This document shows, one piece after another, positions 1-64,000 of a DNA stretch of 64,000 nucleotides. The translations under genes were made by a program, and so were the position numbers. The DNA is from an uncultured Fibrobacter sp. (lineage in GTDB: Bacteria > Fibrobacterota > Fibrobacteria > Fibrobacterales > Fibrobacteraceae), in contig CAMKTL010000011.1 of assembly GCA_946415675.1 (NCBI GenBank), forward strand, positions 89 to 64,088. The letters run 5' to 3'. How positions within the stretch are numbered: position 1 is the stretch's first letter; each line of letters begins with the position of its first letter. The notes beneath the pieces are model-generated. The model was not told the origin of the DNA, ran no database searches, and worked only from the letters and a program-made list of their open reading frames with translations.

Positions 1-2
1 TA

Positions 3-185
3 TCCTACGACGGGTCGGGTCGGAGAATTTCCAAGACGATCCTAACAAAGTCTGCAACCGCGACAAACTGGGATACTGTCAAGGTGACGCACTACACCGG
101 CATCGGCACGGAAATCCGCGAGGAGTTCCACGAAAAAGTCGAGGAAGGAACCCTCGACATTTTCGACAACCTATTTTTATGTTAA
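3..185 (+). CDS. 3' end of a YD/RHS-repeat-like ORF entering from upstream (partial, possibly truncated)
   Basis: Frame 3 reads SYDGSGRRISKTILTKSATATNWDTVKVTHYTGIGTEIREEFHEKVEEGTLDIFDNLFLC* with stop TAA at 183-185. YDxxGRRISKT is a typical YD repeat. Confidence 0.5.
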   Translation, partial: SYDGSGRRISKTILTKSATATNWDTVKVTHYTGIGTEIREEFHEKVEEGTLDIFDNLFLC

Positions 186-491
186 ATTTTTAGTGGACAC
201 TAGTGAATCAATATTTTAATTCACCAGCCAAATATATAGTTTGTTTTAATGACAATTTGTCAACAATAATAAAAACAACTTGTTTTCGACACTTCGTAAA
301 GCAAATATTACATAAAATAGTCTTATTTTATGTATGTCAAATCCCGTTATTTTAAAATACCGTCCCTCCCAAAAAAACTTACAAACTTTTAATCAACAAA
401 ATACGCCCTATTTATAATGGATAAAAAATTTAAAAGCGGTTCATCTACAAACTTTTTCTACATTTATTTTAAATCATCAAGGATTACCCCA

Positions 492-884
492 TTGAACAAA
501 GCATTTTACCTTATTTTCGCCCTCTGCGTATTTTTTTTGACTTCCTGCCTTCAGGATGACGATTCTGACGCACGCATTCCCGTCCGTTATACGGTTATCG
601 TCACCGACAAGATATCAGGCAAGGCCGTAGAGAAGGCAAAAGTCGAACTGACAAATGAAGTCCAGTCCGCACAAACGCTCACAACCAATTCCAGTGGTAC
701 GGTAATTTTCCCGTCCGAAGAGAGCTACGTCAACCAGATTGTCGTCACAAAAGATGGTTACTTTCCCAAAGACACGGTGGATGTCATCAGCAATGCCGAT
801 ACGACATTGAACTTGATTCTGCGTTCCATCAGCATTTTCCTTGTTCCGACAGACACAGCCAAGGTTGACTCAACAAAGAAGTAA
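492..884 (+). CDS. Lipoprotein with a carboxypeptidase-regulatory/prealbumin-like beta domain
   Basis: ORF 417-884; the probable start is TTG at 492. Lipobox FLTSC is followed by acidic LQDDD. The segment VIVTDKISGKAVEKAKVEL...TNSSG...VTKDGY fits this fold. Confidence 0.65.
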   Translation: MNKAFYLIFALCVFFLTSCLQDDDSDARIPVRYTVIVTDKISGKAVEKAKVELTNEVQSAQTLTTNSSGTVIFPSEESYVNQIVVTKDGYFPKDTVDVISNADTTLNLILRSISIFLVPTDTAKVDSTKK

Positions 885-885
885 G

Positions 886-2262
<1,377 letters not shown>

Positions 2263-2266
2263 GCAA

Positions 2267-3493
2267 ATGCAAAAGACGGCGAACAAGCGCGGGTTCACGC
2301 TCCCCCTCACCATAGGCATTCTCGTCGTCATTGGTTTTCTCACTTCCTCGTTTTACACAATGGTCAAAAACGAGCGAATCGAATCATTCAAAAGGTTTTC
2401 TGATGCACAGGCGACACTTGAGCTAGAAAGTGGCGTCAATTATGCATTTTACCGAATGCAAAACGAACACGGCCCATGGCGAACCGACAGTCTTCAGCAC
2501 ACAAGCAATGACAGCTGCATCCGTTTTTCTCTTTCTCAAATACAGGCAGGGGCTTTCGCCAAACTCCAAATTTTCAATCACGATTCATCACGGAGTTTTA
2601 ATGCATATACGGGATTTATTCCACCCAATCGCCCAGCACTCACTTTACTTGCAGCCCAAGCGAACGTAAGCTTAGTCGGCAAAGCCCTCATTGAAGGAGG
2701 TTCCGCATTACAGAACGGGACTATTTCATATAGTAGCCATTACAAGATGCGAGCCGAAAAAGAAGCTTTTTTCGACACTGTATATGTCGGAGACTCTCTT
2801 GCCTATTTTGATACGCTTAAGTTTTTTCCGGAGCTCACTCGCGAGCAATTCGCCAAGTCGTTCGAAAAGGATCGTTGCGTTTTTGACGGAACAGAAGTCG
2901 TCCCCGAAGAATTGAATTGCCGCATCGTCACTATGCAAGGCGACAGTCGATGTAACCGATGCAACATTATTGCCGATAAAATCTTTTTGAGAGAGCGCGC
3001 AAGCACTCTCAAAGCAAGCATCATTGCCAGGACAATAGCGTTAAATGACAGCGTCTTACTTTCGGGGACTTTTTTTGCACAAGACACACTTGAAGTGTCA
3101 TTAAAACGGAACCAAGATTACCTAATCAATCTAGTTCTTCAAGGACGCAAAACCGACGAAGTCGAATACACTGGGTTCTTGAACATTGATAAGCTAAAAG
3201 CATCTAACATCCTTATTTTATTCATGGGCGACAACTGGGACGAGACCATGAAGGGGATTCCCGTAACCATCGGTGAAAACGCAGATATTCACGGCAGTGT
3301 CATTTCAAGAGGCATGGTCAATTTCAGCGGAAAACTGAACGGACAAATGATAGCCTACCATTTCGGGTTCTACGAAGGTGAAACGCTTTGGAGAGGATTC
3401 CTAAGAAACGGGCAAATAAAAGGGGATACGTCTGTTCACACGTTCCTTCCCGACATCATTTATTTAGGTGGCGAGGCGAGCTATGAGAACTAG
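2267..3493 (+). CDS. Large minor (pseudo)pilin, GspK/PilX-like
   Basis: Class III signal KRG|FTLPLTIGILVVIG lacks Glu5, as in GspK/PilX. The C-terminal half is beta-rich. Confidence 0.7.
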   Translation: MQKTANKRGFTLPLTIGILVVIGFLTSSFYTMVKNERIESFKRFSDAQATLELESGVNYAFYRMQNEHGPWRTDSLQHTSNDSCIRFSLSQIQAGAFAKLQIFNHDSSRSFNAYTGFIPPNRPALTLLAAQANVSLVGKALIEGGSALQNGTISYSSHYKMRAEKEAFFDTVYVGDSLAYFDTLKFFPELTREQFAKSFEKDRCVFDGTEVVPEELNCRIVTMQGDSRCNRCNIIADKIFLRERASTLKASIIARTIALNDSVLLSGTFFAQDTLEVSLKRNQDYLINLVLQGRKTDEVEYTGFLNIDKLKASNILILFMGDNWDETMKGIPVTIGENADIHGSVISRGMVNFSGKLNGQMIAYHFGFYEGETLWRGFLRNGQIKGDTSVHTFLPDIIYLGGEASYEN

Positions 3494-3833
3494 ATGCGGC
3501 AAAATTGGCAGCACACTTGTCGAAGTACTTGTCAGCATCGCCATACTCACCTCGACCGGAGTGTTTATCGTCGGTTTCTTATACAGGAATCCTACAACCA
3601 ATAAAGCGTGGCTAGACAATTACGGGCAAGAATTAAGCAAAATCGTATTAATGACCACACCGATAGAAAACGACACTATCGTCACACACACTGACGCAAG
3701 CGAAAATTTTTGGGAAACAGTCATAACAGTCTCAAAAAGTAACGAAGAATCGTGTTACAGCGCCGTTTCAATCCGCCGAAAAGCTGATTCCACACGCACG
3801 CTCCACTATTGCACTTATGGAGCGAACAAATGA
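3483..3833 (+). CDS. Minor (pseudo)pilin, GspI/PilV-like
   Basis: KIG|STLVEVLVSIAIL prepilin motif with Glu5. ATG at 3483 overlaps the end of the upstream gene. Confidence 0.75.
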   Translation: MRTRCGKIGSTLVEVLVSIAILTSTGVFIVGFLYRNPTTNKAWLDNYGQELSKIVLMTTPIENDTIVTHTDASENFWETVITVSKSNEESCYSAVSIRRKADSTRTLHYCTYGANK

Positions 3834-4195
3834 AACGTACAAACAAACAAGGATTTACTTTAATCGAACTCGTCACGACTATGGCGCTTTCTGGGCTATT
3901 CTTCACCTTGGCGATGAACCTCTATAGCACAGCGAACAAGGCCTTTATCACAGACAAAAAATACGACGAACTCTATTTCGAATACAACGTTCTAAAAGCC
4001 AGAACGGAACGTTTTTTACGGGAGCACCCGAACTTTTGTGAAAATCCCGAAAAATACGAGATGGAATACACGCTCCCGCTCAGCCCACTACACTGCAAAC
4101 CACTAGACAAGAAGCGCTCACTCGTCTATTTCCAAGGGTACATGGATTCAACTAGACACGCTCTTGTCGGGTTCAGTACTATTATCGGGGAATAA
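3830..4195 (+). CDS. Minor (pseudo)pilin, GspJ/PilW-like
   Basis: KQG|FTLIELVTTMAL prepilin motif; ATGA overlap with the upstream stop at 3830-3833. Confidence 0.8.
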   Translation: MKRTNKQGFTLIELVTTMALSGLFFTLAMNLYSTANKAFITDKKYDELYFEYNVLKARTERFLREHPNFCENPEKYEMEYTLPLSPLHCKPLDKKRSLVYFQGYMDSTRHALVGFSTIIGE

Positions 4196-4198
4196 CGT

Positions 4199-5686
4199 TT
4201 ACAGCATCTTGCCCGTTTCCAAAAAACGGGTATGCATCTCGAACGCACGGGAAAGCGCAAGCGGCAGGTGAATTCCTTTCGCATGCTTGATGCCATATTC
4301 CAGAACATCCGTGAGTTCATCGCGGTAATCCGGGTGGGCGCAGTTCTTGATAATCAGGCGTGCACGTTCTTCGACCGGCAAACCACGAAGGTCTGCAAGC
4401 CCCTGCTCCGTCACAAAAATCTGCGTATCGTGATCGGTATGATCGACATGGCTCACGTAAGGTACAACGCTCGAAATAGCACCGCCCTTCGCCACAGACG
4501 GCGTGAGGAAAAATCCGAGAGCGCAATTGCGTGCAAAATCCGCAGAGCCACCGATGCCGTTCATCATGGCCGAACCACAGACAAGCGAACTGTTTACGTT
4601 ACCGAAAATGTCAACTTCCAAAGCCGTATTCATGGAAATCACGCCCAAGCGACGAATCACATCGGGGCTGTTGCTCACTTCTTGCTGGCGGAGCACAAAA
4701 TGCTTTTTCCATGCAGCACTGTTTTCAACAAATTCTTTCTGCGCCGCCTGAGAGAGCGTAAGCGCTGTTCCCGATGCAATACCGAGCTTGCCCTTTTTCA
4801 AAAGCGGGAGCACTGCTTCCTGGATAACTTCGGTATAAAGGTCTATTTGACCAAGGCGGTCATCATTTGCCATCGCGCAAAGCACCGCATTCGCCACCTT
4901 GCCTACGCCACTCTGGTAGGCTAGTCCCTTCGGTAGCCTTCCATGCGATTCTTCGAAGCGGATAAAGTCCAAAATGCGTTCGCCAATGTTCTTCGAAACT
5001 TCATCAGGTTCCACGAACGGGGTCACTTCATCGTACGCATCATTTTCAACAATCGCTATAACCTTATTCGGGTCGATGCGGACAAATTCGTCACCGACGC
5101 GGTCGCCGGCACTGTAAATTGCAAGCGGCTTTGCATGCGGCGGGAGTTCAGGAAGAGCATTGTCGTGCACGCCGATGCAACTATCGCCCAGACGCGTATT
5201 CAGTTCCAGAATAATTTTCGGGGCCATTTCCAAATAGCAGACCGAATTTCCGCCCGATGTCGAAAGGCAGACGCGGCCATCCGGCAAAATCGCAGAGACT
5301 TCGATAATCGCGACTGTCGGCGCAGGGACAGCACCAGTACGCACAAGGTAGCCCATCTTGCCCAGATGCGCATCGATGTAGTGAATACTGCCATCGTTAA
5401 TCGCCTTGCGCAAGCTCGGATTTGACTGGTAAGGCATGCGGAGCGACATAGCCTTCGCGCGGGCAAGCGCGCCGTCACAACTATCGCCCGTCGAAGCACC
5501 TGCAAACAACGTTACCTTAAATTCCTGGCCCGCTTCATGGAGCTTTTCTGCCCGTGCAGCAATCGCCAGTGGAACCGCCTTGGGGTATCCAGCCAAAGTA
5601 AATCCTGAAACCCCGAGAACATCGCCATTATGAATCATTTCGGCCGCTTCGGCGGCACTGCATTTTTTACCAGTAATCCAATTCAT
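4199..5686 (-). CDS. Acetyl-CoA hydrolase/transferase family protein, likely succinyl-CoA:acetate CoA-transferase
   Basis: SGFTLAGYPKAVP, QSGVG, catalytic QQEVSN, NTALEVDIFGNVNS, NGIGGSADF, VTEQGLADLRG. Start taken at MNWITG. Confidence 0.88.
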   Translation of the reverse strand: MNWITGKKCSAAEAAEMIHNGDVLGVSGFTLAGYPKAVPLAIAARAEKLHEAGQEFKVTLFAGASTGDSCDGALARAKAMSLRMPYQSNPSLRKAINDGSIHYIDAHLGKMGYLVRTGAVPAPTVAIIEVSAILPDGRVCLSTSGGNSVCYLEMAPKIILELNTRLGDSCIGVHDNALPELPPHAKPLAIYSAGDRVGDEFVRIDPNKVIAIVENDAYDEVTPFVEPDEVSKNIGERILDFIRFEESHGRLPKGLAYQSGVGKVANAVLCAMANDDRLGQIDLYTEVIQEAVLPLLKKGKLGIASGTALTLSQAAQKEFVENSAAWKKHFVLRQQEVSNSPDVIRRLGVISMNTALEVDIFGNVNSSLVCGSAMMNGIGGSADFARNCALGFFLTPSVAKGGAISSVVPYVSHVDHTDHDTQIFVTEQGLADLRGLPVEERARLIIKNCAHPDYRDELTDVLEYGIKHAKGIHLPLALSRAFEMHTRFLETGKML

Positions 5687-5713
5687 GGCGCAAAAAATAG
5701 TATTTTTACCGCC

Positions 5714-6136
5714 GTGAAACACTTCATCAAATACAATATCATCGGTGTAATAAACACTTTGATTACACTTGCCACAGTCTGGATTCTACATCAAGTCCTC
5801 GACTGGAACTTGGAGCTTTCGAACTTTTTGGGATTCGTCGCCGGCGGCATCAACAGCTACATCATGAACCGCATCTGGAACTTCGAGAGTAAAAACAAGA
5901 AATGTGCCGAATTTGCACGCTTCGTCATCGTATTCCTCTGCTCATACGCGATTAACCTGCTCGTTCTCGAAGGGAGTGTCTATATTCTCGAAAACGCAAC
6001 CTGGTGCACTGGCTTTACAGAATTCATTTCGAGATTCATGAAACCGACCTATTTTGCAAACATCATCGCAAACGTCGTCTATGTGCTAGTAAGCTTTACC
6101 CTCTACAAGAAGTGGGTGTTTAAAACAAATGCGTAG
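5714..6136 (+). CDS. GtrA family membrane protein
   Basis: Four hydrophobic helices; FIKYNIIGVINT, SYIMNRIWNF, RFVIV, YKKWVF. GTG start at 5714. Confidence 0.85.
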   Translation: MKHFIKYNIIGVINTLITLATVWILHQVLDWNLELSNFLGFVAGGINSYIMNRIWNFESKNKKCAEFARFVIVFLCSYAINLLVLEGSVYILENATWCTGFTEFISRFMKPTYFANIIANVVYVLVSFTLYKKWVFKTNA

Positions 6137-6138
6137 GT

Positions 6139-6323
6139 CGAGTGTCGCGGCCAAGTTTACTTGGACATGACCGAGGCCAGCATTTGGCACTTGAACGAAG
6201 TGAAAGTGCCAATAGGCTAACGCCTAAATATTTTTTTAAAATGAAAAAAGTACGTCATGCGGGCGGGGCGTCAGCGGCTTCACTCGGTTATGCCGGTCTG
6301 CAAGCAGCCCGTCGCAACACTCG
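6139..6323. repeat. Inverted pair of CGAGTGTYGCG-hairpin-RCATRACCGAG elements (6139-6175 +, 6283-6323 -)
   Basis: The same flanks recur at 43475-43511 with a different internal hairpin. Confidence 0.75.
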
Positions 6324-6440
6324 TTTTGCACGCTACTGCGAAGAATATACCTTGGCCGACGCTTTATTCTCTCGCTGCCATACGACAACAATATCATTAA
6401 TTAAAACACCCCACATTTACTTATAAAGATCTCTATTTAG

Positions 6441-6472
6441 AAAGGCGCATGGATTATCCGTGCGCTTTTTTT
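6441..6472 (+). terminator. Intrinsic terminator
   Basis: GCGCATGGA-TTA-TCCGTGCGC stem followed by a T run. Confidence 0.7.
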
Positions 6473-6590
6473 AATGCACGTAGTGCATGATTTTTTCACT
6501 ATTCCTTAGTTTCTAATCTATACATTCCCGCTTTACTTTACATCCTAATCCCTAAAACCTATAATCTACCGCCTATAAAATATCATATAC

Positions 6591-6620
6591 AAAAAGGGCG
6601 CCCTTGCGGACGCCCCTTTT
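6591..6620. terminator. Bidirectional terminator downstream of the OmpA-family gene
   Basis: AAAAAGGGCG-cccttgcgga-CGCCCTTTTT. Confidence 0.75.
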
Positions 6621-6643
6621 TAGTTCTTAGTCAGATTCGAAGA

Positions 6644-8743
6644 TTACTTTTCGAACGGAACGAGTTCAACACGGCGGTTGAGCTTGCGGCCCTTCTTCGT
6701 CTTGTTATCTGCAATCGGCTTGTCAGAACCGTAACCGACAGCGCGGAGACGATCACTGCTGATGCCCTTCTTGACGAGATACTTGACGACAGCCTGTGCA
6801 CGCTGTTCGGAAATAACCTTGTTCCTTTCTTCCTTACCGGTATCGTCGGTATGGCCCTGGATTTCGAGGTTGACGTTCGGGAGCTTCTTCATCAACTTAG
6901 CGATGTTGTTCAAGGTCTTGTTGCTGCTTGCAGTGAGCTTAGCAGAACCGGTCCTGAACTGGATACCCTTCTTCAACTTTTCGAGATCCTGGTTCTTGTT
7001 CGGGCAACCCTTCTTATCGACAGCGACGCCAACGAGAGTGTTCGGGCACTTGTCGAGGTGATCAGGTACGCCGTCCTTGTCGGAGTCAACCGGGCAACCA
7101 ACTTCGTCAACAGAGATACCAGCAGCAGTTGCCGGGCACTTGTCGAGAGCATCAGGTACGCCGTCCTTATCTTCGTCCGGGCTGCAACCATCTGCATTGA
7201 CCGGGAGGCCAGCAGCGGTGTTCGGGCACTTATCGAGGTAGTCAGCAACGCCGTCGTTGTCGGAGTCAACCGGGCAACCCTTAGCGTCAACAGCAATACC
7301 AGACTGAGTATTAGCGCACTGGTCGAGGTAATCAGCAACGCCGTCATTGTCAGAGTCGAGCGGGCAGCCGTTAGCATCAATCGGAGCGCCAGAAGCAGTG
7401 TTCGGGCACTTGTCGAGGTAATCAGCGATGCCGTCATTGTCGGAGTCAACCGGGCAACCCTTAGCGTCAACAGTTACACCAGCCGGAGTTTCAGCGCACT
7501 GGTCGATACCGTCGAAGACACCATCATTGTCAGCGTCAGACGGGCAGCCAGCAGCGTCAACAACAGCACCTGCCGGAGTTTCAGCGCACTGGTCAATACC
7601 ATCGAAGACACCGTCGTTGTCGCCGTCAAGCGGGCAACCGTTAGCGTCAACAACAGCACCTGCCGGAGTGCCTGCGCACTGGTCGATGTTGTTGGCTACG
7701 CCATCGTTGTCTTCATCAGCACCACGGACATTGCCGAAGCGCCAGACGAGAGATGCAGTACCTGCAAAGCGCGGAGTCGGGGTATAGCCGTACACGATTT
7801 CCTTACCATGCTTGTCACTATAGTGCAACACGTAAGACTCAACAGCGTGCATTTCGTCTTCCCAGTCCCAGCCCTTAGAGAAGGAACGGATACCGACATC
7901 GAGACCGAGGGCGATATCAATGTTGGCCGGGAGATGGAAACGAAGACCCGGGGTAAGAGTGAACGGGTCATAACCCGGATCACGTGGATATTCACCCTTT
8001 TCGACACGGAATTCACCGTTAGCTTCGAAGAAGATGTCCATCCAATCGGTCGGGAATACGTTGATGCCACCACCATAAACCAAGGTGTTAGAACCCTTCG
8101 TCACAGTGCCAACAAAACCAACGTTACCATTGATACGGAGCGGAGCACCAACCTTCTGGAGGTCGAGAGTGAGGATCAATTCACCACCGAAAGCCATGTT
8201 GCGGAGGCCGTACGGATGGGTTTCACCGCCCTTGGCATGCAAGAACCAAGCATGACGCGGACGGACACCCACGGACTTGTCGCCAGTGGGGAAGTAGAAC
8301 TGAGCGGCGACAGCAGCATTGAAGATGCCATCGGTCATTTCATCGAGCGGGAGCTTTGCCTTTGCCCAGAGTTCGAGGTCACCACGGCTAGCCTTCCACA
8401 TGTCGCCTTCCGGCAACTTGTCGGTATTGGCATGGTCATAGTAGAGAGGAAGCATAAGACCCACATCCATGAAGTCCGTAACGCCAGCTGCAAAATTGAT
8501 ATTTGCAGTCAAGCTTCCGTCACTTTCACGGAAAGCGCCTAGCTTTCCATCCTTGCTGACCTGGCCTCCGCGAGAGAGGGACCATGAATCATAGGAAACC
8601 TGGCCACCGAAACCAACTGCGAAACCACCCTGACCGAGGGTTTGAGCTGTTTTCTGGTTAAGACCATCGGCTCCGCCCATCAGGCCGGACTGCGCGAAAG
8701 CGAAGCTACCGGCCAAGAGAGACATTGCGACTATTTTTTTCAT
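6644..8743 (-). CDS. OmpA family protein: N-terminal beta-barrel, 8 thrombospondin type-3 (TSP3) repeats, OmpA_C domain
   Basis: Signal peptide; DxDxDGVxDxxDxC repeats; IQGHTDDTG, NKVISEQRAQAV, GYGSDKPIADN and NRRVE motifs. Confidence 0.92.
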   Translation of the reverse strand: MKKIVAMSLLAGSFAFAQSGLMGGADGLNQKTAQTLGQGGFAVGFGGQVSYDSWSLSRGGQVSKDGKLGAFRESDGSLTANINFAAGVTDFMDVGLMLPLYYDHANTDKLPEGDMWKASRGDLELWAKAKLPLDEMTDGIFNAAVAAQFYFPTGDKSVGVRPRHAWFLHAKGGETHPYGLRNMAFGGELILTLDLQKVGAPLRINGNVGFVGTVTKGSNTLVYGGGINVFPTDWMDIFFEANGEFRVEKGEYPRDPGYDPFTLTPGLRFHLPANIDIALGLDVGIRSFSKGWDWEDEMHAVESYVLHYSDKHGKEIVYGYTPTPRFAGTASLVWRFGNVRGADEDNDGVANNIDQCAGTPAGAVVDANGCPLDGDNDGVFDGIDQCAETPAGAVVDAAGCPSDADNDGVFDGIDQCAETPAGVTVDAKGCPVDSDNDGIADYLDKCPNTASGAPIDANGCPLDSDNDGVADYLDQCANTQSGIAVDAKGCPVDSDNDGVADYLDKCPNTAAGLPVNADGCSPDEDKDGVPDALDKCPATAAGISVDEVGCPVDSDKDGVPDHLDKCPNTLVGVAVDKKGCPNKNQDLEKLKKGIQFRTGSAKLTASSNKTLNNIAKLMKKLPNVNLEIQGHTDDTGKEERNKVISEQRAQAVVKYLVKKGISSDRLRAVGYGSDKPIADNKTKKGRKLNRRVELVPFEK
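7001..7717 (-). repeat. Eight tandem 90-nt (30-aa) TSP3 Ca-binding repeats
   Basis: Units of the form D[ESGA]D[NK]DG[VI]xDxxD[QK]CxxTxxGxxVDxxGC, counted by eye. Confidence 0.9.
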
Positions 8744-8762
8744 CTATTCTCCTTGTTATTGG

Positions 8763-10895
8763 TTAATATTTCTTGTGGTAGCCATAGTAGCCGTAATAGC
8801 TGCCATAGCCGTACCCCGCATGACGTTCACACTTGTTGAAGACGAAAGCCTTCTGCAACGGTGTTTCCGTGCTGCGGTCAAAAGTATTCAAGGCATCTTG
8901 GATGCTTTCAATGGTATGAGCTGCATGCTTCAAAACACACAACAGATAATCCGCATGCTTTTCGACAAGCAAAGCGTCACTGCACTGGAATACCGGAGGA
9001 GTATCCAGAACAATCAAGTCATACTTATCCCTGAACGCGTCAAGGAAAGCGCTAAATCTAGAACTGCTCAAAAGTCCGCCCGGATTCACGACGCGGGCTC
9101 CGGAACCTAGGACATGGAAAGTATCCGTCACCTTGACAACGAATTCATCCGTGTAGGATTCCTTTTCGAGCATTTCACATAGACCTTTCTGGCTATGTTT
9201 AAACAGGTGGCCACGACGAAGGTCCATATCGACAAGCAAAACCTTCTTGCCGGACATCGCAAAAGATGCCGCAAGGTTCGTGGAAACAAAAGACTTACCG
9301 ACGCCCTGCACAAGACCGGACACCATCAAAACCTTCTTTCCGTCAGAGAATACAGAAAATTCGAGGGCCGTACGAAGAGCGCGAACCCCTTCTGCAAACG
9401 GGTCGTCCGGCTTTTCGGAAACACAGGGCTTATACACATTATTCTGAGTCTTGCCTTCAAGCATCGGAAGCTTGCCATAGACGCCAATACCTGTAGCCTG
9501 CTCGACTTCACTGCTGCTGCAAACGCCATTCGAGAGCATGCGGCGCACATAGACGATAAAACAACCCAAAAGCAAGAACGCAAACACGACGCCACAGAAC
9601 ACCAGCTTGCGGTTCGGCTTACTTGGCTTGAGCGGAGCGTAGGCCTGATCCACGATGCGGACGTTACCGACTTCACCAGCTTGCACCACGCGCAACTGCT
9701 GGATATTGTTCAACAAGTTCGTATAGAGCCTGTTATTAACTTCCACTTCTTCTTGCAGCGATAGAACTTCCTGCTGCACAACTGGCAAACTGGCCGCGGA
9801 ACGCTGCTGTTTTGCCAATTCCTGACGGAGCTTAGCCTGTTGTTCTTCAATCGTGCGGACAGTCGGATGTTCGGCACGGAACAAGCGCAACGCTTCCTGC
9901 TTTTTCTGTTCGAGTTCGAGCATACGTTGCTGGAGCGTCACGTCCTTTTCAAGATGCAGACGGGTTTCACCCGTAAGGTCAATGGTTCCCTTGGAATGGC
10001 GGAACGAGGTAAGCTTCTGTTCGGCCGAATCCAACTTCGCCTTGACACCCGGCAGTTGTTCTTCCAGGAAGGCCAACGTTTTTTTCGCTTCGGCACTACG
10101 CATCTCGATATTCTGTTTCAAATACGTATTTGCAATAGTGTTCAAAATAGCAGCAACCCTGTCGGCGTAGCGATTTTCGAGAGACACCCTAATAATGCCG
10201 GAGTTCTTGCCTTCTTCCGAAATGCTGAGCCCTTTGAGCAGTCCAGCGGCGGCTTCCTGCGGATGAGATGCCGAGAGCAAGAAGGTCTGACCAACGGTCG
10301 CGGTCAAGGCTCTGACACAGATAACTAAAGTATCACCAGCAAATGGCTTACGGTAAGTTTCACCCACCTCGCCGGACAACAATGTGACAACTTCGCCATC
10401 TTCCTTCTCATACACTTCATATGCGCTGGAATCCGCAGTCACACGGGCAAAAAGCTTACCCTTCGCCTCGACGAAAGCACGCGGAATCTGCAACAGTTCG
10501 AGGTCCATACGACCTTCGCGCTGCAGGAGGCGGTCCATCTTGTCCTGCGGAACGGCAGAGAAACAAAGCCTCTCATCCTGGACCACCTGATCCAAAACGA
10601 CGCGGCTCTTGATAAGTTCCATTTCGGCAGCAGACGGAGTGGAAACATCCAAAAGGGCGCCCATTTCACCAAGAGCGAGACCCTGTTTATTTCCCTTGAC
10701 ATTTACCTGGAGGAGTATGTCGCTCTTATAAGACGGGCGAATCCACTTCGCAACAAGCCCACCAAAAGCAATACCTAAAATCAAAAATACAAGCAAGAAT
10801 TTCCACTTGCTCTTCAAGTACACCAATATCTCAAGAATATCGATTTCGTCGTCATTCGACTTGTTCGAAACATTCTGAGGCGTTTTCTCGTTCAT
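8763..10895 (-). CDS. wzc: Wzc-type polysaccharide co-polymerase / BY tyrosine kinase
   Basis: Wzz-like N-terminus (DEIDILEIL), coiled coil, GNVRIVDQA, Walker A GVGKS, VDMDLRRG, VLDTPP and C-terminal Tyr cluster GYGYGSYYGYYGY. Start at MNEKTP after GGAG. Confidence 0.92.
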   Translation of the reverse strand: MNEKTPQNVSNKSNDDEIDILEILVYLKSKWKFLLVFLILGIAFGGLVAKWIRPSYKSDILLQVNVKGNKQGLALGEMGALLDVSTPSAAEMELIKSRVVLDQVVQDERLCFSAVPQDKMDRLLQREGRMDLELLQIPRAFVEAKGKLFARVTADSSAYEVYEKEDGEVVTLLSGEVGETYRKPFAGDTLVICVRALTATVGQTFLLSASHPQEAAAGLLKGLSISEEGKNSGIIRVSLENRYADRVAAILNTIANTYLKQNIEMRSAEAKKTLAFLEEQLPGVKAKLDSAEQKLTSFRHSKGTIDLTGETRLHLEKDVTLQQRMLELEQKKQEALRLFRAEHPTVRTIEEQQAKLRQELAKQQRSAASLPVVQQEVLSLQEEVEVNNRLYTNLLNNIQQLRVVQAGEVGNVRIVDQAYAPLKPSKPNRKLVFCGVVFAFLLLGCFIVYVRRMLSNGVCSSSEVEQATGIGVYGKLPMLEGKTQNNVYKPCVSEKPDDPFAEGVRALRTALEFSVFSDGKKVLMVSGLVQGVGKSFVSTNLAASFAMSGKKVLLVDMDLRRGHLFKHSQKGLCEMLEKESYTDEFVVKVTDTFHVLGSGARVVNPGGLLSSSRFSAFLDAFRDKYDLIVLDTPPVFQCSDALLVEKHADYLLCVLKHAAHTIESIQDALNTFDRSTETPLQKAFVFNKCERHAGYGYGSYYGYYGYHKKY

Positions 10896-11118
10896 TAAAA
10901 TCTCCAAGGACGCAGAACCAACCACCAAGGGTGGTCCAAGTCGGAATATAAAATAAAAAAAAAATTAACGTTTATGTCCAGAAACATAATAATCATACGA
11001 GAATTCCATGTTTTTATACTTATTCAGCTAAAAAACAAAAAAAAATTCATGCTTTTGCGACGTAAAAGCAACCTAATCAACGGGTTAGAGCATCCAACAA
11101 GCAAGAAACAAGGTCTTT

Positions 11119-11877
11119 ATGCAAACCAAAACACCCATCCTTTCTATTCAAAACTTGCGCCGCGATTTCAAAATGGGAACCGAAACCGTGCATGCGCTAC
11201 GCGGAGTGAGCTACGATATTTATAGTGGTGAATTCGTCACCATCATGGGGACCTCGGGGTCCGGCAAATCCACCATGCTGAACATTCTTGGCTGCATGGA
11301 CAGACCGACATCCGGGCACTATATATTAGATGGAGAACACACCGAGACCCTGAAACGCGATGCGCTGGCAAAAATTCGCAGTAAAAAAATCGGGTTCGTA
11401 TTCCAGAGCTACAACCTGCTCAGCCGCACGACCGCTATCGAGAACGTGGAACTTCCATTATTGTATAACCCGGCCATATCGGCAGCGGAACGCCACCATC
11501 GGGCCATCGAAGCACTCAAGAGAGTCGGACTCGAAGGCCGCATGAACCATCTGCCGAACCAGCTTTCGGGCGGTCAGCAACAGCGAGTCGCCATCGCACG
11601 CGCTTTGGTCAACGACCCCGTGATTATACTCGCCGACGAAGCGACCGGAAATCTCGACACCCGCACCAGTTACGAAATCATGATGATATTCCAGGAACTG
11701 AACCGGCAGGGGAAGACAATCGCATTCGTTACGCACGAACCGGACATTGCGACTTTTTCGACCCGTACAATCACCCTTAGGGACGGTTTAGTGAAAAAAG
11801 ATGTCATTAACGAAACCGTGCAAGACGCGAAAGAAGCGTTCGAAGCACTGCCACCCCCGGAAACATTTGACGAATGA
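11119..11877 (+). CDS. ABC transporter ATP-binding protein (MacB/LolD-like)
   Basis: GTSGSGKST, FVFQSYNL, LSGGQQQRVAIARAL, ILADEATGNLD. Confidence 0.93.
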   Translation: MQTKTPILSIQNLRRDFKMGTETVHALRGVSYDIYSGEFVTIMGTSGSGKSTMLNILGCMDRPTSGHYILDGEHTETLKRDALAKIRSKKIGFVFQSYNLLSRTTAIENVELPLLYNPAISAAERHHRAIEALKRVGLEGRMNHLPNQLSGGQQQRVAIARALVNDPVIILADEATGNLDTRTSYEIMMIFQELNRQGKTIAFVTHEPDIATFSTRTITLRDGLVKKDVINETVQDAKEAFEALPPPETFDE

Positions 11878-11989
11878 GTTCCTAGATCCGAGTTACTAGA
11901 ATTTCATTTTCGGGATTCTATAACTACTAACTAAAAACAACACCGAAAGCGCTCTAGTAACTATTAACTATCAACTAGTAACTACAATC
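11878..11989. repeat. TAGTTAC/GTAACTA period-7 element between the ABC genes
   Basis: GAGTTACTAG on the left; TCTAGTAACTATTAACTATCAACTAGTAACTAC immediately before the next ATG. Confidence 0.65.
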
Positions 11990-13195
11990 ATGAATCCATT
12001 TACTTTAGTCAAAATTGCAATCCGTGCACTGCTGCGAAACCGCATGCGCACATTCCTTTCCGTTCTCGGCATCGTCATCGGTGTTGCGGCTGTTATCACC
12101 ATGGTCGCCATGGGTGAAGGCTCCAAGCAATCCATCAAGGAACAGATGACCGCCATGGGAACAAACGCCATCACCATCATGCCGAACCAGAGCCGGCGCG
12201 GAGGCGTGCAATCCGAATCGACGGAAATGCTCGAAGAAGAAGACGTCATCGCTATCCGCGAAAAAGCGACCTACATCAACGGAGTTTCTCCCATGGTCAG
12301 CGTTGGCGGGCAAGCCATTGTCGGCAACAACAACTCCCCCACCACGCTCTCTGGCATTTCCGCGGACTACCTCAAAATCCGCAACTACGAAATCGAAGAC
12401 GGCGTGATGTTCGATGACGAAGCCGACCGCATGGCAAAAGTCTGCGTCGTTGGGCAAGCCGTCGTGAGGAACCTCTTTGGAGGCGAAAACCCCATCGGCA
12501 AAACCATCCGCTACAAGAACATTCCGCTGAAAGTCATCGGGACCTTGAAAGCGAAAGGCTCCGGCGATTTCGGGCAGGACCAGGACGACGTCATCTTCAC
12601 GCCGTACCAGACCGTGATGAGGCGATTCTCCTCGACGACAAGCATCCGCCAAATCTACGCGAACTCCATCGGCGAAGGCTACGCCGCCAAGGCGACCGAA
12701 GAAATCATGAACATCCTCAAGGAACGCCGCAGCTGGACTAAACCCACTGACCCGTTCCGCGTCTTTACACAAGAAGAAATGATCCAGACCGTCACGAGCA
12801 CATCCGACATGCTCTCGCTCGTGCTCACCGCCATTGCAGGAATTAGTTTGTTAGTAGGCGGTATCGGAATCATGAACATCATGTACGTTTCCGTGACCGA
12901 ACGCACCAAGGAAATCGGGCTACGCATGGCTATCGGCGCCCGCGGCAAGGATATCCTCCTGCAATTCCTCATCGAGTCCATCTTGATTAGCCTTCTTGGC
13001 GGCTCCATCGGCATTGGCATTGGCATTGCGGCCTCGGAAATCATCAAGAGCGTGATGAACTGGCCCATGAGCATTTCCATCACGAGCGTTTTCGTGAGCT
13101 TCGGTGTCTGCTGCGCCACAGGCGTATTCTTCGGATGGTACCCCGCCCGCAAGGCATCTCGCCTGGACCCCATCGAAGCGCTAAGGTTTGAGTAA
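11990..13195 (+). CDS. ABC transporter permease (MacB periplasmic core + FtsX)
   Basis: RNRMRTFLSVLGIVIGV, VGGIGIMNIMYVSVTERTKEIGLRMAIGA, LDPIEALRFE. Confidence 0.93.
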   Translation: MNPFTLVKIAIRALLRNRMRTFLSVLGIVIGVAAVITMVAMGEGSKQSIKEQMTAMGTNAITIMPNQSRRGGVQSESTEMLEEEDVIAIREKATYINGVSPMVSVGGQAIVGNNNSPTTLSGISADYLKIRNYEIEDGVMFDDEADRMAKVCVVGQAVVRNLFGGENPIGKTIRYKNIPLKVIGTLKAKGSGDFGQDQDDVIFTPYQTVMRRFSSTTSIRQIYANSIGEGYAAKATEEIMNILKERRSWTKPTDPFRVFTQEEMIQTVTSTSDMLSLVLTAIAGISLLVGGIGIMNIMYVSVTERTKEIGLRMAIGARGKDILLQFLIESILISLLGGSIGIGIGIAASEIIKSVMNWPMSISITSVFVSFGVCCATGVFFGWYPARKASRLDPIEALRFE

Positions 13196-13322
13196 TAAGG
13201 TATGAGGAGTGAGCTCGGGCTCCGCCCTTTGAGGTCGCTTCGCTTTGAGTTTTTCACTCCAAATTCGTAATCTTTTTCATCCTCTCGCCTCTCGTCTCTC
13301 GTCTATAATCTAATTTAATACC

Positions 13323-13961
13323 ATGAATTTCCTCGAATTTTTACAACCGATGCCGGTCGTGGGCATTCTCCGCGACATTCCTCAAGGCGCCGAAGAAGCA
13401 TGCGTAAAGGCAGCTGCCCAGTGCGGCCTCAAGGCAATTGAAGTCACGATGAACACAGCCGCCGCAACAGAAATTATCGCAAAGCTCAAGTCTTATGCGA
13501 GACCTCTCGATATAAAAGTCGGCGCAGGAACAGTGCGTCACGGGAGCGACGTGGAAAAGGCTATTGCCGCAGGTGCGGAATTTCTCGTCACGCCGAATAC
13601 GCGACACGAAGTCATCAGACTGTCCAGTACCGCAGGCATCCCGATTATCCCGGGCGCGCTCACACCGACCGAGGTGCAGAAGGCCTACGACTTGGGCGCA
13701 ACAGCTGTCAAGATTTTCCCGGTGAATTGCGTGGGCGGACCGGATTACATCAAGGCTTTGCGCGGGCCGTTCCGCGACATTCCATTGATGGCTTGTGGCG
13801 GCGTGAACGCAGAAAACGCAGCTAGCTATCTCAAGGCCGGCGCAAACCTGCTCTCGTTCGGAGCAAGCATTTTCAATGTAGAACAAATGAAATCAGGCGA
13901 CTGGATAACCATCGAAACAAATCTCACAAAGCTGCTTAACGCTGTAAGAGCAGCAGTGTAA
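13323..13961 (+). CDS. eda: KDPG/KHG aldolase
   Basis: GILR, IEVT, VGAGTV, PGALTPTE, Schiff-base Lys in VKIFP, GGVN. Confidence 0.9.
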   Translation: MNFLEFLQPMPVVGILRDIPQGAEEACVKAAAQCGLKAIEVTMNTAAATEIIAKLKSYARPLDIKVGAGTVRHGSDVEKAIAAGAEFLVTPNTRHEVIRLSSTAGIPIIPGALTPTEVQKAYDLGATAVKIFPVNCVGGPDYIKALRGPFRDIPLMACGGVNAENAASYLKAGANLLSFGASIFNVEQMKSGDWITIETNLTKLLNAVRAAV

Positions 13962-13989
13962 GACGACTGATGAAAATCACGACGACACT

Positions 13990-14018
13990 AAAAAGGCCGC
14001 TGTAAAGCGGCTTCTTTT
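13990..14018. terminator. Bidirectional terminator between convergent genes
   Basis: AAAAGGCCGC-tgtaaa-GCGGCTTCTTTT. Confidence 0.7.
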
Positions 14019-14429
14019 TTACTTCTTGGCTTTGTTCGCCAGTTCTTCTTCGAGTTTCTTGTTGCGGCTATCCTGCATTTCGCAGACGTTTTTCAAATTA
14101 TTGATTTCGACACTTTGCTTCGCCACTTGTTCCTTGAGGTCTTCGCACTTGGCAGCGAAAGTCTGCTCCGATTCGATGCGGCTGCTCAGTTCCTTGCGGA
14201 GGCTCTCTATGGAATTGCGAAGCTGTTCGATTGTGGAATTTGAATCCTTCTTTTCGGGAGTCTCATCTGTTTCCTTCTTGACAGCATCACCTTCGACTTC
14301 TTTCGAAACTGGATTGTCGCAAGAGTCGCATTTTTCTTCGCAGGAACAGCAATTAAAAAACTTCTTCGTGAACGCAACGGTAGCTGCGGCACCAAGAACG
14401 GCACCTAGAAAAAAACTATTGGTCTTCAT
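14019..14429 (-). CDS. Hypothetical protein: YtxH-like N-terminal anchor, Cys-rich patch, coiled coil
   Basis: FFLGAVLGAAATV, NCCSCEEKCDSCD, heptad-rich C-terminus; AGGAG upstream of ATG 14429. Confidence 0.7.
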   Translation of the reverse strand: MKTNSFFLGAVLGAAATVAFTKKFFNCCSCEEKCDSCDNPVSKEVEGDAVKKETDETPEKKDSNSTIEQLRNSIESLRKELSSRIESEQTFAAKCEDLKEQVAKQSVEINNLKNVCEMQDSRNKKLEEELANKAKK

Positions 14430-14611
14430 TATTGAACTCCTTGTTAGACATTCACTTAATAATATCAATTATACAAACTCAAAAGTCAATAGATTGCCTC
14501 AAACAAAAGTATCCTTAAAGTGATATGGAACAAAATTTCCATAGAAAATGCAATATATTTATAAAAAACTTATATTTCATAATATAATATGAGATAATAT
14601 GAGATAGTCCT

Positions 14612-16237
14612 ATGCCACATCCTCTATACTCAGTCCTAGCTTTTACGTGTTTTATCGTCCTGCTGATTTTCAGGAATCAGTTCAAGCTTGTATTGGACGA
14701 AAGCGAACAGACCGATAAAGACTTCCTTTTCCTTTCCAACTGGGTCACGCTATTTTGCCTCCAGGACGGCTTATGGGGATTTATCGGGAGCGGCGTCATC
14801 CAGAACAACGACCTATTCTTTATTTCGTCAACGGTTTTTCATGCGGCCACGGCAATATCGGCCTTCATTTGGCTCAACTACATTTTGAATTTCATCCACA
14901 TGGGACGTAACAAGGCAATTCCTGCAAAGGCCCTTGCAATAGCTCTCGTGCTGTTCCAGTTCGTGCTGCTCGGGATGAACTTCGAGTCCAAGTCCATTTT
15001 CAACATAAGCGAAAACGGTTATTACACAACAAGCCCAGACATAGACCTGCTTTTCTACAGCCAGTATTTTACGTTCTTCATCACGGGGCTCTTCATTGCG
15101 TTCAAAATCCACAAGACCATGGACATGAACACCAAGCGCCGCTACTTTACTGCGTTCCTGTTCATTTTTGCGCCTATCCTCTGCGGTATTTTCCAGATAA
15201 AGTTCCCGTTCGCGCCCTGCAATTCCATCGGTTCAATGCTCGGCTGCTGCATTATCTACGCTTTCTTCATTACGCAAATGAGCCGGAACAGAGACCTCTC
15301 GCAGAAAGCGGTCATTATCGCTGGGCTTTCGTCGGACTATGATTTGGTCGTCTATGTCGATCTCGTCAAGAATCAGGCGAAATACTACCAGGTGAGCGAC
15401 AAGTTCGCCCCGCTCCTCTGGGAAGGCCGCGAATCTACCGATCCAAAGATTTTCGACAACTTGATGAGACGCATTTACATTCCCAACGAAATGAGCGGAT
15501 TCATCGAAAGATCGACTCTGGAAAAATGCATCGAACTGTTAAAGACTTCCACGCATTATACCATTCCGTTCTTTGCAAACGTTAACGGGTACCCGGAACA
15601 TTATCGCTTGAAAATAGCAAGCGACAAGAGCAACACCCAGTCGTTTATCGTCGGCATCATCAATGTCGAAGAAGAACACAGCCTCGAAGTCGTTGCCAAG
15701 AAACTACAGAAAGACCTCCAGCATACAATGCTCATTGCAAACAAGGACCCACTCACGGGAGTCGGGAGCGCTGTCGCTTTCAAGGCAAAGTGCGAGCTTA
15801 TCAACAACGAGATAAAGACCAAGGACGATTTGAAGTTCGCCATTATAGAATGCGATGTGAACAACTTAAAATTCATCAACGATTCGTTCGGGCATGATAT
15901 GGGCAGCGCCTACATCAAGAACTGCTGCAAGGTTTTCTGCAACACGTTCAAGCACAGTCCCGTCTATCGAACCGGCGGCGATGAATTTGTCATCATCCTG
16001 TTCGATACGGAATACGACAACCGCATAGTGCTTTTCGAAAAACTGAAGTCCTGCATCAACAACAAGGTGTTCGCCCCCACCGAAAGCATCTCTTTTGCGG
16101 CAGGCATGGCGGATTTCGACGCCACGAAGGACAAGAGCGTAATGGACGTATTCAAGCGGGCTGACGCCTCCATGTACGACCACAAGAACCAGATGAAGAA
16201 TAAAAAGAACGCCGACATGTCTGCCGGCGAACGATAG
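14612..16237 (+). CDS. Membrane-bound diguanylate cyclase (~7 TM + PAS-like region + GGDEF)
   Basis: DPLTGV, DVNNLKFINDSFGHDMG, RTGGDEF, RADASMY. No RxxD I-site precedes GGDEF. Confidence 0.9.
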   Translation: MPHPLYSVLAFTCFIVLLIFRNQFKLVLDESEQTDKDFLFLSNWVTLFCLQDGLWGFIGSGVIQNNDLFFISSTVFHAATAISAFIWLNYILNFIHMGRNKAIPAKALAIALVLFQFVLLGMNFESKSIFNISENGYYTTSPDIDLLFYSQYFTFFITGLFIAFKIHKTMDMNTKRRYFTAFLFIFAPILCGIFQIKFPFAPCNSIGSMLGCCIIYAFFITQMSRNRDLSQKAVIIAGLSSDYDLVVYVDLVKNQAKYYQVSDKFAPLLWEGRESTDPKIFDNLMRRIYIPNEMSGFIERSTLEKCIELLKTSTHYTIPFFANVNGYPEHYRLKIASDKSNTQSFIVGIINVEEEHSLEVVAKKLQKDLQHTMLIANKDPLTGVGSAVAFKAKCELINNEIKTKDDLKFAIIECDVNNLKFINDSFGHDMGSAYIKNCCKVFCNTFKHSPVYRTGGDEFVIILFDTEYDNRIVLFEKLKSCINNKVFAPTESISFAAGMADFDATKDKSVMDVFKRADASMYDHKNQMKNKKNADMSAGER

Positions 16238-16250
16238 TCTGACATTTTTC

Positions 16251-16275
16251 GCCCGCCGATACGGCGGGCATTTTT
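16251..16275 (+). terminator. Intrinsic terminator of the GGDEF gene
   Basis: GCCCGCCG-ATA-CGGCGGGC followed by ATTTTT. Confidence 0.75.
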
Positions 16276-16310
16276 CGTCTATAGCCGCTATGCGGCTTTT
16301 TCTGTCTTAT

Positions 16311-16676
16311 TTACACGTGCTTGATTTTATTTTCGCCTTCATCCCAGTTCTTGCCGTCACAAACAAACTTGTATTCGTAATCGCCAGGAACGAGGGAAAT
16401 CTTTGCAGCCCAAAGGCCCGTCTTCTTGTTCTTCTTGAGCATGTTTTTATCGATAGCCCAATCGTTAAAAGAACCAGCAACGGATACGGTCGTAGCAAGC
16501 GGGCAATCCGCTACGAACTCGACAGCGACTTTTTTGGGAGCAGCGGCCTTTGCAGGCTTAGCGACCTTCTTTGCAACGGTCTTGGTTTCTTTTGCCGGAG
16601 TGGCTTTCGGAGCCTTCACCGCAGCCGTCTTCTTTGCAGCCGGTTTTACATCGACAATTTTAGAATTTTTTGGCAT
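16311..16676 (-). CDS. CBM48/AMPK-type glycogen-binding protein with a Lys/Ala/Pro-rich N-terminal tail
   Basis: VSVAGSFNDW...GLW...LVPGDYEYKFVCDGKNW; N-terminus KPAAKKTAAVKAPKATPAKETKTVAKKVAKPAKAAAPKK; GAGGAG RBS. Confidence 0.82.
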   Translation of the reverse strand: MPKNSKIVDVKPAAKKTAAVKAPKATPAKETKTVAKKVAKPAKAAAPKKVAVEFVADCPLATTVSVAGSFNDWAIDKNMLKKNKKTGLWAAKISLVPGDYEYKFVCDGKNWDEGENKIKHV

Positions 16677-16759
16677 AGTTAATCTCCTCTTATTCTTAGT
16701 GACCTAAAATTTAGTAAAAAAAAATTTAATTTCCTAGATATTTTGCTACATTTTTCAAC

Positions 16760-17413
16760 ATGCTAAAACAAATCATCGCTCCAAGCGTCTTGAACGCAAA
16801 CTTCCTCGAACTCGGCAACGGCCTCAAGGCCATCGAAAACGGAGGCGCCGGTCTCGTCCACCTCGACATCATGGACGGGCACTTTGTCCCGAACATCAGT
16901 TTCGGTCCAGGCATTTCCGCCTGCGTGAAGAAAGGCACCAAGCTCCCGCTCGATTGCCACCTGATGATCGAGAATCCCGAAAAATACGTGGGCGAATTTG
17001 CTAAAGCAGGCGCAAGCATCATCAGCGTGCACGCCGAAACGACGAATCACCTCGACCGTCTGTTGCACCAGATTGCAGAACTCGGCGTCAAGCCCGCGGT
17101 GGCCATCAACCCGGCAACACCTCTAGAAAGCATCAAGTACGTACTCGACATCGTCGATATGGTGCTCATCATGTCCGTGAACCCAGGATTCGGCGGCCAA
17201 AGCCTGATTCCCTATTGTCTCGACAAGATTCGCGAACTTCGCGCACTCAAGCCGGAACTCGATATCCAGATTGACGGTGGCGTGAAGCTCGACAACATCC
17301 TCAAATGCAAGGAAGCGGGCGCAAATGTGTTCGTCGTCGGAAGTGCAATCTTCGGAAAGCCTGATCCCGAAGCCGTCTGTCGCGAATTTGTGAATTTAGT
17401 GGAAAGCAAGTAG
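16760..17413 (+). CDS. rpe: Ribulose-phosphate 3-epimerase
   Basis: IAPSVL, VHLDIMDGHFVPN, DCHLM, MSVNPGFGGQ, IDGG, VVGSAIF. Confidence 0.96.
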   Translation: MLKQIIAPSVLNANFLELGNGLKAIENGGAGLVHLDIMDGHFVPNISFGPGISACVKKGTKLPLDCHLMIENPEKYVGEFAKAGASIISVHAETTNHLDRLLHQIAELGVKPAVAINPATPLESIKYVLDIVDMVLIMSVNPGFGGQSLIPYCLDKIRELRALKPELDIQIDGGVKLDNILKCKEAGANVFVVGSAIFGKPDPEAVCREFVNLVESK

Positions 17414-17426
17414 CTGAACCGAGCGC

Positions 17427-18359
17427 TTAGAAACGGCTGAAAATGCCGCCCTTATAAAGCAAGTCCAGCGTATTCAAATAACGTCTATAACCGGCCGTAT
17501 CAGTGCACGAATTTGTCTTGCAATATTCGTCCACTTCCTTAACAATAAACGGTATGGTCGAAAATTCTCTATTCTTCAGTAGAGACCTTACTTTTTTGCG
17601 GTTGCGGTCATCGACTTTTTTATCCTGCGAAATCTTTTCGACCAGCTTATATGGCAAAACCTTCTTTGCGTCAGGCGAAACATCGTCCGGATTGCCCTGA
17701 AGAACTTCTGAATAGCCGTCACCGAAAAATATTCTTTTTATGTTCGAACTCGGTATGTAATAGCCGTAGCGTCTTATGTCAATGACGGAATCGCGGTCCT
17801 GATAAAGGAAATATCCCGACTTGACAATCATCGTCATGGTTACAATGGAATCATCCGTAGCAGGACGGACCCACCTCTTTTGGCTTCGATCATAATAATA
17901 ATCAACATGGATTTTTATCCATTCCATGTTGATAAAATTAAACCTGTTCATAAGATGTTTGTACGTATTACGGACATCCGGAGTCGCCTTTTGCAAAAGG
18001 ATTTCGTTCTTCAACATCATTTGACGGTTCAGCTCGTCAAAAAGATTTTCCGATGCGAACAAGTTATCATCAACATCCACATCCAAAAAACGTTCATCAT
18101 TTACATCCAATACATATCCATACACTGGAACAAATTTGCCACTTGGTTTTTCAAGCTTCGAACGCACCGAAGGGAGCTCCATCCTTTTCGAAATAAGCGA
18201 AATAATCTTTTCTTCAAAAATTTTTTCCATTCCGCTGTTCGTGGAGAAGCCCGTTCCTAGCGGCATTGCAGGTTCAAAGGCACAAGCCTCCTTAGGCAAC
18301 AAGAAAAGCATCGATAAAACTATTACAAAACAAAACGAAAAGATAGAACGTGAAATCAT
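17427..18359 (-). CDS. Hypothetical exported protein
   Basis: 310-aa ORF with a signal peptide-like N-terminus; no family recognised. Confidence 0.65.
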   Translation of the reverse strand: MISRSIFSFCFVIVLSMLFLLPKEACAFEPAMPLGTGFSTNSGMEKIFEEKIISLISKRMELPSVRSKLEKPSGKFVPVYGYVLDVNDERFLDVDVDDNLFASENLFDELNRQMMLKNEILLQKATPDVRNTYKHLMNRFNFINMEWIKIHVDYYYDRSQKRWVRPATDDSIVTMTMIVKSGYFLYQDRDSVIDIRRYGYYIPSSNIKRIFFGDGYSEVLQGNPDDVSPDAKKVLPYKLVEKISQDKKVDDRNRKKVRSLLKNREFSTIPFIVKEVDEYCKTNSCTDTAGYRRYLNTLDLLYKGGIFSRF

Positions 18360-18399
18360 ATCCGTAATATATAATATTTAGTCGAAAGTAGGCGGAATT

Positions 18400-20154
18400 C
18401 TATATTCCGGCACCATTCAAACGATAGGACTTCTCGCCGTCACGGATAATCACGCTGTTGCGTTCCCTCTGAACGAAGGGAGCGTTTTGCTTTTGCTCAG
18501 TACTCGACGGAAGAACGCGGGGAAGGCCTGTCCGTTCGCATTCTCCCATGAGAAAACTTCCTATATAGGCATCGCTTTCTAAATTGCCCACGTAAGGATT
18601 TTTATTTGCAAAATGGATGCAATCTTCAGGGTTCTTTTCACTGCAAACTTTTAATTCAACATCCAAACGGACTCCAGACCAGTTCGAAAAACAGCCCACA
18701 TCCGCCTCGATAGAAAGCTCGTTGTTTCCGTCGAACGTCATCACCGTATCCGCACCCTTGATTTCAATTTTACGGCTATATACCTTCATAAAATCGACAT
18801 GCTCAAGCGGTTTATTGATATTGAGTGCAGCGATTGTATCTAGCGGTCCGATATTAGTCATTCCGTGAACATATAACGACACCTTCATCTTGCGCGTCAA
18901 GTTGCCAAAGCCCACGTTCTGGATGCGCAATTTCGCACGTAAAATTCCATTGCCGCTCACCGTATCGCTCATCCACGATTCACGCAGCACAAAGCGGTAA
19001 CCCAAATGATCGTTGATATACTTGAATCCCGAAAGCGAATCGACACGCGCCGGGTCGTAGTCGAAATCCTTCTGCTTGAAGAGAGTTTTTTTCCAGCTGT
19101 CAATCAGGTTGTTGTTCCACTGGACATTCAAATAGCTTGTATGCGTGCGGAAGCCCTCGTAAGAGAGAAACTCCGGCGTATTGATGACCTCGTAACCGCC
19201 TGCCGTCGTGAGCGCCTCGCCACCGTAGGGCGTGTTGATGCCGTACTTCTCGAGCCAGGCCACGCCTTCTTCGCGGCAGATGGATGTAGCACAGTCCGCA
19301 CCCCACGTGCCGTAATCGTATTGCGTTCCCAAGTAGCCGTCATTGAACATTCCCACACGGTACATGGTATCGCCCTTCGCCTTCGCAATCTCCGCAAACT
19401 TCTCGCCGTCAATGTGGAAGTCAACGCCCCAGTTGTCAAAGCCCAGCACCTTCGCGGAGTAGTTTCCTGTGCGGGTCAGAATCTTCAATTCCGGCGGAGT
19501 GTTACGGAGCATCAAGTTCGTCGCCTCGGCAACGCGGTCGTAAGTGATATTCGTGTCAGAATGCATCTCGCCGTAGGCGCCGTGCATGCCCATCTCGAGC
19601 GCAACAATTACATCCGTATTCTTCGAGAGCACCGGCGCCAACTGCTTCACGTGCTTCAACACCCACTCGTGGGCCGGAGTCACGTTGCTGCGCCCGTTGT
19701 ACCACGGGTCGTAACAGATGCGCACAATCGCGTGCCCACCAAAGCTGCGAATGTTGTCAAAGGTCTGTTGCAAAACATTCAGGGCGTCTTCGGTCAGGTC
19801 CTGGCTCACGCCGCGCACCGTATCGCGTTTCCCTCCCGTCGTGTCAATCGAGAGCCATGCGTTGCTGCTGAATTCCGAAATCTCCGCCCGCAAGTGCAAC
19901 AACTTGCCATACGGTTTTTCAATCGCCTTGCCGCCCGAGGGTTTTAAATGCAACACTTGCGGCGTATAGAACCCGCGGTCGAAATTGTCAAGCGTCGCCA
20001 TCGCGTCAGTCGTGTCGATATCCTGCTTCACGAGACCAGCCGCAAAGAGCGGGGCCTGAAAAAAAGCCACCAAAACAAATATAAGGGAGAGCTTAGCAAA
20101 AGCGCTCAAACACAATAGGCGAAAACCAGAAAAACTCATACTTGTAATATACAT
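18400..20154 (-). CDS. DUF4874/DUF4832-like putative glycoside hydrolase-fold protein
   Basis: NFDRGFY, AIVRICY, GMHGAYGEMH, GMFNDGYL, YGGE, HTSYLN, INDHLGYRFVL, NVGFGN. The exact start is uncertain. Confidence 0.7.
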   Translation of the reverse strand: MYITSMSFSGFRLLCLSAFAKLSLIFVLVAFFQAPLFAAGLVKQDIDTTDAMATLDNFDRGFYTPQVLHLKPSGGKAIEKPYGKLLHLRAEISEFSSNAWLSIDTTGGKRDTVRGVSQDLTEDALNVLQQTFDNIRSFGGHAIVRICYDPWYNGRSNVTPAHEWVLKHVKQLAPVLSKNTDVIVALEMGMHGAYGEMHSDTNITYDRVAEATNLMLRNTPPELKILTRTGNYSAKVLGFDNWGVDFHIDGEKFAEIAKAKGDTMYRVGMFNDGYLGTQYDYGTWGADCATSICREEGVAWLEKYGINTPYGGEALTTAGGYEVINTPEFLSYEGFRTHTSYLNVQWNNNLIDSWKKTLFKQKDFDYDPARVDSLSGFKYINDHLGYRFVLRESWMSDTVSGNGILRAKLRIQNVGFGNLTRKMKVSLYVHGMTNIGPLDTIAALNINKPLEHVDFMKVYSRKIEIKGADTVMTFDGNNELSIEADVGCFSNWSGVRLDVELKVCSEKNPEDCIHFANKNPYVGNLESDAYIGSFLMGECERTGLPRVLPSSTEQKQNAPFVQRERNSVIIRDGEKSYRLNGAGI

Positions 20155-20180
20155 AGTTTTGAAAAGGGAAGAAGAAAGAA

Positions 20181-20206
20181 AAAGCCTTCCCTTACGGAAA
20201 GGCTTT
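20181..20206 (-). terminator. Terminator of the esterase gene
   Basis: AAAGCC-TTCC...GGAA-AGGCTTT hairpin followed on the minus strand by a pyrimidine run. Confidence 0.65.
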
Positions 20207-20232
20207 GTTTTGGGGTGTGAAAAAAACTCAAA

Positions 20233-21705
20233 TTAGAACTGTGTAATGAATTCCCAACCGATGTCGGATGCCCACAGTTTGCCGTTTTCACGCATATCCC
20301 ACTGGTGGCCGCCATTGAAGGTGCACCACTTCACAGGGAAGCGCGGATCGACCGTCTTGTAGTCATAGCACACATGGCCACCGCCACCAGAGAATTCCGT
20401 TGCCTTTTCGCTAGTGCAGTCCGTATGGCCTTCAGGACCGTTGTTCCTCAAAATCCTGTCGCGGGCGCTACGTCCCATGCTCGGCGGACACGTGCCATCG
20501 CTCAGGCCCACAGTTCCCATCCAAGCGATAGGCTTGCCGGAATTCTTCGGGATGTAGATGACCTGGTCAGCAGTCGCGAATACCACGACACCGCGGAGAC
20601 GATGCTGGAATGTCTGAGCAAGCGAGTTCGAGTACATGGCGCCAAAGCTAAAGCCGGAGGAGAACACGCGCGACGTATCGACGCAGAGGTTCTCGTTCAA
20701 GTAAGTGAGGATTTCGTCAAAGAAGAGGTGGTCCTTGTTGTCTCCGCAGCGCCATGGCATCTGGTCCGTGTAACCATGCGGGGCCACAAAAATCGTATTC
20801 TTTTTATCCTTGTCACGATAGCCGTAATAATGTTCATTCTTTGCGACGTTCTGTGCGGAACCGCCCATGCAATGCATGCCGAACACCAAACGGTAAGGCT
20901 TGTTCTTGTCGTAATTTTCAGGGAGATCAAGATAGACTTCGTGCTCGATTCCACCACCCTTGAACTTGAAGTAATTCTTGAGCGTGTTGTCCTTGCCGCA
21001 GCCCTTACTCGGCGTCGGCTCGTTCTTGAGCGGATAGCCAAACGCATAAGTCTGTTCCGTCGCAATTTTCGTGAGCTTCACATCGACAGTCGTATCGAGC
21101 GTGCCCAGCGGAACGGTGAGCGTATCATAGCCATCCGCAACAAAGCGGAGAGCTTCACCCTTCTCGGCTTCCTTCATGAGGGCGTTTCCATTTGCCCGCG
21201 AACCGATGGAACTGCTGAAGCCTCTGTCTGTCGTGAACTTGAAGTTCTGCTTGGCATTGCCTACAGAAACTTGAGCAAAATACGTGCCACGAGCTTCGAT
21301 GCCCTTGCTCAAATCATACGTCCCCGATCCCTGCAAAAGCTTTTTGAAGACCTGATTCCCGAGAGAGTTGTAAATTTTCACCTGCACAGGCGAGGTGCTG
21401 CTCTGGGAATAGGACAGAATACCGTTGTTGATGCTGATGTACCCAACAGTATTCCTGAAAGCAGGATGAATAGCGACACCCGGCGAATCCGCAGGAGGTG
21501 TAGTTATTTCATCTTCGTGAATTGTGAATTTGCCCTGGCGATCCGTCGTGGCGTTCTTGCCTTCCTTGAGAAGGCTCACCGAGACTCCCCTAAGGGCCTT
21601 GCCCTGGTCGTCAGAAACGGTTCCTGTGATGGTGTAAGCCGATACTGATCCGCAGAATGCCAGAAGACACGCCGCGCTAAGCAGTTTTGGTGTTTTGGTA
21701 ATCAT
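20233..21705 (-). CDS. Secreted alpha/beta-hydrolase (feruloyl/acetylxylan esterase or PHB depolymerase-like) with N-terminal accessory domains
   Basis: LVFGMHCMGGS, FVAPHG, CVDTSRVFSSGFSFG (GxSxG), FNGGH; signal peptide; ATG 21705 after GGAG. Confidence 0.8.
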   Translation of the reverse strand: MITKTPKLLSAACLLAFCGSVSAYTITGTVSDDQGKALRGVSVSLLKEGKNATTDRQGKFTIHEDEITTPPADSPGVAIHPAFRNTVGYISINNGILSYSQSSTSPVQVKIYNSLGNQVFKKLLQGSGTYDLSKGIEARGTYFAQVSVGNAKQNFKFTTDRGFSSSIGSRANGNALMKEAEKGEALRFVADGYDTLTVPLGTLDTTVDVKLTKIATEQTYAFGYPLKNEPTPSKGCGKDNTLKNYFKFKGGGIEHEVYLDLPENYDKNKPYRLVFGMHCMGGSAQNVAKNEHYYGYRDKDKKNTIFVAPHGYTDQMPWRCGDNKDHLFFDEILTYLNENLCVDTSRVFSSGFSFGAMYSNSLAQTFQHRLRGVVVFATADQVIYIPKNSGKPIAWMGTVGLSDGTCPPSMGRSARDRILRNNGPEGHTDCTSEKATEFSGGGGHVCYDYKTVDPRFPVKWCTFNGGHQWDMRENGKLWASDIGWEFITQF

Positions 21706-21801
21706 TCGCACTCCTTTTTACCAAACACCAACCAACCAACTCAATATAAAGTAATTTACGTGCAAACGTGACCAAAATCACATCCCTAGGACTCACGTTC
21801 A

Positions 21802-21816
21802 TGGATAAATCGTCCA
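21802..21816. promoter_or_regulatory. TGGA-N7-TCCA palindrome (putative operator)
   Basis: ATGGATAAATCGTCCAT, ~97 nt upstream of the esterase start; the same pattern occurs at 46754, 48314 and 49715. Confidence 0.55.
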
Positions 21817-21957
21817 TAAAAAGATTTTTACATTTGATTCAAAGCACAAAAAAAGATAACGGAGCATGATTTAATCCACAAAAAAAGTGACCCGCCGGCG
21901 AAGCCGGCGGTTCTTCATATACGGGCGTAGCCCTACAATACTAGCGTCTAAAGTTTT

Positions 21958-23730
21958 TTACTTCACAACGGATGCAGTGAATCCCTTGTAAATCGCCTGC
22001 AACGCCCCAGCAAGGTAAGCAAGCGGAGCATTCCAGTTGATGGCCACTTCATTTGTCGCATAGCTGCAGCGGTTGTCTATATAAGCTAATGCGGGCTTGT
22101 CAGCAGAGGCGTAATTCGGGCACTTCCAGAGTTCCTTGCCGTCGAGGTTGATGTCCTGCTTGCCCAAATGCGGGCCGCCTACGAGCATGCCCGGCACCGG
22201 ATCATCGACAAAGTCCGATTCGCTTACGCGGTGGTGCGGATTGCGCGGGCTCCTGTAGCCAAAGCCAGTGACGTAGGTGATTTCCATCGGGTTCTTGCCC
22301 AAGAGGTAGTCAAGGCACTGCTGTGCACCATCCAGATAGCTCTTGTCGCCCGTGACAAAATACGCATGCATCAAAACGATTCCGTTGTTCGCCATGGCAC
22401 TGTTGCTGCCCCAGTTCCAGCTGGACGGGAATGCGGGGAGCCTGTAGGCGCTCGTATCGCCAACGGTGCGGAGTTCATTGGCAACTTTAAGCAAAGCCTT
22501 GCGCGCATCACCGCCGAGTTTCGCGCCGAATTCCGCAGAATCAAGCGCCACATGATAAATGGCGAGCATGTTCACATCACCCCACCAGGCTCCATCGGCA
22601 CGGAACGTATATTGTTTCAAGTCCTTGAGGTAATCCGACTTTTTCGTCGCGCGATAAAGTTCAGTCGCAGCAAAGGCAAACTCGTCCTTGCCGTTTTCTT
22701 CACCATAAGCGTAGTTGCCCGTTTCCACGTCTGACGGTTGCTTGTACAAAGCCTTCGGATGCCGCTTCGCCCAATAATAAGCGACTTCAGCAGCCTTGAG
22801 CATACGATTTGCAAATTCCGAATCAAACTTCGCATAAATGCAAGACGCCTGGGCCATCACCGCCGCGAAATCCAGCGTCGCCGTCAAGCTCTTTTCAATG
22901 GCATAACGCAGTGCCCCGTCAATTTCGGGCATCGTGCTGGAACCGAACTTGAGCGACGTGAGTTTATGATAGACGGCGCCGTCCTTGTCCTGCATCGAAA
23001 GCATCCAATCGAGATTCCAGCGGATTTCTTCAAGCAATTCCGGCATCTTCGGGAACTCGCGCGGGATATTCCACTGGAGCGTATCCATATATACCGGAAA
23101 ATGCTCATAGAGTTCCAACAACGTAAAAACGGTAATGCCCGAGTTCACAATGTACTTGCCATAGTCACCTGCATCGTACCAGCCACGCTGAGACTTGATG
23201 TACTTTGCATCGGCCTTCTTGGGCGCCGGTTTCCCGTTCGCCTTAGCCACCGTAGTCGCCGTCGGAAGGTCTGTCCCATAGACAATCACCTTGTCGTCCA
23301 TGTGCCCTGCCGCGCGTGCCCACTTGCCTGCATAGCGCGTATCGAGCGCCATTCCCGCACGCTGGTAATAGAACCACTTGAGCGCGGCTTTCGTCAAATC
23401 CTCATAAACAACCTCGCCCACAACAATCGGATTCCCGATGTAGCCGTCACGGAACAGGCGATACGTGCCCGGCTTCTTGATAGACGAGATGTCGTACGTC
23501 TGGACTTCCTCGCCACTGTATTCCCAATCATAGACCATCGGGGCTTCGAGCGCAAGAACCGTCTTGCCGCTCATGTCGCGGACTTCAAGCGGATTGGCGT
23601 CATTGCCGGGAATGACGACAATCTTTTCGGATTCAGGAGTAAAACCTAGCTGATTCACCAAGGGTATAGCAAAAGACGGCACCGCAAGGGCGAGCGCAGC
23701 AAATAATTGTTTCCGCATACAAAACCTCAT
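21958..23730 (-). CDS. GH9 endoglucanase with N-terminal Ig-like domain
   Basis: GWYDAGDYGKY, WNLDWMLSMQ, RNPHHR, YATNEVAINWNA; catalytic Asp and Glu residues intact. The start could be 23718. Confidence 0.95.
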   Translation of the reverse strand: MRFCMRKQLFAALALAVPSFAIPLVNQLGFTPESEKIVVIPGNDANPLEVRDMSGKTVLALEAPMVYDWEYSGEEVQTYDISSIKKPGTYRLFRDGYIGNPIVVGEVVYEDLTKAALKWFYYQRAGMALDTRYAGKWARAAGHMDDKVIVYGTDLPTATTVAKANGKPAPKKADAKYIKSQRGWYDAGDYGKYIVNSGITVFTLLELYEHFPVYMDTLQWNIPREFPKMPELLEEIRWNLDWMLSMQDKDGAVYHKLTSLKFGSSTMPEIDGALRYAIEKSLTATLDFAAVMAQASCIYAKFDSEFANRMLKAAEVAYYWAKRHPKALYKQPSDVETGNYAYGEENGKDEFAFAATELYRATKKSDYLKDLKQYTFRADGAWWGDVNMLAIYHVALDSAEFGAKLGGDARKALLKVANELRTVGDTSAYRLPAFPSSWNWGSNSAMANNGIVLMHAYFVTGDKSYLDGAQQCLDYLLGKNPMEITYVTGFGYRSPRNPHHRVSESDFVDDPVPGMLVGGPHLGKQDINLDGKELWKCPNYASADKPALAYIDNRCSYATNEVAINWNAPLAYLAGALQAIYKGFTASVVK

Positions 23731-23865
23731 TTTTCTCTAAAGATACCTTTATATTTTAAAAATTGTTCCCGTACGGTGCATTTTAATGTTTACTAGAGGC
23801 AACGGGGAGATACTAGTTACTAGACTCTAGTCTCCAATTAGGTTAGGAACGATGTTCACGGGGAT

Positions 23866-23897
23866 AAAAAAAATCCCGCCGTGCTTTACGGCGAGAC
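23866..23897 (-). terminator. Terminator after the GH18-like gene
   Basis: CGCCGT-N5-ACGGCG stem with an A run on + (a T run on -). Confidence 0.65.
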
Positions 23898-23923
23898 TTC
23901 TAAATTTTTCCGTTTAACGAAGA

Positions 23924-24979
23924 TTACTTCTTGGCGGCCTTGTAGTTGACGCCCGGACGGAGTTCGAGACCGACAGTCACGAGGAGGGAGACAATCGGTT
24001 CGTAGTGGTCCTGGGAGAGGTCATACACGGCAACACCGGCCATGCCTTCGCTCTTCACGTGCTGGGCGACCGCCTTCACAGACGGAATGCCCATGAACAC
24101 GATAGATTCGGTTTCACTCACAGCCACTTCAGACTTGGAAGCTTCATCGAAAGTCACCGTGTAGTCCGGCGTATCGAAACGGTTCATGAGTTCAGCGTAC
24201 GGGAGGTAACCTTCGTTACCGCTTCCAACGCCCTGATGGCTCGTGCCGAGGCCCTTGGCACCCGCGAAGGACTTACCGTAGAGGAACACCACCGGAGCAA
24301 GGAGGTCCTTGTTCACGCCGGCGGCAGCAACAGCGTCAAGCGTTTCCTGCACGGAGTTTGCACTCTGGTTCGGAACGAGGCTGCTTTCGCTTTCGTTCAT
24401 GAGGTCAGCCATGAACACATCGACATAAGCGGCGCGGTTCAAAGCTTCGGCCTTGTAAGCATCCATACCTGCAGCCGGATAAATCACAGCAGTCACCGTC
24501 AAGCCGGAAAGGCCATCGACCAAGGCATTCAACATCTTGGCGTAATCTTCGGCGTCATCCGTTGTGAGGTTCTGCCAGTCGAGTTCAACACCATCGCCAC
24601 CATTCGTAGAAATCCAGTCCTTCACGTTCGAGACAAACGTGGAGAGCGTTTCGTCAGAAGAAGCGATTGCCTTGAGGTTCGATTCGGCTTCCATGCCACC
24701 CACCGACACAATAAGCTTGACACCATTCTCCTTGGACATGGTCACAAGGTTCTTGAAGTTGTCCGCATCGTATTCATCGGCAAAGGCAACCGTACCTTCA
24801 GCAGTCGGAGCGATAGACATATAGTGAATATCAGTCACGAGATTGTAGCGGATATCCTTGGCATAGAACTGGGAATACTGACTCCAATAGGGATAGAAGC
24901 CTATCACTTTGTCGGCGGCGGCCTGAGCAGACACCGCAGCACCCATAGCGAGAGCAAGTGCAATAACTTTAAAGTTCAT
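23924..24979 (-). CDS. GH18 chitinase-like protein, probably non-catalytic
   Basis: KVIGFYPYW, LIVSVGG, DGVELDWQ (canonical DxxDxDxE), GMAGVAVYDLSQD; signal peptide; AGAGG RBS. Confidence 0.85.
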   Translation of the reverse strand: MNFKVIALALAMGAAVSAQAAADKVIGFYPYWSQYSQFYAKDIRYNLVTDIHYMSIAPTAEGTVAFADEYDADNFKNLVTMSKENGVKLIVSVGGMEAESNLKAIASSDETLSTFVSNVKDWISTNGGDGVELDWQNLTTDDAEDYAKMLNALVDGLSGLTVTAVIYPAAGMDAYKAEALNRAAYVDVFMADLMNESESSLVPNQSANSVQETLDAVAAAGVNKDLLAPVVFLYGKSFAGAKGLGTSHQGVGSGNEGYLPYAELMNRFDTPDYTVTFDEASKSEVAVSETESIVFMGIPSVKAVAQHVKSEGMAGVAVYDLSQDHYEPIVSLLVTVGLELRPGVNYKAAKK

Positions 24980-24993
24980 CTGAATACCTCTTC

Positions 24994-25683
24994 CTATTGG
25001 TTAACTAGATGGAGAATGCCCGTTGCCGGATCCATACAATAGTGTCCCGGATCTGCCACAAATTTTTTAGGGTCATCTACAGTTTTTCCCTGCAATTTAG
25101 TAATTGAAGAATCTACTGGAATCCCTTGGGCATTAAGAACTGAAACCGTCACCTGATCGCGAGTTATATTGGCTAATTCAGTAGCATCGCAGAAACGATA
25201 AGCCCAACCATGAGACTCACCGTAAACAATGTATTGCTGAGAAATGGCAACTTCGTCAACCGGGACCTGGGTCAATGCGGTAAAATCATCGGCGACACCG
25301 ACAAAGTTGAATTCCGTCAAATCCTTCAGGATGTTCGCATCGGTAGCAGCAGCAGCGCAAGCATCAACCGGATAGCCGCCCATAAAAGGATCGCTGCAAA
25401 TTTGGACGAGAGTTGGAGATGCGGCAAAGGTTGCATCATCCGCAGCCTTCAATGCGGCGTAATCTCCACCGGCATTTGTCACGGAATCCTTGACAAGAGA
25501 GTTTCGCATTTCCACGTAATCTTTAATCTGCAACTTGCGCAGAATCGGGTGCAACTGCATATAAGTCTGAGCAGTGAAACCTGCCGGAAAGGAATCAGAG
25601 TAAGGCTCGCTCACTTCCAACGAGGAACATGCACCCAAAACACCTGCCAAGAGAATCATTGTGTACTGGTAAAGTTTTTTCAT
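24994..25683 (-). CDS. Lipoprotein of unknown function
   Basis: MKKLYQYTMILLAGVLGAC lipobox; AGAGG RBS 7 nt upstream. Confidence 0.8.
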   Translation of the reverse strand: MKKLYQYTMILLAGVLGACSSLEVSEPYSDSFPAGFTAQTYMQLHPILRKLQIKDYVEMRNSLVKDSVTNAGGDYAALKAADDATFAASPTLVQICSDPFMGGYPVDACAAAATDANILKDLTEFNFVGVADDFTALTQVPVDEVAISQQYIVYGESHGWAYRFCDATELANITRDQVTVSVLNAQGIPVDSSITKLQGKTVDDPKKFVADPGHYCMDPATGILHLVNQ

Positions 25684-25695
25684 TTTCAGCACCTC

Positions 25696-27897
25696 TTAGA
25701 AATTAACCGTAACATCAGCAGTGACGATATTCTTGCTAATGGAAAGTTTGTTTGCACCGGCGTCAACAGGCGTACCGCTCGCGTCCGTAATCATATAAGC
25801 GTAATCGAGATCGTTCGTGAGCATACCGTACTGAACTGTCAAGTAAGAAATCGGAGCAAGCTTCACACGGACACCGCCCATAACCAGGCGCTCGGAGGCC
25901 TTGGTCACGCTAACAGCCACATTCATTTCACCGAAAGAGCCGCCAACACCGAAACCGTTTCCAAATTCCTTTTCATACTGCTGGAAACCGACAAGAAGAG
26001 CAACCGGGCCCCAGACATCAGCTGTCACGCCCGCAACGATGCGGTTCGCAGAACGCTTGAGGTAAGCAGATTCTTCGGCATGAGAGTAAGAACCCTGAAT
26101 GAGAATCTGGCGGTCAAGACCGGCAAGAGCGCCAGCATCGACACCAAGACCCACGGCATATTCCGTGAACTTGTTCTCTGCGACTTGCGGAATACCTGTC
26201 GCAGGATCCACAGACAAAGAGTTCGACTGGGTCAAAATGTTGACGCGAGCGTTGAACATCACCTTGTCAGCCCAGTTGACATCGGCCTTCGCCGTAATAC
26301 CCTTGCGGTCCGGAGTAGCAAGGCCGAACGGCAATGCAAGACCTACAGACGGATCCAACTCCATCAGCGGATCAAGTTCCAGGCGCTTTGAAACAGTACC
26401 CGTGTAGCCGTTGCGGTAGAAATGGCCGTTCTTGTAGTTGTTATCCAAACGGGAGTAGAGATATCCGCTTTCGCCATTTTTACGGCCGAAAATATCTCCT
26501 TCATTGGAAAGAGTGTTCGTGTTAGCCGACGTCATCAAGTTCGTCGCCTGCAATGTCGTAGAATTATAGACATTGAAATAGAGGTTTTCGAGACTGGATG
26601 CACCGAAGGTCGAGAAGATAAGGTTGTCCTGAGGATTCTCGTACATGGCGTTCGCATTGAGGATAACCGAACGTCCCTGATAAACCGGAGAAGATGCCAT
26701 TTCAGACCAGAACTTCTCATCCGTCTTGAGATAACCGGCATCGACCTTGAAGTCGATATCATTGACATCGCCTTTCACAAAGAGGTTCGCATAGAAGCTG
26801 TTGCCGCTTTCATCCGCGAAGTCTTCGTTGGCAACTACCAAAGGATAGGATACAGCGCTCTTGATATAGACAATCCTGTCGCCATTTATGTTTTTCTCAA
26901 GAATCTTGTAATCGGTCTTGAATCCTTTTTTCAGGTAATCGCGGTCAACCTTCCACTTGGACATGGCAAATTCACCATTCAAGCCGAACGAAACCGGAAG
27001 ATCCGGAAGAGTCTTCTTGGAATCGAAGCTCAAGTCCGCGGAGAACACCCTGTTGTTATCGTAGTAGATCGTATCGGTATCGGCAATCTGCTTAGTACGA
27101 CGGGTATATTTGCGGTCAAACAAATTGACAAAGTTCAAACCGAGATGTGCCCCGTAAGATTCGATACCAGCACGGGCACCGAGCATGTAACGGTCGGAGA
27201 AGTCGAAGTCGAAGAAGACCTGGTCAACTTTCTTTCCCGTATTGCGGAGACGTGCACCGGTAAGCTGTGCGGTAATGTTATCGACCGCGCCAAGGCTTCC
27301 GCTCTGGTAAGCGATATTGAGGCCTTGCAGCAAGCGACGGCTTGTCGTATCGAGATTGCGCTTTTCAAGAGCTTCGCGACGCTTCTCCGAGAAGATTTCC
27401 GGTTCCTGGAGAATTTCGGTCTGCGGAGCGAAAACAGTGAGTGGGGTATAACCGACACGCATGTATCCCAAATTGAAATCGACATGCTTGTTGAGGATTG
27501 TTCCGTCGTAGCTGAACCAATGACCGATAATCGGGTTGTTGTTCTCGTCATAGGCGCTCTGCCAATCCTTGTGCAAGCGCAGCTGGACGTCAATCATCGT
27601 CTCGGAACTCGGACGGGCGGTCAAGCGCAGGTTCACATCCGTGAAAGCCTGGTTTTCCTGAGTCGGAGATTCCTTCGCATACTGGTCGGAAGAGCTAAAG
27701 GAAGCAAGAACGCCTGCCTTCGCCGTTCCGTTAATCTTGAGCCCAAGCACTGCCGCATTGAGAGAATCCAACTTTTCCAGCAAGGATCTCTGTTGCGTAA
27801 CAACCTCAGTCTGGTTTTCAGCGGCAAACGCAGTCGCAGCCGAAAGAGCAACAGCGGAGGTCAATAAAATTTTGCGCATGTTCATATTGAAATTCAT
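25696..27897 (-). CDS. Outer-membrane beta-barrel protein (paralog 3)
   Basis: Signal peptide, alternating amphipathic strands, C-terminal ADVTVNF; GGAGG RBS. Confidence 0.8.
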   Translation of the reverse strand: MNFNMNMRKILLTSAVALSAATAFAAENQTEVVTQQRSLLEKLDSLNAAVLGLKINGTAKAGVLASFSSSDQYAKESPTQENQAFTDVNLRLTARPSSETMIDVQLRLHKDWQSAYDENNNPIIGHWFSYDGTILNKHVDFNLGYMRVGYTPLTVFAPQTEILQEPEIFSEKRREALEKRNLDTTSRRLLQGLNIAYQSGSLGAVDNITAQLTGARLRNTGKKVDQVFFDFDFSDRYMLGARAGIESYGAHLGLNFVNLFDRKYTRRTKQIADTDTIYYDNNRVFSADLSFDSKKTLPDLPVSFGLNGEFAMSKWKVDRDYLKKGFKTDYKILEKNINGDRIVYIKSAVSYPLVVANEDFADESGNSFYANLFVKGDVNDIDFKVDAGYLKTDEKFWSEMASSPVYQGRSVILNANAMYENPQDNLIFSTFGASSLENLYFNVYNSTTLQATNLMTSANTNTLSNEGDIFGRKNGESGYLYSRLDNNYKNGHFYRNGYTGTVSKRLELDPLMELDPSVGLALPFGLATPDRKGITAKADVNWADKVMFNARVNILTQSNSLSVDPATGIPQVAENKFTEYAVGLGVDAGALAGLDRQILIQGSYSHAEESAYLKRSANRIVAGVTADVWGPVALLVGFQQYEKEFGNGFGVGGSFGEMNVAVSVTKASERLVMGGVRVKLAPISYLTVQYGMLTNDLDYAYMITDASGTPVDAGANKLSISKNIVTADVTVNF

Positions 27898-27912
27898 TCT
27901 AGTTACCTCCCA

Positions 27913-30093
27913 TTAAAATTCCACATTAATGGAAGCTTCAAAAATAGACTGACTAAACTTATGCTGATAAGTACCCGCAACGCCGTCGCCCTTCTTCTCT
28001 GCGCTGAAGTAATCAGGCAGGTTACGAGCAGAACCGGCAATAGCCGCAGTATTGTAGTCGTTTGTCACGTTGACCATGCCGTAATTGATGGCAAGCCATG
28101 CGTTGTCGCCAACCACATAGTCAAAGCCCACCATCCACTGCATCTGCTTGCTCTTCAGGAGAGGAACATCAAGACCGACCATCGGGTTGATATTGCCAAC
28201 CCCATAGTCCGTATTGGCCATCTGGAAACCGGCCGTAAAGCCGATTCGCGACAAGAACTGAGCAGAGAATCCTGCATTGATGAAGTCGCTCTTGAGGGTT
28301 CCCGAAACACCGCCAACCATGTCGGTCTTGCTTTCGGAATGCTTGAAGGAACCGGATACTTCCATGGCCTTGTTGAGGCCCGCCATCTTGGCGATATCGA
28401 ACTTGGCGCCACCGCCAAATTCCATGAAGGAAACCTTGTCGATTTCAGGAATTTCGCTATTCACCTGATTGAATATGCTTACAAGAGCCTGGGCTTCGAT
28501 CTTTTCCTCCCAATCACCCTTGACTATAGCGCGGACACCCATGCGGTTCGGAGTCGCGAGGCCATACGGCAAGGTGAGCTGGACAGCCGGATCCAACATC
28601 ATGTTGATGAGGGCGAGCTGTTCGGCGGAATAGACATTGGAACCCCAAGAATTCTTGTTGTACGGAGCGATATTGTAGCTTTCGCCCTGACCGGCCTTGA
28701 AGGCGTCGTCGTTCGTACCCAGGGAGCGAGCCACCGGAGAGAACTTCGGAGAGTAATTATAGAGAGCGTCGAACGTCGAGTAGAGCGGAGAGTTCACGCC
28801 ATACTTGACCGTGTTACCGTCCTTGTCCGAGTTCAAAATACGCTGGGCGAAGAAGCTCGGGGACTGTGCGAGGTTGTTGAACCACTTTTCATCGTTGCGG
28901 ATGAAATCGAGAGCAAGGCCTGCGTTCCAGGAATTATCGACCTTGTAACCGACATTCAACGTAGCGAGCAAGGCAGAACCGTTTACGCTTTCTTCAGATT
29001 CAACGACGGCATTCGTCGCAGGATCGACAGCAAAAGACTTCACCTTGTTTATCGACATCGCATATTCGAGCACGAGATCAAGACTGAGGTTCTTGTTCTG
29101 CATGAGCCCAGCGATATCGGCACCGGCGCGGGCGCTCAACACGAACGTGTTCTGCAGACCCACATCCGGGTTGATTTCCTGAAGGACGTAGCTGCTGAGT
29201 TCAGGATCGTCCGGGTTGAAATCATCCGGCTTGGCGTTACGCGGCAGCGGATGGCGATAAGTATAGGACTTCGAGTTTTCATTATCGAAAATCAACATCG
29301 GAGTCACGCCAACATAGACGTTCTTCTGAACCGGAAGGAGTTCTAAGTTACCACCGACGACCCACTTGTCCGTATTGGAAGCAAGCGAGGTTGCAACACC
29401 CGGAATGGAATCGCCAGGGATAATGTTGCCTTCGGCACCGGTAAAGTCGAGCACCGACACGCGGTTCACGCGAGCCAAGAACGCTTCGGCACGGAGTTCG
29501 CCAATCATCGGGTCAATTTCTTGACGGAACTGAAGGTTAAAACCCTGAAGGTTGCGCTTGTTGCCTTCGATAAGCTGTTCCTTCTGGGCCATGTGGCGCT
29601 TGCGGGCGAAAATCGTCGGTTCGTACATGATGTCGATACCGGGATTGTAAATAGAGAGCGGAGAAATCGCAGAGCGGAAGTCACCGGCAATCCAGTAGAA
29701 ACTCTTGCCGACATTGCCCTCTACATTGAGCCATTTGGCTTCGAGCGTCTTTGCCGCAGAAGCGAAGTATTCCTGCATACCGCCACCGAGACGCATCGTC
29801 ACATTCGCACGGACAAATTCATACGGACGGAAACCGAAGTTCAAGTCAGCGGAGACAAACTCGTTGCGTTCCACGTCCGGCATGTGGTTGAGACCACTTG
29901 GATCGTTGTCCGTATCGAAACTGGAGCGCTGAGCCACGGCACGGATGCTACCAGTAATTTCAACACCGCGCTTGGCATTCGCGCTATCCGCCTTGGCCTG
30001 CAAGGCCTTTTGGTTATCCGCAACTGCAGATGCCGATGCGGCAACCGAAGCAGTGAGAAGGGCGATTAAAATTCTTTTCATTTTCATATTCAT
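27913..30093 (-). CDS. Outer-membrane beta-barrel protein (paralog 2)
   Basis: Signal peptide, C-terminal FEASINVEF; shares LPYGLATPNR with paralog 3 (LPFGLATPDR); GGGAGG RBS. Confidence 0.8.
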   Translation of the reverse strand: MNMKMKRILIALLTASVAASASAVADNQKALQAKADSANAKRGVEITGSIRAVAQRSSFDTDNDPSGLNHMPDVERNEFVSADLNFGFRPYEFVRANVTMRLGGGMQEYFASAAKTLEAKWLNVEGNVGKSFYWIAGDFRSAISPLSIYNPGIDIMYEPTIFARKRHMAQKEQLIEGNKRNLQGFNLQFRQEIDPMIGELRAEAFLARVNRVSVLDFTGAEGNIIPGDSIPGVATSLASNTDKWVVGGNLELLPVQKNVYVGVTPMLIFDNENSKSYTYRHPLPRNAKPDDFNPDDPELSSYVLQEINPDVGLQNTFVLSARAGADIAGLMQNKNLSLDLVLEYAMSINKVKSFAVDPATNAVVESEESVNGSALLATLNVGYKVDNSWNAGLALDFIRNDEKWFNNLAQSPSFFAQRILNSDKDGNTVKYGVNSPLYSTFDALYNYSPKFSPVARSLGTNDDAFKAGQGESYNIAPYNKNSWGSNVYSAEQLALINMMLDPAVQLTLPYGLATPNRMGVRAIVKGDWEEKIEAQALVSIFNQVNSEIPEIDKVSFMEFGGGAKFDIAKMAGLNKAMEVSGSFKHSESKTDMVGGVSGTLKSDFINAGFSAQFLSRIGFTAGFQMANTDYGVGNINPMVGLDVPLLKSKQMQWMVGFDYVVGDNAWLAINYGMVNVTNDYNTAAIAGSARNLPDYFSAEKKGDGVAGTYQHKFSQSIFEASINVEF

Positions 30094-30108
30094 CTTTAGC
30101 ATCCTCCC

Positions 30109-38468: not shown

Positions 38469-40802
38469 TCAATGGATAATCAGAAGCTTGCCCTTCTTCG
38501 TTTTAGAGGATCCGCGAATAACGTATTGATAAAGACCTGGCGCAACCAAGTTGCCGTTATTCATCCTCCCATCCCATTCGACACGGCCACCGGCAACCTG
38601 TTCGCCACTAAACGAAGCGACCAGTTTACCACCCCTGTTATAGACTCCAATAACGGCATCATCCGAAACGTTGTCAAAAATGACATGTGCTTGAAGCCGA
38701 GGACGGAACGGATTCGGAAAGACCTTGACATCTTGGCGGGCCTCTCCCGTCATGTTGCCTTCCGTAGCGCGCAAGTCGTTTCTGCTGTAACGGGTCACGC
38801 CATTCTCATGGGCGAACCATACCATGCCAAGAGCAGAATCGACCGCAACATCCTGAATCTTGTCGCTGAGAAGCCCATGTCTCGTCGTAAAGTGAAGGAC
38901 GGACAACGTATCAGGAGACGTCGAACGGGGAGTCAAGCGGTAAGCACCACGTGACGAAGTCCCGACCCAGAGGTTCCCGCGAGCATCGACGTCGATACTC
39001 GTAAAGTTCGCGCTTGTAAGACCGTTTGTTGAAAGCGGAGTTCTTATGGAATCCATGTCCTCGTTCCAATACGCAAGAGAAGACCCTGTTACCATCCAGA
39101 GATAATCCGTCTTTGATTCATAGACCATATCCAGCGGCGTCGAGGACGTACCGTAAAACACCTTTCTCTCGGTTCTCGAGGAATCGATGACGCCCCCCGT
39201 CTTCTTTGGAGGCGGGAAAGTAAACACATCCAAACCGCCAGTGGCATCTTGGGATGGCGACGTTCTCGTTCCCACGTACACAATCCAATTGCCTGTATTT
39301 GCATCAACACGGACAAGCATCGGCCCACCTATGGAGGCGCTTCCGACATTGCTTGCGCAGGACATATCTCCATCAAGGGTTACATGAATCAAGCTATACC
39401 CCTTGTTCGAGGCTGACGTTGTCAAAAAGCCCATGCCATCCGGTGCAGGAACCGAAGAAACCGCAATCGTAAACGGAGGCTTTTGAGGATCATCTTCGTA
39501 ATTGTCCATACAAAGATTGGCGATATTCTCTATCGTTAATGCATAATAAAGTTCTTTGCCCCATTCTTTATACAAAAGGTATCCATAACCCCAGAGATGA
39601 TAGAAAGTACCACCGCTCGGAACGGCCGACAGTACTTTCAAGTTATGGGAACGGGCATCAACGCCATTCCCCTTGTCTTCATACACAGGCCTTGGTTCGC
39701 TCCAGTCATAACCATAATTGTACGAGAGTTTTCCGCTTTCAGACGCAGCAAGGACTCCACCTTGCGGAAGAGCCAGAAGTTCATAGGCACCGCCTACCGC
39801 AAATGGAGCGTATTCCGACAAATCCGAAATTTTCTTGCCATCATAGTAGAAAACACTTTGAGGCCCAGCCAAAATAGCCTTGCCGGAAGGGAGCAGAGAA
39901 ATCCACTGCACCTTCGATTCGTAATAATACCGGTCAATAACCAATGTATCATTAACTTTCTTATAAACTGGAATTTTTTCATACAGGATTGAATCCGTCA
40001 ACGTTTTCCCGCGAACCACGACCAACGCTGCCGACCTGACATCGGACGTCGTATCGAGAACAGCCTGGGTCAGGCCATCCTTGTCCCAGATTCGCGTTCC
40101 TTCAGTAGAAAACGTCTTGATTTTTCCATCTTTCCAAGCGATAGCCTTAATAATCTTACCATTGTTGGAAGCGCCCTTGACAACCTTCCAGGAATGCGGA
40201 TCGTTCAGCAAGACATCGGATGCCAGATTACGCCAGTCCATCTTGCGTACGTAAAGAAGGGAATCCACAGCGACAAATAACGAATCCCCGCGAACGTCCA
40301 TAGCACGGACATGGCTAGAAGACAGATTCGCATTCGCAATCCTTTCGATAGTAAGGATAGAAGTCATGGTCTTCACACTCAGGAACGAGAGACGGTCTTC
40401 AAAGGCTATAACCATGACAGAACCGCTACCGGAACCGCCAAAACGGACCATGCCAGGAATCACATGCACGTTGTTTCCGGCATAAGACCGGCTAACCACT
40501 TCCCACTTCCGACCGACCATCGCCGAAACGATACCATTATTGCTCACGGCAAAAGCACCAAGGCTATCGGAAATAACCACGGCACTGACGGACTGGTCGC
40601 CCAAACCATTCGCCGTCGTATAAATATCGTCAGCAGTATTCGTCCTATAGCGAACACCGCCACCCGTCGCCATAAGCAGGCCATCACCATAAGGAATAGC
40701 CGATTTCACCGGAAACGGACTTGAGAAATTGATCCATTCATCAACGGCAAATGCCGACGTGAAAAAAGAGAGAATACAAATAAGCTTGATTAGTAATTTC
40801 AC
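38469..40802 (-). CDS. Beta-propeller protein with a T9SS-type C-terminal domain, PorZ-like
   Basis: Y-Y-Y/Reg_prop-type repeats (YTTANGLG, DVDARGNLWVGT, FTTRHGLLSDKIQDVAVD); C-terminus VKVFPNPF...WDG...GLYQY. Confidence 0.75.
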   Translation of the reverse strand: MKLLIKLICILSFFTSAFAVDEWINFSSPFPVKSAIPYGDGLLMATGGGVRYRTNTADDIYTTANGLGDQSVSAVVISDSLGAFAVSNNGIVSAMVGRKWEVVSRSYAGNNVHVIPGMVRFGGSGSGSVMVIAFEDRLSFLSVKTMTSILTIERIANANLSSSHVRAMDVRGDSLFVAVDSLLYVRKMDWRNLASDVLLNDPHSWKVVKGASNNGKIIKAIAWKDGKIKTFSTEGTRIWDKDGLTQAVLDTTSDVRSAALVVVRGKTLTDSILYEKIPVYKKVNDTLVIDRYYYESKVQWISLLPSGKAILAGPQSVFYYDGKKISDLSEYAPFAVGGAYELLALPQGGVLAASESGKLSYNYGYDWSEPRPVYEDKGNGVDARSHNLKVLSAVPSGGTFYHLWGYGYLLYKEWGKELYYALTIENIANLCMDNYEDDPQKPPFTIAVSSVPAPDGMGFLTTSASNKGYSLIHVTLDGDMSCASNVGSASIGGPMLVRVDANTGNWIVYVGTRTSPSQDATGGLDVFTFPPPKKTGGVIDSSRTERKVFYGTSSTPLDMVYESKTDYLWMVTGSSLAYWNEDMDSIRTPLSTNGLTSANFTSIDVDARGNLWVGTSSRGAYRLTPRSTSPDTLSVLHFTTRHGLLSDKIQDVAVDSALGMVWFAHENGVTRYSRNDLRATEGNMTGEARQDVKVFPNPFRPRLQAHVIFDNVSDDAVIGVYNRGGKLVASFSGEQVAGGRVEWDGRMNNGNLVAPGLYQYVIRGSSKTKKGKLLIIH

Positions 40803-40831
40803 AACATAAAATTACAAAAAAAAAGATTTTT

Positions 40832-41443
40832 TTATTTAGGGCTCCCGATAATTTCACTCAATGAAGCGTCCCTCCCCCAAAACATCCTATAATTTTCCTT
40901 CTGCGCCATCATTTTTAGCTTCATTTTTTCAAATGCCTCATTTCGGCGAGCAATGATATTCACCTTAGAAAGTCCAATCAGTCGGCTCAAGTCGCGAATG
41001 CCGATGTCACCCACCACCGAAAGTTCCACAATCATCCTCTCAAGCGGATTCAGTTCGTCCAGCAGTAGCGAGAATTCGTTCATGAGCGCTTCTGGGCTTA
41101 TCTTTTCGTCGGGAACCACGAACTTCACTGTTTCCATGCCGTCATAGTCACATACGTGTTCATGCAGGCTCGATAGCGGCACCATCCTGTCCATCTTTTT
41201 TCGGTAGATGCTATAATGGCAGTTCAGCAACACCGTCTGAAACCAAGCGTATAAACCCTTCTTGTTGTTCAGTTCCTTCGCTTTTTTACAAAAACGGAGC
41301 GCAACCTCCTGAAACAGGTCTTCCGCATCCTCCTTTGACGCACACTTCTGCAGGCACAATTTGTATATTCTGTAGGAATATTTTTTCCAAACAGAACCAA
41401 CCCAACTAGGGGGACGGTCACAAAGGAAATCCGTATATGACAT
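40832..41443 (-). CDS. ECF RNA polymerase sigma factor
   Basis: Region 2 DAEDLFQEVALR...YAWF; region 4 LDELNPLERMIVEL...IRDLSRLIG. Confidence 0.8.
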   Translation of the reverse strand: MSYTDFLCDRPPSWVGSVWKKYSYRIYKLCLQKCASKEDAEDLFQEVALRFCKKAKELNNKKGLYAWFQTVLLNCHYSIYRKKMDRMVPLSSLHEHVCDYDGMETVKFVVPDEKISPEALMNEFSLLLDELNPLERMIVELSVVGDIGIRDLSRLIGLSKVNIIARRNEAFEKMKLKMMAQKENYRMFWGRDASLSEIIGSPK

Positions 41444-41490
41444 TTTTTTTGTTTCCAGTATTTTCTACTTCCTATAACGAGCTTTAATTT

Positions 41491-43374
41491 ATGAAAATTT
41501 TAAATAAATTTATAGATTTTGCAAATTTTGCAAACAACCGTTTGCAAAAAGCTTCATTTTGCATTTTATGGTTTGCAGCGGTAGCCTTTTCGCAAGAGTT
41601 CAACATGAACAACATGCCCCCTCCCGAAGTAGGCATGCAGTATTCCGTAGGCACCTTGCAAAAGGGTTCAAATGTTATCGTTGACATTGTCATTCCTGAC
41701 AACTGGCACGTGAACGCCAACATCGCCGCCGACGAATTTCTGAAGCCTTCCTCCATCGAGATTTCTGCAAATGGCGTCCACTTTGGAGAGCCCAAGTGGC
41801 CAGAGCCCATCAAGGAATACAGCGAGGCACTTGACCTCGAAAACCTTGTTTTCAGGGGACATTTCCAAGTCACGCTCCCCGTCGAAGGTGTCGATGCCGA
41901 TTACGACAGTCTGACGACACAGGCGACGTTCCACTACCAGGCTTGCGACAATTCCATTTGCCTCGCGCCTTCGCAAGTCACGTTCGGCTTGGGAGCCCTC
42001 GGCTTCAACAAAAAAAGTTCCATGCAGCCGGGATTAAAAAAAAACGATAATGAAACCGGTTCGAGCGAAGACGTTCCGCTAAACGGCCCCGTCAATGATT
42101 CGCCTATGGAAGGCGGACTCGCCGGCACATTGGTTCTACTTTTGTCTGCTCTGCTCGGTGGGTTAATTTTGAACCTCATGCCATGCGTTTTGCCGGTGCT
42201 CTCGCTCAAGCTGTTTAGCCTCATCAAGCAGGCTGGCGAAAGCCGCGGACGTCTGCTTGCACTGGGAACATCGACAACGGTTGGCATCCTCGCCAGTTTC
42301 TGGCTCTTGGCCGCCATCGTCGCCGCGGTCAAGGCGGGCGGCGGAAACGCCGGTTGGGGCATGCAGTTCCAAAGTGCGGGATTCATCGCGTTCATGGTCG
42401 TCATCCTGAGCGCCTTTGCCATGAGCTTTTTCGGAGTCTTTGAAATCTGGCTTCCCGGAAGCGCCACCACCAAGATGGACAGCGCCGGACGCAAGCAGGG
42501 ACTCGTTGGTGCATTTTTCACGGGAGCGCTCCTGGTACTCCTCAGCACGCCCTGCTCTGCACCGTTCCTCGGCACCGCCATGGGTTTTGCCTTTACCGCC
42601 TCGACACCAGTACTCTTCCTGTTCTTTACCGCAGCAGGCGTAGGACTTGCGCTCCCCTACATGCTCGTGAGCGCATTCCCGAGCGTCCTGAAAGTTTTCC
42701 CGAAACCGGGCGCCTGGATGGTGACGCTCCAGAAAGTCATGGGCGTTCTGCTACTCGGCACAGTCGCATGGCTTTTGTGGGTCGTGCGCGAACAGGCCGG
42801 CAACTACGGAGTCGCCATTTTCGCAGTCGTTGCGTTCCTGAGCATCATTTTCAGTTTCGCCATCGGAAAAATCGCCCCGCCAGGAGTTGCGTTTATCCAT
42901 GAAGTCGTGGCCGTCGTTGGTTCTATCGTTTTGCTCGCTGCATTCTGGTTTGCATTCGCGTCTCCAAAATACGAAGCCGAAGTCGATGCCATCTTCGAAG
43001 CAAAAGCAACACAATTAATCACAGAAGACGGTTGGTTCCGCTATACACCAGAACTTATCGATAACCTCGCCAAATCCGGGCACACCGTGTTTATCGACGT
43101 TACTGCAGACTGGTGCCTCACCTGCAAGGCGAACGAAACGGCCATTTTGAACCGTGAAGATTTCCGCCGCGCCATGGACAGTCTGAAAGTCGCACGAGTC
43201 AAGGCCGACTGGACCCGCGAAACACCCGAAGTCACCGCGCTCCTCAAGAGCATGGGCAAGTCGGGAGTTCCCGCCTACGCCATCTACCCTGCAGGGGATG
43301 CTTCAAAACAAATTGTGCTGCCCGAACTGCTCACGACAAATGCGATCGTGGAAAAAATCGTTGGCAGTAGGTAG
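41491..43374 (+). CDS. dsbD: DsbD-type thiol:disulfide interchange protein
   Basis: N-domain WHVNA...YQACDNSIC, TM motifs LMPCVLP and STPCSAPFLG, thioredoxin TADWCLTCK. The start is uncertain. Confidence 0.9.
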   Translation: MKILNKFIDFANFANNRLQKASFCILWFAAVAFSQEFNMNNMPPPEVGMQYSVGTLQKGSNVIVDIVIPDNWHVNANIAADEFLKPSSIEISANGVHFGEPKWPEPIKEYSEALDLENLVFRGHFQVTLPVEGVDADYDSLTTQATFHYQACDNSICLAPSQVTFGLGALGFNKKSSMQPGLKKNDNETGSSEDVPLNGPVNDSPMEGGLAGTLVLLLSALLGGLILNLMPCVLPVLSLKLFSLIKQAGESRGRLLALGTSTTVGILASFWLLAAIVAAVKAGGGNAGWGMQFQSAGFIAFMVVILSAFAMSFFGVFEIWLPGSATTKMDSAGRKQGLVGAFFTGALLVLLSTPCSAPFLGTAMGFAFTASTPVLFLFFTAAGVGLALPYMLVSAFPSVLKVFPKPGAWMVTLQKVMGVLLLGTVAWLLWVVREQAGNYGVAIFAVVAFLSIIFSFAIGKIAPPGVAFIHEVVAVVGSIVLLAAFWFAFASPKYEAEVDAIFEAKATQLITEDGWFRYTPELIDNLAKSGHTVFIDVTADWCLTCKANETAILNREDFRRAMDSLKVARVKADWTRETPEVTALLKSMGKSGVPAYAIYPAGDASKQIVLPELLTTNAIVEKIVGSR

Positions 43375-43385
43375 AGCTTAAAGAC

Positions 43386-43592
43386 GTCATTCTAGAGGGA
43401 GCGCCGCGACCGATAGAATCCAGGAACGCTCAGCAAGCCCGTCATCCTGAGCAACGCGAAGACAACTCAGAAGGCGAGTGTTGCGTCCATGCTTGCATGG
43501 GCATAACCGAGCCAAGGAGTTGGGGCTTTAGCCCCATCCAGTGAAGTTTTCGTTGACATTGTCATCCTGACCCTGTAAGGGGAAGGATCCAG
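43386..43592 (+). repeat. Cluster of three REP-like GTCATYCTRA...GAAGRATCCAG elements, the middle one interrupted by a nested element
   Basis: Copies at 43386-43423, 43441-43540 (interrupted) and 43561-43592. Confidence 0.8.
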
Positions 43593-43691
43593 TGATGTCT
43601 TGACGCAAAGAAGGTGGCTTTGAGCCACCTTTTGATTTTTTGAAAAGTATTAGGTTGAAAGAGATGGCGGATCGGGTCCGCCATGACAATG

Positions 43692-44924
43692 TTAGACTCG
43701 CTTTCCTTCGCGCTTGTAGCGTTCGATGCATTCGGCATAGAAATCAAACGTCTGCTTCGCGATGGTTTTCCAGCTGAACACGTCAATAGCACGCTTGCGG
43801 CTGACTTCGCCCATCTTCTTCGCCAATTCCGGGTTTTCGAGAATCTTGTTAAGTTTGTGCGCAAAATCCGTCTGGAAGGCCTTCGGGTCAGCCGGTTCAA
43901 AGTTCGTCGCGGACACGGCTTTGAGCGGCACGAGGTAACCCGTTTCGCCATCGACGATGATTTCCGGGATGCCACCGACAGCACTGCCCACGACCGGCGT
44001 TCCGCAGCTCATGGCTTCGAGATTGATGATGCCGAACGGTTCGTAAAGCGAAGGTGTCGCAAACACGGTCGCATGGCTGTAGAGCACGCGCAGTTCCGTA
44101 TGCGGCACGGCATCCTGAATCCAGACAACGCCATCACGCGTCGCTTGAACCTTTTCAATCAAGTGCTTGCATTCGTCGGCAAGTTCCTGCGTATCAGGCG
44201 CCCCGGCACAAAGCACCACCTGGGCGTTCTTGTCGATTTGCGGAATCGCCTGGATCAGCTGACTGATGCCTTTCTGGCGCGTAATGCGGCCCACGAAAAG
44301 CACATATGGGCGCTTCGGATCCACGCCCCACTTCTTCAAAATTTCTTCGTCGAACGTCGGCTTGTAAAAATCCGGATCGATGCCGTTGTAGATAACCTTC
44401 ACGCGGTCTTCCGGCACTCCGTACAACTTCATCACGTCGCGCTTCATGCCTTCGCTCACGGCAATCACGCCGTCGGCAGCCTCGTAAGCGGTACGTTCAA
44501 TCCAGCAACTCATGTTATAGCCACCATCGCCGAGTTGTTCCGCTTTCCACGGACGGTGCGGTTCCAAGGAATGCGTCGTGAGAATCAGCGGGCACTGTAA
44601 CAAACGGCTCGCCACTACGCCACCGAAATGGCTGTACCACGTATGGCAATGAATCACGTCAATATCCTTGAGCGAAGACATCCACTGGAGATTGATGTCC
44701 AGCGGCTTCAGGATTTTCTTAAAGCGTTCGTCCGCCGGATTGCTATCCAGCTTCTGGCTAAAGCCAATCGCGCGGATGTTGTTCGCATCATCGTTCTGCG
44801 GGCCAAAGCAGCGCGCTTCGATGTGGCAGAGCTTGGAAAGTTCCTGGCTGAGAAATTTGACGTGGATTCCTGCACCGCCGTAAATTTCTGGCGGAAACTC
44901 GTTAGTAAGAATAGCAGCGTTCAT
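43692..44924 (-). CDS. glgA: GT4 glucosyltransferase of the actinobacterial GlgA/GlgM type
   Basis: LTNEFPPEIYGGAGIHV, HCHTWY, HSLEPHRPWKAEQLG, FVGRITRQKG, YEPFGIINLEAM. Confidence 0.88.
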   Translation of the reverse strand: MNAAILTNEFPPEIYGGAGIHVKFLSQELSKLCHIEARCFGPQNDDANNIRAIGFSQKLDSNPADERFKKILKPLDINLQWMSSLKDIDVIHCHTWYSHFGGVVASRLLQCPLILTTHSLEPHRPWKAEQLGDGGYNMSCWIERTAYEAADGVIAVSEGMKRDVMKLYGVPEDRVKVIYNGIDPDFYKPTFDEEILKKWGVDPKRPYVLFVGRITRQKGISQLIQAIPQIDKNAQVVLCAGAPDTQELADECKHLIEKVQATRDGVVWIQDAVPHTELRVLYSHATVFATPSLYEPFGIINLEAMSCGTPVVGSAVGGIPEIIVDGETGYLVPLKAVSATNFEPADPKAFQTDFAHKLNKILENPELAKKMGEVSRKRAIDVFSWKTIAKQTFDFYAECIERYKREGKRV

Positions 44925-45359
44925 TATTCAGTAAACAGTGGTTAGTGGTTAGTAAACAGCGGATAAGGAGAATATCCGCAAACTGTTTCCACAGACAATA
45001 ATAAAAATTTACACCCTGAAATTCAATAGGTTTCGCCATACAAAGTGTCTATTTGTCTTTTTCGTCACATTACATTTTTTGTCAAACTCGCTACCGGCCC
45101 TGATTAATTCTATAGCAAGCGACACAAAAAATTGTCATCCGGAATCTGTTATGTACAATATGCACTGAATTCAATAGAAACGAACAATGTCAAAACGAAC
45201 ATGCATTATTTTTTAATTCTTTAGTTTTAAAGAAATAAGTTCATTTTACATAGTTATTTCACTAAATTCAATGGAATCATTTCTTTCACTATGCAAAAAA
45301 CACCCCGACCCATACGGGTCGAGGCGCTTGGTGTTTGGAGTGTTTAATGACAGTTTATA

Positions 45360-46673
45360 TTAGAAGTTCTTGCACTGGCCTTTCCACTTGCCACGTTCGC
45401 CAACAATCGGCCCATCAATATACTTGCCGCTGTTGCCCACAAAATCCGCTTTACGGAAGTCTTCGCCACCGAGATGCCAACGCATCCAGGCAACTGTCGC
45501 AGCCATGCCGCCCCACGGGCCGGAACCATGACCCCAGCCACATTCACCCTGCTGGCATTCGTTGCCCTGACCGCCAGTCATCTTGATAAGGCAGGCCGGA
45601 GCCTTGACCCCGTTGTTGTTGTAGTCCGCTTCGGCATTGGGGCGTTCCATGCCGCCTTCGCCATAGACGATGCCTATCGTCTTGTCGGTGCCAACGCGAG
45701 ACATGGCCGTATGGCCAAGGTCACCGCTATTGTTGAGCATGGCGGTAATAACGCGCTTATCTTGAATGACCATTTGTTCGGATTCGAGGCCGCCCATGGA
45801 GTGGCCAGAGCAACCTACTTTCGTCATGTCGAGTTTCTGGTAAAGCGGATCGTTCGGGTCATTGTTCTTCTTTTCGAGCCAATCGAGGGCGGGCTTGCCC
45901 TGTGACGCATTACCCGGAGATTCGCGGAGCGCAATCACAACGAAGCCGTGAGAAGCGAGACGACGGATGATTCCACCGTAAGCACCCGGTTCCGTGCCGC
46001 CACCCGGGCCCCACACGACAACAGCATGTTTCCGGTCGCTAGAAAGCTGTTCCGGATAAGCAAGGATTCCACCGCCATCGTGGCCGGTGCGTTCAATATA
46101 CTTGACTCGCATCTGGTCCTTCGTTTCGTCCTTACCTTCGGCGAGGAAGACACCTTGCGGCTTCGGGGCTTCACTGGAACTAGATTCAACAGCCTTTTCG
46201 CTAGAGCTGGAAGCTGGAGCCGCGGCACTGGAAGCAGGCGTGGTAGCGCTCGATGCCGGAGCTGCAACACTGCTGGATTCCGGATTCGGCGTGACTGTCG
46301 CACTGGATGTAGGCGTCACAGCAGCACTGGATTCCGGATTTGGCGTTACACTGGCGCTAGATTCAGCTGTCGGCGTGACCGAGGCGCTGGATGTTGGAAG
46401 CGGATTTGTTCCAGGACCACAAGCATCGGGCAAACTGGATGCCAAACAAGATTCGTCGCCACCCGCTTGCTGATTGGTTTCGCCACCCTGCTGAACCGTT
46501 TCGCTAGAAGCCGGCTGTGCAGAACCCGCAGATTCTGGCGAAACAACTTCGCCAGCGCTGGATGAAAGGCCCGTTGCATAATTGTTTATCGCGGAAGTGA
46601 CGGCGTCATCACCGCAATTCAGGAAGACCAGCGAACTGGCCAATACCATCGTTTTTAAGAGTTTAGATTTCAT
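45360..46673 (-). CDS. Lipoprotein: Ser/Ala/Pro/Thr linker + PETase/cutinase-like alpha/beta-hydrolase (copy 1)
   Basis: FLNC lipobox; RLASHGFVV, LDMTKVGCSGHSMGG, GHGSG. Confidence 0.85.
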   Translation of the reverse strand: MKSKLLKTMVLASSLVFLNCGDDAVTSAINNYATGLSSSAGEVVSPESAGSAQPASSETVQQGGETNQQAGGDESCLASSLPDACGPGTNPLPTSSASVTPTAESSASVTPNPESSAAVTPTSSATVTPNPESSSVAAPASSATTPASSAAAPASSSSEKAVESSSSEAPKPQGVFLAEGKDETKDQMRVKYIERTGHDGGGILAYPEQLSSDRKHAVVVWGPGGGTEPGAYGGIIRRLASHGFVVIALRESPGNASQGKPALDWLEKKNNDPNDPLYQKLDMTKVGCSGHSMGGLESEQMVIQDKRVITAMLNNSGDLGHTAMSRVGTDKTIGIVYGEGGMERPNAEADYNNNGVKAPACLIKMTGGQGNECQQGECGWGHGSGPWGGMAATVAWMRWHLGGEDFRKADFVGNSGKYIDGPIVGERGKWKGQCKNF

Positions 46674-46753
46674 TTTGTTCTCCTATTAACCTTAACCTGA
46701 CTAGAAATTACCTAAAAAAGCCGTTGATTTACCACTGTTTAACCAAAGTCTTA

Positions 46754-46768
46754 TGGACAAAAAATCCA
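46754..46768. promoter_or_regulatory. TGGA-N7-TCCA palindrome upstream of copy 1
   Basis: TTATGGACAAAAAATCCAAA. Confidence 0.55.
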
Positions 46769-46917
46769 AAATAATTAATTTATTCATAATATATTTGCAC
46801 CTTATTTCGACCAGTTCACAACAAGTCGCAAGAACGATGAAGAAAACACAAAAAGAAAACGCCTCGACTGAAACAATCGAGACGCCTAGTTGTTGGAGTG
46901 TGGATATTGATTATAAA

Positions 46918-48219
46918 TTATTTAAAGTTCTTACACTGCGTTTTCCATTTTCCCTGTTTGCCAATGATGTTGCCATCAATGTACTTGCCGCTAGAACCCA
47001 CAAAATCAGCCTTGCGGAAATCTTCGCCGCCAAGATGCCAACGCATCCAGGAAATCGTCGCGGCCATGCCGTCCCAAGAGCCGGAACCGTGACCGTAGCC
47101 GCCTTCGCTATTACGCGGACCGCCCGTCATTTCGATAAGGCAAGCCGGAGCCTTCACGCCAGCGTTGTTGTAATCGTTCTTGGCGTTGTCTTTTTCCATG
47201 CCGACTTCGCCGAAGAGAATCGCAATCGTCCTGTCTGTTGCAACTTTGTTCGCACCGGCGCCGTTCCAGTCGCCACTGTTATTGAGGAACGCCGTCAGAA
47301 CGCGTTTGTCCTTAATGACAGCCTGCTCAGATTCCAAGCCGCCCATGGAGTGCCCAGAACAGCCAACTGTATTCATGTCGAGCTTGCCAAAAAGCGGGCT
47401 GTTCTGATCTTTGTTCTGTTTATCGAGCCAATCAAGAGCCTTGATAGCTTGCGATGCATCACCCGGAGATTCCTTGAGCGCAATCACCACAAAGCCATGA
47501 GAAGCGAGACGACGGATCATGCCTTCATAAGCGCCAGGTTCAGTGCCGCCACCCGGCCCCCAAACCACAATGCCATGCTTTTGTGTCGAAGAAAGCTGTT
47601 TCGGATACGAGAGAATTCCACCGCCATCCCAGCCAGTGCGAGTCTTGTATTCCACCTGCATCTGGTCCTTTTCTTCTTCCTTACCGCTGGCGAGGAAAAT
47701 GCCCTTCGGCGCTTCACTAGAAGACGAGACAACAGTTTCTGCACTGGACTTCGGAGTTTCCACGCTGGAACTTGATTTTACGGAAGCCGAACTTGTAGGC
47801 TTTGCAGTTTCCGAACTTGCAGGCGTTGCCACTTCGGCACTCGATGCAGGTACAGCAGCGCTAGAAGTCGGCGTAACATCGGCACTGGAAGCCGGGGTTG
47901 CGACATCTGCACTAGATGCAGGATTTGCGACATCCGTGCTTGATGCAGGATTTAGAGCGTCTGCACTCGAAGTCGGAAGCGGATTTGTCCCAGGCCCGCA
48001 CGCATCAGGCAAGCTAGATGCCACGCAAGGGTTGCTCCAAGGGTCATTCGGATTAACCGAAGCCGAGCTCAATGCCGGATTAGCCGCATCGGAACTCGAT
48101 GCGATACCCGGAAGGCCGCCACCTTGATTGATATTTGGTGCTGTGAGGGCATCGTCCCCACAATTCATGAAGGCAAGAGAACTCGCCACAATCATGCATT
48201 TCAAGATTTTTGATTTCAT
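46918..48219 (-). CDS. Lipoprotein PETase/cutinase-like hydrolase (copy 2)
   Basis: FMNC lipobox; RLASHGFVV, SPLFGKLD, GHSMGG, GHGSG. Confidence 0.85.
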   Translation of the reverse strand: MKSKILKCMIVASSLAFMNCGDDALTAPNINQGGGLPGIASSSDAANPALSSASVNPNDPWSNPCVASSLPDACGPGTNPLPTSSADALNPASSTDVANPASSADVATPASSADVTPTSSAAVPASSAEVATPASSETAKPTSSASVKSSSSVETPKSSAETVVSSSSEAPKGIFLASGKEEEKDQMQVEYKTRTGWDGGGILSYPKQLSSTQKHGIVVWGPGGGTEPGAYEGMIRRLASHGFVVIALKESPGDASQAIKALDWLDKQNKDQNSPLFGKLDMNTVGCSGHSMGGLESEQAVIKDKRVLTAFLNNSGDWNGAGANKVATDRTIAILFGEVGMEKDNAKNDYNNAGVKAPACLIEMTGGPRNSEGGYGHGSGSWDGMAATISWMRWHLGGEDFRKADFVGSSGKYIDGNIIGKQGKWKTQCKNFK

Positions 48220-48313
48220 ATAGTACTCCTCTTAACCAAAACCTTGCACCCTTGCACCATTTTTAAAATAAACAGAAAATAAAACACAAGACCTTGACAG
48301 GAAAAAACTTTTA

Positions 48314-48328
48314 TGGACAAAAAATCCA
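48314..48328. promoter_or_regulatory. TGGA-N7-TCCA palindrome upstream of copy 2
   Basis: TTATGGACAAAAAATCCAAA, identical to the 46751-46770 site. Confidence 0.55.
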
Positions 48329-48387
48329 AATCAGAAAACGCCTCGACCGAATCGATCGAGGCGCTTGGTTGTTGGAGTGTGGATGTT

Positions 48388-49596
48388 TTAAAAATTCTTA
48401 CACTGGGTTTTCCATTTGCCTTGGTGGCCTATAATGTTTCCGTCAATATACTTGCCTGTCGATCCGACAAAATCAGCCTTGCGGAAGTCTTCACCGCCAA
48501 TCTGCCAACGCATCCATGCAATCGTTGCCGCCATGCCGTCCCACGAACCGGAACCATGACCGTAGCCACCCTCGGAATTCTTCGGGCCACCCGTCATTTC
48601 GATGAGGCAGGACTTGACTTTCGTCGCGGTTTCGTAATCCTTGATGGCGTTCGGCTTTTCCATACCGACTTCGCCATAAAGCACCGCAGCCGTTTTACCT
48701 TCCGGGAAATTCTTGATGACACCGCCGTTCTTGTCGCCGCTATTGTTGAGGAACGCTGTAAACACGCGCTTATCCTTGATTGCCGCCTGCTCGGATTCCA
48801 AACCACCCATAGAGTGACCAGAACAGCCCACCTTCGTCAATTCCAGCTTTTGATAGAACAAATCGTTGGAATTCTTGTTCTTGTTTTCGAGCCAGTCAAT
48901 AGCCTTGATAGCCTGCGATGCATCGCCCGGAGATACGCTTAGTGCTATCACCACGAAACCGTGAGAAGCCAAACGACGAATCATGCCGCCGTACGCGCCC
49001 GGTTCGGTGCCGCCACCCGGCCCCCACACGACAACGCCATGTTTTTGCGTACTGGAAAGCTGTTTCGGATAGGCCAGAATTCCTTTGCCATCCCAGCCGG
49101 TATTTTCTTTATACTCCACCTGTAGCACGTCTTTTTCTTCTTCCTTGCTTTCAGGAAGGAAAATGCCTACCGGTTTCGGCGCTTCGCTAGAAGAAGAGAC
49201 TTCGCTAGAGGAACTAGCCGGCTTTACCGCCTCACTGGAACTTGATGCAGGAACCGCCGCACTCGATGCTGGCGCACCCGCGCTGGATGCAGGAGCATCA
49301 CTCGAAGCAGGCCCAACATCGGCACTGGAAACTGGATTCTGGACATCAGCACTAGAGGCCGGTGCATCCGCGCTAGACGCAGGAACCGAGACGTCCGCAC
49401 TCGAACTCGGGACAAACACGTCCGGAGCCTCGACAGAAGAAGAACTCAATGTCGGATTTGCGGCATCGGAACTCGACACGATACCCGGAAGTTCACTATT
49501 CGGATTGAAATTGGGTGCCGTAGAGGCATCATCTCCACAATTTATAAAGGCAAGGGCGCCAGTAAATACAGCGCACCTCAATAATCCTGATTTCAT
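48388..49596 (-). CDS. Lipoprotein PETase/cutinase-like hydrolase (copy 3)
   Basis: FINC lipobox; RLASHGFVV, GHSMGG, GHGSG. Confidence 0.85.
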   Translation of the reverse strand: MKSGLLRCAVFTGALAFINCGDDASTAPNFNPNSELPGIVSSSDAANPTLSSSSVEAPDVFVPSSSADVSVPASSADAPASSADVQNPVSSADVGPASSDAPASSAGAPASSAAVPASSSSEAVKPASSSSEVSSSSEAPKPVGIFLPESKEEEKDVLQVEYKENTGWDGKGILAYPKQLSSTQKHGVVVWGPGGGTEPGAYGGMIRRLASHGFVVIALSVSPGDASQAIKAIDWLENKNKNSNDLFYQKLELTKVGCSGHSMGGLESEQAAIKDKRVFTAFLNNSGDKNGGVIKNFPEGKTAAVLYGEVGMEKPNAIKDYETATKVKSCLIEMTGGPKNSEGGYGHGSGSWDGMAATIAWMRWQIGGEDFRKADFVGSTGKYIDGNIIGHQGKWKTQCKNF

Positions 49597-49714
49597 TCCC
49601 TGAACTCCTCTTCCTCATCACAAAAACAAATATCCCATACACCGCCCATACACGATGCTATTCATAAAATAGACCTAAAAACGGCTTGTGACTAGCATCA
49701 CAGCTCACCTTTTA

Positions 49715-49729
49715 TGGATAAAAAATCCA
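49715..49729. promoter_or_regulatory. TGGA-N7-TCCA palindrome upstream of copy 3
   Basis: TTATGGATAAAAAATCCAAG. Confidence 0.55.
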
Positions 49730-49746
49730 AGCACAGGGCAATGATT

Positions 49747-49780
49747 AAAAAAATCCGGTTCTCGCCGGATTTTTCTTTTT
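49747..49780. terminator. Terminator downstream of folE
   Basis: AAAAAATCCGG-ttctcg-CCGGATTTTT. Confidence 0.7.
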
Positions 49781-49798
49781 TTATTCGAAATGCAAAAA

Positions 49799-50368
49799 TT
49801 ATCGCGGTGCGTAAATACGGGACATGAACTCGGCGCGAGTCTTTTCGTCCGTCTTGAAACGGCCGAGGAGCTGTGTGGTCACCATCGTCGCACCCGGCTT
49901 TTTCACGCCGCGCATCGTCATGCACATGTGAGATGCTTCGAGAACCACCGCGACACCCTTCGGCTGTAGCACCTTCTGGATGAGTTCTGCAATCTGGCGG
50001 GTCATGCGTTCCTGGATTTGCGGGAAGCGGGCATAGAATTCCACTACGCGCGGAATCTTCGAGAGGCCCACCACACAATCGCCCGGGATGTAGGCCACAT
50101 GAGCCTTGCCCGTGAACGGCAAGAAATGGTGTTCGCACATGCTCGCAAATTCGATGTCCGGCACGATAATCATCTCGTCGTACTTCTCGTGGAAGCGGGT
50201 CTTCAAAATATCTTCGGCACGTGTTTCGCCCGAAAGGCCCGTCATGAGTTCGGCATACATCTTCGCAACGCGCTTCGGCGTATCAATAAGACCTTCGCGG
50301 TCCGGGTTTTCGCCCATGCCTTCCAGAATCATCCGGAAGCCATCTTCCATTTTCTTAAAATCCATCAT
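49799..50368 (-). CDS. folE: GTP cyclohydrolase I
   Basis: [37 protein letters not shown]. Confidence 0.96.
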
Positions 50369-50374
50369 GACAAG

Positions 50375-50510
50375 GCACCTTCGGTGCAGTTAATAGTTAC
50401 TAGAAATTTCCGATATAGCATAACCTTAACTGGATTCTTCGGCCTTTGGCCTCAGAATGACATATTCAAATTGTCATCCTGAATGAAGCGCAGTGAAATG
50501 AAGGATCCAG
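50375..50510. repeat. Triloop hairpin + short heptamer run + inverted REP-like pair (50430-50461 -, 50473-50510 +)
   Basis: Read directly from the folE upstream region. Confidence 0.75.
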
Positions 50511-50558
50511 TAAAATTTTCACGCTATCTTTGCGGTGCAAATATAGAAAATCTGCCTG

Positions 50559-51149
50559 TTACACGAACACGACTTCGTTGCCTGTGCGGGGCGTTTCCGC
50601 ACGGTTCGGGAGTCCGCTTTCAGTATCGGCGTAACCAATCGCGACAGAGGCATACACGCGCTCGCCTTCACGCAAGCCGAGGCCGCGCAGGTATTTGAGA
50701 AGCGTCGGGTCCTCGTTCAGCCATTTGAGTTGGTTGATGTAGCAACTGCCGAGGTCAAGTTCGTTTGCGGCAAGCATCATGTTCTCGACGGCACAAACTA
50801 CATCGGCCATGTTGTTGCCGTATTCCTTCTTGTTCGCAACCACGATGAGCACAGGGGCCGTGTAGCAGAACGAATAGTTCCCTTTCTGTGAAAGGCGAAT
50901 GGAATTTTGCAAGCTCTTGTAGAGGTCTTCACGGAGTTCCATCTTCGCAAAAGCGGACTGCACGAGTTCCTTGAGCTTTGCAATGACCGCCGCATCCGAA
51001 ATCACGAAGAAATGGTTGCTCTGCGCATTGCCGCCGGTGGGTCCAAAGCGGCCCGCCTCGACTATCTGTTCAAGTTTTTCACGTTCAACAGGTTGCGCCT
51101 TGAACTTGCGCGTGCTGCGGCGCGTCTTGATTGCTTCAAGAGTATTCAT
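50559..51149 (-). CDS. Nitroreductase family protein
   Basis: IKTRRSTRKF, PTGGNAQ, ENMMLAANELDLGSCYI. Confidence 0.9.
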   Translation of the reverse strand: MNTLEAIKTRRSTRKFKAQPVEREKLEQIVEAGRFGPTGGNAQSNHFFVISDAAVIAKLKELVQSAFAKMELREDLYKSLQNSIRLSQKGNYSFCYTAPVLIVVANKKEYGNNMADVVCAVENMMLAANELDLGSCYINQLKWLNEDPTLLKYLRGLGLREGERVYASVAIGYADTESGLPNRAETPRTGNEVVFV

Positions 51150-51182
51150 AATTAACCTTCTACTAGATCCTTCCGCCTAAAA

Positions 51183-52541
51183 CTACTTCTCCAGCGGGAG
51201 CACCAATATTCTGGACTTACGCTTTTGATTGTAGTGTTCGCGTTTGCTCTTCGGCAAATCCTGAACCGTACCATCCTCGAATCCGAGCTGGTAGAACCAA
51301 TCGAGCGCCTGCGTCGTGAGCAAGAACAGAGTCTTGTAACCCTTCATCCGGCCAAGCGAAATCAAGTGGCGCACAATCGCCTCGCCAATGCCCGACTTGC
51401 GGTAGTTCGCACCGACAGCGATTCCTGCCACCTCGGCCATGCCATCTTCGAACGCGTGGAGCGCGCCGCAACCGTGGATGCTGTTGTCAATGCTATAGAC
51501 AACATAATCATCCAGTTTTTCGGAAATGGAATCCTGTGTACGCTGCACCAGGTAGCCCTTCGCAATGTAATCCTGCATAATCCGCAAGATATCCGGGATA
51601 TCCTCGATGTTTGCCGGACGGATGCACGAATACTGGTTCGCATACACCATCGTTCCGTCACCGCGAGCGCTAAACACTTCCTGCAGCACGCTTCCCTGGA
51701 ATTCGCCGCTCAACAAGTGAACACGGTTCGCCCCCGCCTCGCAAGCGTTGATGGCGTTCATCAGGTAATCCATCTGCGCAAAGTTAAGCACGTCAGAATT
51801 GAGCTCCAGAAGTTCCTTTGCCTGATCCACGTCCATTGCCGAAATCAGCCCGTTGTCCGTCGGTTCAAGGTACTTCGTGTTCTTGCCCGTCACAAGACCT
51901 TCGAGTTTGATGCCGCTCTGGCTACCGATAAAGAACAGTTTGCCGACCTGCAAGTACTTGCAGAGTTCCGTCGCGAGTTCCGTACTCGAAATATTGTAGG
52001 CATGCCCAATCTTGTTCCAGCCAATCGGCGGAATGATAGGCACAAACTTCTCGTTCATGAGCTGTTCCAAGAGGTCGCGCTGGATACGTTCGATGCGGCC
52101 CGTACGCATATAGTCGATGCCATTGATAACGCCCATACTGCGCGCCAAAATCCAGTTGCCCTGAATGCCGCTGAGTCCGCTTGCCGTCAAGTGGCTCATG
52201 ATGCGTTGCGCAACGCCCAAGGATGCCTGCTCGATAAGCGGCAGAGCCTCCTCGCTCGTTAGCCTTACGCCGTTATGGAATTCCGTTTCGAGATCCCACG
52301 CCTTGAGCTGAGCGTCAATGCTGTTTCGCGTGCCCGGCACGATGATGATACGGATGCCCGCCTTGTGCAAAAGGGCGATATCCCGCATCAGCACGGGGAA
52401 CATCGGATGGTCCATCAAGCTATCGTCGATTTTAAGGACGAACAGCTGTCCCTTGAACCTATCCATGTAGCCAAACACTTCCCGGATGAACCCGGCAACT
52501 TCGAAGTGCTGAGAATAAAAATCGGACGTTGCGTTACTCAT
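51183..52541 (-). CDS. argA: Amino-acid N-acetyltransferase (AAK + GNAT domains)
   Basis: AAK-like N-domain (DYMRTGRI, RVHLL, EVFSARGDGT) fused to GNAT (AEVAGIAV...RKSGIG, LLTTQALDWF). Confidence 0.88.
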   Translation of the reverse strand: MSNATSDFYSQHFEVAGFIREVFGYMDRFKGQLFVLKIDDSLMDHPMFPVLMRDIALLHKAGIRIIIVPGTRNSIDAQLKAWDLETEFHNGVRLTSEEALPLIEQASLGVAQRIMSHLTASGLSGIQGNWILARSMGVINGIDYMRTGRIERIQRDLLEQLMNEKFVPIIPPIGWNKIGHAYNISSTELATELCKYLQVGKLFFIGSQSGIKLEGLVTGKNTKYLEPTDNGLISAMDVDQAKELLELNSDVLNFAQMDYLMNAINACEAGANRVHLLSGEFQGSVLQEVFSARGDGTMVYANQYSCIRPANIEDIPDILRIMQDYIAKGYLVQRTQDSISEKLDDYVVYSIDNSIHGCGALHAFEDGMAEVAGIAVGANYRKSGIGEAIVRHLISLGRMKGYKTLFLLTTQALDWFYQLGFEDGTVQDLPKSKREHYNQKRKSRILVLPLEK

Positions 52542-52613
52542 GGCATAAAAAGTAGCAACAGAAAAAGCGAAGGACGGAACATCCTTCGCTTTTAAACATC
52601 AAAATCGCAATTT

Positions 52614-53480
52614 TTACTTAGCCGGAACGACAGAACCTTTTGCTGGGGCAAGCGTCCCGCCAGCAGGGGCTTCCGCAAAGACCTGCAACAGTTCCACCTC
52701 GAACACGAGGAGCGCGTTCGCCGGAATTTTTGGCGGAGCACCGGTTTCGCCATAGGCAAGCGCACTCGGAATCCAAGCCTTCACCTTTTCGCCGACCTTC
52801 ATTTCCAGGAGCAGGTCCTGCCAGCCTTCGATGACCGCCGTCACCGGGAACTCCATCGGGGAGCCGCGCCTAATACTATTGTCAAATTCCGTTCCGTCAA
52901 GCAACGTGCCAATGTAATGCACCTGCACCTTGTCCGACGCCTTGGGCTTGATTCCTGTACCTTCTTTAAGGATAATATACTGGACTCCCTTAGTCGTCAC
53001 CTTGACGTTCGGATCCTGGATGTTCTTTGCGAGGAACGCCGCCTGTTCGCCCAAAGCCTTGCGGGCCGCAGCCGCATCGTCAACATCCTTCTGCATCTGC
53101 ATCTGGGAGAGCAGGTCCTGCAGTGCCGCTTCGGACTGTGAATCCGTCATGAGGACTTCACGGCTAGGATCGAGAACATCCCGCATAGCGTCAATGAGCA
53201 CGTCCAGCTTCACGGGGACGTTGATATTGGAAACCGCACGCCCGAAATCCACGCCAAGCGCATAGCTATAGCGGTCAACAGCATTGTCCAGGAACACTTT
53301 CGGCTCTTGAGACGGAGGAGTTTCCGGGGCTGGCGAAAGCTCGGGAGCTTCCACGGGAGCCATTTTTGCCCCCGAACCGTTTGCGGAGGTGCCATCCTGG
53401 TTGACAACGGACTTGCTTCCGCCACACGCAACAAGTGCCCCCCCAGCAATAAAAATCGGCAAAAAGCTGGAAATTTTCAT
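52614..53480 (-). CDS. FKBP-type peptidyl-prolyl isomerase lipoprotein (FkpA/Mip-like)
   Basis: Lipobox LVAC; SYALG, VHYIGTLLDGTEFD, VIEGW, LAYG, LVFEVELL. Confidence 0.92.
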   Translation of the reverse strand: MKISSFLPIFIAGGALVACGGSKSVVNQDGTSANGSGAKMAPVEAPELSPAPETPPSQEPKVFLDNAVDRYSYALGVDFGRAVSNINVPVKLDVLIDAMRDVLDPSREVLMTDSQSEAALQDLLSQMQMQKDVDDAAAARKALGEQAAFLAKNIQDPNVKVTTKGVQYIILKEGTGIKPKASDKVQVHYIGTLLDGTEFDNSIRRGSPMEFPVTAVIEGWQDLLLEMKVGEKVKAWIPSALAYGETGAPPKIPANALLVFEVELLQVFAEAPAGGTLAPAKGSVVPAK

Positions 53481-53655
53481 AAAACCGGCTCCAAATCAAA
53501 AAAAAATTGCCACAATAAAATATGTTTTTATGCCCCAAAAGCGCTAAAAAATGTAATAAAATTCAAAAAAATCCACAAATGTAAACGAAAACACACATAA
53601 CCCCTTTAAAAAAAGTTACAATTATGCTATCTTTACGCTGAAAGGAAAAAATCCT

Positions 53656-53907
53656 ATGAAAAACAGCTTTAAGTGTTATATAGATTCTGCGACGGCACAG
53701 AAACGCCTGTTCGACGAATCCGTTGATAACGTTAAAGATTCCTTAACCAAGTTCATCACGGAATCTTCCTATCAGGGTTATGAAGATTTGCACTTCGCGA
53801 AAAAGCCCGAACCTGTTTATTCTACCGGCTGGCTCAAAGGCGCCCTCTCCTACCCTTGGGTACTCGTAAGCGTAATCATTCCTTCATTCCTCGAAGACAT
53901 CTTTTAA
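53656..53907 (+). CDS. Small hypothetical protein
   Basis: 83-aa ORF with AAAGGA upstream, a hydrophobic C-terminus and a downstream terminator at 53939-53964. Confidence 0.55.
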   Translation: MKNSFKCYIDSATAQKRLFDESVDNVKDSLTKFITESSYQGYEDLHFAKKPEPVYSTGWLKGALSYPWVLVSVIIPSFLEDIF

Positions 53908-53938
53908 CTATTATCTTTAAACCCCTTTCGATTGTCAT

Positions 53939-53964
53939 GCCCGCCACCGCGGGCTTTGTTTTTT
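53939..53964 (+). terminator. Intrinsic terminator
   Basis: GCCCGC-CACC-GCGGGC followed by TTTGTTTTTT. Confidence 0.7.
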
Positions 53965-54074
53965 AAAGGACGCCCTCCTTTTTATTTGTCAACCGCGAGC
54001 ATCTCCTTTTTTAATCAGAAAATTCCTTTAGTGGCATGTCCAATTTTTTTAAATTTGAAAAAAACGGAGATTTT

Positions 54075-54914
54075 ATGGCAGCACTCATTTTGGACGGCAA
54101 GGCTCTTGCCAAGACCACTGAAGAAGAACTCAGCGCCCGCGTGGCAAAGCTCAAGGAAAAGACCGGCAAGACCCCGATTCTTGCGACGATTCTCGTGGGC
54201 GACGATCCGGCAAGCGCGACTTACGTCAAGATGAAGGGCAACGCCTGCGCCCGTGTGGGCATGGAAAGCATCCGCGTGGTGATGGACAAGAACACCACGA
54301 CCAAGGAACTCCTCGACAAAATCCAGGAACTCAACGAAAACCCGAACGTCCACGGCATCCTCTTGCAGCATCCGGTCCCGCGCCACATCGACGAACGCGC
54401 CGCATTCGAAGCGATTGACGCCCGCAAGGATGTCGATGGCGTGACCTGCCTCGGTTTTGGTCGCATGTCCATGGGTGAAAAAGCCTACGGCTGCGCAACA
54501 CCGGCCGGCATCATGAGACTACTCAAGGCCTACAACATCCCGCTTTCTGGCAAGCATGCCGTAGTCGTCGGCCGCAGCGCCATCCTCGGTAAACCGATGG
54601 CGATGATGCTTTTGAACGCGAACTGCACCGTGACCATCTGCCACAGCAAGACCGAGAACCTCCCCGAATTCGTGAAGCAGGCCGACATTCTCGTTGGTGC
54701 GGTCGGCAAACCGGAATTCATCAAGAAGTCCTGGATCAAGCCGGGGGCAGTCGTCGTCGATGCCGGCTACCATCCGGGCGGCGTGGGTGACATCGAGAAA
54801 GGTCTCGAAGATGTGGCATCCGCATACACTCCGGTTCCGGGCGGTGTCGGACCCATGACCATCAACACCCTCATCTACCAAAGCGTGGAATCCGGGGAAT
54901 CGTTGATTAAGTAA
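54075..54914 (+). CDS. folD: Methylenetetrahydrofolate dehydrogenase/cyclohydrolase
   Basis: [45 protein letters not shown]. Confidence 0.96.
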
Positions 54915-54973
54915 CCTAGTGGTTAGTAAACAGTGGTTGGTGGTTAGTGATTAAGGTTTTCCATCGCGCAAGC

Positions 54974-55047
54974 GTCATCCTGAACGCCAATGAAAGACCC
55001 AGTGTTTTAAACGACTGGATTCTTCGCCATAAATGGCTCAGAATGAC
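54974..55047. repeat. Inverted REP-like doublet (54974-55002 +, 55015-55047 -)
   Basis: GTCATCCTGA...GAAAGACCCAG and CTGGATTCTTC...TCAGAATGAC. Confidence 0.75.
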
Positions 55048-55996
55048 GCAATGCAGAACCATTGCAAGAAGTGCCCTAGTGGCGCTTTTCGCTTTGTGCA
55101 CTTTGTGGCCCGTCCAGACATTCGCCTCGGAACTCCACAAGCAGATGGTGCGCGACATGAAAAAATGCGGCAGCACCACCGAAGAAGTCGCCTGCGCCAT
55201 CGAAGGCAAGGACGGCTGGCTATTCTTGCAAGAAAGCCTGTTAAACGCCACCAAGCGCTGGAACGACAACACGCCGCAAATCATCGCGTTCAAGGACTCG
55301 CTCGAAAGTCGTGGCATCAAGCTCATCGTCGTTCCTGTTCCAGACAAACTACAAATCGTTCCCGAATATTATTCCGACAAGGCTAAAAAAGGCATCAACC
55401 TCCCGCAATACAAAAAGTGGGTCCAAAAGCTCCGCAAAAAAAACGTCATCGTCATTGACGCTCTCGACAAGTTCAAGGAACTTCACAAAGAACAAGGCAA
55501 CGAAGCGCCCTTATTCGAGCCGTACGAGAGCCACTGCACAGGCCCCGCCAGGTTCGTACTCGCCAAAATGGCAGCCGATTCCATCGCGCCGCTCCTCTAC
55601 GGCATGAACCGCAAGCGTTACCCGCTACACGACACAATCGTCGATGGCACCGGGAACCTCTACGAACTACTCCACGACAAGGAAATCGAGTACAAAATCC
55701 AGGAACCGAAAGTCGTAGGCATCGACGGCTATAAATACCGCGGTTCAAAGAAAGCACCGATTATCATCATCGGCGATAGCAACGTGGGGCAGGGCAAATC
55801 TTACGGAGCTCACATCGGAGCGTACATCGCATCACTGACCAGCGTCGAGACTTTCACCATCGGCAAAGTCGGCGGCGGCAACATCGGCCCGCAAATGTTC
55901 AAAGGCAAATCCAAGTTCCTAGAAGGCAAAAAAGCTGTCGTCTGGGTATTCGACGGCCGCGAACTCTACGGACATTTCAAGGCGCCGGAATTCTAG
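55043..55996 (+). CDS. AlgX/AlgJ-like SGNH O-acetyltransferase
   Basis: GKDGWLFL, LIVVPVPDK, ESHCT (DxHW-like), IIGDSN. The start is uncertain because it lies in the repeat. Confidence 0.7.
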   Translation: MTQCRTIARSALVALFALCTLWPVQTFASELHKQMVRDMKKCGSTTEEVACAIEGKDGWLFLQESLLNATKRWNDNTPQIIAFKDSLESRGIKLIVVPVPDKLQIVPEYYSDKAKKGINLPQYKKWVQKLRKKNVIVIDALDKFKELHKEQGNEAPLFEPYESHCTGPARFVLAKMAADSIAPLLYGMNRKRYPLHDTIVDGTGNLYELLHDKEIEYKIQEPKVVGIDGYKYRGSKKAPIIIIGDSNVGQGKSYGAHIGAYIASLTSVETFTIGKVGGGNIGPQMFKGKSKFLEGKKAVVWVFDGRELYGHFKAPEF

Positions 55997-56061
55997 AATT
56001 CCCTAATTCCATAAAATTAGGCTAATTTTTATAAATTAGATTAAGGAGGAAATATAGGAAT

Positions 56062-57798
56062 ATGAAATTTGCTTTTATTATGGTGCTGGGACTGCTTGCG
56101 GTTCAGACGAATGCTGCAAATGCGACTATGAAAGGCGATGGCACTGTCCAAAATCCCTTTCAGATAGATGATTACGAAGACCTCAAGGCTATCGGTAAAG
56201 AAAATTACCTCTATTCATCTAATTACATTTTGACCGCGGATATCGACGCCTCACTTTCTCAACAAGAGAATTGCGATCACTATAGTTGTTTTGGCTTTGT
56301 GCCTATTGGTTTGGATCGGGATGCCGCGGGTAATACAGATTTCACGGGGAATATTAATGGAAAAAATCATATCATTAGCGGCTTGTACATTCGTTATCTT
56401 TCAGATTCACATTTAGCGTTTATTGCAAGATTGAAAGGTTCTGTTGTCAACTTGAATTTCGACAACATAGAGGTTGTTAGCGATTCTGGAAACTGCGGGA
56501 GCGTTGCAGGAGTGTTGAATGGGCAAATCCAGAATGTTCACGTCACGAAAGGAAATATCCAGGGCGCAGACCGCGTTGGTGGTATCGTGGGGGCTTTTAC
56601 AAAAGCCGATTCGGTTGACGCCATTATGAAAAACGTTTCTTATCAGGGAAATGTCGAAGGAACGAACGATGTCGGCGGCATTGCCGGAGTTTCGGAAGCG
56701 GACATAATCAATGCATCTGTTGAAGTGAATATTCAGGCACGGCAAAAACGAATCGGCGGTATCGTTGGTAATAATAAGGGGAGTATAATCAACGGACAAA
56801 CTAAAGGATCGATTGTTCCCCTCACATCTGAAGTCGAATATGTTGGCGGTATTGCCGGCTATTCTATGGGACTTATTTCTGTTTGCGCATCGTCTATAGA
56901 CTTGAAGAAAAAATCATCATATATATTGTATATGGAAATGGGAGGAATTGCAGGAGAGAATGGAGGACGGATAGAATACTCTTATGCTACCGGAAATATT
57001 GAAGGAGAGCGTGTTATCGGCGGAATTGCAGGGGTGAATACTGGCCTTATAGAAAATTCGTACGCACAAACTGATATCATCGGCGAAAAAACGGTTGGCG
57101 GGCTTGTAGGATACATCGCGGGACAATACTTGATTGAAGAAGATTCCTTGATAAAAATATCTGAGGGAAATGTTTCGACAAGTTATGCAGCAAATACAAT
57201 GCTAAGAAGATATAATGGAGAGTATTGGGGAGGGTTAATTGGTGTTGGTAGTGACTGCACTTGTGACAATTCGTATTGGGATTCCGAATTGTCGAAAATG
57301 AAAACAAGTAATGGAGGCGTAGGCCTTACCACTGCAGAGATGATGAAAAAATCTTCTTTTGTAGGATGGGATACTATTGGCTATAAAAGTGAAACCGGTA
57401 AGTTTGTCAATGTCTGGAAATTTGATGAAGGAAAGTCTTACCCCACTTTTAACGATGAATTTATTGCATTGAAGATTCAGTCAAGCAGCTTAGATGATGA
57501 TCCTAATGGCGGGAAGGTTGCTGTTGCGCAAAACAGAACAGTCGCAGATAAACGCTCGTTCGGGACAATGCTTAAAAATGAGAAAATTGAAATTCGATTT
57601 GAAATTCCATCCACTGCAGTTGTGAAATTTTCGCTGCTTGACATGCAAGGTCGCGTTGTGAAAACACAAAACATCGGACATCGTGCAGCAGGCCTGCATT
57701 ACGAAAAAATTGATGCAGAAAATCTCGCACGCGGAAGATACTTTGGCATATTAAACGTCAATGGCAAAGCCTACGAAAAAACAATTTTGCTGAAGTAG
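56062..57798 (+). CDS. Secreted GLUG-motif protein with a T9SS-like C-terminal domain
   Basis: GTVQNPFQI, repeated VGGIVG/VGGIAG/VGGLVG units, SYWDSE, LLDMQGRVV...GRYFGILNVNG; AAGGAGG RBS. Confidence 0.85.
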   Translation: MKFAFIMVLGLLAVQTNAANATMKGDGTVQNPFQIDDYEDLKAIGKENYLYSSNYILTADIDASLSQQENCDHYSCFGFVPIGLDRDAAGNTDFTGNINGKNHIISGLYIRYLSDSHLAFIARLKGSVVNLNFDNIEVVSDSGNCGSVAGVLNGQIQNVHVTKGNIQGADRVGGIVGAFTKADSVDAIMKNVSYQGNVEGTNDVGGIAGVSEADIINASVEVNIQARQKRIGGIVGNNKGSIINGQTKGSIVPLTSEVEYVGGIAGYSMGLISVCASSIDLKKKSSYILYMEMGGIAGENGGRIEYSYATGNIEGERVIGGIAGVNTGLIENSYAQTDIIGEKTVGGLVGYIAGQYLIEEDSLIKISEGNVSTSYAANTMLRRYNGEYWGGLIGVGSDCTCDNSYWDSELSKMKTSNGGVGLTTAEMMKKSSFVGWDTIGYKSETGKFVNVWKFDEGKSYPTFNDEFIALKIQSSSLDDDPNGGKVAVAQNRTVADKRSFGTMLKNEKIEIRFEIPSTAVVKFSLLDMQGRVVKTQNIGHRAAGLHYEKIDAENLARGRYFGILNVNGKAYEKTILLK

Positions 57799-57817
57799 AT
57801 AATATTCGTCCAAACCA

Positions 57818-58801
57818 CTACTTCAGTTTTTCCAAGAACTCTTTTGCGTCGCAAGATTCGACGAGATTTTCGCCAAGCAGTTTTTGCAAGCGCTGCAAGT
57901 CGGAGCGGTCATTGCGTTCAAACACGACCGCTTTCTTGAATCGGTCGCGGTGGCGCAACAGGAATTCCAGATTGTTGATATCCGTTTTCGGGAAACCGTA
58001 ACCGATAAAGTAAATCTCTTCGGCGTTTTTCAGATAGTAATCCGCCTTAGACCACAGCAAGTTGAAAAGGCTCCCGCGCAAGAACGATTCCTTCGCATGC
58101 GCCATAGGGATGAATATCGGAGTATCCTCGCAGTAGATGGGGAAGCTGCGGTCTTGCGGCTCGACCTCGCAGACGTTTTTCAAGTCGAGTTCGTCGCTTG
58201 CTCCCTTGACGGGGAACCAGTTGAGCGAACCATGCAATTTGATAAGGTCAATCGTCCGGGTTTTCTTGCCGCGTTTTGCGGAGCGGTCGGCAGGGTCAAT
58301 TTTCACGCCATAATCGACGGAAACTTGTTCGCAAAGTTCTTTATCATTTGCAATTGCCGTTTCAATCAGCGTGTCGTAATTGAACGAGAGCAGAAGCGTT
58401 TCGCGAGAGCCCGATGCGGAATCATTTTCACAAGACACCAAAAATTTCTTGAGAATCGCCGACGACGACGCGTCTAACACGTTGTCACTACGGATAACGC
58501 TTGCGATAAAGCGCAAAAGCTCAAAGCGGAGCGATGCGTGATAAAGGCGCTCGCGTTCACCTGGGAAAATCTGCGCCGAGAGAATGGACGTTGCCAAAGG
58601 CTCGATGCCGAGGTAATCGCTATCGCCGTTGCAGAGCGTCAAAAAGCGCTTGCAGTAATCGCGAAAATGCGGAAACTCATCCGGAATTCCAAAAGGGATA
58701 AGTTCGTTCAAGTCGCGGAGCGTGGGCATCTGCGGCGAAAAGGACTTGCTGAAACCAGAGCCAAGCACAAAAATACGGCGATAACAATTCGACTGCATCA
58801 T
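57818..58801 (-). CDS. SIR2-like (SIR2_2) domain protein
   Basis: FVLGSGFS...MPT, SFNYDTLIE, KLHGSLNW, FIGYGFP. Confidence 0.8.
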   Translation of the reverse strand: MMQSNCYRRIFVLGSGFSKSFSPQMPTLRDLNELIPFGIPDEFPHFRDYCKRFLTLCNGDSDYLGIEPLATSILSAQIFPGERERLYHASLRFELLRFIASVIRSDNVLDASSSAILKKFLVSCENDSASGSRETLLLSFNYDTLIETAIANDKELCEQVSVDYGVKIDPADRSAKRGKKTRTIDLIKLHGSLNWFPVKGASDELDLKNVCEVEPQDRSFPIYCEDTPIFIPMAHAKESFLRGSLFNLLWSKADYYLKNAEEIYFIGYGFPKTDINNLEFLLRHRDRFKKAVVFERNDRSDLQRLQKLLGENLVESCDAKEFLEKLK

Positions 58802-58827
58802 ACTGTTAATGTATATTTTTTTAGATA

Positions 58828-58947
58828 GAAGTTACTAGTTAATAGTTACTAAGTGCCTTCGGCACAGTTACTAGATACTAGTTGGTAGTTACTAAAATTC
58901 TTGATATGAAATTCTCTAGTAACTAGTAACTTAGAACTCTTAACTAG
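58828..58947. repeat. TAGTTAC heptamer element with an internal triloop hairpin and an inverted arm
   Basis: Hairpin at 58853-58865; arm TCTAGTAACTAGTAACTTAGAACT at 58915-58938. Confidence 0.8.
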
Positions 58948-58965
58948 CATTAATTTGAATGATTT

Positions 58966-59673
58966 TTAAAAATGCAGCCAGCCCGTTTCCATGGCGGTCA
59001 CGGGAGTTACTTTCACATTGCCTTTTTCGGGCACCTCAAAAGCAAGCCCCGTCAAGAAGTTCATCCAGCATTTCGGCTCAAATTTAAAACTGCAAAAATG
59101 CGAGAGGCACGGCACAATCCACGCGTCGTGCGTCACAAAGATGTTGAATCGTGATTGCGCTTTTTCAAACATCATTTCACGCATCTGTTCCGCACGCTCG
59201 TGAAACGGCCAAAAAGCATCATGCTCGCCTGAATCCAGCCACTTGCAAATGCCTTCGTAAAAGCCTTCTCGCAAAGTCTGCTCGTAAGCAGGCACATCAC
59301 GAACAAAGAAATCACCGAGAGCGTCAAGCGGCGTGACATTTACTGAAGCACCCGTGGCAACACCCTGCGTAGTTCCAGGAATCGCAAAGTTCCTGTACCC
59401 CGCAAGTTTGCGTCCTTCACCAATGCACTGCGCTGTTTCCACACAACGACCGACCGGGCTCGAAAAGTACACCGCATCGCCAATCGCCGGAATCATCCGC
59501 CCAAGCGCTACTGCCTGACGGCGCCCACGTTCCGTAAGCCCGACATGAGCACCAAAGTCCTTATCGCCGGGCGTGATGTGATTGCGTTCGGCGTGACGCA
59601 AAAGCAAATATATTTTGGAGTTCCAGTCAACCTGGGCAAAAAAGTCGGAAAATTGTACAAAGTCGTTAGTCAT
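58966..59673 (-). CDS. Histidine phosphatase family protein
   Basis: LLRHAER, SSPVGRCVETA, FVTHD. Confidence 0.85.
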   Translation of the reverse strand: MTNDFVQFSDFFAQVDWNSKIYLLLRHAERNHITPGDKDFGAHVGLTERGRRQAVALGRMIPAIGDAVYFSSPVGRCVETAQCIGEGRKLAGYRNFAIPGTTQGVATGASVNVTPLDALGDFFVRDVPAYEQTLREGFYEGICKWLDSGEHDAFWPFHERAEQMREMMFEKAQSRFNIFVTHDAWIVPCLSHFCSFKFEPKCWMNFLTGLAFEVPEKGNVKVTPVTAMETGWLHF

Positions 59674-59679
59674 TGGTTA

Positions 59680-59760
59680 TTAGTTGGTAGAACTTAGGGA
59701 CGTCATCCTGAAGCCTGTAGGGCTGAAGGATCCAGTGAAATTTTAGTTGGTAGAACTTAG
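59680..59760 (+). repeat. REP-like element (59702-59735) flanked by 18-bp direct repeats TTAGTTGGTAGAACTTAG
   Basis: Direct repeats at 59680-59697 and 59743-59760. Confidence 0.8.
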
Positions 59761-59777
59761 TCTATAGTCATTGGTCA

Positions 59778-60413
59778 TTAGCCTGCAATTGCAGCGGAAA
59801 TTGGAATCCACAAGGCATGCCCAAGGGCAAAGCTTACGACGCCAAGCGCAAATCCGCACAGCACATCCGTCAGCCAGTGCACGCCGAAATACACACGCAA
59901 AAGTCCCCACGTGAGCGGCAACAGCATCATAATCCAGCCGTACTGCGGAACGATAAAGAATACCGTACTAGCGACAGCCAAATTGTTCATCGTATGGCCC
60001 GATGGAAAACTGTACTTGTCGAGCGGCGGCACTTCCGCCTTGATTTGCGGATTCGCGGCAAACGGACGTGGACGTTTTGTACTCAGTTTAATGCCCTCGT
60101 AAATCACGAGGCTCATCGCAAGCGACACCAAAGCCTGCCAAAGAATCGGCAAGAAATTTTCCCAACCGATTTTCCAAATCAAAAACGCAATGAACAAAGC
60201 CCAAATATAGCCATCGCCAAGACGCACGTAGAACTTGAGGAACTTCGTCGTCTTCGCGGAAAAATGCCGATTCGTCCAGTAAACCGAAACGCGATTGTCA
60301 AATTCAGAAATTTTCTTGAGCATAGAGGAAAATTTAGAAATTTTGCAGATCGGCAAATACCGGGAGCAATCCCTTTCACCTCGACTGATTTTTGAATTTA
60401 GCAATTTTGCCAT
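59778..60413 (-). CDS. PAP2 family phosphatase
   Basis: KLSTKRPRP, SFPSGH, RVYFGVHWLTD; TM helices. The start is uncertain. Confidence 0.88.
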   Translation of the reverse strand: MAKLLNSKISRGERDCSRYLPICKISKFSSMLKKISEFDNRVSVYWTNRHFSAKTTKFLKFYVRLGDGYIWALFIAFLIWKIGWENFLPILWQALVSLAMSLVIYEGIKLSTKRPRPFAANPQIKAEVPPLDKYSFPSGHTMNNLAVASTVFFIVPQYGWIMMLLPLTWGLLRVYFGVHWLTDVLCGFALGVVSFALGHALWIPISAAIAG

Positions 60414-60516
60414 TTTTAGCCAGCCAGTTTTTTGGGAGGGGCAGTCGCCATATACCGCCCAAAATACTATTATTTAAATGTAATAGGTGGCAAGCATCAG
60501 GTCTGCTCCACACTTC

Positions 60517-60641
60517 GTCATCCTGAACGACAGTGAAGGATCCAAACATTTAACAAAAGAAATGACTGGATTCTTCGGCTACGCCTCAGAATGACGACTT
60601 CTGAAACCTAGTAACTATCAACTAATAACTAGTAACTAACT
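60517..60641. repeat. Inverted REP-like doublet (60517-60544 +, 60566-60595 -) plus a GTAACTA array abutting the ackA start
   Basis: Read directly from the sequence. Confidence 0.8.
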
Positions 60642-61823
60642 ATGCGCGTACTCGTTTTAAACTGCGGCAGTTCCTCGGTCAAGTTCGCCGTCATCGACAC
60701 CAAGACTAAAGAATCCATCGCAAGCGGCCTCGTCGAAAACATCGGCGTCAACGGCCACACCAAGGCAAAAGGCCCCGAAGGCAAAATCGACTTCAACTTC
60801 GATTGCCCCACGCATGCCGAAGCTGTTGACCAGGTCAAGAAATTCCTCGACGCCCAGAAGCTCACAGGCACGATTGAAGCTATTGGCCACCGCGTTGTGC
60901 ATGGCGGAAAGTACATCAAGAGTGAGAAGGTCACGCAAGAAGTCATCGACTACATCCGCAGCATCACGCTCTTTGCGCCGCTTCACGAACCGGCTCACGC
61001 AACGGGCATGGAATGCGCCACAAAGTTCTTCCCGGGCCTCCCGCAGGTCGCCGTGTTCGATACAGCATTCCACCAGACGATGCCGCAAAAGGCTTACCTC
61101 TACGGCATTCCGTACAAGTTCTATGAAAAGGACGGTATCCGCCGTTACGGCGCCCACGGCACAAGCCACCGCTTTGTGACTGCCGAAGCCTGCAAGGTGC
61201 TTGGCACCAAGCCCGAAGAAACCTGCCTCATCACGGCCCACCTCGGCAACGGCTCCAGCTGCTCCGCGATTTTGAACGGCCAGTGCGTCGATACCACTAT
61301 GGGTTTCACCCCGCTCGAAGGTCTTATCATGGGCACCCGTTCCGGTAGCCTCGACCCGGCAATTCTCTTCTACATCGCAAAGAAGTACGGCAAGGAATAC
61401 GGCACTATCGATCAGCTCGACCACCTCGTGAACAAGGAATCCGGCTTGCTCGGCCTCTCCGGCCTTTCGAACGACATGCGTACGCTCACGCAGGCTGCAA
61501 GCGAAGGCAACAAGCAGGCTCAAATTGCGCTCGACGTTTTCTGCTACCGCCTCACCCGCGAAATCGGCGGTCTCGCCATGGCACTTCCGCGTATCGATGC
61601 CATCGTCTTTACCGGCGGCATCGGCGAAAACAGCTTCTACGTCCGCAAGCAGGCTTTGGACAACTTAAAGATTCTCGGTTACCAAGTTGACGAAGAACGC
61701 AACCTCAAGAGCGGCAAGGAATCCAACCACCTCATCACGAAGGACGGCACGCCGAAGGCAATCGTCGTTGCAACAAACGAAGAATTGCTCATCGCCCTCG
61801 ATACGGAAGCTTTAGTAAAGTAG
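60642..61823 (+). CDS. ackA: Acetate kinase
   Basis: VLNCGSSSVKF, GHRVVHGG, APLH, VFDTAFH, RRYGAHGTSH, HLGNGSS, MGFTPLEG, FTGGIGEN, TNEE. Confidence 0.97.
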   Translation: MRVLVLNCGSSSVKFAVIDTKTKESIASGLVENIGVNGHTKAKGPEGKIDFNFDCPTHAEAVDQVKKFLDAQKLTGTIEAIGHRVVHGGKYIKSEKVTQEVIDYIRSITLFAPLHEPAHATGMECATKFFPGLPQVAVFDTAFHQTMPQKAYLYGIPYKFYEKDGIRRYGAHGTSHRFVTAEACKVLGTKPEETCLITAHLGNGSSCSAILNGQCVDTTMGFTPLEGLIMGTRSGSLDPAILFYIAKKYGKEYGTIDQLDHLVNKESGLLGLSGLSNDMRTLTQAASEGNKQAQIALDVFCYRLTREIGGLAMALPRIDAIVFTGGIGENSFYVRKQALDNLKILGYQVDEERNLKSGKESNHLITKDGTPKAIVVATNEELLIALDTEALVK

Positions 61824-61890
61824 GTACGAGGCCGCCCGCCAAGGCGGGCTTTGAGGTATGAGCTCGGCGCAAATGCGCCTTTGAGTATAA

Positions 61891-61922
61891 AAGAGGCTCC
61901 GCATTGCGGAGCCCTTCTTTTT
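61891..61922 (+). terminator. Terminator after ackA
   Basis: GGCTCCGC-ATT-GCGGAGCC followed by a T-rich tail. Confidence 0.75.
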
Positions 61923-61930
61923 GAATTTAG

Positions 61931-61975
61931 CTGGATCCTTCGACTTCGAACCTACGGTTCTTCGCTCAGGATGAC
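61931..61975 (-). repeat. REP-like element
   Basis: Reverse complement reads GTCATCCTGAGCGAAGAACCGTAGGTTCGAAGTCGAAGGATCCAG. Confidence 0.8.
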
Positions 61976-62027
61976 ACATTCAACGGCAGGAGAGTAAAAC
62001 TGTCTACTTCCTACCGTCTACTGCCTA

Positions 62028-64000
62028 CTACTTAATCGTCCACGTCTGGTTGTTCACGCGGAGGATCTTGCGGCCCTGCACCTGTGCAGAAACGCTATTC
62101 ACCTCGGCCGGGTTCACCGGAAGCTTTGCATTCCAGATTACGCGGCCCTGCATATCCAACATCTTTACAGTGCCACGCTTTGCCATCACGGCGTTCTGCC
62201 ATGTATTCTTCGGCTGGGCAAACACCGGCATCAAACCAGTCTTCGTTCCGACGACAACGTACAAAGGAATCGTCACGTTCGCCTTGCTCGGGTCGGAAGC
62301 CGTAACACCGAGAGCAAACATCTGTCCTTCCTTGAACTTGACACCATCGACAGCGGTTGCAGTCAGCACAGAACCCTTCATAGAAATCGTCATATATTTC
62401 TTCAAGGCGCTTGTTTCATTCGGCGTAAACGTCAGTTCATCGCCATCGGCATCACGAACAAGAGTGTCAAGATCCCACTTGACCTTCCAGCCCGACTTGG
62501 TGGAAACATAAGCCGTATCCTTATGGAGAAGTATGGGCTTGTCGTTCACCGCTGTAATCTTCACGCAGAATTCAAAGCTCTTGGAACCGGACTTTTTGTC
62601 CGTCGCCGTCACGACAACATAGGCCTTGCCAGTCGAATCCGTAACAGAGTTGATTTCCAGAATCCCCTTGTCCGTAATTTCGACCTTGAGTTTCCCGTCC
62701 TTGCTCTTTGCACTGAACGTGAGCGAGTCGCCTTCAGGATCCTTGAACCAGGATGCCACCACGGACTTCGGATACTTCAAAGCTCTTGAAGTCGGGAAGT
62801 CTTCGGCAACAGTCGTATCTAATGTCGCAGGATTGACAACGACCGTCGGGAGCTGGTTGCGCTTTTCGACAACGATTGTCACAATTGCAGCCTTGGACTT
62901 CGTCTCGTTGATGACGCAGTAGTAGCCAAAGTAATCCGTTCCTACATAGTCCTTTGTCGGCGTATATTTGAAGCTACCGTCCTTTTCCAAGGTAAGCGTA
63001 CCATGGCTCGGCTTCTGAGCAAGCTCGGCAGTCATCCCCTTCGTCACGCCTTCCGGATAGGTGTCGTTCTTAAGCACGCCATCCTTAGCGCTTACAGAAA
63101 GGACCGTATCGTTAAACGCCGTGTATTCATCCTTCATTGCCTGTGCGACATCCTTTGGAGAGATGAGCTTCACTCCAATCTTCACGCCAGCAGAATCAAT
63201 TCCATCCGACGCATAGAAGAAGATGGTCGCAAGTCCAGTGGCGCCCGTGACCGGCTTTACAGAAATAAAGTAGAAGTTCTCGTTGACGCTATCGACGGCA
63301 GCGACAATCTTCTGACCAACCGCACCATAAGTAAATTTCTGCGAGCCCTCATTAACTTCCTGGTCTCCGAAGACGAGCGATTTCGCAGGAATCTTAATCT
63401 GCTTGACCGTATCTTCGTCAAAGTCCATGTCAAGAGCCAACGTGTCCTTGAGGAACGTGCTATCGACAACAACAAATCCTGGCGGGTCATTGACCGGCTT
63501 CACGTGGATAACTACGGTTCCTTTTTCACTAACAGCGTCATGATTTGCCGTTTCAAAAAGGACGTAGGTCAACGTGTCATCGCCATGGAAGTTCAGGGAC
63601 GGCTTATAGGTAAACGAACCAAGGTTCGTGAACTGAGTCAGCTTGCCATACTTGGTCGAATCAATGAGAACAACGATGAAATCATCGCCATCTGGATCAG
63701 TAGCCTTCTTCCCGATGGCCTTATCTCCATTAACAATAAAGGTTTCATCTTCATTAGTCTCATATTCGAGATCCACCGCGACCGGTGGACGGCTCAAATC
63801 CTTGATGGGAACGATATAGCTGACTTTGACCAAATCCGATTTTGTATCCGTCGCAGAGATTGCGATAATAAGGGACGTGTCTTTCTTGACATTCACCGGA
63901 ATAAGAGCCAGCGTGTCTTTCAAAGTCACCTTATCCAGAGCAGTCAAGTTTTTCATCAACGGGGCAGACGTTTCAACAACAAACAGGAGCTTGTCGTTAT
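62028..64000 (-). CDS. Large cadherin/Ig-like (tandem-95/Big_9-type) repeat surface protein with a T9SS-like tail; 5' part lies outside the window
   Basis: The frame stays open to the window edge. Repeats ETNEDE, FTYKP...GDDTLTY, VNDPP, DGSFKYTP, VNDKP; tail MLDMQGRVIW...GRKILRVN. Confidence 0.85.
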   Translation of the reverse strand, partial: NDKLLFVVETSAPLMKNLTALDKVTLKDTLALIPVNVKKDTSLIIAISATDTKSDLVKVSYIVPIKDLSRPPVAVDLEYETNEDETFIVNGDKAIGKKATDPDGDDFIVVLIDSTKYGKLTQFTNLGSFTYKPSLNFHGDDTLTYVLFETANHDAVSEKGTVVIHVKPVNDPPGFVVVDSTFLKDTLALDMDFDEDTVKQIKIPAKSLVFGDQEVNEGSQKFTYGAVGQKIVAAVDSVNENFYFISVKPVTGATGLATIFFYASDGIDSAGVKIGVKLISPKDVAQAMKDEYTAFNDTVLSVSAKDGVLKNDTYPEGVTKGMTAELAQKPSHGTLTLEKDGSFKYTPTKDYVGTDYFGYYCVINETKSKAAIVTIVVEKRNQLPTVVVNPATLDTTVAEDFPTSRALKYPKSVVASWFKDPEGDSLTFSAKSKDGKLKVEITDKGILEINSVTDSTGKAYVVVTATDKKSGSKSFEFCVKITAVNDKPILLHKDTAYVSTKSGWKVKWDLDTLVRDADGDELTFTPNETSALKKYMTISMKGSVLTATAVDGVKFKEGQMFALGVTASDPSKANVTIPLYVVVGTKTGLMPVFAQPKNTWQNAVMAKRGTVKMLDMQGRVIWNAKLPVNPAEVNSVSAQVQGRKILRVNNQTWTIK

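What the first reader, a model, noticed from the sequence alone, without database searches (positions are those of the whole stretch)
24572..24595. GH18 catalytic motif degenerated: DGVELDWQ instead of DxxDxDxE
The general acid Glu is Gln (CAG at 24574-24572) and the middle Asp is Glu. The MxYD motif reads FMADL and the -1 subsite Trp region reads VAVYDL. Such changes define chitinase-like lectins in eukaryotes. In a cellulolytic organism this is probably a repurposed beta-1,4-glycan-binding protein that automated annotation would mislabel as a chitinase.
Basis: partly seen in the sequence, partly recalled or inferred. Interest (0 to 1): 0.68.

Follow-up and report, generated by a model that had tools for sequence, protein, structure and literature searches.

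The report
Dead chitinase fold in cellulose machinery
A secreted Fibrobacter protein that databases call a chitinase has lost the chitinase catalytic residues in every relative examined, yet it is strongly conserved and co-expressed with a cellulose-binding protein and three outer-membrane proteins, so it is most likely a non-enzymatic part of the bacterium's cellulose-handling apparatus.

Summary
ORF 23924-24979 (-) encodes a 351-aa secreted, full-length GH18 protein. Its DxxDxDxE motif reads DGVELDWQ (24595-24572), its MxYD reads FMAD, and the beta-8 Trp is Tyr.

Gln is invariant in 120/120 Fibrobacter orthologues. In deeper relatives the same position is I, L, S, T, D or E. dN/dS is 0.04-0.15, so the gene is functional and the catalytic acid is dispensable.

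By synteny it is the orthologue of F. succinogenes S85 Fisuc_1530/FSU_2012. That protein is annotated "chitinase (EC 3.2.1.14)" but listed as cellulose-binding.

It is the last gene of a six-gene operon: CBM30 protein, three ~730-aa outer-membrane-type proteins, a lipoprotein, then the GH18-like protein. The operon is conserved in every locus long enough to show it, is constitutively highly expressed in S85, and is transcribed in rumen metatranscriptomes.

Distant high-GC bacteria carry the same module. Some have an intact DGIDLDWE GH18 beside GH20 and other GH18 genes. Others have a dead GH18 fused to CBM30.

The best reading is a chitin-type envelope module adapted to cellulose, in which the GH18 subunit became non-catalytic. 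Direct glucan binding by this protein is not proven.

The parts
23924..24979 (-). GH18-like (pseudo-chitinase) CDS, 351 aa, stop codon included. By synteny the orthologue of F. succinogenes S85 Fisuc_1530/FSU_2012.
   Evidence: ORF. Pfam PF00704 full length, E 1e-30. AF2 model with pLDDT 86 and pTM 0.86 shows a (beta/alpha)8 barrel plus an alpha+beta insertion domain. Foldseek TM 0.75-0.80 to chitinases and YKL-40-type proteins. dN/dS 0.04-0.15.
24572..24595 (-). Degenerate DxxDxDxE motif: D129-G-V-E132-L-D134-W-Q136.
   Evidence: Sequence. Aligned to DGIDLDWE of 5gzu and 6kst. Q invariant in 120/120 and E132 near-invariant. The same column is I/L/S/T/D/E in deeper family members.
24920..24979 (-). 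Sec signal peptide, aa 1-20 (…VSAQA|AADK). No lipobox and no T9SS C-terminal domain.
   Evidence: Read from the sequence. The S85 orthologue is listed with signal peptide residues 1-20 (PMC6851124 Table 1). Pfam found no Por_Secre_tail.
24401..24415 (-). Former MxYD motif, F189-M-A191-D192-L. The Tyr that positions the substrate acetamido group is Ala here (Ala/Ser/Pro in orthologues).
   Evidence: Alignment to 5gzu. Orthologue variants. Tyr is 100% conserved in the intact-motif relatives and 0% in the Fibrobacter-type family.
24017..24034 (-). Beta-8 strand V316-A-V-Y319-D-L. The -1 subsite Trp is replaced by Tyr.
   Evidence: Trp is 100% in intact-motif relatives and 0% in the family.
24089..24301 (-). 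Alpha+beta insertion domain with the beta-7 region (aa 227-297). This is the most conserved part of the protein (GxGSGNxG loop, Y273..S300).
   Evidence: Secondary structure of the model. Conservation maps.
23927..23959 (-). Conserved C-terminal tail LRPxxxYKxKK(K), aa 341-351. Disordered in the model.
   Evidence: R341 and P342 invariant and the basic end conserved even in 39-46%-identical relatives. pLDDT 44.
24994..25692 (-). Lipoprotein (lipobox L-G-A-C-S-S), 232 aa, 14 nt upstream of the GH18-like gene. It is the fastest-evolving member of the operon.
   Evidence: ORF. No Pfam or NCBIfam match. The lipobox is conserved in the 26 loci where a match was found, at 32-97% identity. S85 FSU_2011 is named 'Putative lipoprotein' and was detected in the envelope proteome.
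25696..27897 (-). Outer-membrane-type protein, 733 aa, with a signal peptide and C-terminal …VTVNF.
   Evidence: Paralogue of the 729-aa protein (25% identity, E 1e-35). Terminal Phe conserved in all loci. The AF2 model is low-confidence (pLDDT 56) but consists of long beta-hairpins, and its Foldseek hits are only outer-membrane barrels at TM 0.25-0.33.
27913..30102 (-). Outer-membrane-type protein, 729 aa, C-terminal …SINVEF.
   Evidence: (no Pfam match).
30109..32373 (-). Outer-membrane-type protein, 754 aa, C-terminal …TKAWF. The best-conserved of the three.
   Evidence: Homologues at 27-31% identity (E 1e-70 to 1e-110) in the high-GC loci L040-L043.
32383..33126 (-). [quoted passage not shown]
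   Evidence: Pfam CBM30, E 7.7e-18. 81-99% identical across Fibrobacter loci. PDB hits to CBM30 structures 1wmx and 2c24.
33442..34611 (+). Divergently transcribed GH5 cellulase (S85 Fisuc_1523/FSU_2005).
   Evidence: Pfam Cellulase, E 2e-33. Present in 31 of 33 loci; the other two are cut there. S85 activity is listed as confirmed (PMC6851124 Table 1).
21958..23730 (-). GH9 endoglucanase with a CelD_N Ig-like domain, 193 nt downstream (S85 Fisuc_1531). Present only in the F. succinogenes-like clade and expressed separately at a lower level.
   Evidence: Pfam. Synteny. S85 rlog 8.53 against about 11.6 for the operon. Metatranscriptome contig depth 11.7 against 95-137.
21892..21910 (-). Terminator-like hairpin of 8 G-C pairs followed by a T run, after the GH9 gene.
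   Evidence: No comparable site lies between the GH18-like gene and GH9.

Best explanation
The gene encodes a secreted GH18-fold protein that keeps the (beta/alpha)8 barrel and the insertion domain. It has lost the substrate-assisted catalytic apparatus: acid Glu->Gln, middle Asp->Glu, MxYD Tyr->Ala, -1 subsite Trp->Tyr, and further -1 subsite residues. It is therefore not a chitinase.

It is the terminal product of a constitutively expressed six-gene operon: CBM30 cellulose-binding protein, three large outer-membrane beta-barrel-type proteins, a lipoprotein, then the GH18-like protein. I propose that it works in the cell envelope as a non-catalytic subunit of that apparatus. Most likely it holds a beta-1,4-glucan chain or cellodextrin in the remodelled former active-site groove. 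It may also, or instead, dock the CBM30 protein to the outer-membrane proteins. Neighbouring GH5, GH9 and GH8 cellulases would do the cutting.

The module appears to derive from a GlcNAc-glycan (chitin-type) version in which the GH18 is still catalytic.

Shown: loss of the motifs, purifying selection, operon membership, co-expression, and the intact-motif relatives in chitin-type contexts. Inferred: absence of activity, the ligand, the binding site, physical complex formation, and the direction of evolution.
For: 1. Motif loss and its conservation.
2. The acid position is free to vary between clades (Q, I, L, S, T, D, E) while the operon is kept.
3. Of 56 positions conserved in both intact-motif relatives and generic GH18s, 17 are replaced in the family. 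These include D->E132, E->Q136, M->F189, Y->A191, W->Y319 and F->S55. Trp32, SxGG, D134, W135, D192 and Y234-G235 are kept.
4. E->Q and E->L are the substitutions crystallographers use to obtain substrate complexes of GH18 enzymes (1ll7, 3wkz, 5y2c, 5wvg and 4mnm among the Foldseek hits).
5. dN/dS is 0.04-0.15.
6. Confident GH18 fold, similar also to YKL-40, BRP39 and SPC-40.
7. The operon is conserved in 33/33 Fibrobacter-type loci with 3-15 nt gaps between genes.
8. S85 Fisuc_1525-1530 are all in expression cluster 1, with rlog 10.1-11.9 and CV 1.5-2%.
9. All six S85 proteins were found in the envelope proteome.
10. Rumen metatranscriptome contigs cover the operon and span gene junctions.
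11. The S85 orthologue is listed as cellulose-binding and enriched in the extracellular/outer-membrane fractions.
12. GH18-like+CBM30 fusion proteins exist (P0161, P0171, P0422).
13. The same module occurs with an intact DGIDLDWE GH18 beside GH20 and other GH18 genes.
Against: The S85 cellulose-binding claim is second-hand (Suen 2011 cites Mitsumori 1996; Burnet 2015 cites Jun 2007), and neither primary paper could be read. It may reflect co-purification with the CBM30 protein.

Raut et al. measured whole-cell chitotrioside-cleaving activity in S85 and attributed it to this protein. A second GH18 (FSU_3030) exists, and I could not inspect it.

Glu132 is invariant, so an alternative catalytic arrangement cannot be excluded from sequence.

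The protein has only a Sec signal, so whether it is on the surface or in the periplasm is unknown. The outer-membrane nature of the three large proteins rests on signal peptides, a terminal Phe, a low-confidence model and PSORT or UniProt labels. Deep nodes of the NJ tree have only 57-65% bootstrap support.
Confidence: 0.65

Rival explanations
1. It is a structural or adaptor subunit that binds no glycan itself. The GH18 fold is kept only as a protein-protein interaction scaffold, docking the CBM30 protein and/or the lipoprotein to the outer-membrane proteins. The reported cellulose binding would then be indirect.
For: The most conserved surfaces are the insertion domain and the C-terminal LRP…KKK tail, not the classical subsites. 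Fusion of the GH18-like domain to CBM30 in other lineages suggests the two act as one unit. Residues of the -1 and +1 subsites are heavily replaced.
Against: Trp32 (the distal-subsite Trp), Y53, D134-W135, D192 and Y234 at the groove remain invariant or nearly so. ExDWQN is among the most conserved stretches within Fibrobacter. That is hard to explain if the groove were unused.
Confidence: 0.2
2. It is still an enzyme, using a different catalytic arrangement (for example the invariant Glu132 with another carboxylate) on a non-acetylated beta-glucan or another substrate.
For: Glu132 replaces the middle Asp in all members of the Fibrobacterota-type family and is invariant. D192, E99, E284 and E291 are also invariant or nearly so. 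The family is under strong constraint.
Against: The GH18 mechanism needs the substrate's acetamido group and the acid at position 136. That position takes Q, I, L, S and T between clades that keep the same operon. D134 is also lost in two members. No GH18 is known to me to hydrolyse through the middle-Asp position (own knowledge). Cellulases are encoded alongside.
Confidence: 0.1
3. It is what the annotation says: a chitinase or endo-beta-N-acetylglucosaminidase, possibly acting in peptidoglycan turnover (the reading of Raut et al. 2019).
For: Full-length GH18 Pfam match. Whole-cell activity on pNP-chitotrioside fell in parallel with FSU_2012 abundance in S85 (PMC6851124).
Against: The catalytic Glu, the MxYD Tyr and the -1 Trp are all missing, and the acid position is not conserved across the family. 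The operon and its neighbours are cellulose-related. The S85 correlation is a 1.3-fold change in whole cells that also carry a second GH18.
Confidence: 0.04
4. It is a proteinaceous glycosidase inhibitor of the XIP-I type, that is, a GH18 fold used to block foreign or own glycoside hydrolases.
For: Precedent only: plant XIP-I is a catalytically dead GH18 that inhibits xylanases (own knowledge). This protein is secreted and found in the medium.
Against: XIP-I, concanavalin B and narbonin are hevamine-like and lack the alpha+beta insertion domain, which is present and most conserved here. Strict operon linkage to CBM30 and the outer-membrane proteins is not explained.
Confidence: 0.01

Closest known systems
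F. succinogenes S85 Fisuc_1530 / FSU_2012 (UniProt A7UG63, 'Chitinase', 'CBP-9')
   Same: The gene order matches: GH5 <-> CBM30 (Fisuc_1525), three hypothetical or 'membrane' proteins (1526-1528), a lipoprotein (1529), GH18 (1530), GH9 (1531). The signal peptide is also residues 1-20. The protein is listed as cellulose-binding, found in the outer-membrane and extracellular fractions, and is in the top expression decile and constitutive.
   Different: The window comes from a different Fibrobacter lineage (99% identical to a yak-rumen MAG). I could not obtain the S85 sequence, so orthology rests on synteny and the family search. None of the papers I could search mentions the missing catalytic residues or treats genes 1525-1530 as a unit.
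Eukaryotic chitinase-like proteins (chi-lectins): YKL-40/CHI3L1, Ym1/Chil3, BRP39, SPC-40, insect IDGFs
   Same: GH18 barrel plus insertion domain, loss of the catalytic Glu (to Leu or Gln) and often of an Asp, maintained by selection as secreted binding proteins. Structural similarity TM 0.75-0.80. The sequence search also hits them.
   Different: Only 17-21% identity, so the loss is independent. This protein is bacterial and has no close relation to that clade. Here the -1 Trp and the MxYD Tyr are also lost, whereas most CLPs keep them and still bind chitin oligomers (own knowledge). The genomic context is cellulose, and the gene sits in an operon with outer-membrane proteins.
Intact-motif GH18s attached to the same module in high-GC bacteria (P0412-P0421; loci L042, L043)
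   Same: They share the subfamily signatures GYYPNW.HYS, FYGKSF and VFNGIPS. They have the same neighbours: a CBM30 protein and homologues of all three large proteins (27-34% identity, E down to 1e-110).
   Different: They keep DGIDLDWE, MxYDYMG and the beta-8 Trp. They lie beside GH20, further GH18/EndoS-like genes, a PA14 protein and an Opp-type ABC transporter, and are transcribed divergently from the module rather than as its last gene.
Plant non-catalytic GH18 proteins (concanavalin B, narbonin, XIP-I)
   Same: GH18 barrel with lost or unused catalytic machinery. Concanavalin B also has Glu->Gln (own knowledge).
   Different: They are class-III hevamine-like and lack the insertion domain (own knowledge). 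The model here has that domain, and it is the most conserved part.
Surface glycan-binding proteins of Bacteroidota Sus-like polysaccharide utilisation loci (functional analogue only)
   Same: A non-catalytic glycan-binding protein encoded with outer-membrane proteins, a lipoprotein and glycoside hydrolases for one polysaccharide.
   Different: None of the operon proteins examined has a SusC/TonB-dependent-receptor or SusD signature. The three large proteins match no Pfam family; PDB sequence searches of the 754- and 733-aa proteins and an NCBIfam scan of the 733-aa protein also found nothing.

Membership tests
Glycoside hydrolase family 18 (sequence/fold family) | Significant full-length match to the GH18 profile | tested here: met
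   PF00704, 108 bits against a 29.6 cut-off, profile 1-317 of 317.
Glycoside hydrolase family 18 (sequence/fold family) | (beta/alpha)8 barrel, here with the alpha+beta insertion domain of subfamily-A type enzymes | tested here: met
   AF2 model with pLDDT 86. Foldseek TM 0.75-0.80 to insect, fungal and bacterial chitinases.
Catalytically competent GH18 chitinase / endo-beta-N-acetylglucosaminidase | DxxDxDxE with the terminal Glu as general acid | tested here: not met
   DGVELDWQ. Gln in 120/120 orthologues, and I/L/S/T/D/E in deeper relatives.
Catalytically competent GH18 chitinase / endo-beta-N-acetylglucosaminidase | MxYD Tyr and beta-8 Trp forming the -1 subsite that distorts GlcNAc and positions its acetamido group | tested here: not met
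   Tyr->Ala/Ser/Pro and Trp->Tyr/Phe. Both residues are 100% conserved in intact-motif relatives and 0% in this family.
Catalytically competent GH18 chitinase / endo-beta-N-acetylglucosaminidase | Measured hydrolysis of chitin or chito-oligosaccharides | not testable with these tools
   The only data are whole-cell S85 assays, which are not protein-specific (PMC6851124).
Chitinase-like proteins / GH18 pseudoenzymes (functional class) | GH18 fold retained, catalytic acid lost, gene kept under purifying selection | tested here: met
   (dN/dS 0.04-0.15).
Chitinase-like proteins / GH18 pseudoenzymes (functional class) | Demonstrated glycan (lectin) binding | not testable with these tools
   The S85 orthologue is listed as 'cellulose binding' (PMC3079729, PMC4668043). 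The primary papers are not held.
Chitinase-like proteins / GH18 pseudoenzymes (functional class) | Descent from the animal CLP clade | tested here: not met
   17-21% identity to CLPs. Its nearest relatives are bacterial module-associated GH18s.
Hevamine-like non-catalytic GH18 (XIP-I, concanavalin B, narbonin) | Barrel without an insertion domain | tested here: not met
   An insertion domain is present at aa 227-297 and is highly conserved.
Sus-like polysaccharide utilisation locus | SusC-type TonB-dependent transporter plus SusD-type lipoprotein | tested here: not met
   The three large proteins and the lipoprotein have no Pfam match, and the 733-aa protein and the lipoprotein have no NCBIfam match. 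Foldseek gives only generic outer-membrane barrel similarity, from a low-confidence model.
CBM30-3xOMP-GH18 module (defined here) | GH18 of the 'VFNGIPS / FYGKSF' subfamily adjacent to a CBM30 protein and three homologous 630-870-aa proteins ending in Phe | tested here: met
   Window. 33/33 Fibrobacter-type loci. Deeper Fibrobacterota-type loci. High-GC loci L040-L043.

The most novel reading that the evidence does not exclude
The CBM30 protein, the three large outer-membrane proteins, the lipoprotein and the dead GH18 together form a previously unrecognised envelope machine. It would capture beta-1,4-linked polysaccharide chains and pass them across the outer membrane. That would be the long-sought non-cellulosomal, cell-bound mechanism of cellulose degradation in Fibrobacter, derived by exaptation from a chitin-utilisation version that still carries an active GH18.
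Probability: 0.25. Interest if true: 0.9.

Novelty: new variant of a known kind. Interest (0 to 1): 0.6.

Why it matters
First, it corrects an annotation that has already misled published work. One study predicted chitin hydrolysis for all Fibrobacteres from GH18 counts (PMC4704652). Another explained changes in "chitinase" FSU_2012 by peptidoglycan turnover (PMC6851124).

Second, it is a clear bacterial example of a GH18 pseudoenzyme, a class best known from animals and plants. It comes with natural controls: intact-motif relatives in the same gene module, and independent inactivations.

Third, and more important, it draws attention to a conserved six-gene operon that is among the most highly and constitutively expressed in F. 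succinogenes S85. Five of its six products are annotated as hypothetical or membrane proteins. How Fibrobacter degrades crystalline cellulose without cellulosomes or processive cellulases is a long-standing open question. This operon is a concrete, testable candidate for part of the answer.

Tried and rejected
Primary papers. Jun et al. 2007 (PMC2045214, also tried by DOI) and Toyoda et al. 2009 (PMC2655453) are not held, so the cellulose-binding evidence stays second-hand. Suen 2011 cites Mitsumori 1996 (CBP1) for it, while Burnet 2015 cites Jun 2007.

Identifying the S85 sequence. The listing of cluster members returned only unnamed MAG proteins. Orthology therefore rests on synteny, locus-tag arithmetic and the matching signal-peptide length.

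Literature searches. Searches for Fisuc_1526-1528 and FSU_2008-2010 found nothing in main texts. Searches for any note of an inactive bacterial or Fibrobacter GH18 found nothing relevant. The PopA lipid-trapping OMP paper mentions other Fibrobacter proteins, not these.

Structure of the outer-membrane proteins. The permitted alignment (71-100% identity plus the window paralogue) gave pLDDT 56. From that model I claim only 'large beta-barrel-type OMP'. PDB sequence searches of the 754- and 733-aa proteins were empty.

Taxonomy of the high-GC loci L040-L043 could not be determined, because the hits carry no organism names.

Pseudogene or decay hypothesis: rejected on dN/dS and expression.

Long antisense ORFs opposite the operon (for example 24005..25042 +) were ignored as non-genes. 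They have no support, and the sense strand carries the conserved proteins.
Full report
OBSERVATION

The ORF 23924..24979 on the minus strand encodes a 351-aa protein. The reverse complement of 24595..24572 reads GAT GGT GTT GAA CTC GAC TGG CAG, which is D129-G-V-E132-L-D134-W-Q136.

The protein matches Pfam Glyco_hydro_18 over the whole profile (1-317 of 317, E 1e-30). HMMER alignments to solved chitinases put:
- DGVELDWQ on DGIDLDWE;
- FMAD on MTYD;
- VAVYDL on the beta-8 strand, where chitinases carry the -1 subsite Trp (5gzu, 6kst).

The N-terminus is a Sec signal peptide cleaved after AQA (aa 1-20). There is no lipobox and no type-IX secretion domain.

CONSERVATION

A search of 5.8 billion proteins returned at least 120 full-length orthologues, all from Fibrobacter or Fibrobacteraceae, at 50-95% identity. 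Among them:
- Gln is present in 120/120.
- Glu at the middle-Asp position is present in all but one.
- The third Asp and the Trp before Gln are invariant.
- The first Asp varies freely.
- The MxYD Tyr is Ala, Ser or Pro.
- The beta-8 Trp is Tyr or Phe.

The Gln codon is CAG in all 14 Fibrobacter-type loci inspected. dN/dS against the window is 0.04-0.15 wherever dS is unsaturated. The gene is under strong purifying selection and is not decaying.

A profile search of 1.84 billion cluster representatives found eight full-length family representatives above 377 bits. Scores then drop sharply to generic GH18s. In these deeper members the catalytic column reads Q, Q, I, L, S, T, D and E. The one member with E has lost the preceding Asp. 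Glu132 is invariant throughout. Selection therefore maintains the protein but not an acid at that position.

A systematic comparison covered 56 positions conserved both in the nearest intact-motif relatives and in generic GH18s.
- 17 are replaced in the family: D->E132, E->Q136, M->F189, Y->A191, W->Y319, F->S55, W->F277 and others.
- Retained: Trp32 of the beta-1 loop, SxGG, D134-W135, D192 and Y234-G235.

The centre of the cleft, which handles the N-acetyl group, has been remodelled. More distal groove residues survive.

STRUCTURE

An AlphaFold2 model built from 60 orthologues is confident (pLDDT 86, pTM 0.86). It shows the (beta/alpha)8 barrel with the alpha+beta insertion domain at aa 227-297.

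Foldseek finds insect, fungal and bacterial chitinases and the mammalian chitinase-like proteins YKL-40, BRP39 and SPC-40 at TM 0.75-0.80 and 17-21% identity. Several of the best matches are engineered E->Q or E->L mutants, which crystallographers use to trap substrate.

The most conserved parts of the family are:
- the insertion domain with a GxGSGNxG loop;
- the stretch ExDWQN;
- a C-terminal LRPxxxYKxKK(K) tail that is disordered in the model.

IDENTITY AND LITERATURE

The window is 99% identical at this gene to a yak-rumen Fibrobacter MAG. The gene order is:
- GH5 (33442-34611, +), transcribed divergently;
- then on the minus strand a CBM30 protein (32383-33126);
- three proteins of 754, 729 and 733 aa;
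- a 232-aa lipoprotein;
- the GH18-like gene;
- a GH9 (21958-23730).

This is the arrangement of F. succinogenes S85 Fisuc_1523 (GH5), 1525 (CBM30), 1526-1528, 1529, 1530 (GH18) and 1531 (GH9). Fisuc_1530 is also FSU_2012, UniProt A7UG63, named 'Chitinase (EC 3.2.1.14)'.

What the literature says about Fisuc_1530/FSU_2012:
- The genome paper lists it with predicted activity 'chitinase' and characterised activity 'cellulose binding' (PMC3079729).
- Burnet et al. report it as a previously identified outer-membrane carbohydrate-binding protein, six-fold enriched in the extracellular fraction (PMC4668043).
- Neumann et al. put it above the 90th expression percentile and find it constitutive (PMC6204037).

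I could not read the primary binding papers.

None of the papers I could search notes the missing catalytic residues. On the contrary:
- Abdul Rahman et al. infer chitin hydrolysis for all Fibrobacteres from GH18 counts (PMC4704652).
- Raut et al. interpret FSU_2012 as a chitinase linked to peptidoglycan turnover (PMC6851124).

OPERON

Gaps between the six genes from CBM30 to the GH18-like gene are 3-15 nt. The gap to GH9 is 193 nt, and the only strong terminator lies after GH9.

All 33 Fibrobacter-type loci fetched carry CBM30, the three large proteins and the GH18-like gene in this order. The divergent GH5 is present in 31 of them; the other two are cut at that end. The lipoprotein was matched by tblastn in 26 of the 33. 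GH9 follows only in the F. succinogenes-like clade.

The three large proteins all have signal peptides and end in an aromatic residue followed by Phe (…VTVNF, …INVEF, …KAWF), which is the usual outer-membrane beta-signal. The 733- and 729-aa proteins are paralogues. They have no Pfam match. An NCBIfam scan (733-aa protein only) and PDB sequence searches (754- and 733-aa proteins) also found nothing.

A low-confidence model of the 733-aa protein (pLDDT 56) consists of long beta-hairpins and hits only outer-membrane barrels at TM 0.25-0.33. I therefore call them outer-membrane-type proteins and no more.

Expression and protein evidence:
- In S85, Fisuc_1525-1530 have mean rlog expression of 11.35, 11.85, 11.65, 11.87, 10.13 and 11.65. 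All fall in the constitutive cluster 1 with CV of 1.5-2%.
- The GH9 (Fisuc_1531) is at 8.53 in another cluster (Table S2 of PMC6204037).
- All six proteins were detected in the S85 envelope proteome (supplement of PMC6851124).
- In sheep and cattle rumen metatranscriptomes the operon is covered at contig depths of 35-185, against about 12 for GH9 and for the upstream spacer. Contigs span the GH18-like/lipoprotein junction and the 733/729 junction. Contig depth is only a rough measure.

BEYOND FIBROBACTER

Deeper Fibrobacterota-type relatives whose acid position is L, I, S or T sit in the same operon. It is followed there by Por_Secre_tail proteins and by GH8 and GH5 cellulases.

Four loci from unidentified bacteria with 55-66% G+C carry clear homologues of the CBM30 protein (30-34% identity) and of all three large proteins (24-31% identity, E down to 1e-110) next to a GH18 of the same subfamily. 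Three situations occur.
(a) P0413, P0415 and their clade keep DGIDLDWE, MxYDYMG and the beta-8 Trp. Their loci contain GH20, further GH18/EndoS-like genes, a PA14 protein and an Opp-type ABC transporter. This is a GlcNAc-glycan context.
(b) P0160 reads DGIDLAWK.
(c) P0161, P0171 and P0422 read D(L/F)AWD and are single polypeptides that fuse the GH18-like domain to a CBM30 domain, followed by the three large proteins.

A neighbour-joining tree has 99% bootstrap support for the Fibrobacterota-type clade but only 57-65% for deeper nodes. It places the Fibrobacterota-type clade as sister to the clade that holds both the intact and the (b)/(c) forms. Catalytic loss therefore happened at least twice (tentative).

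INTERPRETATION

The GH18 protein is a fixed component of a CBM30 + three-OMP module. Where the surrounding genes are chitin-type, it looks catalytically competent. Where they are cellulases, it is catalytically dead but strongly conserved.

The simplest account is that Fibrobacterota adapted a chitin-type envelope module to cellulose. Cellulases took over bond cleavage, and the GH18 subunit was retained for a non-catalytic role.

Three things fit that:
- the retained distal groove residues;
- the conserved ExDWQN stretch;
- the reported cellulose binding of the S85 orthologue.

However, the strongest conservation lies on the insertion domain and the C-terminal tail, and the GH18-CBM30 fusions exist. 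Both points fit equally well a docking role in which cellulose binding comes from the CBM30 partner. I rate 'non-catalytic, module-bound subunit' at about 0.65, with direct glucan binding as the more likely sub-mechanism. The pure-adaptor rival is at about 0.2. A cryptic alternative enzymatic activity is at about 0.1, because Glu132 is invariant. True chitinase activity is at about 0.04.

NOVELTY

GH18 pseudoenzymes are a known kind in animals and plants, and the S85 orthologue was already listed as cellulose-binding. As far as I could search, four things are new:
- the recognition that its catalytic machinery is absent and that the acid position is free to vary;
- its fixed membership in a six-gene, highly expressed operon of otherwise uncharacterised envelope proteins;
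- the existence of the same module with an intact GH18 in chitin-type loci;
- the existence of dead GH18-CBM30 fusions elsewhere.

This makes the operon a concrete candidate for part of Fibrobacter's unresolved cell-bound mechanism of cellulose degradation. That last step is hypothesis, not result.

Noticed in passing
window 23927-23959 (-), aa 341-351: The GH18-like protein ends in a conserved, apparently disordered tail LRPxxxYKxKK(K). It is kept even in relatives only 39-46% identical. It may be a sorting, retention or docking signal, and it is much shorter than the known Fibrobacter basic terminal domain.
   Followed up: partly
P0161, P0171, P0422 (loci L041 and others): About 600-aa proteins from high-GC metagenomic bacteria fuse a dead GH18 domain (D(L/F)AWD) to a CBM30 domain. 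They are followed by homologues of the three large outer-membrane-type proteins.
   Followed up: partly
L042 8336-9448 and L043 10001-11149, with flanks: GH18s of the same subfamily with intact DGIDLDWE/MxYD/Trp sit divergently next to a ~350-aa unknown protein, CBM30 and three OMP homologues. They lie among GH20, EndoS-like GH18s, a PA14 protein and an Opp-type ABC transporter. This looks like an uncharacterised chitin or GlcNAc-glycan utilisation module.
   Followed up: partly
P0110 (L003/L033 10001-11188): One Fibrobacteraceae orthologue carries a 42-residue Pro/Ala/Glu-rich insertion directly after the DWQN motif, in the loop over the former active site.
   Followed up: no
P0151 (5937 aa, from the representative search): A giant protein with at least six tandem GH18 domains, each reading DGLDLAWQG (Asp->Ala and Glu->Gln). 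It is an array of catalytically dead GH18 repeats of unknown origin.
   Followed up: no
window 24994-25692 (-), and a joint 25215->25613 in run X1: The lipoprotein is by far the most variable operon member: 32-97% identity, length 206-389 aa, and undetectable by tblastn in several loci. One metatranscriptome contig skips 397 nt inside it, which suggests strain-level indel variation.
   Followed up: no
loci L017-L020, L022-L027, L030, L032 (OMP754 orthologues): In horse-faeces and some other Fibrobacter MAGs the first large protein appears about 80-110 aa longer at the N-terminus, with a different signal peptide (MRKLP…). This is either a real extension or an artefact of my start-codon choice.
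   Followed up: no
window 18400-21711 (-): Downstream of GH9 lie a 492-aa protein (CarboxypepD_reg-like N-terminus, weak esterase and Por_Secre_tail hits) and a 584-aa DUF4874/DUF4832 protein. Both are partly syntenic in close relatives.
   Followed up: no
window 34635-35408 (-): An LpxA-like acyltransferase (Hexapep + Acetyltransf_11) flanks the GH5/CBM30 locus in the window and in nearly all related loci, including distant Fibrobacterota. The module therefore sits next to lipid A biosynthesis genes.
   Followed up: no
literature: PMC3079729 Table 3 versus PMC4668043: The 'cellulose binding' entry for FSU_2012 is referenced to Mitsumori 1996 (CBP1) in Suen 2011, and Raut 2019 gives the same reference. 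Burnet 2015 attributes it to Jun 2007. The citation trail is inconsistent and should be checked against the primary papers.
   Followed up: partly

What the first reader, a model, noticed from the sequence alone, without database searches (positions are those of the whole stretch)
45360..49596. Tandem array of three lipid-anchored PETase/cutinase-like hydrolases on long flexible linkers
The catalytic domains carry RLASHGFVV (identical to the IsPETase/Thermobifida cutinase segment), P(L)xGKLD/LYQKLD and GHSMGG. Each follows a lipobox and a ~120-160 aa Ser/Ala/Pro-rich stalk and has its own operator and terminator. At the position where PETases have the catalytic Asp (CEND), all three read GE[GV]G-ME, so the acid may be a shifted Glu. 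Copy 1 has an extra C-x4-C loop just before the His. Inference: surface-tethered cutin/suberin or polyester esterases that open plant cuticle, potentially new anaerobe-derived polyesterases.
Basis: partly seen in the sequence, partly recalled or inferred. Interest (0 to 1): 0.75.

Follow-up and report, generated by a model that had tools for sequence, protein, structure and literature searches.

The report
Tethered PETase-fold esterase trio in Fibrobacter
A rumen Fibrobacter carries three neighbouring, separately transcribed genes for probable lipid-anchored esterases of the cutinase/PETase fold whose usual catalytic aspartate is gone and apparently replaced by a nearby glutamate; their nearest relatives sit on xylanases, so they more likely strip ester groups from plant hemicellulose than digest cuticle or plastic.

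Summary
Three minus-strand paralogues (45360-46673, 46918-48219, 48388-49596) each encode a signal peptide with a lipobox-like x-N-C, a 121-152 aa disordered acidic Ser/Ala/Pro stalk, and a 260-aa PF12740 (PETase-like) alpha/beta hydrolase. Each gene has its own conserved upstream element and its own strong terminator, and sheep-rumen metatranscriptome contigs cover each gene separately.

Closest solved structures are the "type III" PETases (HaloPETase1, dsPETase05, P. mendocina lipase; TM 0.75-0.80).

The canonical Asp is replaced by Gly, with a one-residue deletion. A Glu two residues downstream is present in all 73 family genes examined, so the likely triad is Ser-His-Glu. The His sits on a hypervariable inserted loop, and both PET "aromatic clamp" positions are Gly and Asn.

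The nearest relatives that keep the Asp (34-40% identical) are fused to GH10 or GH11 xylanases, CE1-type esterases, CBM6/CBM3/ricin-B modules and dockerins in cellulosomal clostridia. That favours a hemicellulose (acetyl or feruloyl) esterase role over cutin or PET.

The family is essentially Fibrobacter-specific, with 1-3 copies per locus, and databases already auto-annotate it as PET-hydrolase-like. I rate it a new variant of a known kind, of moderate interest. The substrate, lipidation and acid residue are all untested.

The parts
45360..46673 (-). Copy 1 CDS (437 aa). Signal and lipobox are residues 1-20, with Cys20 at 46614-46616. The stalk is residues 21-171 (46161-46613). The catalytic domain is residues 172-437 (45363-46160). 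Key residues: Ser292 (45798-45800); Gly341 at the canonical Asp position (45651-45653); Glu343, the proposed acid (45645-45647); His382 (45528-45530). The His loop is 16 residues long and carries the Cys373/Cys378 pair.
46918..48219 (-). Copy 2 CDS (433 aa). Cys20 is at 48160-48162. The stalk is residues 21-172 (47704-48159). The catalytic domain is residues 173-433 (46921-47703). Key residues: Ser291 (47347-47349); Gly340 (47200-47202); Glu342 (47194-47196); His377 (47089-47091). The His loop is 12 residues long and has no Cys pair.
48388..49596 (-). Copy 3 CDS (402 aa). Cys20 is at 49537-49539. The stalk is residues 21-141 (49174-49536) and lacks the C-x8-C island found in copies 1 and 2. 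The catalytic domain is residues 142-402 (48391-49173). Key residues: Ser262; Gly311; Glu313 (48658-48660); His347 (48556-48558).
49712..49729 (-). Conserved upstream element TGGATTTTTTATCCATAA of copy 3. It is an imperfect palindrome (TGGA-N7-TCCA) whose 15-nt core ends 118 nt before the ATG. A TATTTT box follows at 49666-49671.
48311..48328 (-). Conserved upstream element TGGATTTTTTGTCCATAA of copy 2. Its 15-nt core ends 94 nt before the ATG. A TATTTT box follows at 48265-48270.
46751..46768 (-). Conserved upstream element TGGATTTTTTGTCCATAA of copy 1. Its 15-nt core ends 80 nt before the ATG. A TAATTT box follows at 46705-46710.
48336..48366 (-). Intrinsic terminator of copy 3: 14-bp stem followed by a U run.
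   Evidence: -26.0 kcal/mol, z -5.15. RNA contigs end at 48371.
46857..46887 (-). Intrinsic terminator of copy 2: 14-bp stem followed by a U run.
   Evidence: -20.2 kcal/mol, z -4.66. RNA contigs end at 46899 or 46885 in four runs.
45298..45329 (-). Intrinsic terminator of copy 1: 14-bp stem followed by UUUUUU.
   Evidence: -24.9 kcal/mol, z -4.77. The RNA contig ends at 45330.

Best explanation
WHAT IT IS. The window comes from a rumen Fibrobacter. It is 93-96% identical in nucleotides to MAG RGIG10017 from yak reticulum. It carries an old three-fold tandem duplication of a complete gene cassette: upstream element, core promoter, gene and terminator.

THE PROTEIN. Each gene is transcribed on its own. 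Each encodes (i) a Sec signal ending in a lipobox-like x-N-C followed by G-D-D, (ii) a 121-152 aa disordered, acidic Ser/Ala/Pro stalk, and (iii) a 260-aa alpha/beta hydrolase of the PF12740 cutinase/PETase-like family.

PROPOSED MECHANISM (inferred). After export the Cys is lipidated. The acidic +3/+4 residues resemble the lipoprotein export signal of Bacteroidetes. The enzyme would therefore hang from the outer membrane (cell surface or vesicles) on a long flexible tether and sweep over insoluble plant fibre.

CATALYSIS. The nucleophile is the Ser of GHSMGG and the base is the His of GHGSG. The canonical Asp after strand beta7 has been replaced by Gly, with a one-residue deletion. An invariant Glu two residues downstream, at the start of the next helix, most likely takes over as the acid, giving a Ser-His-Glu triad.

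PARALOGUE DIFFERENCES. The His sits on an inserted, hypervariable loop next to the active site. This loop differs between the paralogues: 12 residues in copies 2 and 3, and 16 residues with a Cys pair in copy 1. It probably tunes substrate specificity.

LIKELY SUBSTRATE (inferred). The most likely natural substrates are ester substituents of plant cell-wall hemicellulose (acetyl or feruloyl groups on xylan). Removing them would expose cellulose for this cellulose specialist. Promiscuous activity on soluble or aliphatic polyesters is possible. Efficient PET binding of the classical kind is unlikely.
For: FOLD AND FAMILY
- PF12740 scores above threshold in all three proteins.
- The AF2 model of the copy 2 domain has pLDDT 84.9 and pTM 0.88.
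- Best Foldseek hits are dsPETase05, HaloPETase1 and P. mendocina lipase, with TM 0.75-0.80. The best sequence hits are the same entries, E 1e-16 to 1e-19.

DISORDERED STALK
- Residues 1-170 of copy 1 have pLDDT below 50 and no secondary structure.

LIPOBOX
- N-C is conserved in at least 90% of homologues.
- Orthologues in other species read LVSC, LTSC or LAAC, which are canonical lipoboxes.
- The residues after the Cys (G/S/D, then D/E, D/E) resemble the Bacteroidetes signals SDDDD and K-(D/E)2 (PMC5080379).

TRIAD
- HHalign against the sister group that keeps the Asp (probability 100, E 1e-50) puts the invariant Asp on Gly340, a one-residue gap after it, and the Ala of D-x-L-A on Glu342. His aligns to His, with an 8-residue insertion before it.
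- All 12 clusters at 50% identity that have Gly at this position and keep the catalytic Ser have Glu at +2. Glu at -2 and the Asp of NNSGD both vary.
- The Glu at +2 is present in 73 of 73 genes from 57 loci. Glu at -2 is Asn in two genes.

SELECTION
- dN/dS is 0.15-0.18 in the catalytic domain, with dS above 1.

SEPARATE TRANSCRIPTION AND EXPRESSION
- Rumen metatranscriptome contigs span 45330-46679, 46899-48246 and 48371-49638. None crosses an intergenic region in run X24.
- 52 of 55 occurrences of the upstream element in 654 kb of related loci lie upstream of a family gene on the same strand. A TAttTT box follows about 42 nt downstream.

SUBSTRATE
- Relatives 34-40% identical along the whole domain occur as GH11-dockerin-X, GH10-dockerin-X, PF00756(CE1-type)-CBM6-dockerin-X, CBM6-dockerin-X, CBM3-X and ricinB-X, for example in Acetivibrio alkalicellulosi.
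- This is the architecture in which CE4 or CE1 esterases sit in cellulosomal xylanases (XynA of C. cellulovorans, cited in PMC3655837).
- The clamp positions are Gly (equivalent to Thr88 of HaloPETase1 and Tyr87 of IsPETase) and Asn (equivalent to Tyr180 and Trp185). This rests on the alignment and the residue equivalences in PMC12442448.
Against: - No biochemical data exist for any member, as far as the paper searches show.
- The Fibrobacter proteins carry no CBM, and their neighbours are housekeeping genes (folE, a GT4 glycosyltransferase, dsbD, a nitroreductase). Genomic context therefore says nothing about substrate.
- The domain-fusion evidence comes from relatives only 34-40% identical that still have the Asp.
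- The coordinates of the model could not be inspected. Whether Glu342 reaches His377 is untested, and the His loop is poorly modelled (pLDDT about 60).
- Pairwise alignments of the acid loop shift by 1-3 residues depending on the method.
- Asn at lipobox -1 fails the strict [GAS]-C consensus. Other lipoproteins in the same window have A or G there.
- The closest solved structures are real PET or polyester hydrolases, so polyesterase activity cannot be excluded.
Confidence: 0.5

Rival explanations
1. One reading: the three enzymes are surface-tethered cutin, suberin or polyester depolymerases that open the plant cuticle. They would be new PETase-type polyesterases from an anaerobe.
For: - All the nearest solved structures and sequences are cutinases or PET hydrolases.
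- The nearest are P. mendocina cutinase/lipase 2FX5 and HaloPETase1, which itself lacks the full aromatic clamp yet degrades PET (PMC12442448).
- The nucleophile elbow GHSMGG is shared with LCC and Thermobifida-type enzymes.
- The genes are expressed in the rumen, where cuticle is a barrier to digestion (own knowledge).
Against: - Both clamp positions are small or polar (Gly, Asn), and the surrounding loops are GGGTE and NNSGD.
- The sister group is attached to xylanases, xylan- or cellulose-binding CBMs and CE1-type esterases.
- No literature links Fibrobacter to cutinase or PETase activity.
- The acid loop and the His loop are both remodelled relative to every characterised PETase.
Confidence: 0.2
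2. They are lipases, or esterases for small or lipid esters: galactolipids, phospholipids, chlorophyll-phytol or wax esters. They would act on plant membrane lipids rather than on polymers.
For: - There are weak sub-threshold matches to PAF acetylhydrolase (E 0.0016-0.01) and Chlorophyllase (E 0.0008-0.04).
- Structural neighbours include the Streptomyces exfoliatus and P. mendocina 'lipases'.
Against: - All these Pfam matches are below their gathering scores, whereas PF12740 is above its own.
- No lid or hydrophobic pocket features were seen.
- The fusion partners of relatives are carbohydrate-directed.
- Fibrobacter is not known as lipolytic (own knowledge).
Confidence: 0.1
3. They are catalytically dead or weak Ser-His dyad proteins. 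Having lost the acid, they would serve as fibre-binding adhesins on a stalk.
For: - The canonical Asp is absent in every member.
- One remote cluster, P0134, has also lost the Ser and His.
Against: - Ser, His, the oxyanion-loop glycines and the Glu at +2 are invariant in 73 of 73 genes.
- dN/dS is 0.15-0.18.
- The correlated Asp-to-Gly and Ala-to-Glu exchange looks compensatory.
Confidence: 0.05
4. Rival on localisation only. The proteins are periplasm-facing outer- or inner-membrane lipoproteins, or are simply secreted after signal peptidase I cleavage. They would not be surface-exposed.
For: - Asn at -1 is outside the classical lipobox consensus, and other lipoproteins in the window use A or G.
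- The Bacteroidales homologues have an ordinary signal-peptidase-I-type signal and no stalk.
- The lipoprotein export signal has only been demonstrated in Bacteroidetes.
Against: - The Cys is nearly invariant, and S or A replaces N at -1 in orthologues.
- Acidic residues at +3 and +4 are conserved.
- A 120-150 aa tether makes little sense in the periplasm for an enzyme whose relatives act on insoluble cell-wall polymers.
Confidence: 0.2

Closest known systems
Type III PETases / P. mendocina cutinase group (HaloPETase1 9HL5, dsPETase05 9K0H, 9W68, PmC 2FX5)
   Same: - Best sequence matches (E 1e-16 to 1e-19) and best structural matches (TM 0.75-0.80).
- Same PF12740 fold.
- Shared motifs: W-G-x-G oxyanion loop, ASHGFVV, and a G-H-S-x-G-G elbow.
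- No aromatic residue at the IsPETase Tyr87 position.
   Different: - Only 21-24% identity over the structural alignment.
- The catalytic Asp (D206) is replaced by Gly, with a deletion; a Glu at +2 is proposed as the acid.
- Asn replaces Tyr180 (equivalent to Trp185).
- The His loop is 8-17 residues longer.
- Met rather than Gln follows the Ser.
- The Cys pattern differs.
- The N-terminus has a lipobox plus a long stalk instead of a plain signal peptide.
- The host is an anaerobic gut bacterium.
Uncharacterised PF12740 modules of cellulosomal or CBM-linked enzymes (for example the Acetivibrio alkalicellulosi CBM6-dockerin protein P0145; GH11-dockerin-X P0287; GH10-dockerin-X P0148)
   Same: - Closest relatives outside the family: 34-40% identity end to end, HHalign probability 100.
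- Same C-terminal W-M-R-W-H-L-G-G-E...K-N-[FW] tail.
- Same Gly at the clamp position. P0145 also shares the GHGSG His motif.
- Host organisms are anaerobic plant-fibre degraders.
   Different: - They keep the canonical Asp (D-x-L-A) and a short His loop.
- They are targeted by dockerins or CBMs, or fused to xylanases and CE1-type esterases, rather than by a lipid anchor and stalk.
- None is biochemically characterised as far as could be found.
Classical PET hydrolases and cutinases, types I and II (LCC, Thermobifida cutinases, IsPETase)
   Same: - Same fold (TM about 0.66-0.74).
- Shared GHSMGG elbow and RLASHGFVV-type strand.
   Different: - No Asp at the C-E-N-D position.
- No Tyr/Phe plus Trp clamp.
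- No active-site disulfide of the IsPETase type.
- Remodelled loops after beta7 and beta8.
Surface lipoproteins of Bacteroidetes that carry a lipoprotein export signal (SusD-like proteins, SiaC constructs)
   Same: - A Cys at +1 followed by a small or polar residue and two acidic residues (C-G-D-D, C-S-D-D, C-D-D-S).
- Fibrobacterota and Bacteroidota belong to the same FCB group.
   Different: - The signal has not been shown to work in Fibrobacter.
- Asn at -1 is atypical.
- No Sus-like or PUL context.

Membership tests
Pfam PF12740 (PET hydrolase / cutinase-like alpha/beta hydrolases) | Profile match above the curated gathering score | tested here: met
   41.0, 44.5 and 54.5 bits against a cut-off of 28 for the three proteins.
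Pfam PF12740 (PET hydrolase / cutinase-like alpha/beta hydrolases) | Alpha/beta-hydrolase fold that superposes on solved members | tested here: met
   AF2 model with pLDDT 84.9. Foldseek TM 0.65-0.80 to 50 polyesterase, cutinase or lipase chains.
Pfam PF12740 (PET hydrolase / cutinase-like alpha/beta hydrolases) | Nucleophile elbow G-[HW]-S-x-G-G after strand beta5 | tested here: met
   GHSMGG is invariant in 120 of 120 homologues and in all loci.
Pfam PF12740 (PET hydrolase / cutinase-like alpha/beta hydrolases) | Catalytic Asp in the loop after strand beta7 | tested here: not met
   The canonical Asp aligns to Gly (HHalign; HMMER). No member of the family has Asp there.
Pfam PF12740 (PET hydrolase / cutinase-like alpha/beta hydrolases) | Catalytic His after strand beta8 | tested here: met
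   The invariant His of GHGSG aligns to the invariant His of the sister group, after an 8-residue insertion.
Functional PETases (types I, II, III) | Aromatic residues of subsite I (IsPETase Tyr87 and Trp185; in type III only Tyr180) | tested here: not met
   Gly at the Thr88/Tyr87 position and Asn at the Tyr180/Trp185 position. This rests on the alignment and the residue equivalences in PMC12442448.
Functional PETases (types I, II, III) | Measured hydrolysis of PET, BHET or PCL | not testable with these tools
   This needs an enzyme assay.
Bacterial lipoproteins (signal peptidase II substrates) | Lipobox [LVI][ASTVI][GAS]-C after a positively charged n-region and a hydrophobic h-region | tested here: inconclusive
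   The n-region, h-region and an invariant Cys20 are present. Position -1 is Asn in this window (F-[LMI]-N-C), which is outside the strict consensus. Orthologues have LVSC, LTSC or LAAC.
Surface-exposed lipoproteins with a Bacteroidetes-type lipoprotein export signal | Polar or small residue at +2 and two acidic residues at +3/+4; surface exposure demonstrated | tested here: inconclusive
   The sequence motif C-G-D-D is present and conserved (criteria from PMC5080379). Exposure cannot be tested here, and the signal is unproven in Fibrobacterota.
Chlorophyllase (PF07224) / dienelactone hydrolase (PF01738) | Profile match above the gathering score | tested here: not met
   Chlorophyllase scores 13-19 bits against a cut-off of 26. 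DLH was not reported at all.
Carbohydrate esterases acting on xylan (functional class) | Physical or genomic linkage to xylanases or xylan-binding modules; activity on acetylated or feruloylated xylan | tested here: inconclusive
   Linkage is met for relatives at 34-40% identity (GH10, GH11, CBM6, PF00756, dockerin). It is not met for the Fibrobacter genes themselves, whose neighbours are housekeeping genes. Activity cannot be tested here.

The most novel reading that the evidence does not exclude
The Fibrobacter enzymes, together with the dockerin- and xylanase-linked relatives, would form an unrecognised carbohydrate-esterase family built on the PETase/cutinase scaffold. The Fibrobacter branch would have relocated its catalytic acid (Asp to Gly, with a new Glu on the following helix) and grown a hypervariable, partly disulfide-stapled His loop. 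That would give a set of surface-tethered paralogues with different specificities. They could include real plant-polyester (cutin or suberin) or synthetic-polyester activity under strictly anaerobic conditions.
Probability: 0.3. Interest if true: 0.65.

Novelty: new variant of a known kind. Interest (0 to 1): 0.45.

Why it matters
Fibrobacter is a principal cellulose degrader of the rumen, and how it strips non-cellulosic material from fibre is only partly known. These genes are conserved, multi-copy and expressed in vivo. They encode tethered esterases of a fold that is not in the usual carbohydrate-esterase catalogues, so they could be a missing part of that machinery.

For enzymology, the family offers a natural experiment in relocating the acid within the intensively engineered PETase scaffold. 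It also offers a naturally variable loop next to the active site.

For plastics work, it widens the sequence space of PETase-like enzymes to strict anaerobes. The missing aromatic clamp argues against high PET activity.

Tried and rejected
- NCBIfam gave only sub-threshold hits, for example BHET hydrolase BdeA at 26 bits against a cut-off of 520.
- Asp of NNSGD (after beta6) and Glu at -2 (the E of GE.G) were considered as the acid. Both were rejected because they vary within the family (A/S, and N/R/L respectively), while Glu at +2 never does. Glu205 in the His loop was rejected because the loop is deleted in several clusters.
- Triad distances in the AF2 models could not be measured, because coordinates are not exposed.
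- Literature searches for Fibrobacter with PETase, cutinase, chlorophyllase or polyester hydrolase, and for dockerin with PF12740, found nothing on these proteins.
- The sigma-70 consensus scan found no convincing promoter upstream of the genes. A TAttTT box about 42 nt after the upstream element is conserved instead.
- I first assumed the window was the same assembly as L002. It is only 93-96% identical in nucleotides.
- RNA contig ends were not treated as exact transcript ends. Logan contigs also break at strain variation.
- S85 locus tags could not be obtained, so published S85 proteomes and transcriptomes could not be consulted for these genes.

Full report
**1. Observation**

ORF listing finds three minus-strand ORFs at exactly the reported coordinates: copy 1 at 45360-46673 (437 aa), copy 2 at 46918-48219 (433 aa) and copy 3 at 48388-49596 (402 aa).

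They align along their whole length. Identity is 59-66% overall and 68-77% in the C-terminal 260 residues.

Every quoted motif is present:
- RLASHGFVV and GHSMGG in all three.
- LYQKLD in copy 1, LFGKLD in copy 2 and FYQKLE in copy 3.
- GEGGME in copy 1 and GEVGME in copies 2 and 3.
- GHGSG in all three.
- A copy-1-specific Cys373-x4-Cys378 insertion just before the His.

The N-termini read MKS-K/G-L-L-K..., then a hydrophobic stretch, then [LMI]-N-C20-G-D-D.

The following 151, 152 and 121 residues are 24-31% Ser, 18-20% Ala and 11-12% Pro. They are acidic and almost free of hydrophobic residues. AlphaFold2 on full-length copy 1 gives pLDDT below 50 and no secondary structure for residues 1-170, while the C-terminal domain is confident.

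**2. Organism and family**

The region is 93-96% identical in nucleotides to a MAG of Fibrobacter sp. (RGIG10017, yak reticulum). It is the same or a sister species, not the same assembly. DNA runs that hold the sequence come from sheep, bovine and other gut metagenomes.

More than 1000 homologues exist in the 90%-clustered protein collection. The named ones are all Fibrobacter. They are labelled alpha/beta hydrolase, esterase, S9 peptidase or 'PET hydrolase/cutinase-like domain-containing protein'.

A pattern-based scan of one genome per species returned 53 Fibrobacter or Fibrobacteraceae loci and four Bacteroidales or Paludibacteraceae loci. The latter are about 55% identical. They have an ordinary signal peptide and lack both lipobox and stalk.

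Copy number per locus is 1 in 43 loci, 2 in 12 and 3 in 2. In Fibrobacter sp. UWB2 the same site (folE, esterases, GT4 glycosyltransferase, dsbD) holds two copies. The window's neighbours are the same housekeeping genes.

The paralogues are old and under purifying selection. dS exceeds 1, and dN/dS is 0.15-0.18 in the catalytic domain.

**3. Fold and nearest known proteins**

All three proteins exceed the Pfam gathering score for PF12740 (PETase-like). Chlorophyllase, PAF acetylhydrolase and generic hydrolase models stay below threshold.

The best sequence matches in the PDB are 9HL5, 9W68 and 9K0H, then 2FX5, the P. mendocina lipase/cutinase. 9HL5 is HaloPETase1, the founding 'type III PETase' (PMC12442448).

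An AlphaFold2 model of the copy 2 domain has pLDDT 84.9 and pTM 0.88. It matches these same entries best (TM 0.75-0.80). The next 45 hits are all polyester hydrolases, cutinases or the S. exfoliatus lipase.

That criterion is not met, so the fold assignment stands.

**4. The catalytic acid**

In the HMMER alignment to HaloPETase1, Asp206 falls on the second Gly of GE[GV]G. Pairwise alignments of this loop shift by a few residues between methods, so I built a profile of the nearest relatives that still have the Asp (A5) and compared profiles.

The result has probability 100, E 1e-50 and covers the domain end to end. G-E-L-D-T-L-A of the relatives aligns with G-E-V-G-(gap)-M-E of the family. This shows three things:
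- The canonical Asp corresponds to Gly (Gly340 in copy 2).
- One residue is deleted directly after it.
- The Ala of the D-x-L-A motif corresponds to Glu342.

Covariation agrees. All 12 clusters at 50% identity that have Gly at this position and keep the catalytic Ser have Glu at +2. Relatives that keep the Asp mostly have Ala there. The other candidates vary within the family:
- The Glu at -2, which corresponds to the E of C-E-N-D in PETases, is N, R or L in some clusters.
- The Asp of NNSGD after strand beta6 is A or S in some clusters.
- The Glu inside the His loop is lost where that loop is shorter.

In 73 genes from 57 loci the Glu at +2 is never replaced, whereas the Glu at -2 is Asn in two genes.

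In the models the Glu is the first residue of the helix that follows the beta7 loop. I therefore propose a Ser291-His377-Glu342 triad in copy 2. The equivalents are S292/H382/E343 in copy 1 and S262/H347/E313 in copy 2's neighbour, copy 3.

**5. Other active-site differences**

The His lies on an inserted loop. Between the end of beta8 and the His there are 12 residues in copies 2 and 3 and 16 in copy 1. HaloPETase1 has about 4, and the sister group has 8 fewer than copy 2.

Across the family this loop has 6, 12-13, 16 or 21-22 residues. All 37 versions of 16 or more residues carry a Cys pair. The loop is the least confident part of both models.

It is the main systematic difference between the paralogue lineages. 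It is the obvious candidate for a specificity-determining flap.

Using the residue equivalences in the HaloPETase1 paper, the position of IsPETase Tyr87 (HaloPETase1 Thr88) is Gly. The position of Trp185 (Tyr180) is Asn. Neither aromatic residue of the PET-binding clamp is present, and the neighbouring loops (GGGTE, NNSGD) are polar.

**6. Substrate**

An exhaustive search of 50%-identity representatives shows a small core family: 26 clusters at E below 1e-30. It then grades into relatives that keep the Asp.

Those relatives are strikingly modular:
- GH10-dockerin-X (P0148) and GH11-dockerin-X (P0287).
- PF00756 (CE1-type esterase)-CBM6-dockerin-X (P0286) and PF00756-dockerin-X (P0291).
- CBM6-dockerin-X (P0145, from Acetivibrio alkalicellulosi) and dockerin-X.
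- CBM3-X, and ricin-B lectin-X.
- A BD-FAE fusion.

The esterase module of P0287 aligns with the window's domain from residue 8 to the last residue, at 34% identity and E 2e-40.

'Xylanase-dockerin-esterase' is the classical layout of cellulosomal xylanases whose second domain de-esterifies xylan. An example is C. cellulovorans XynA with a NodB domain (cited in PMC3655837).

This is guilt by association at 34-40% identity, not proof. It is nevertheless the only substrate-related evidence available, and it points to hemicellulose esters. It also fits the ecology of Fibrobacter, which removes hemicellulose to reach cellulose (own knowledge).

Thermobifida cutinases are also reported as acetyl-xylan esterases (own knowledge, not checked here). 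The two activities are therefore not mutually exclusive on this scaffold.

**7. Export and tethering**

The Cys and the preceding Asn are conserved in at least 90% of homologues. Asn at -1 is outside the strict lipobox consensus. Four other likely lipoproteins in the window have Ala or Gly there.

Orthologues in other Fibrobacter species read ...LVSC...LTSC or ...LAAC, which are canonical lipoboxes. This supports lipidation of this Cys.

The residues after the Cys (G/S/D, then D/E, D/E) resemble the lipoprotein export signal that drives surface exposure in Bacteroidetes: SDDDD, SDDFE and K-(D/E)2 (PMC5080379).

Surface tethering is therefore plausible but inferred by analogy from a sister phylum.

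**8. Regulation and expression**

All three terminators are 14-bp hairpins followed by U runs, with z-scores of -4.7 to -5.2.

Upstream of each gene lies TGGATTTTTTRTCCATAA. It occurs three times in 64 kb against 0.05 expected. In 654 kb of related loci, 52 of 55 occurrences (at most one mismatch) lie on the coding strand within 400 nt upstream of a family gene. 48 of 73 genes have it, at a median of 82 nt before the ATG.

An alignment of 55 instances shows a second conserved block, aggTAttTT, about 42 nt downstream. This may be the -10/-7 element, which would put the palindrome around -55 to -75. That is the position of an activator site or upstream promoter element rather than a classical operator.

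Sheep-rumen metatranscriptome contigs cover the genes separately. In run X24 they span 45330-46679, 46899-48246 and 48371-49638, and they stop at the terminators. Other runs give the same picture.

All three genes are thus expressed in vivo and appear monocistronic. Contig depth was highest for copy 2. Logan contigs are a poor measure of abundance, and their ends are not exact RNA ends.

**9. Verdict**

This is a real, conserved, expressed gene family: probable lipoprotein-tethered serine esterases with the cutinase/PETase fold.

The functional inference of cutin, suberin or PET activity is not supported by anything beyond fold membership. The relatives' domain architecture and the missing aromatic clamp weaken it. 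A role as hemicellulose esterases is more likely, at roughly 45-50%. Cutin or polyester activity stands at about 20%.

Databases already label these proteins as PET-hydrolase-like, so the family as such is not new. What is new:
- The relocated acid.
- The hypervariable His loop.
- The lipid-plus-stalk tether.
- The dedicated cis-element.
- The link to xylanase-borne relatives.

I rate it a new variant of a known kind, with interest 0.45.

Noticed in passing
window 46400-46460 (copy 1) and 47990-48050 (copy 2): The stalks of copies 1 and 2, and of many orthologues, hold a conserved island: C-[LV]-A-S-S-L-P-D-A-C-G-P-G-T-N-P-L-P-T-S-S. It has two Cys eight residues apart. Copy 3 lacks it. AF2 gives a short helix there, with pLDDT of only 50-57. 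It may be a small disulfide loop or a recognition site in an otherwise disordered tether.
   Followed up: partly
window 48391 / 49710 (RNA runs X24, X25): A metatranscriptome contig joins 49710 to 48391 and skips the 1318 bases of copy 3. Another contig diverges from the window upstream of 49729. This may be a co-resident strain with a two-copy array, or an assembly artefact. The shorter side of the joint is only 18-20 nt.
   Followed up: no
L040 5391/5413, L041 5397/5419, L051 5394/5416: In three Fibrobacter MAGs the upstream palindrome is present twice, 22 nt apart, before a single-copy family gene.
   Followed up: no
L008 2979-4199 and L009 2105-3343: The second copies in these loci have a very short His loop (EGADWG) and read G-N-N-G-M-E in the acid loop. 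The Glu at -2 is lost and the Glu at +2 is kept. They are natural variants useful for testing which Glu is catalytic.
   Followed up: partly
L056 5360-5830 and L057 5339-5815: In the Bacteroidales and Paludibacteraceae MAGs the homologue directly follows, and in L057 overlaps by one base, a roughly 157-aa secreted ORF. That ORF's C-terminus looks like a type IX secretion sorting domain (...GVYVVKSDRKTIKIIK). It has no Pfam hit. In L056 a 980-aa leucine-rich-repeat-like protein lies upstream.
   Followed up: no
window 41491-43374 (+) and L001 12450-14258: A DsbD-type thiol:disulfide interchange protein is conserved two genes away from the esterase array in both this window and UWB2. This could be coincidence, or it could be relevant to the Cys-rich catalytic domains.
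   Followed up: no
window 415-432 (-): This is the only other near-match to the upstream element in the window (TAAATTTTTTATCCATTA, 3 mismatches). It lies at the start of an ORF at 417-884. It is probably chance.
   Followed up: no
L004 6880 and L006 6963: Copies of the upstream element occur without an intact family gene directly downstream. They may be remnants of lost array members.
   Followed up: no
P0134 (50%-identity representative): This relative of the family has lost the Ser (GHS becomes AHD), the His and the Glu. It is a probable pseudo-enzyme offshoot.
   Followed up: no
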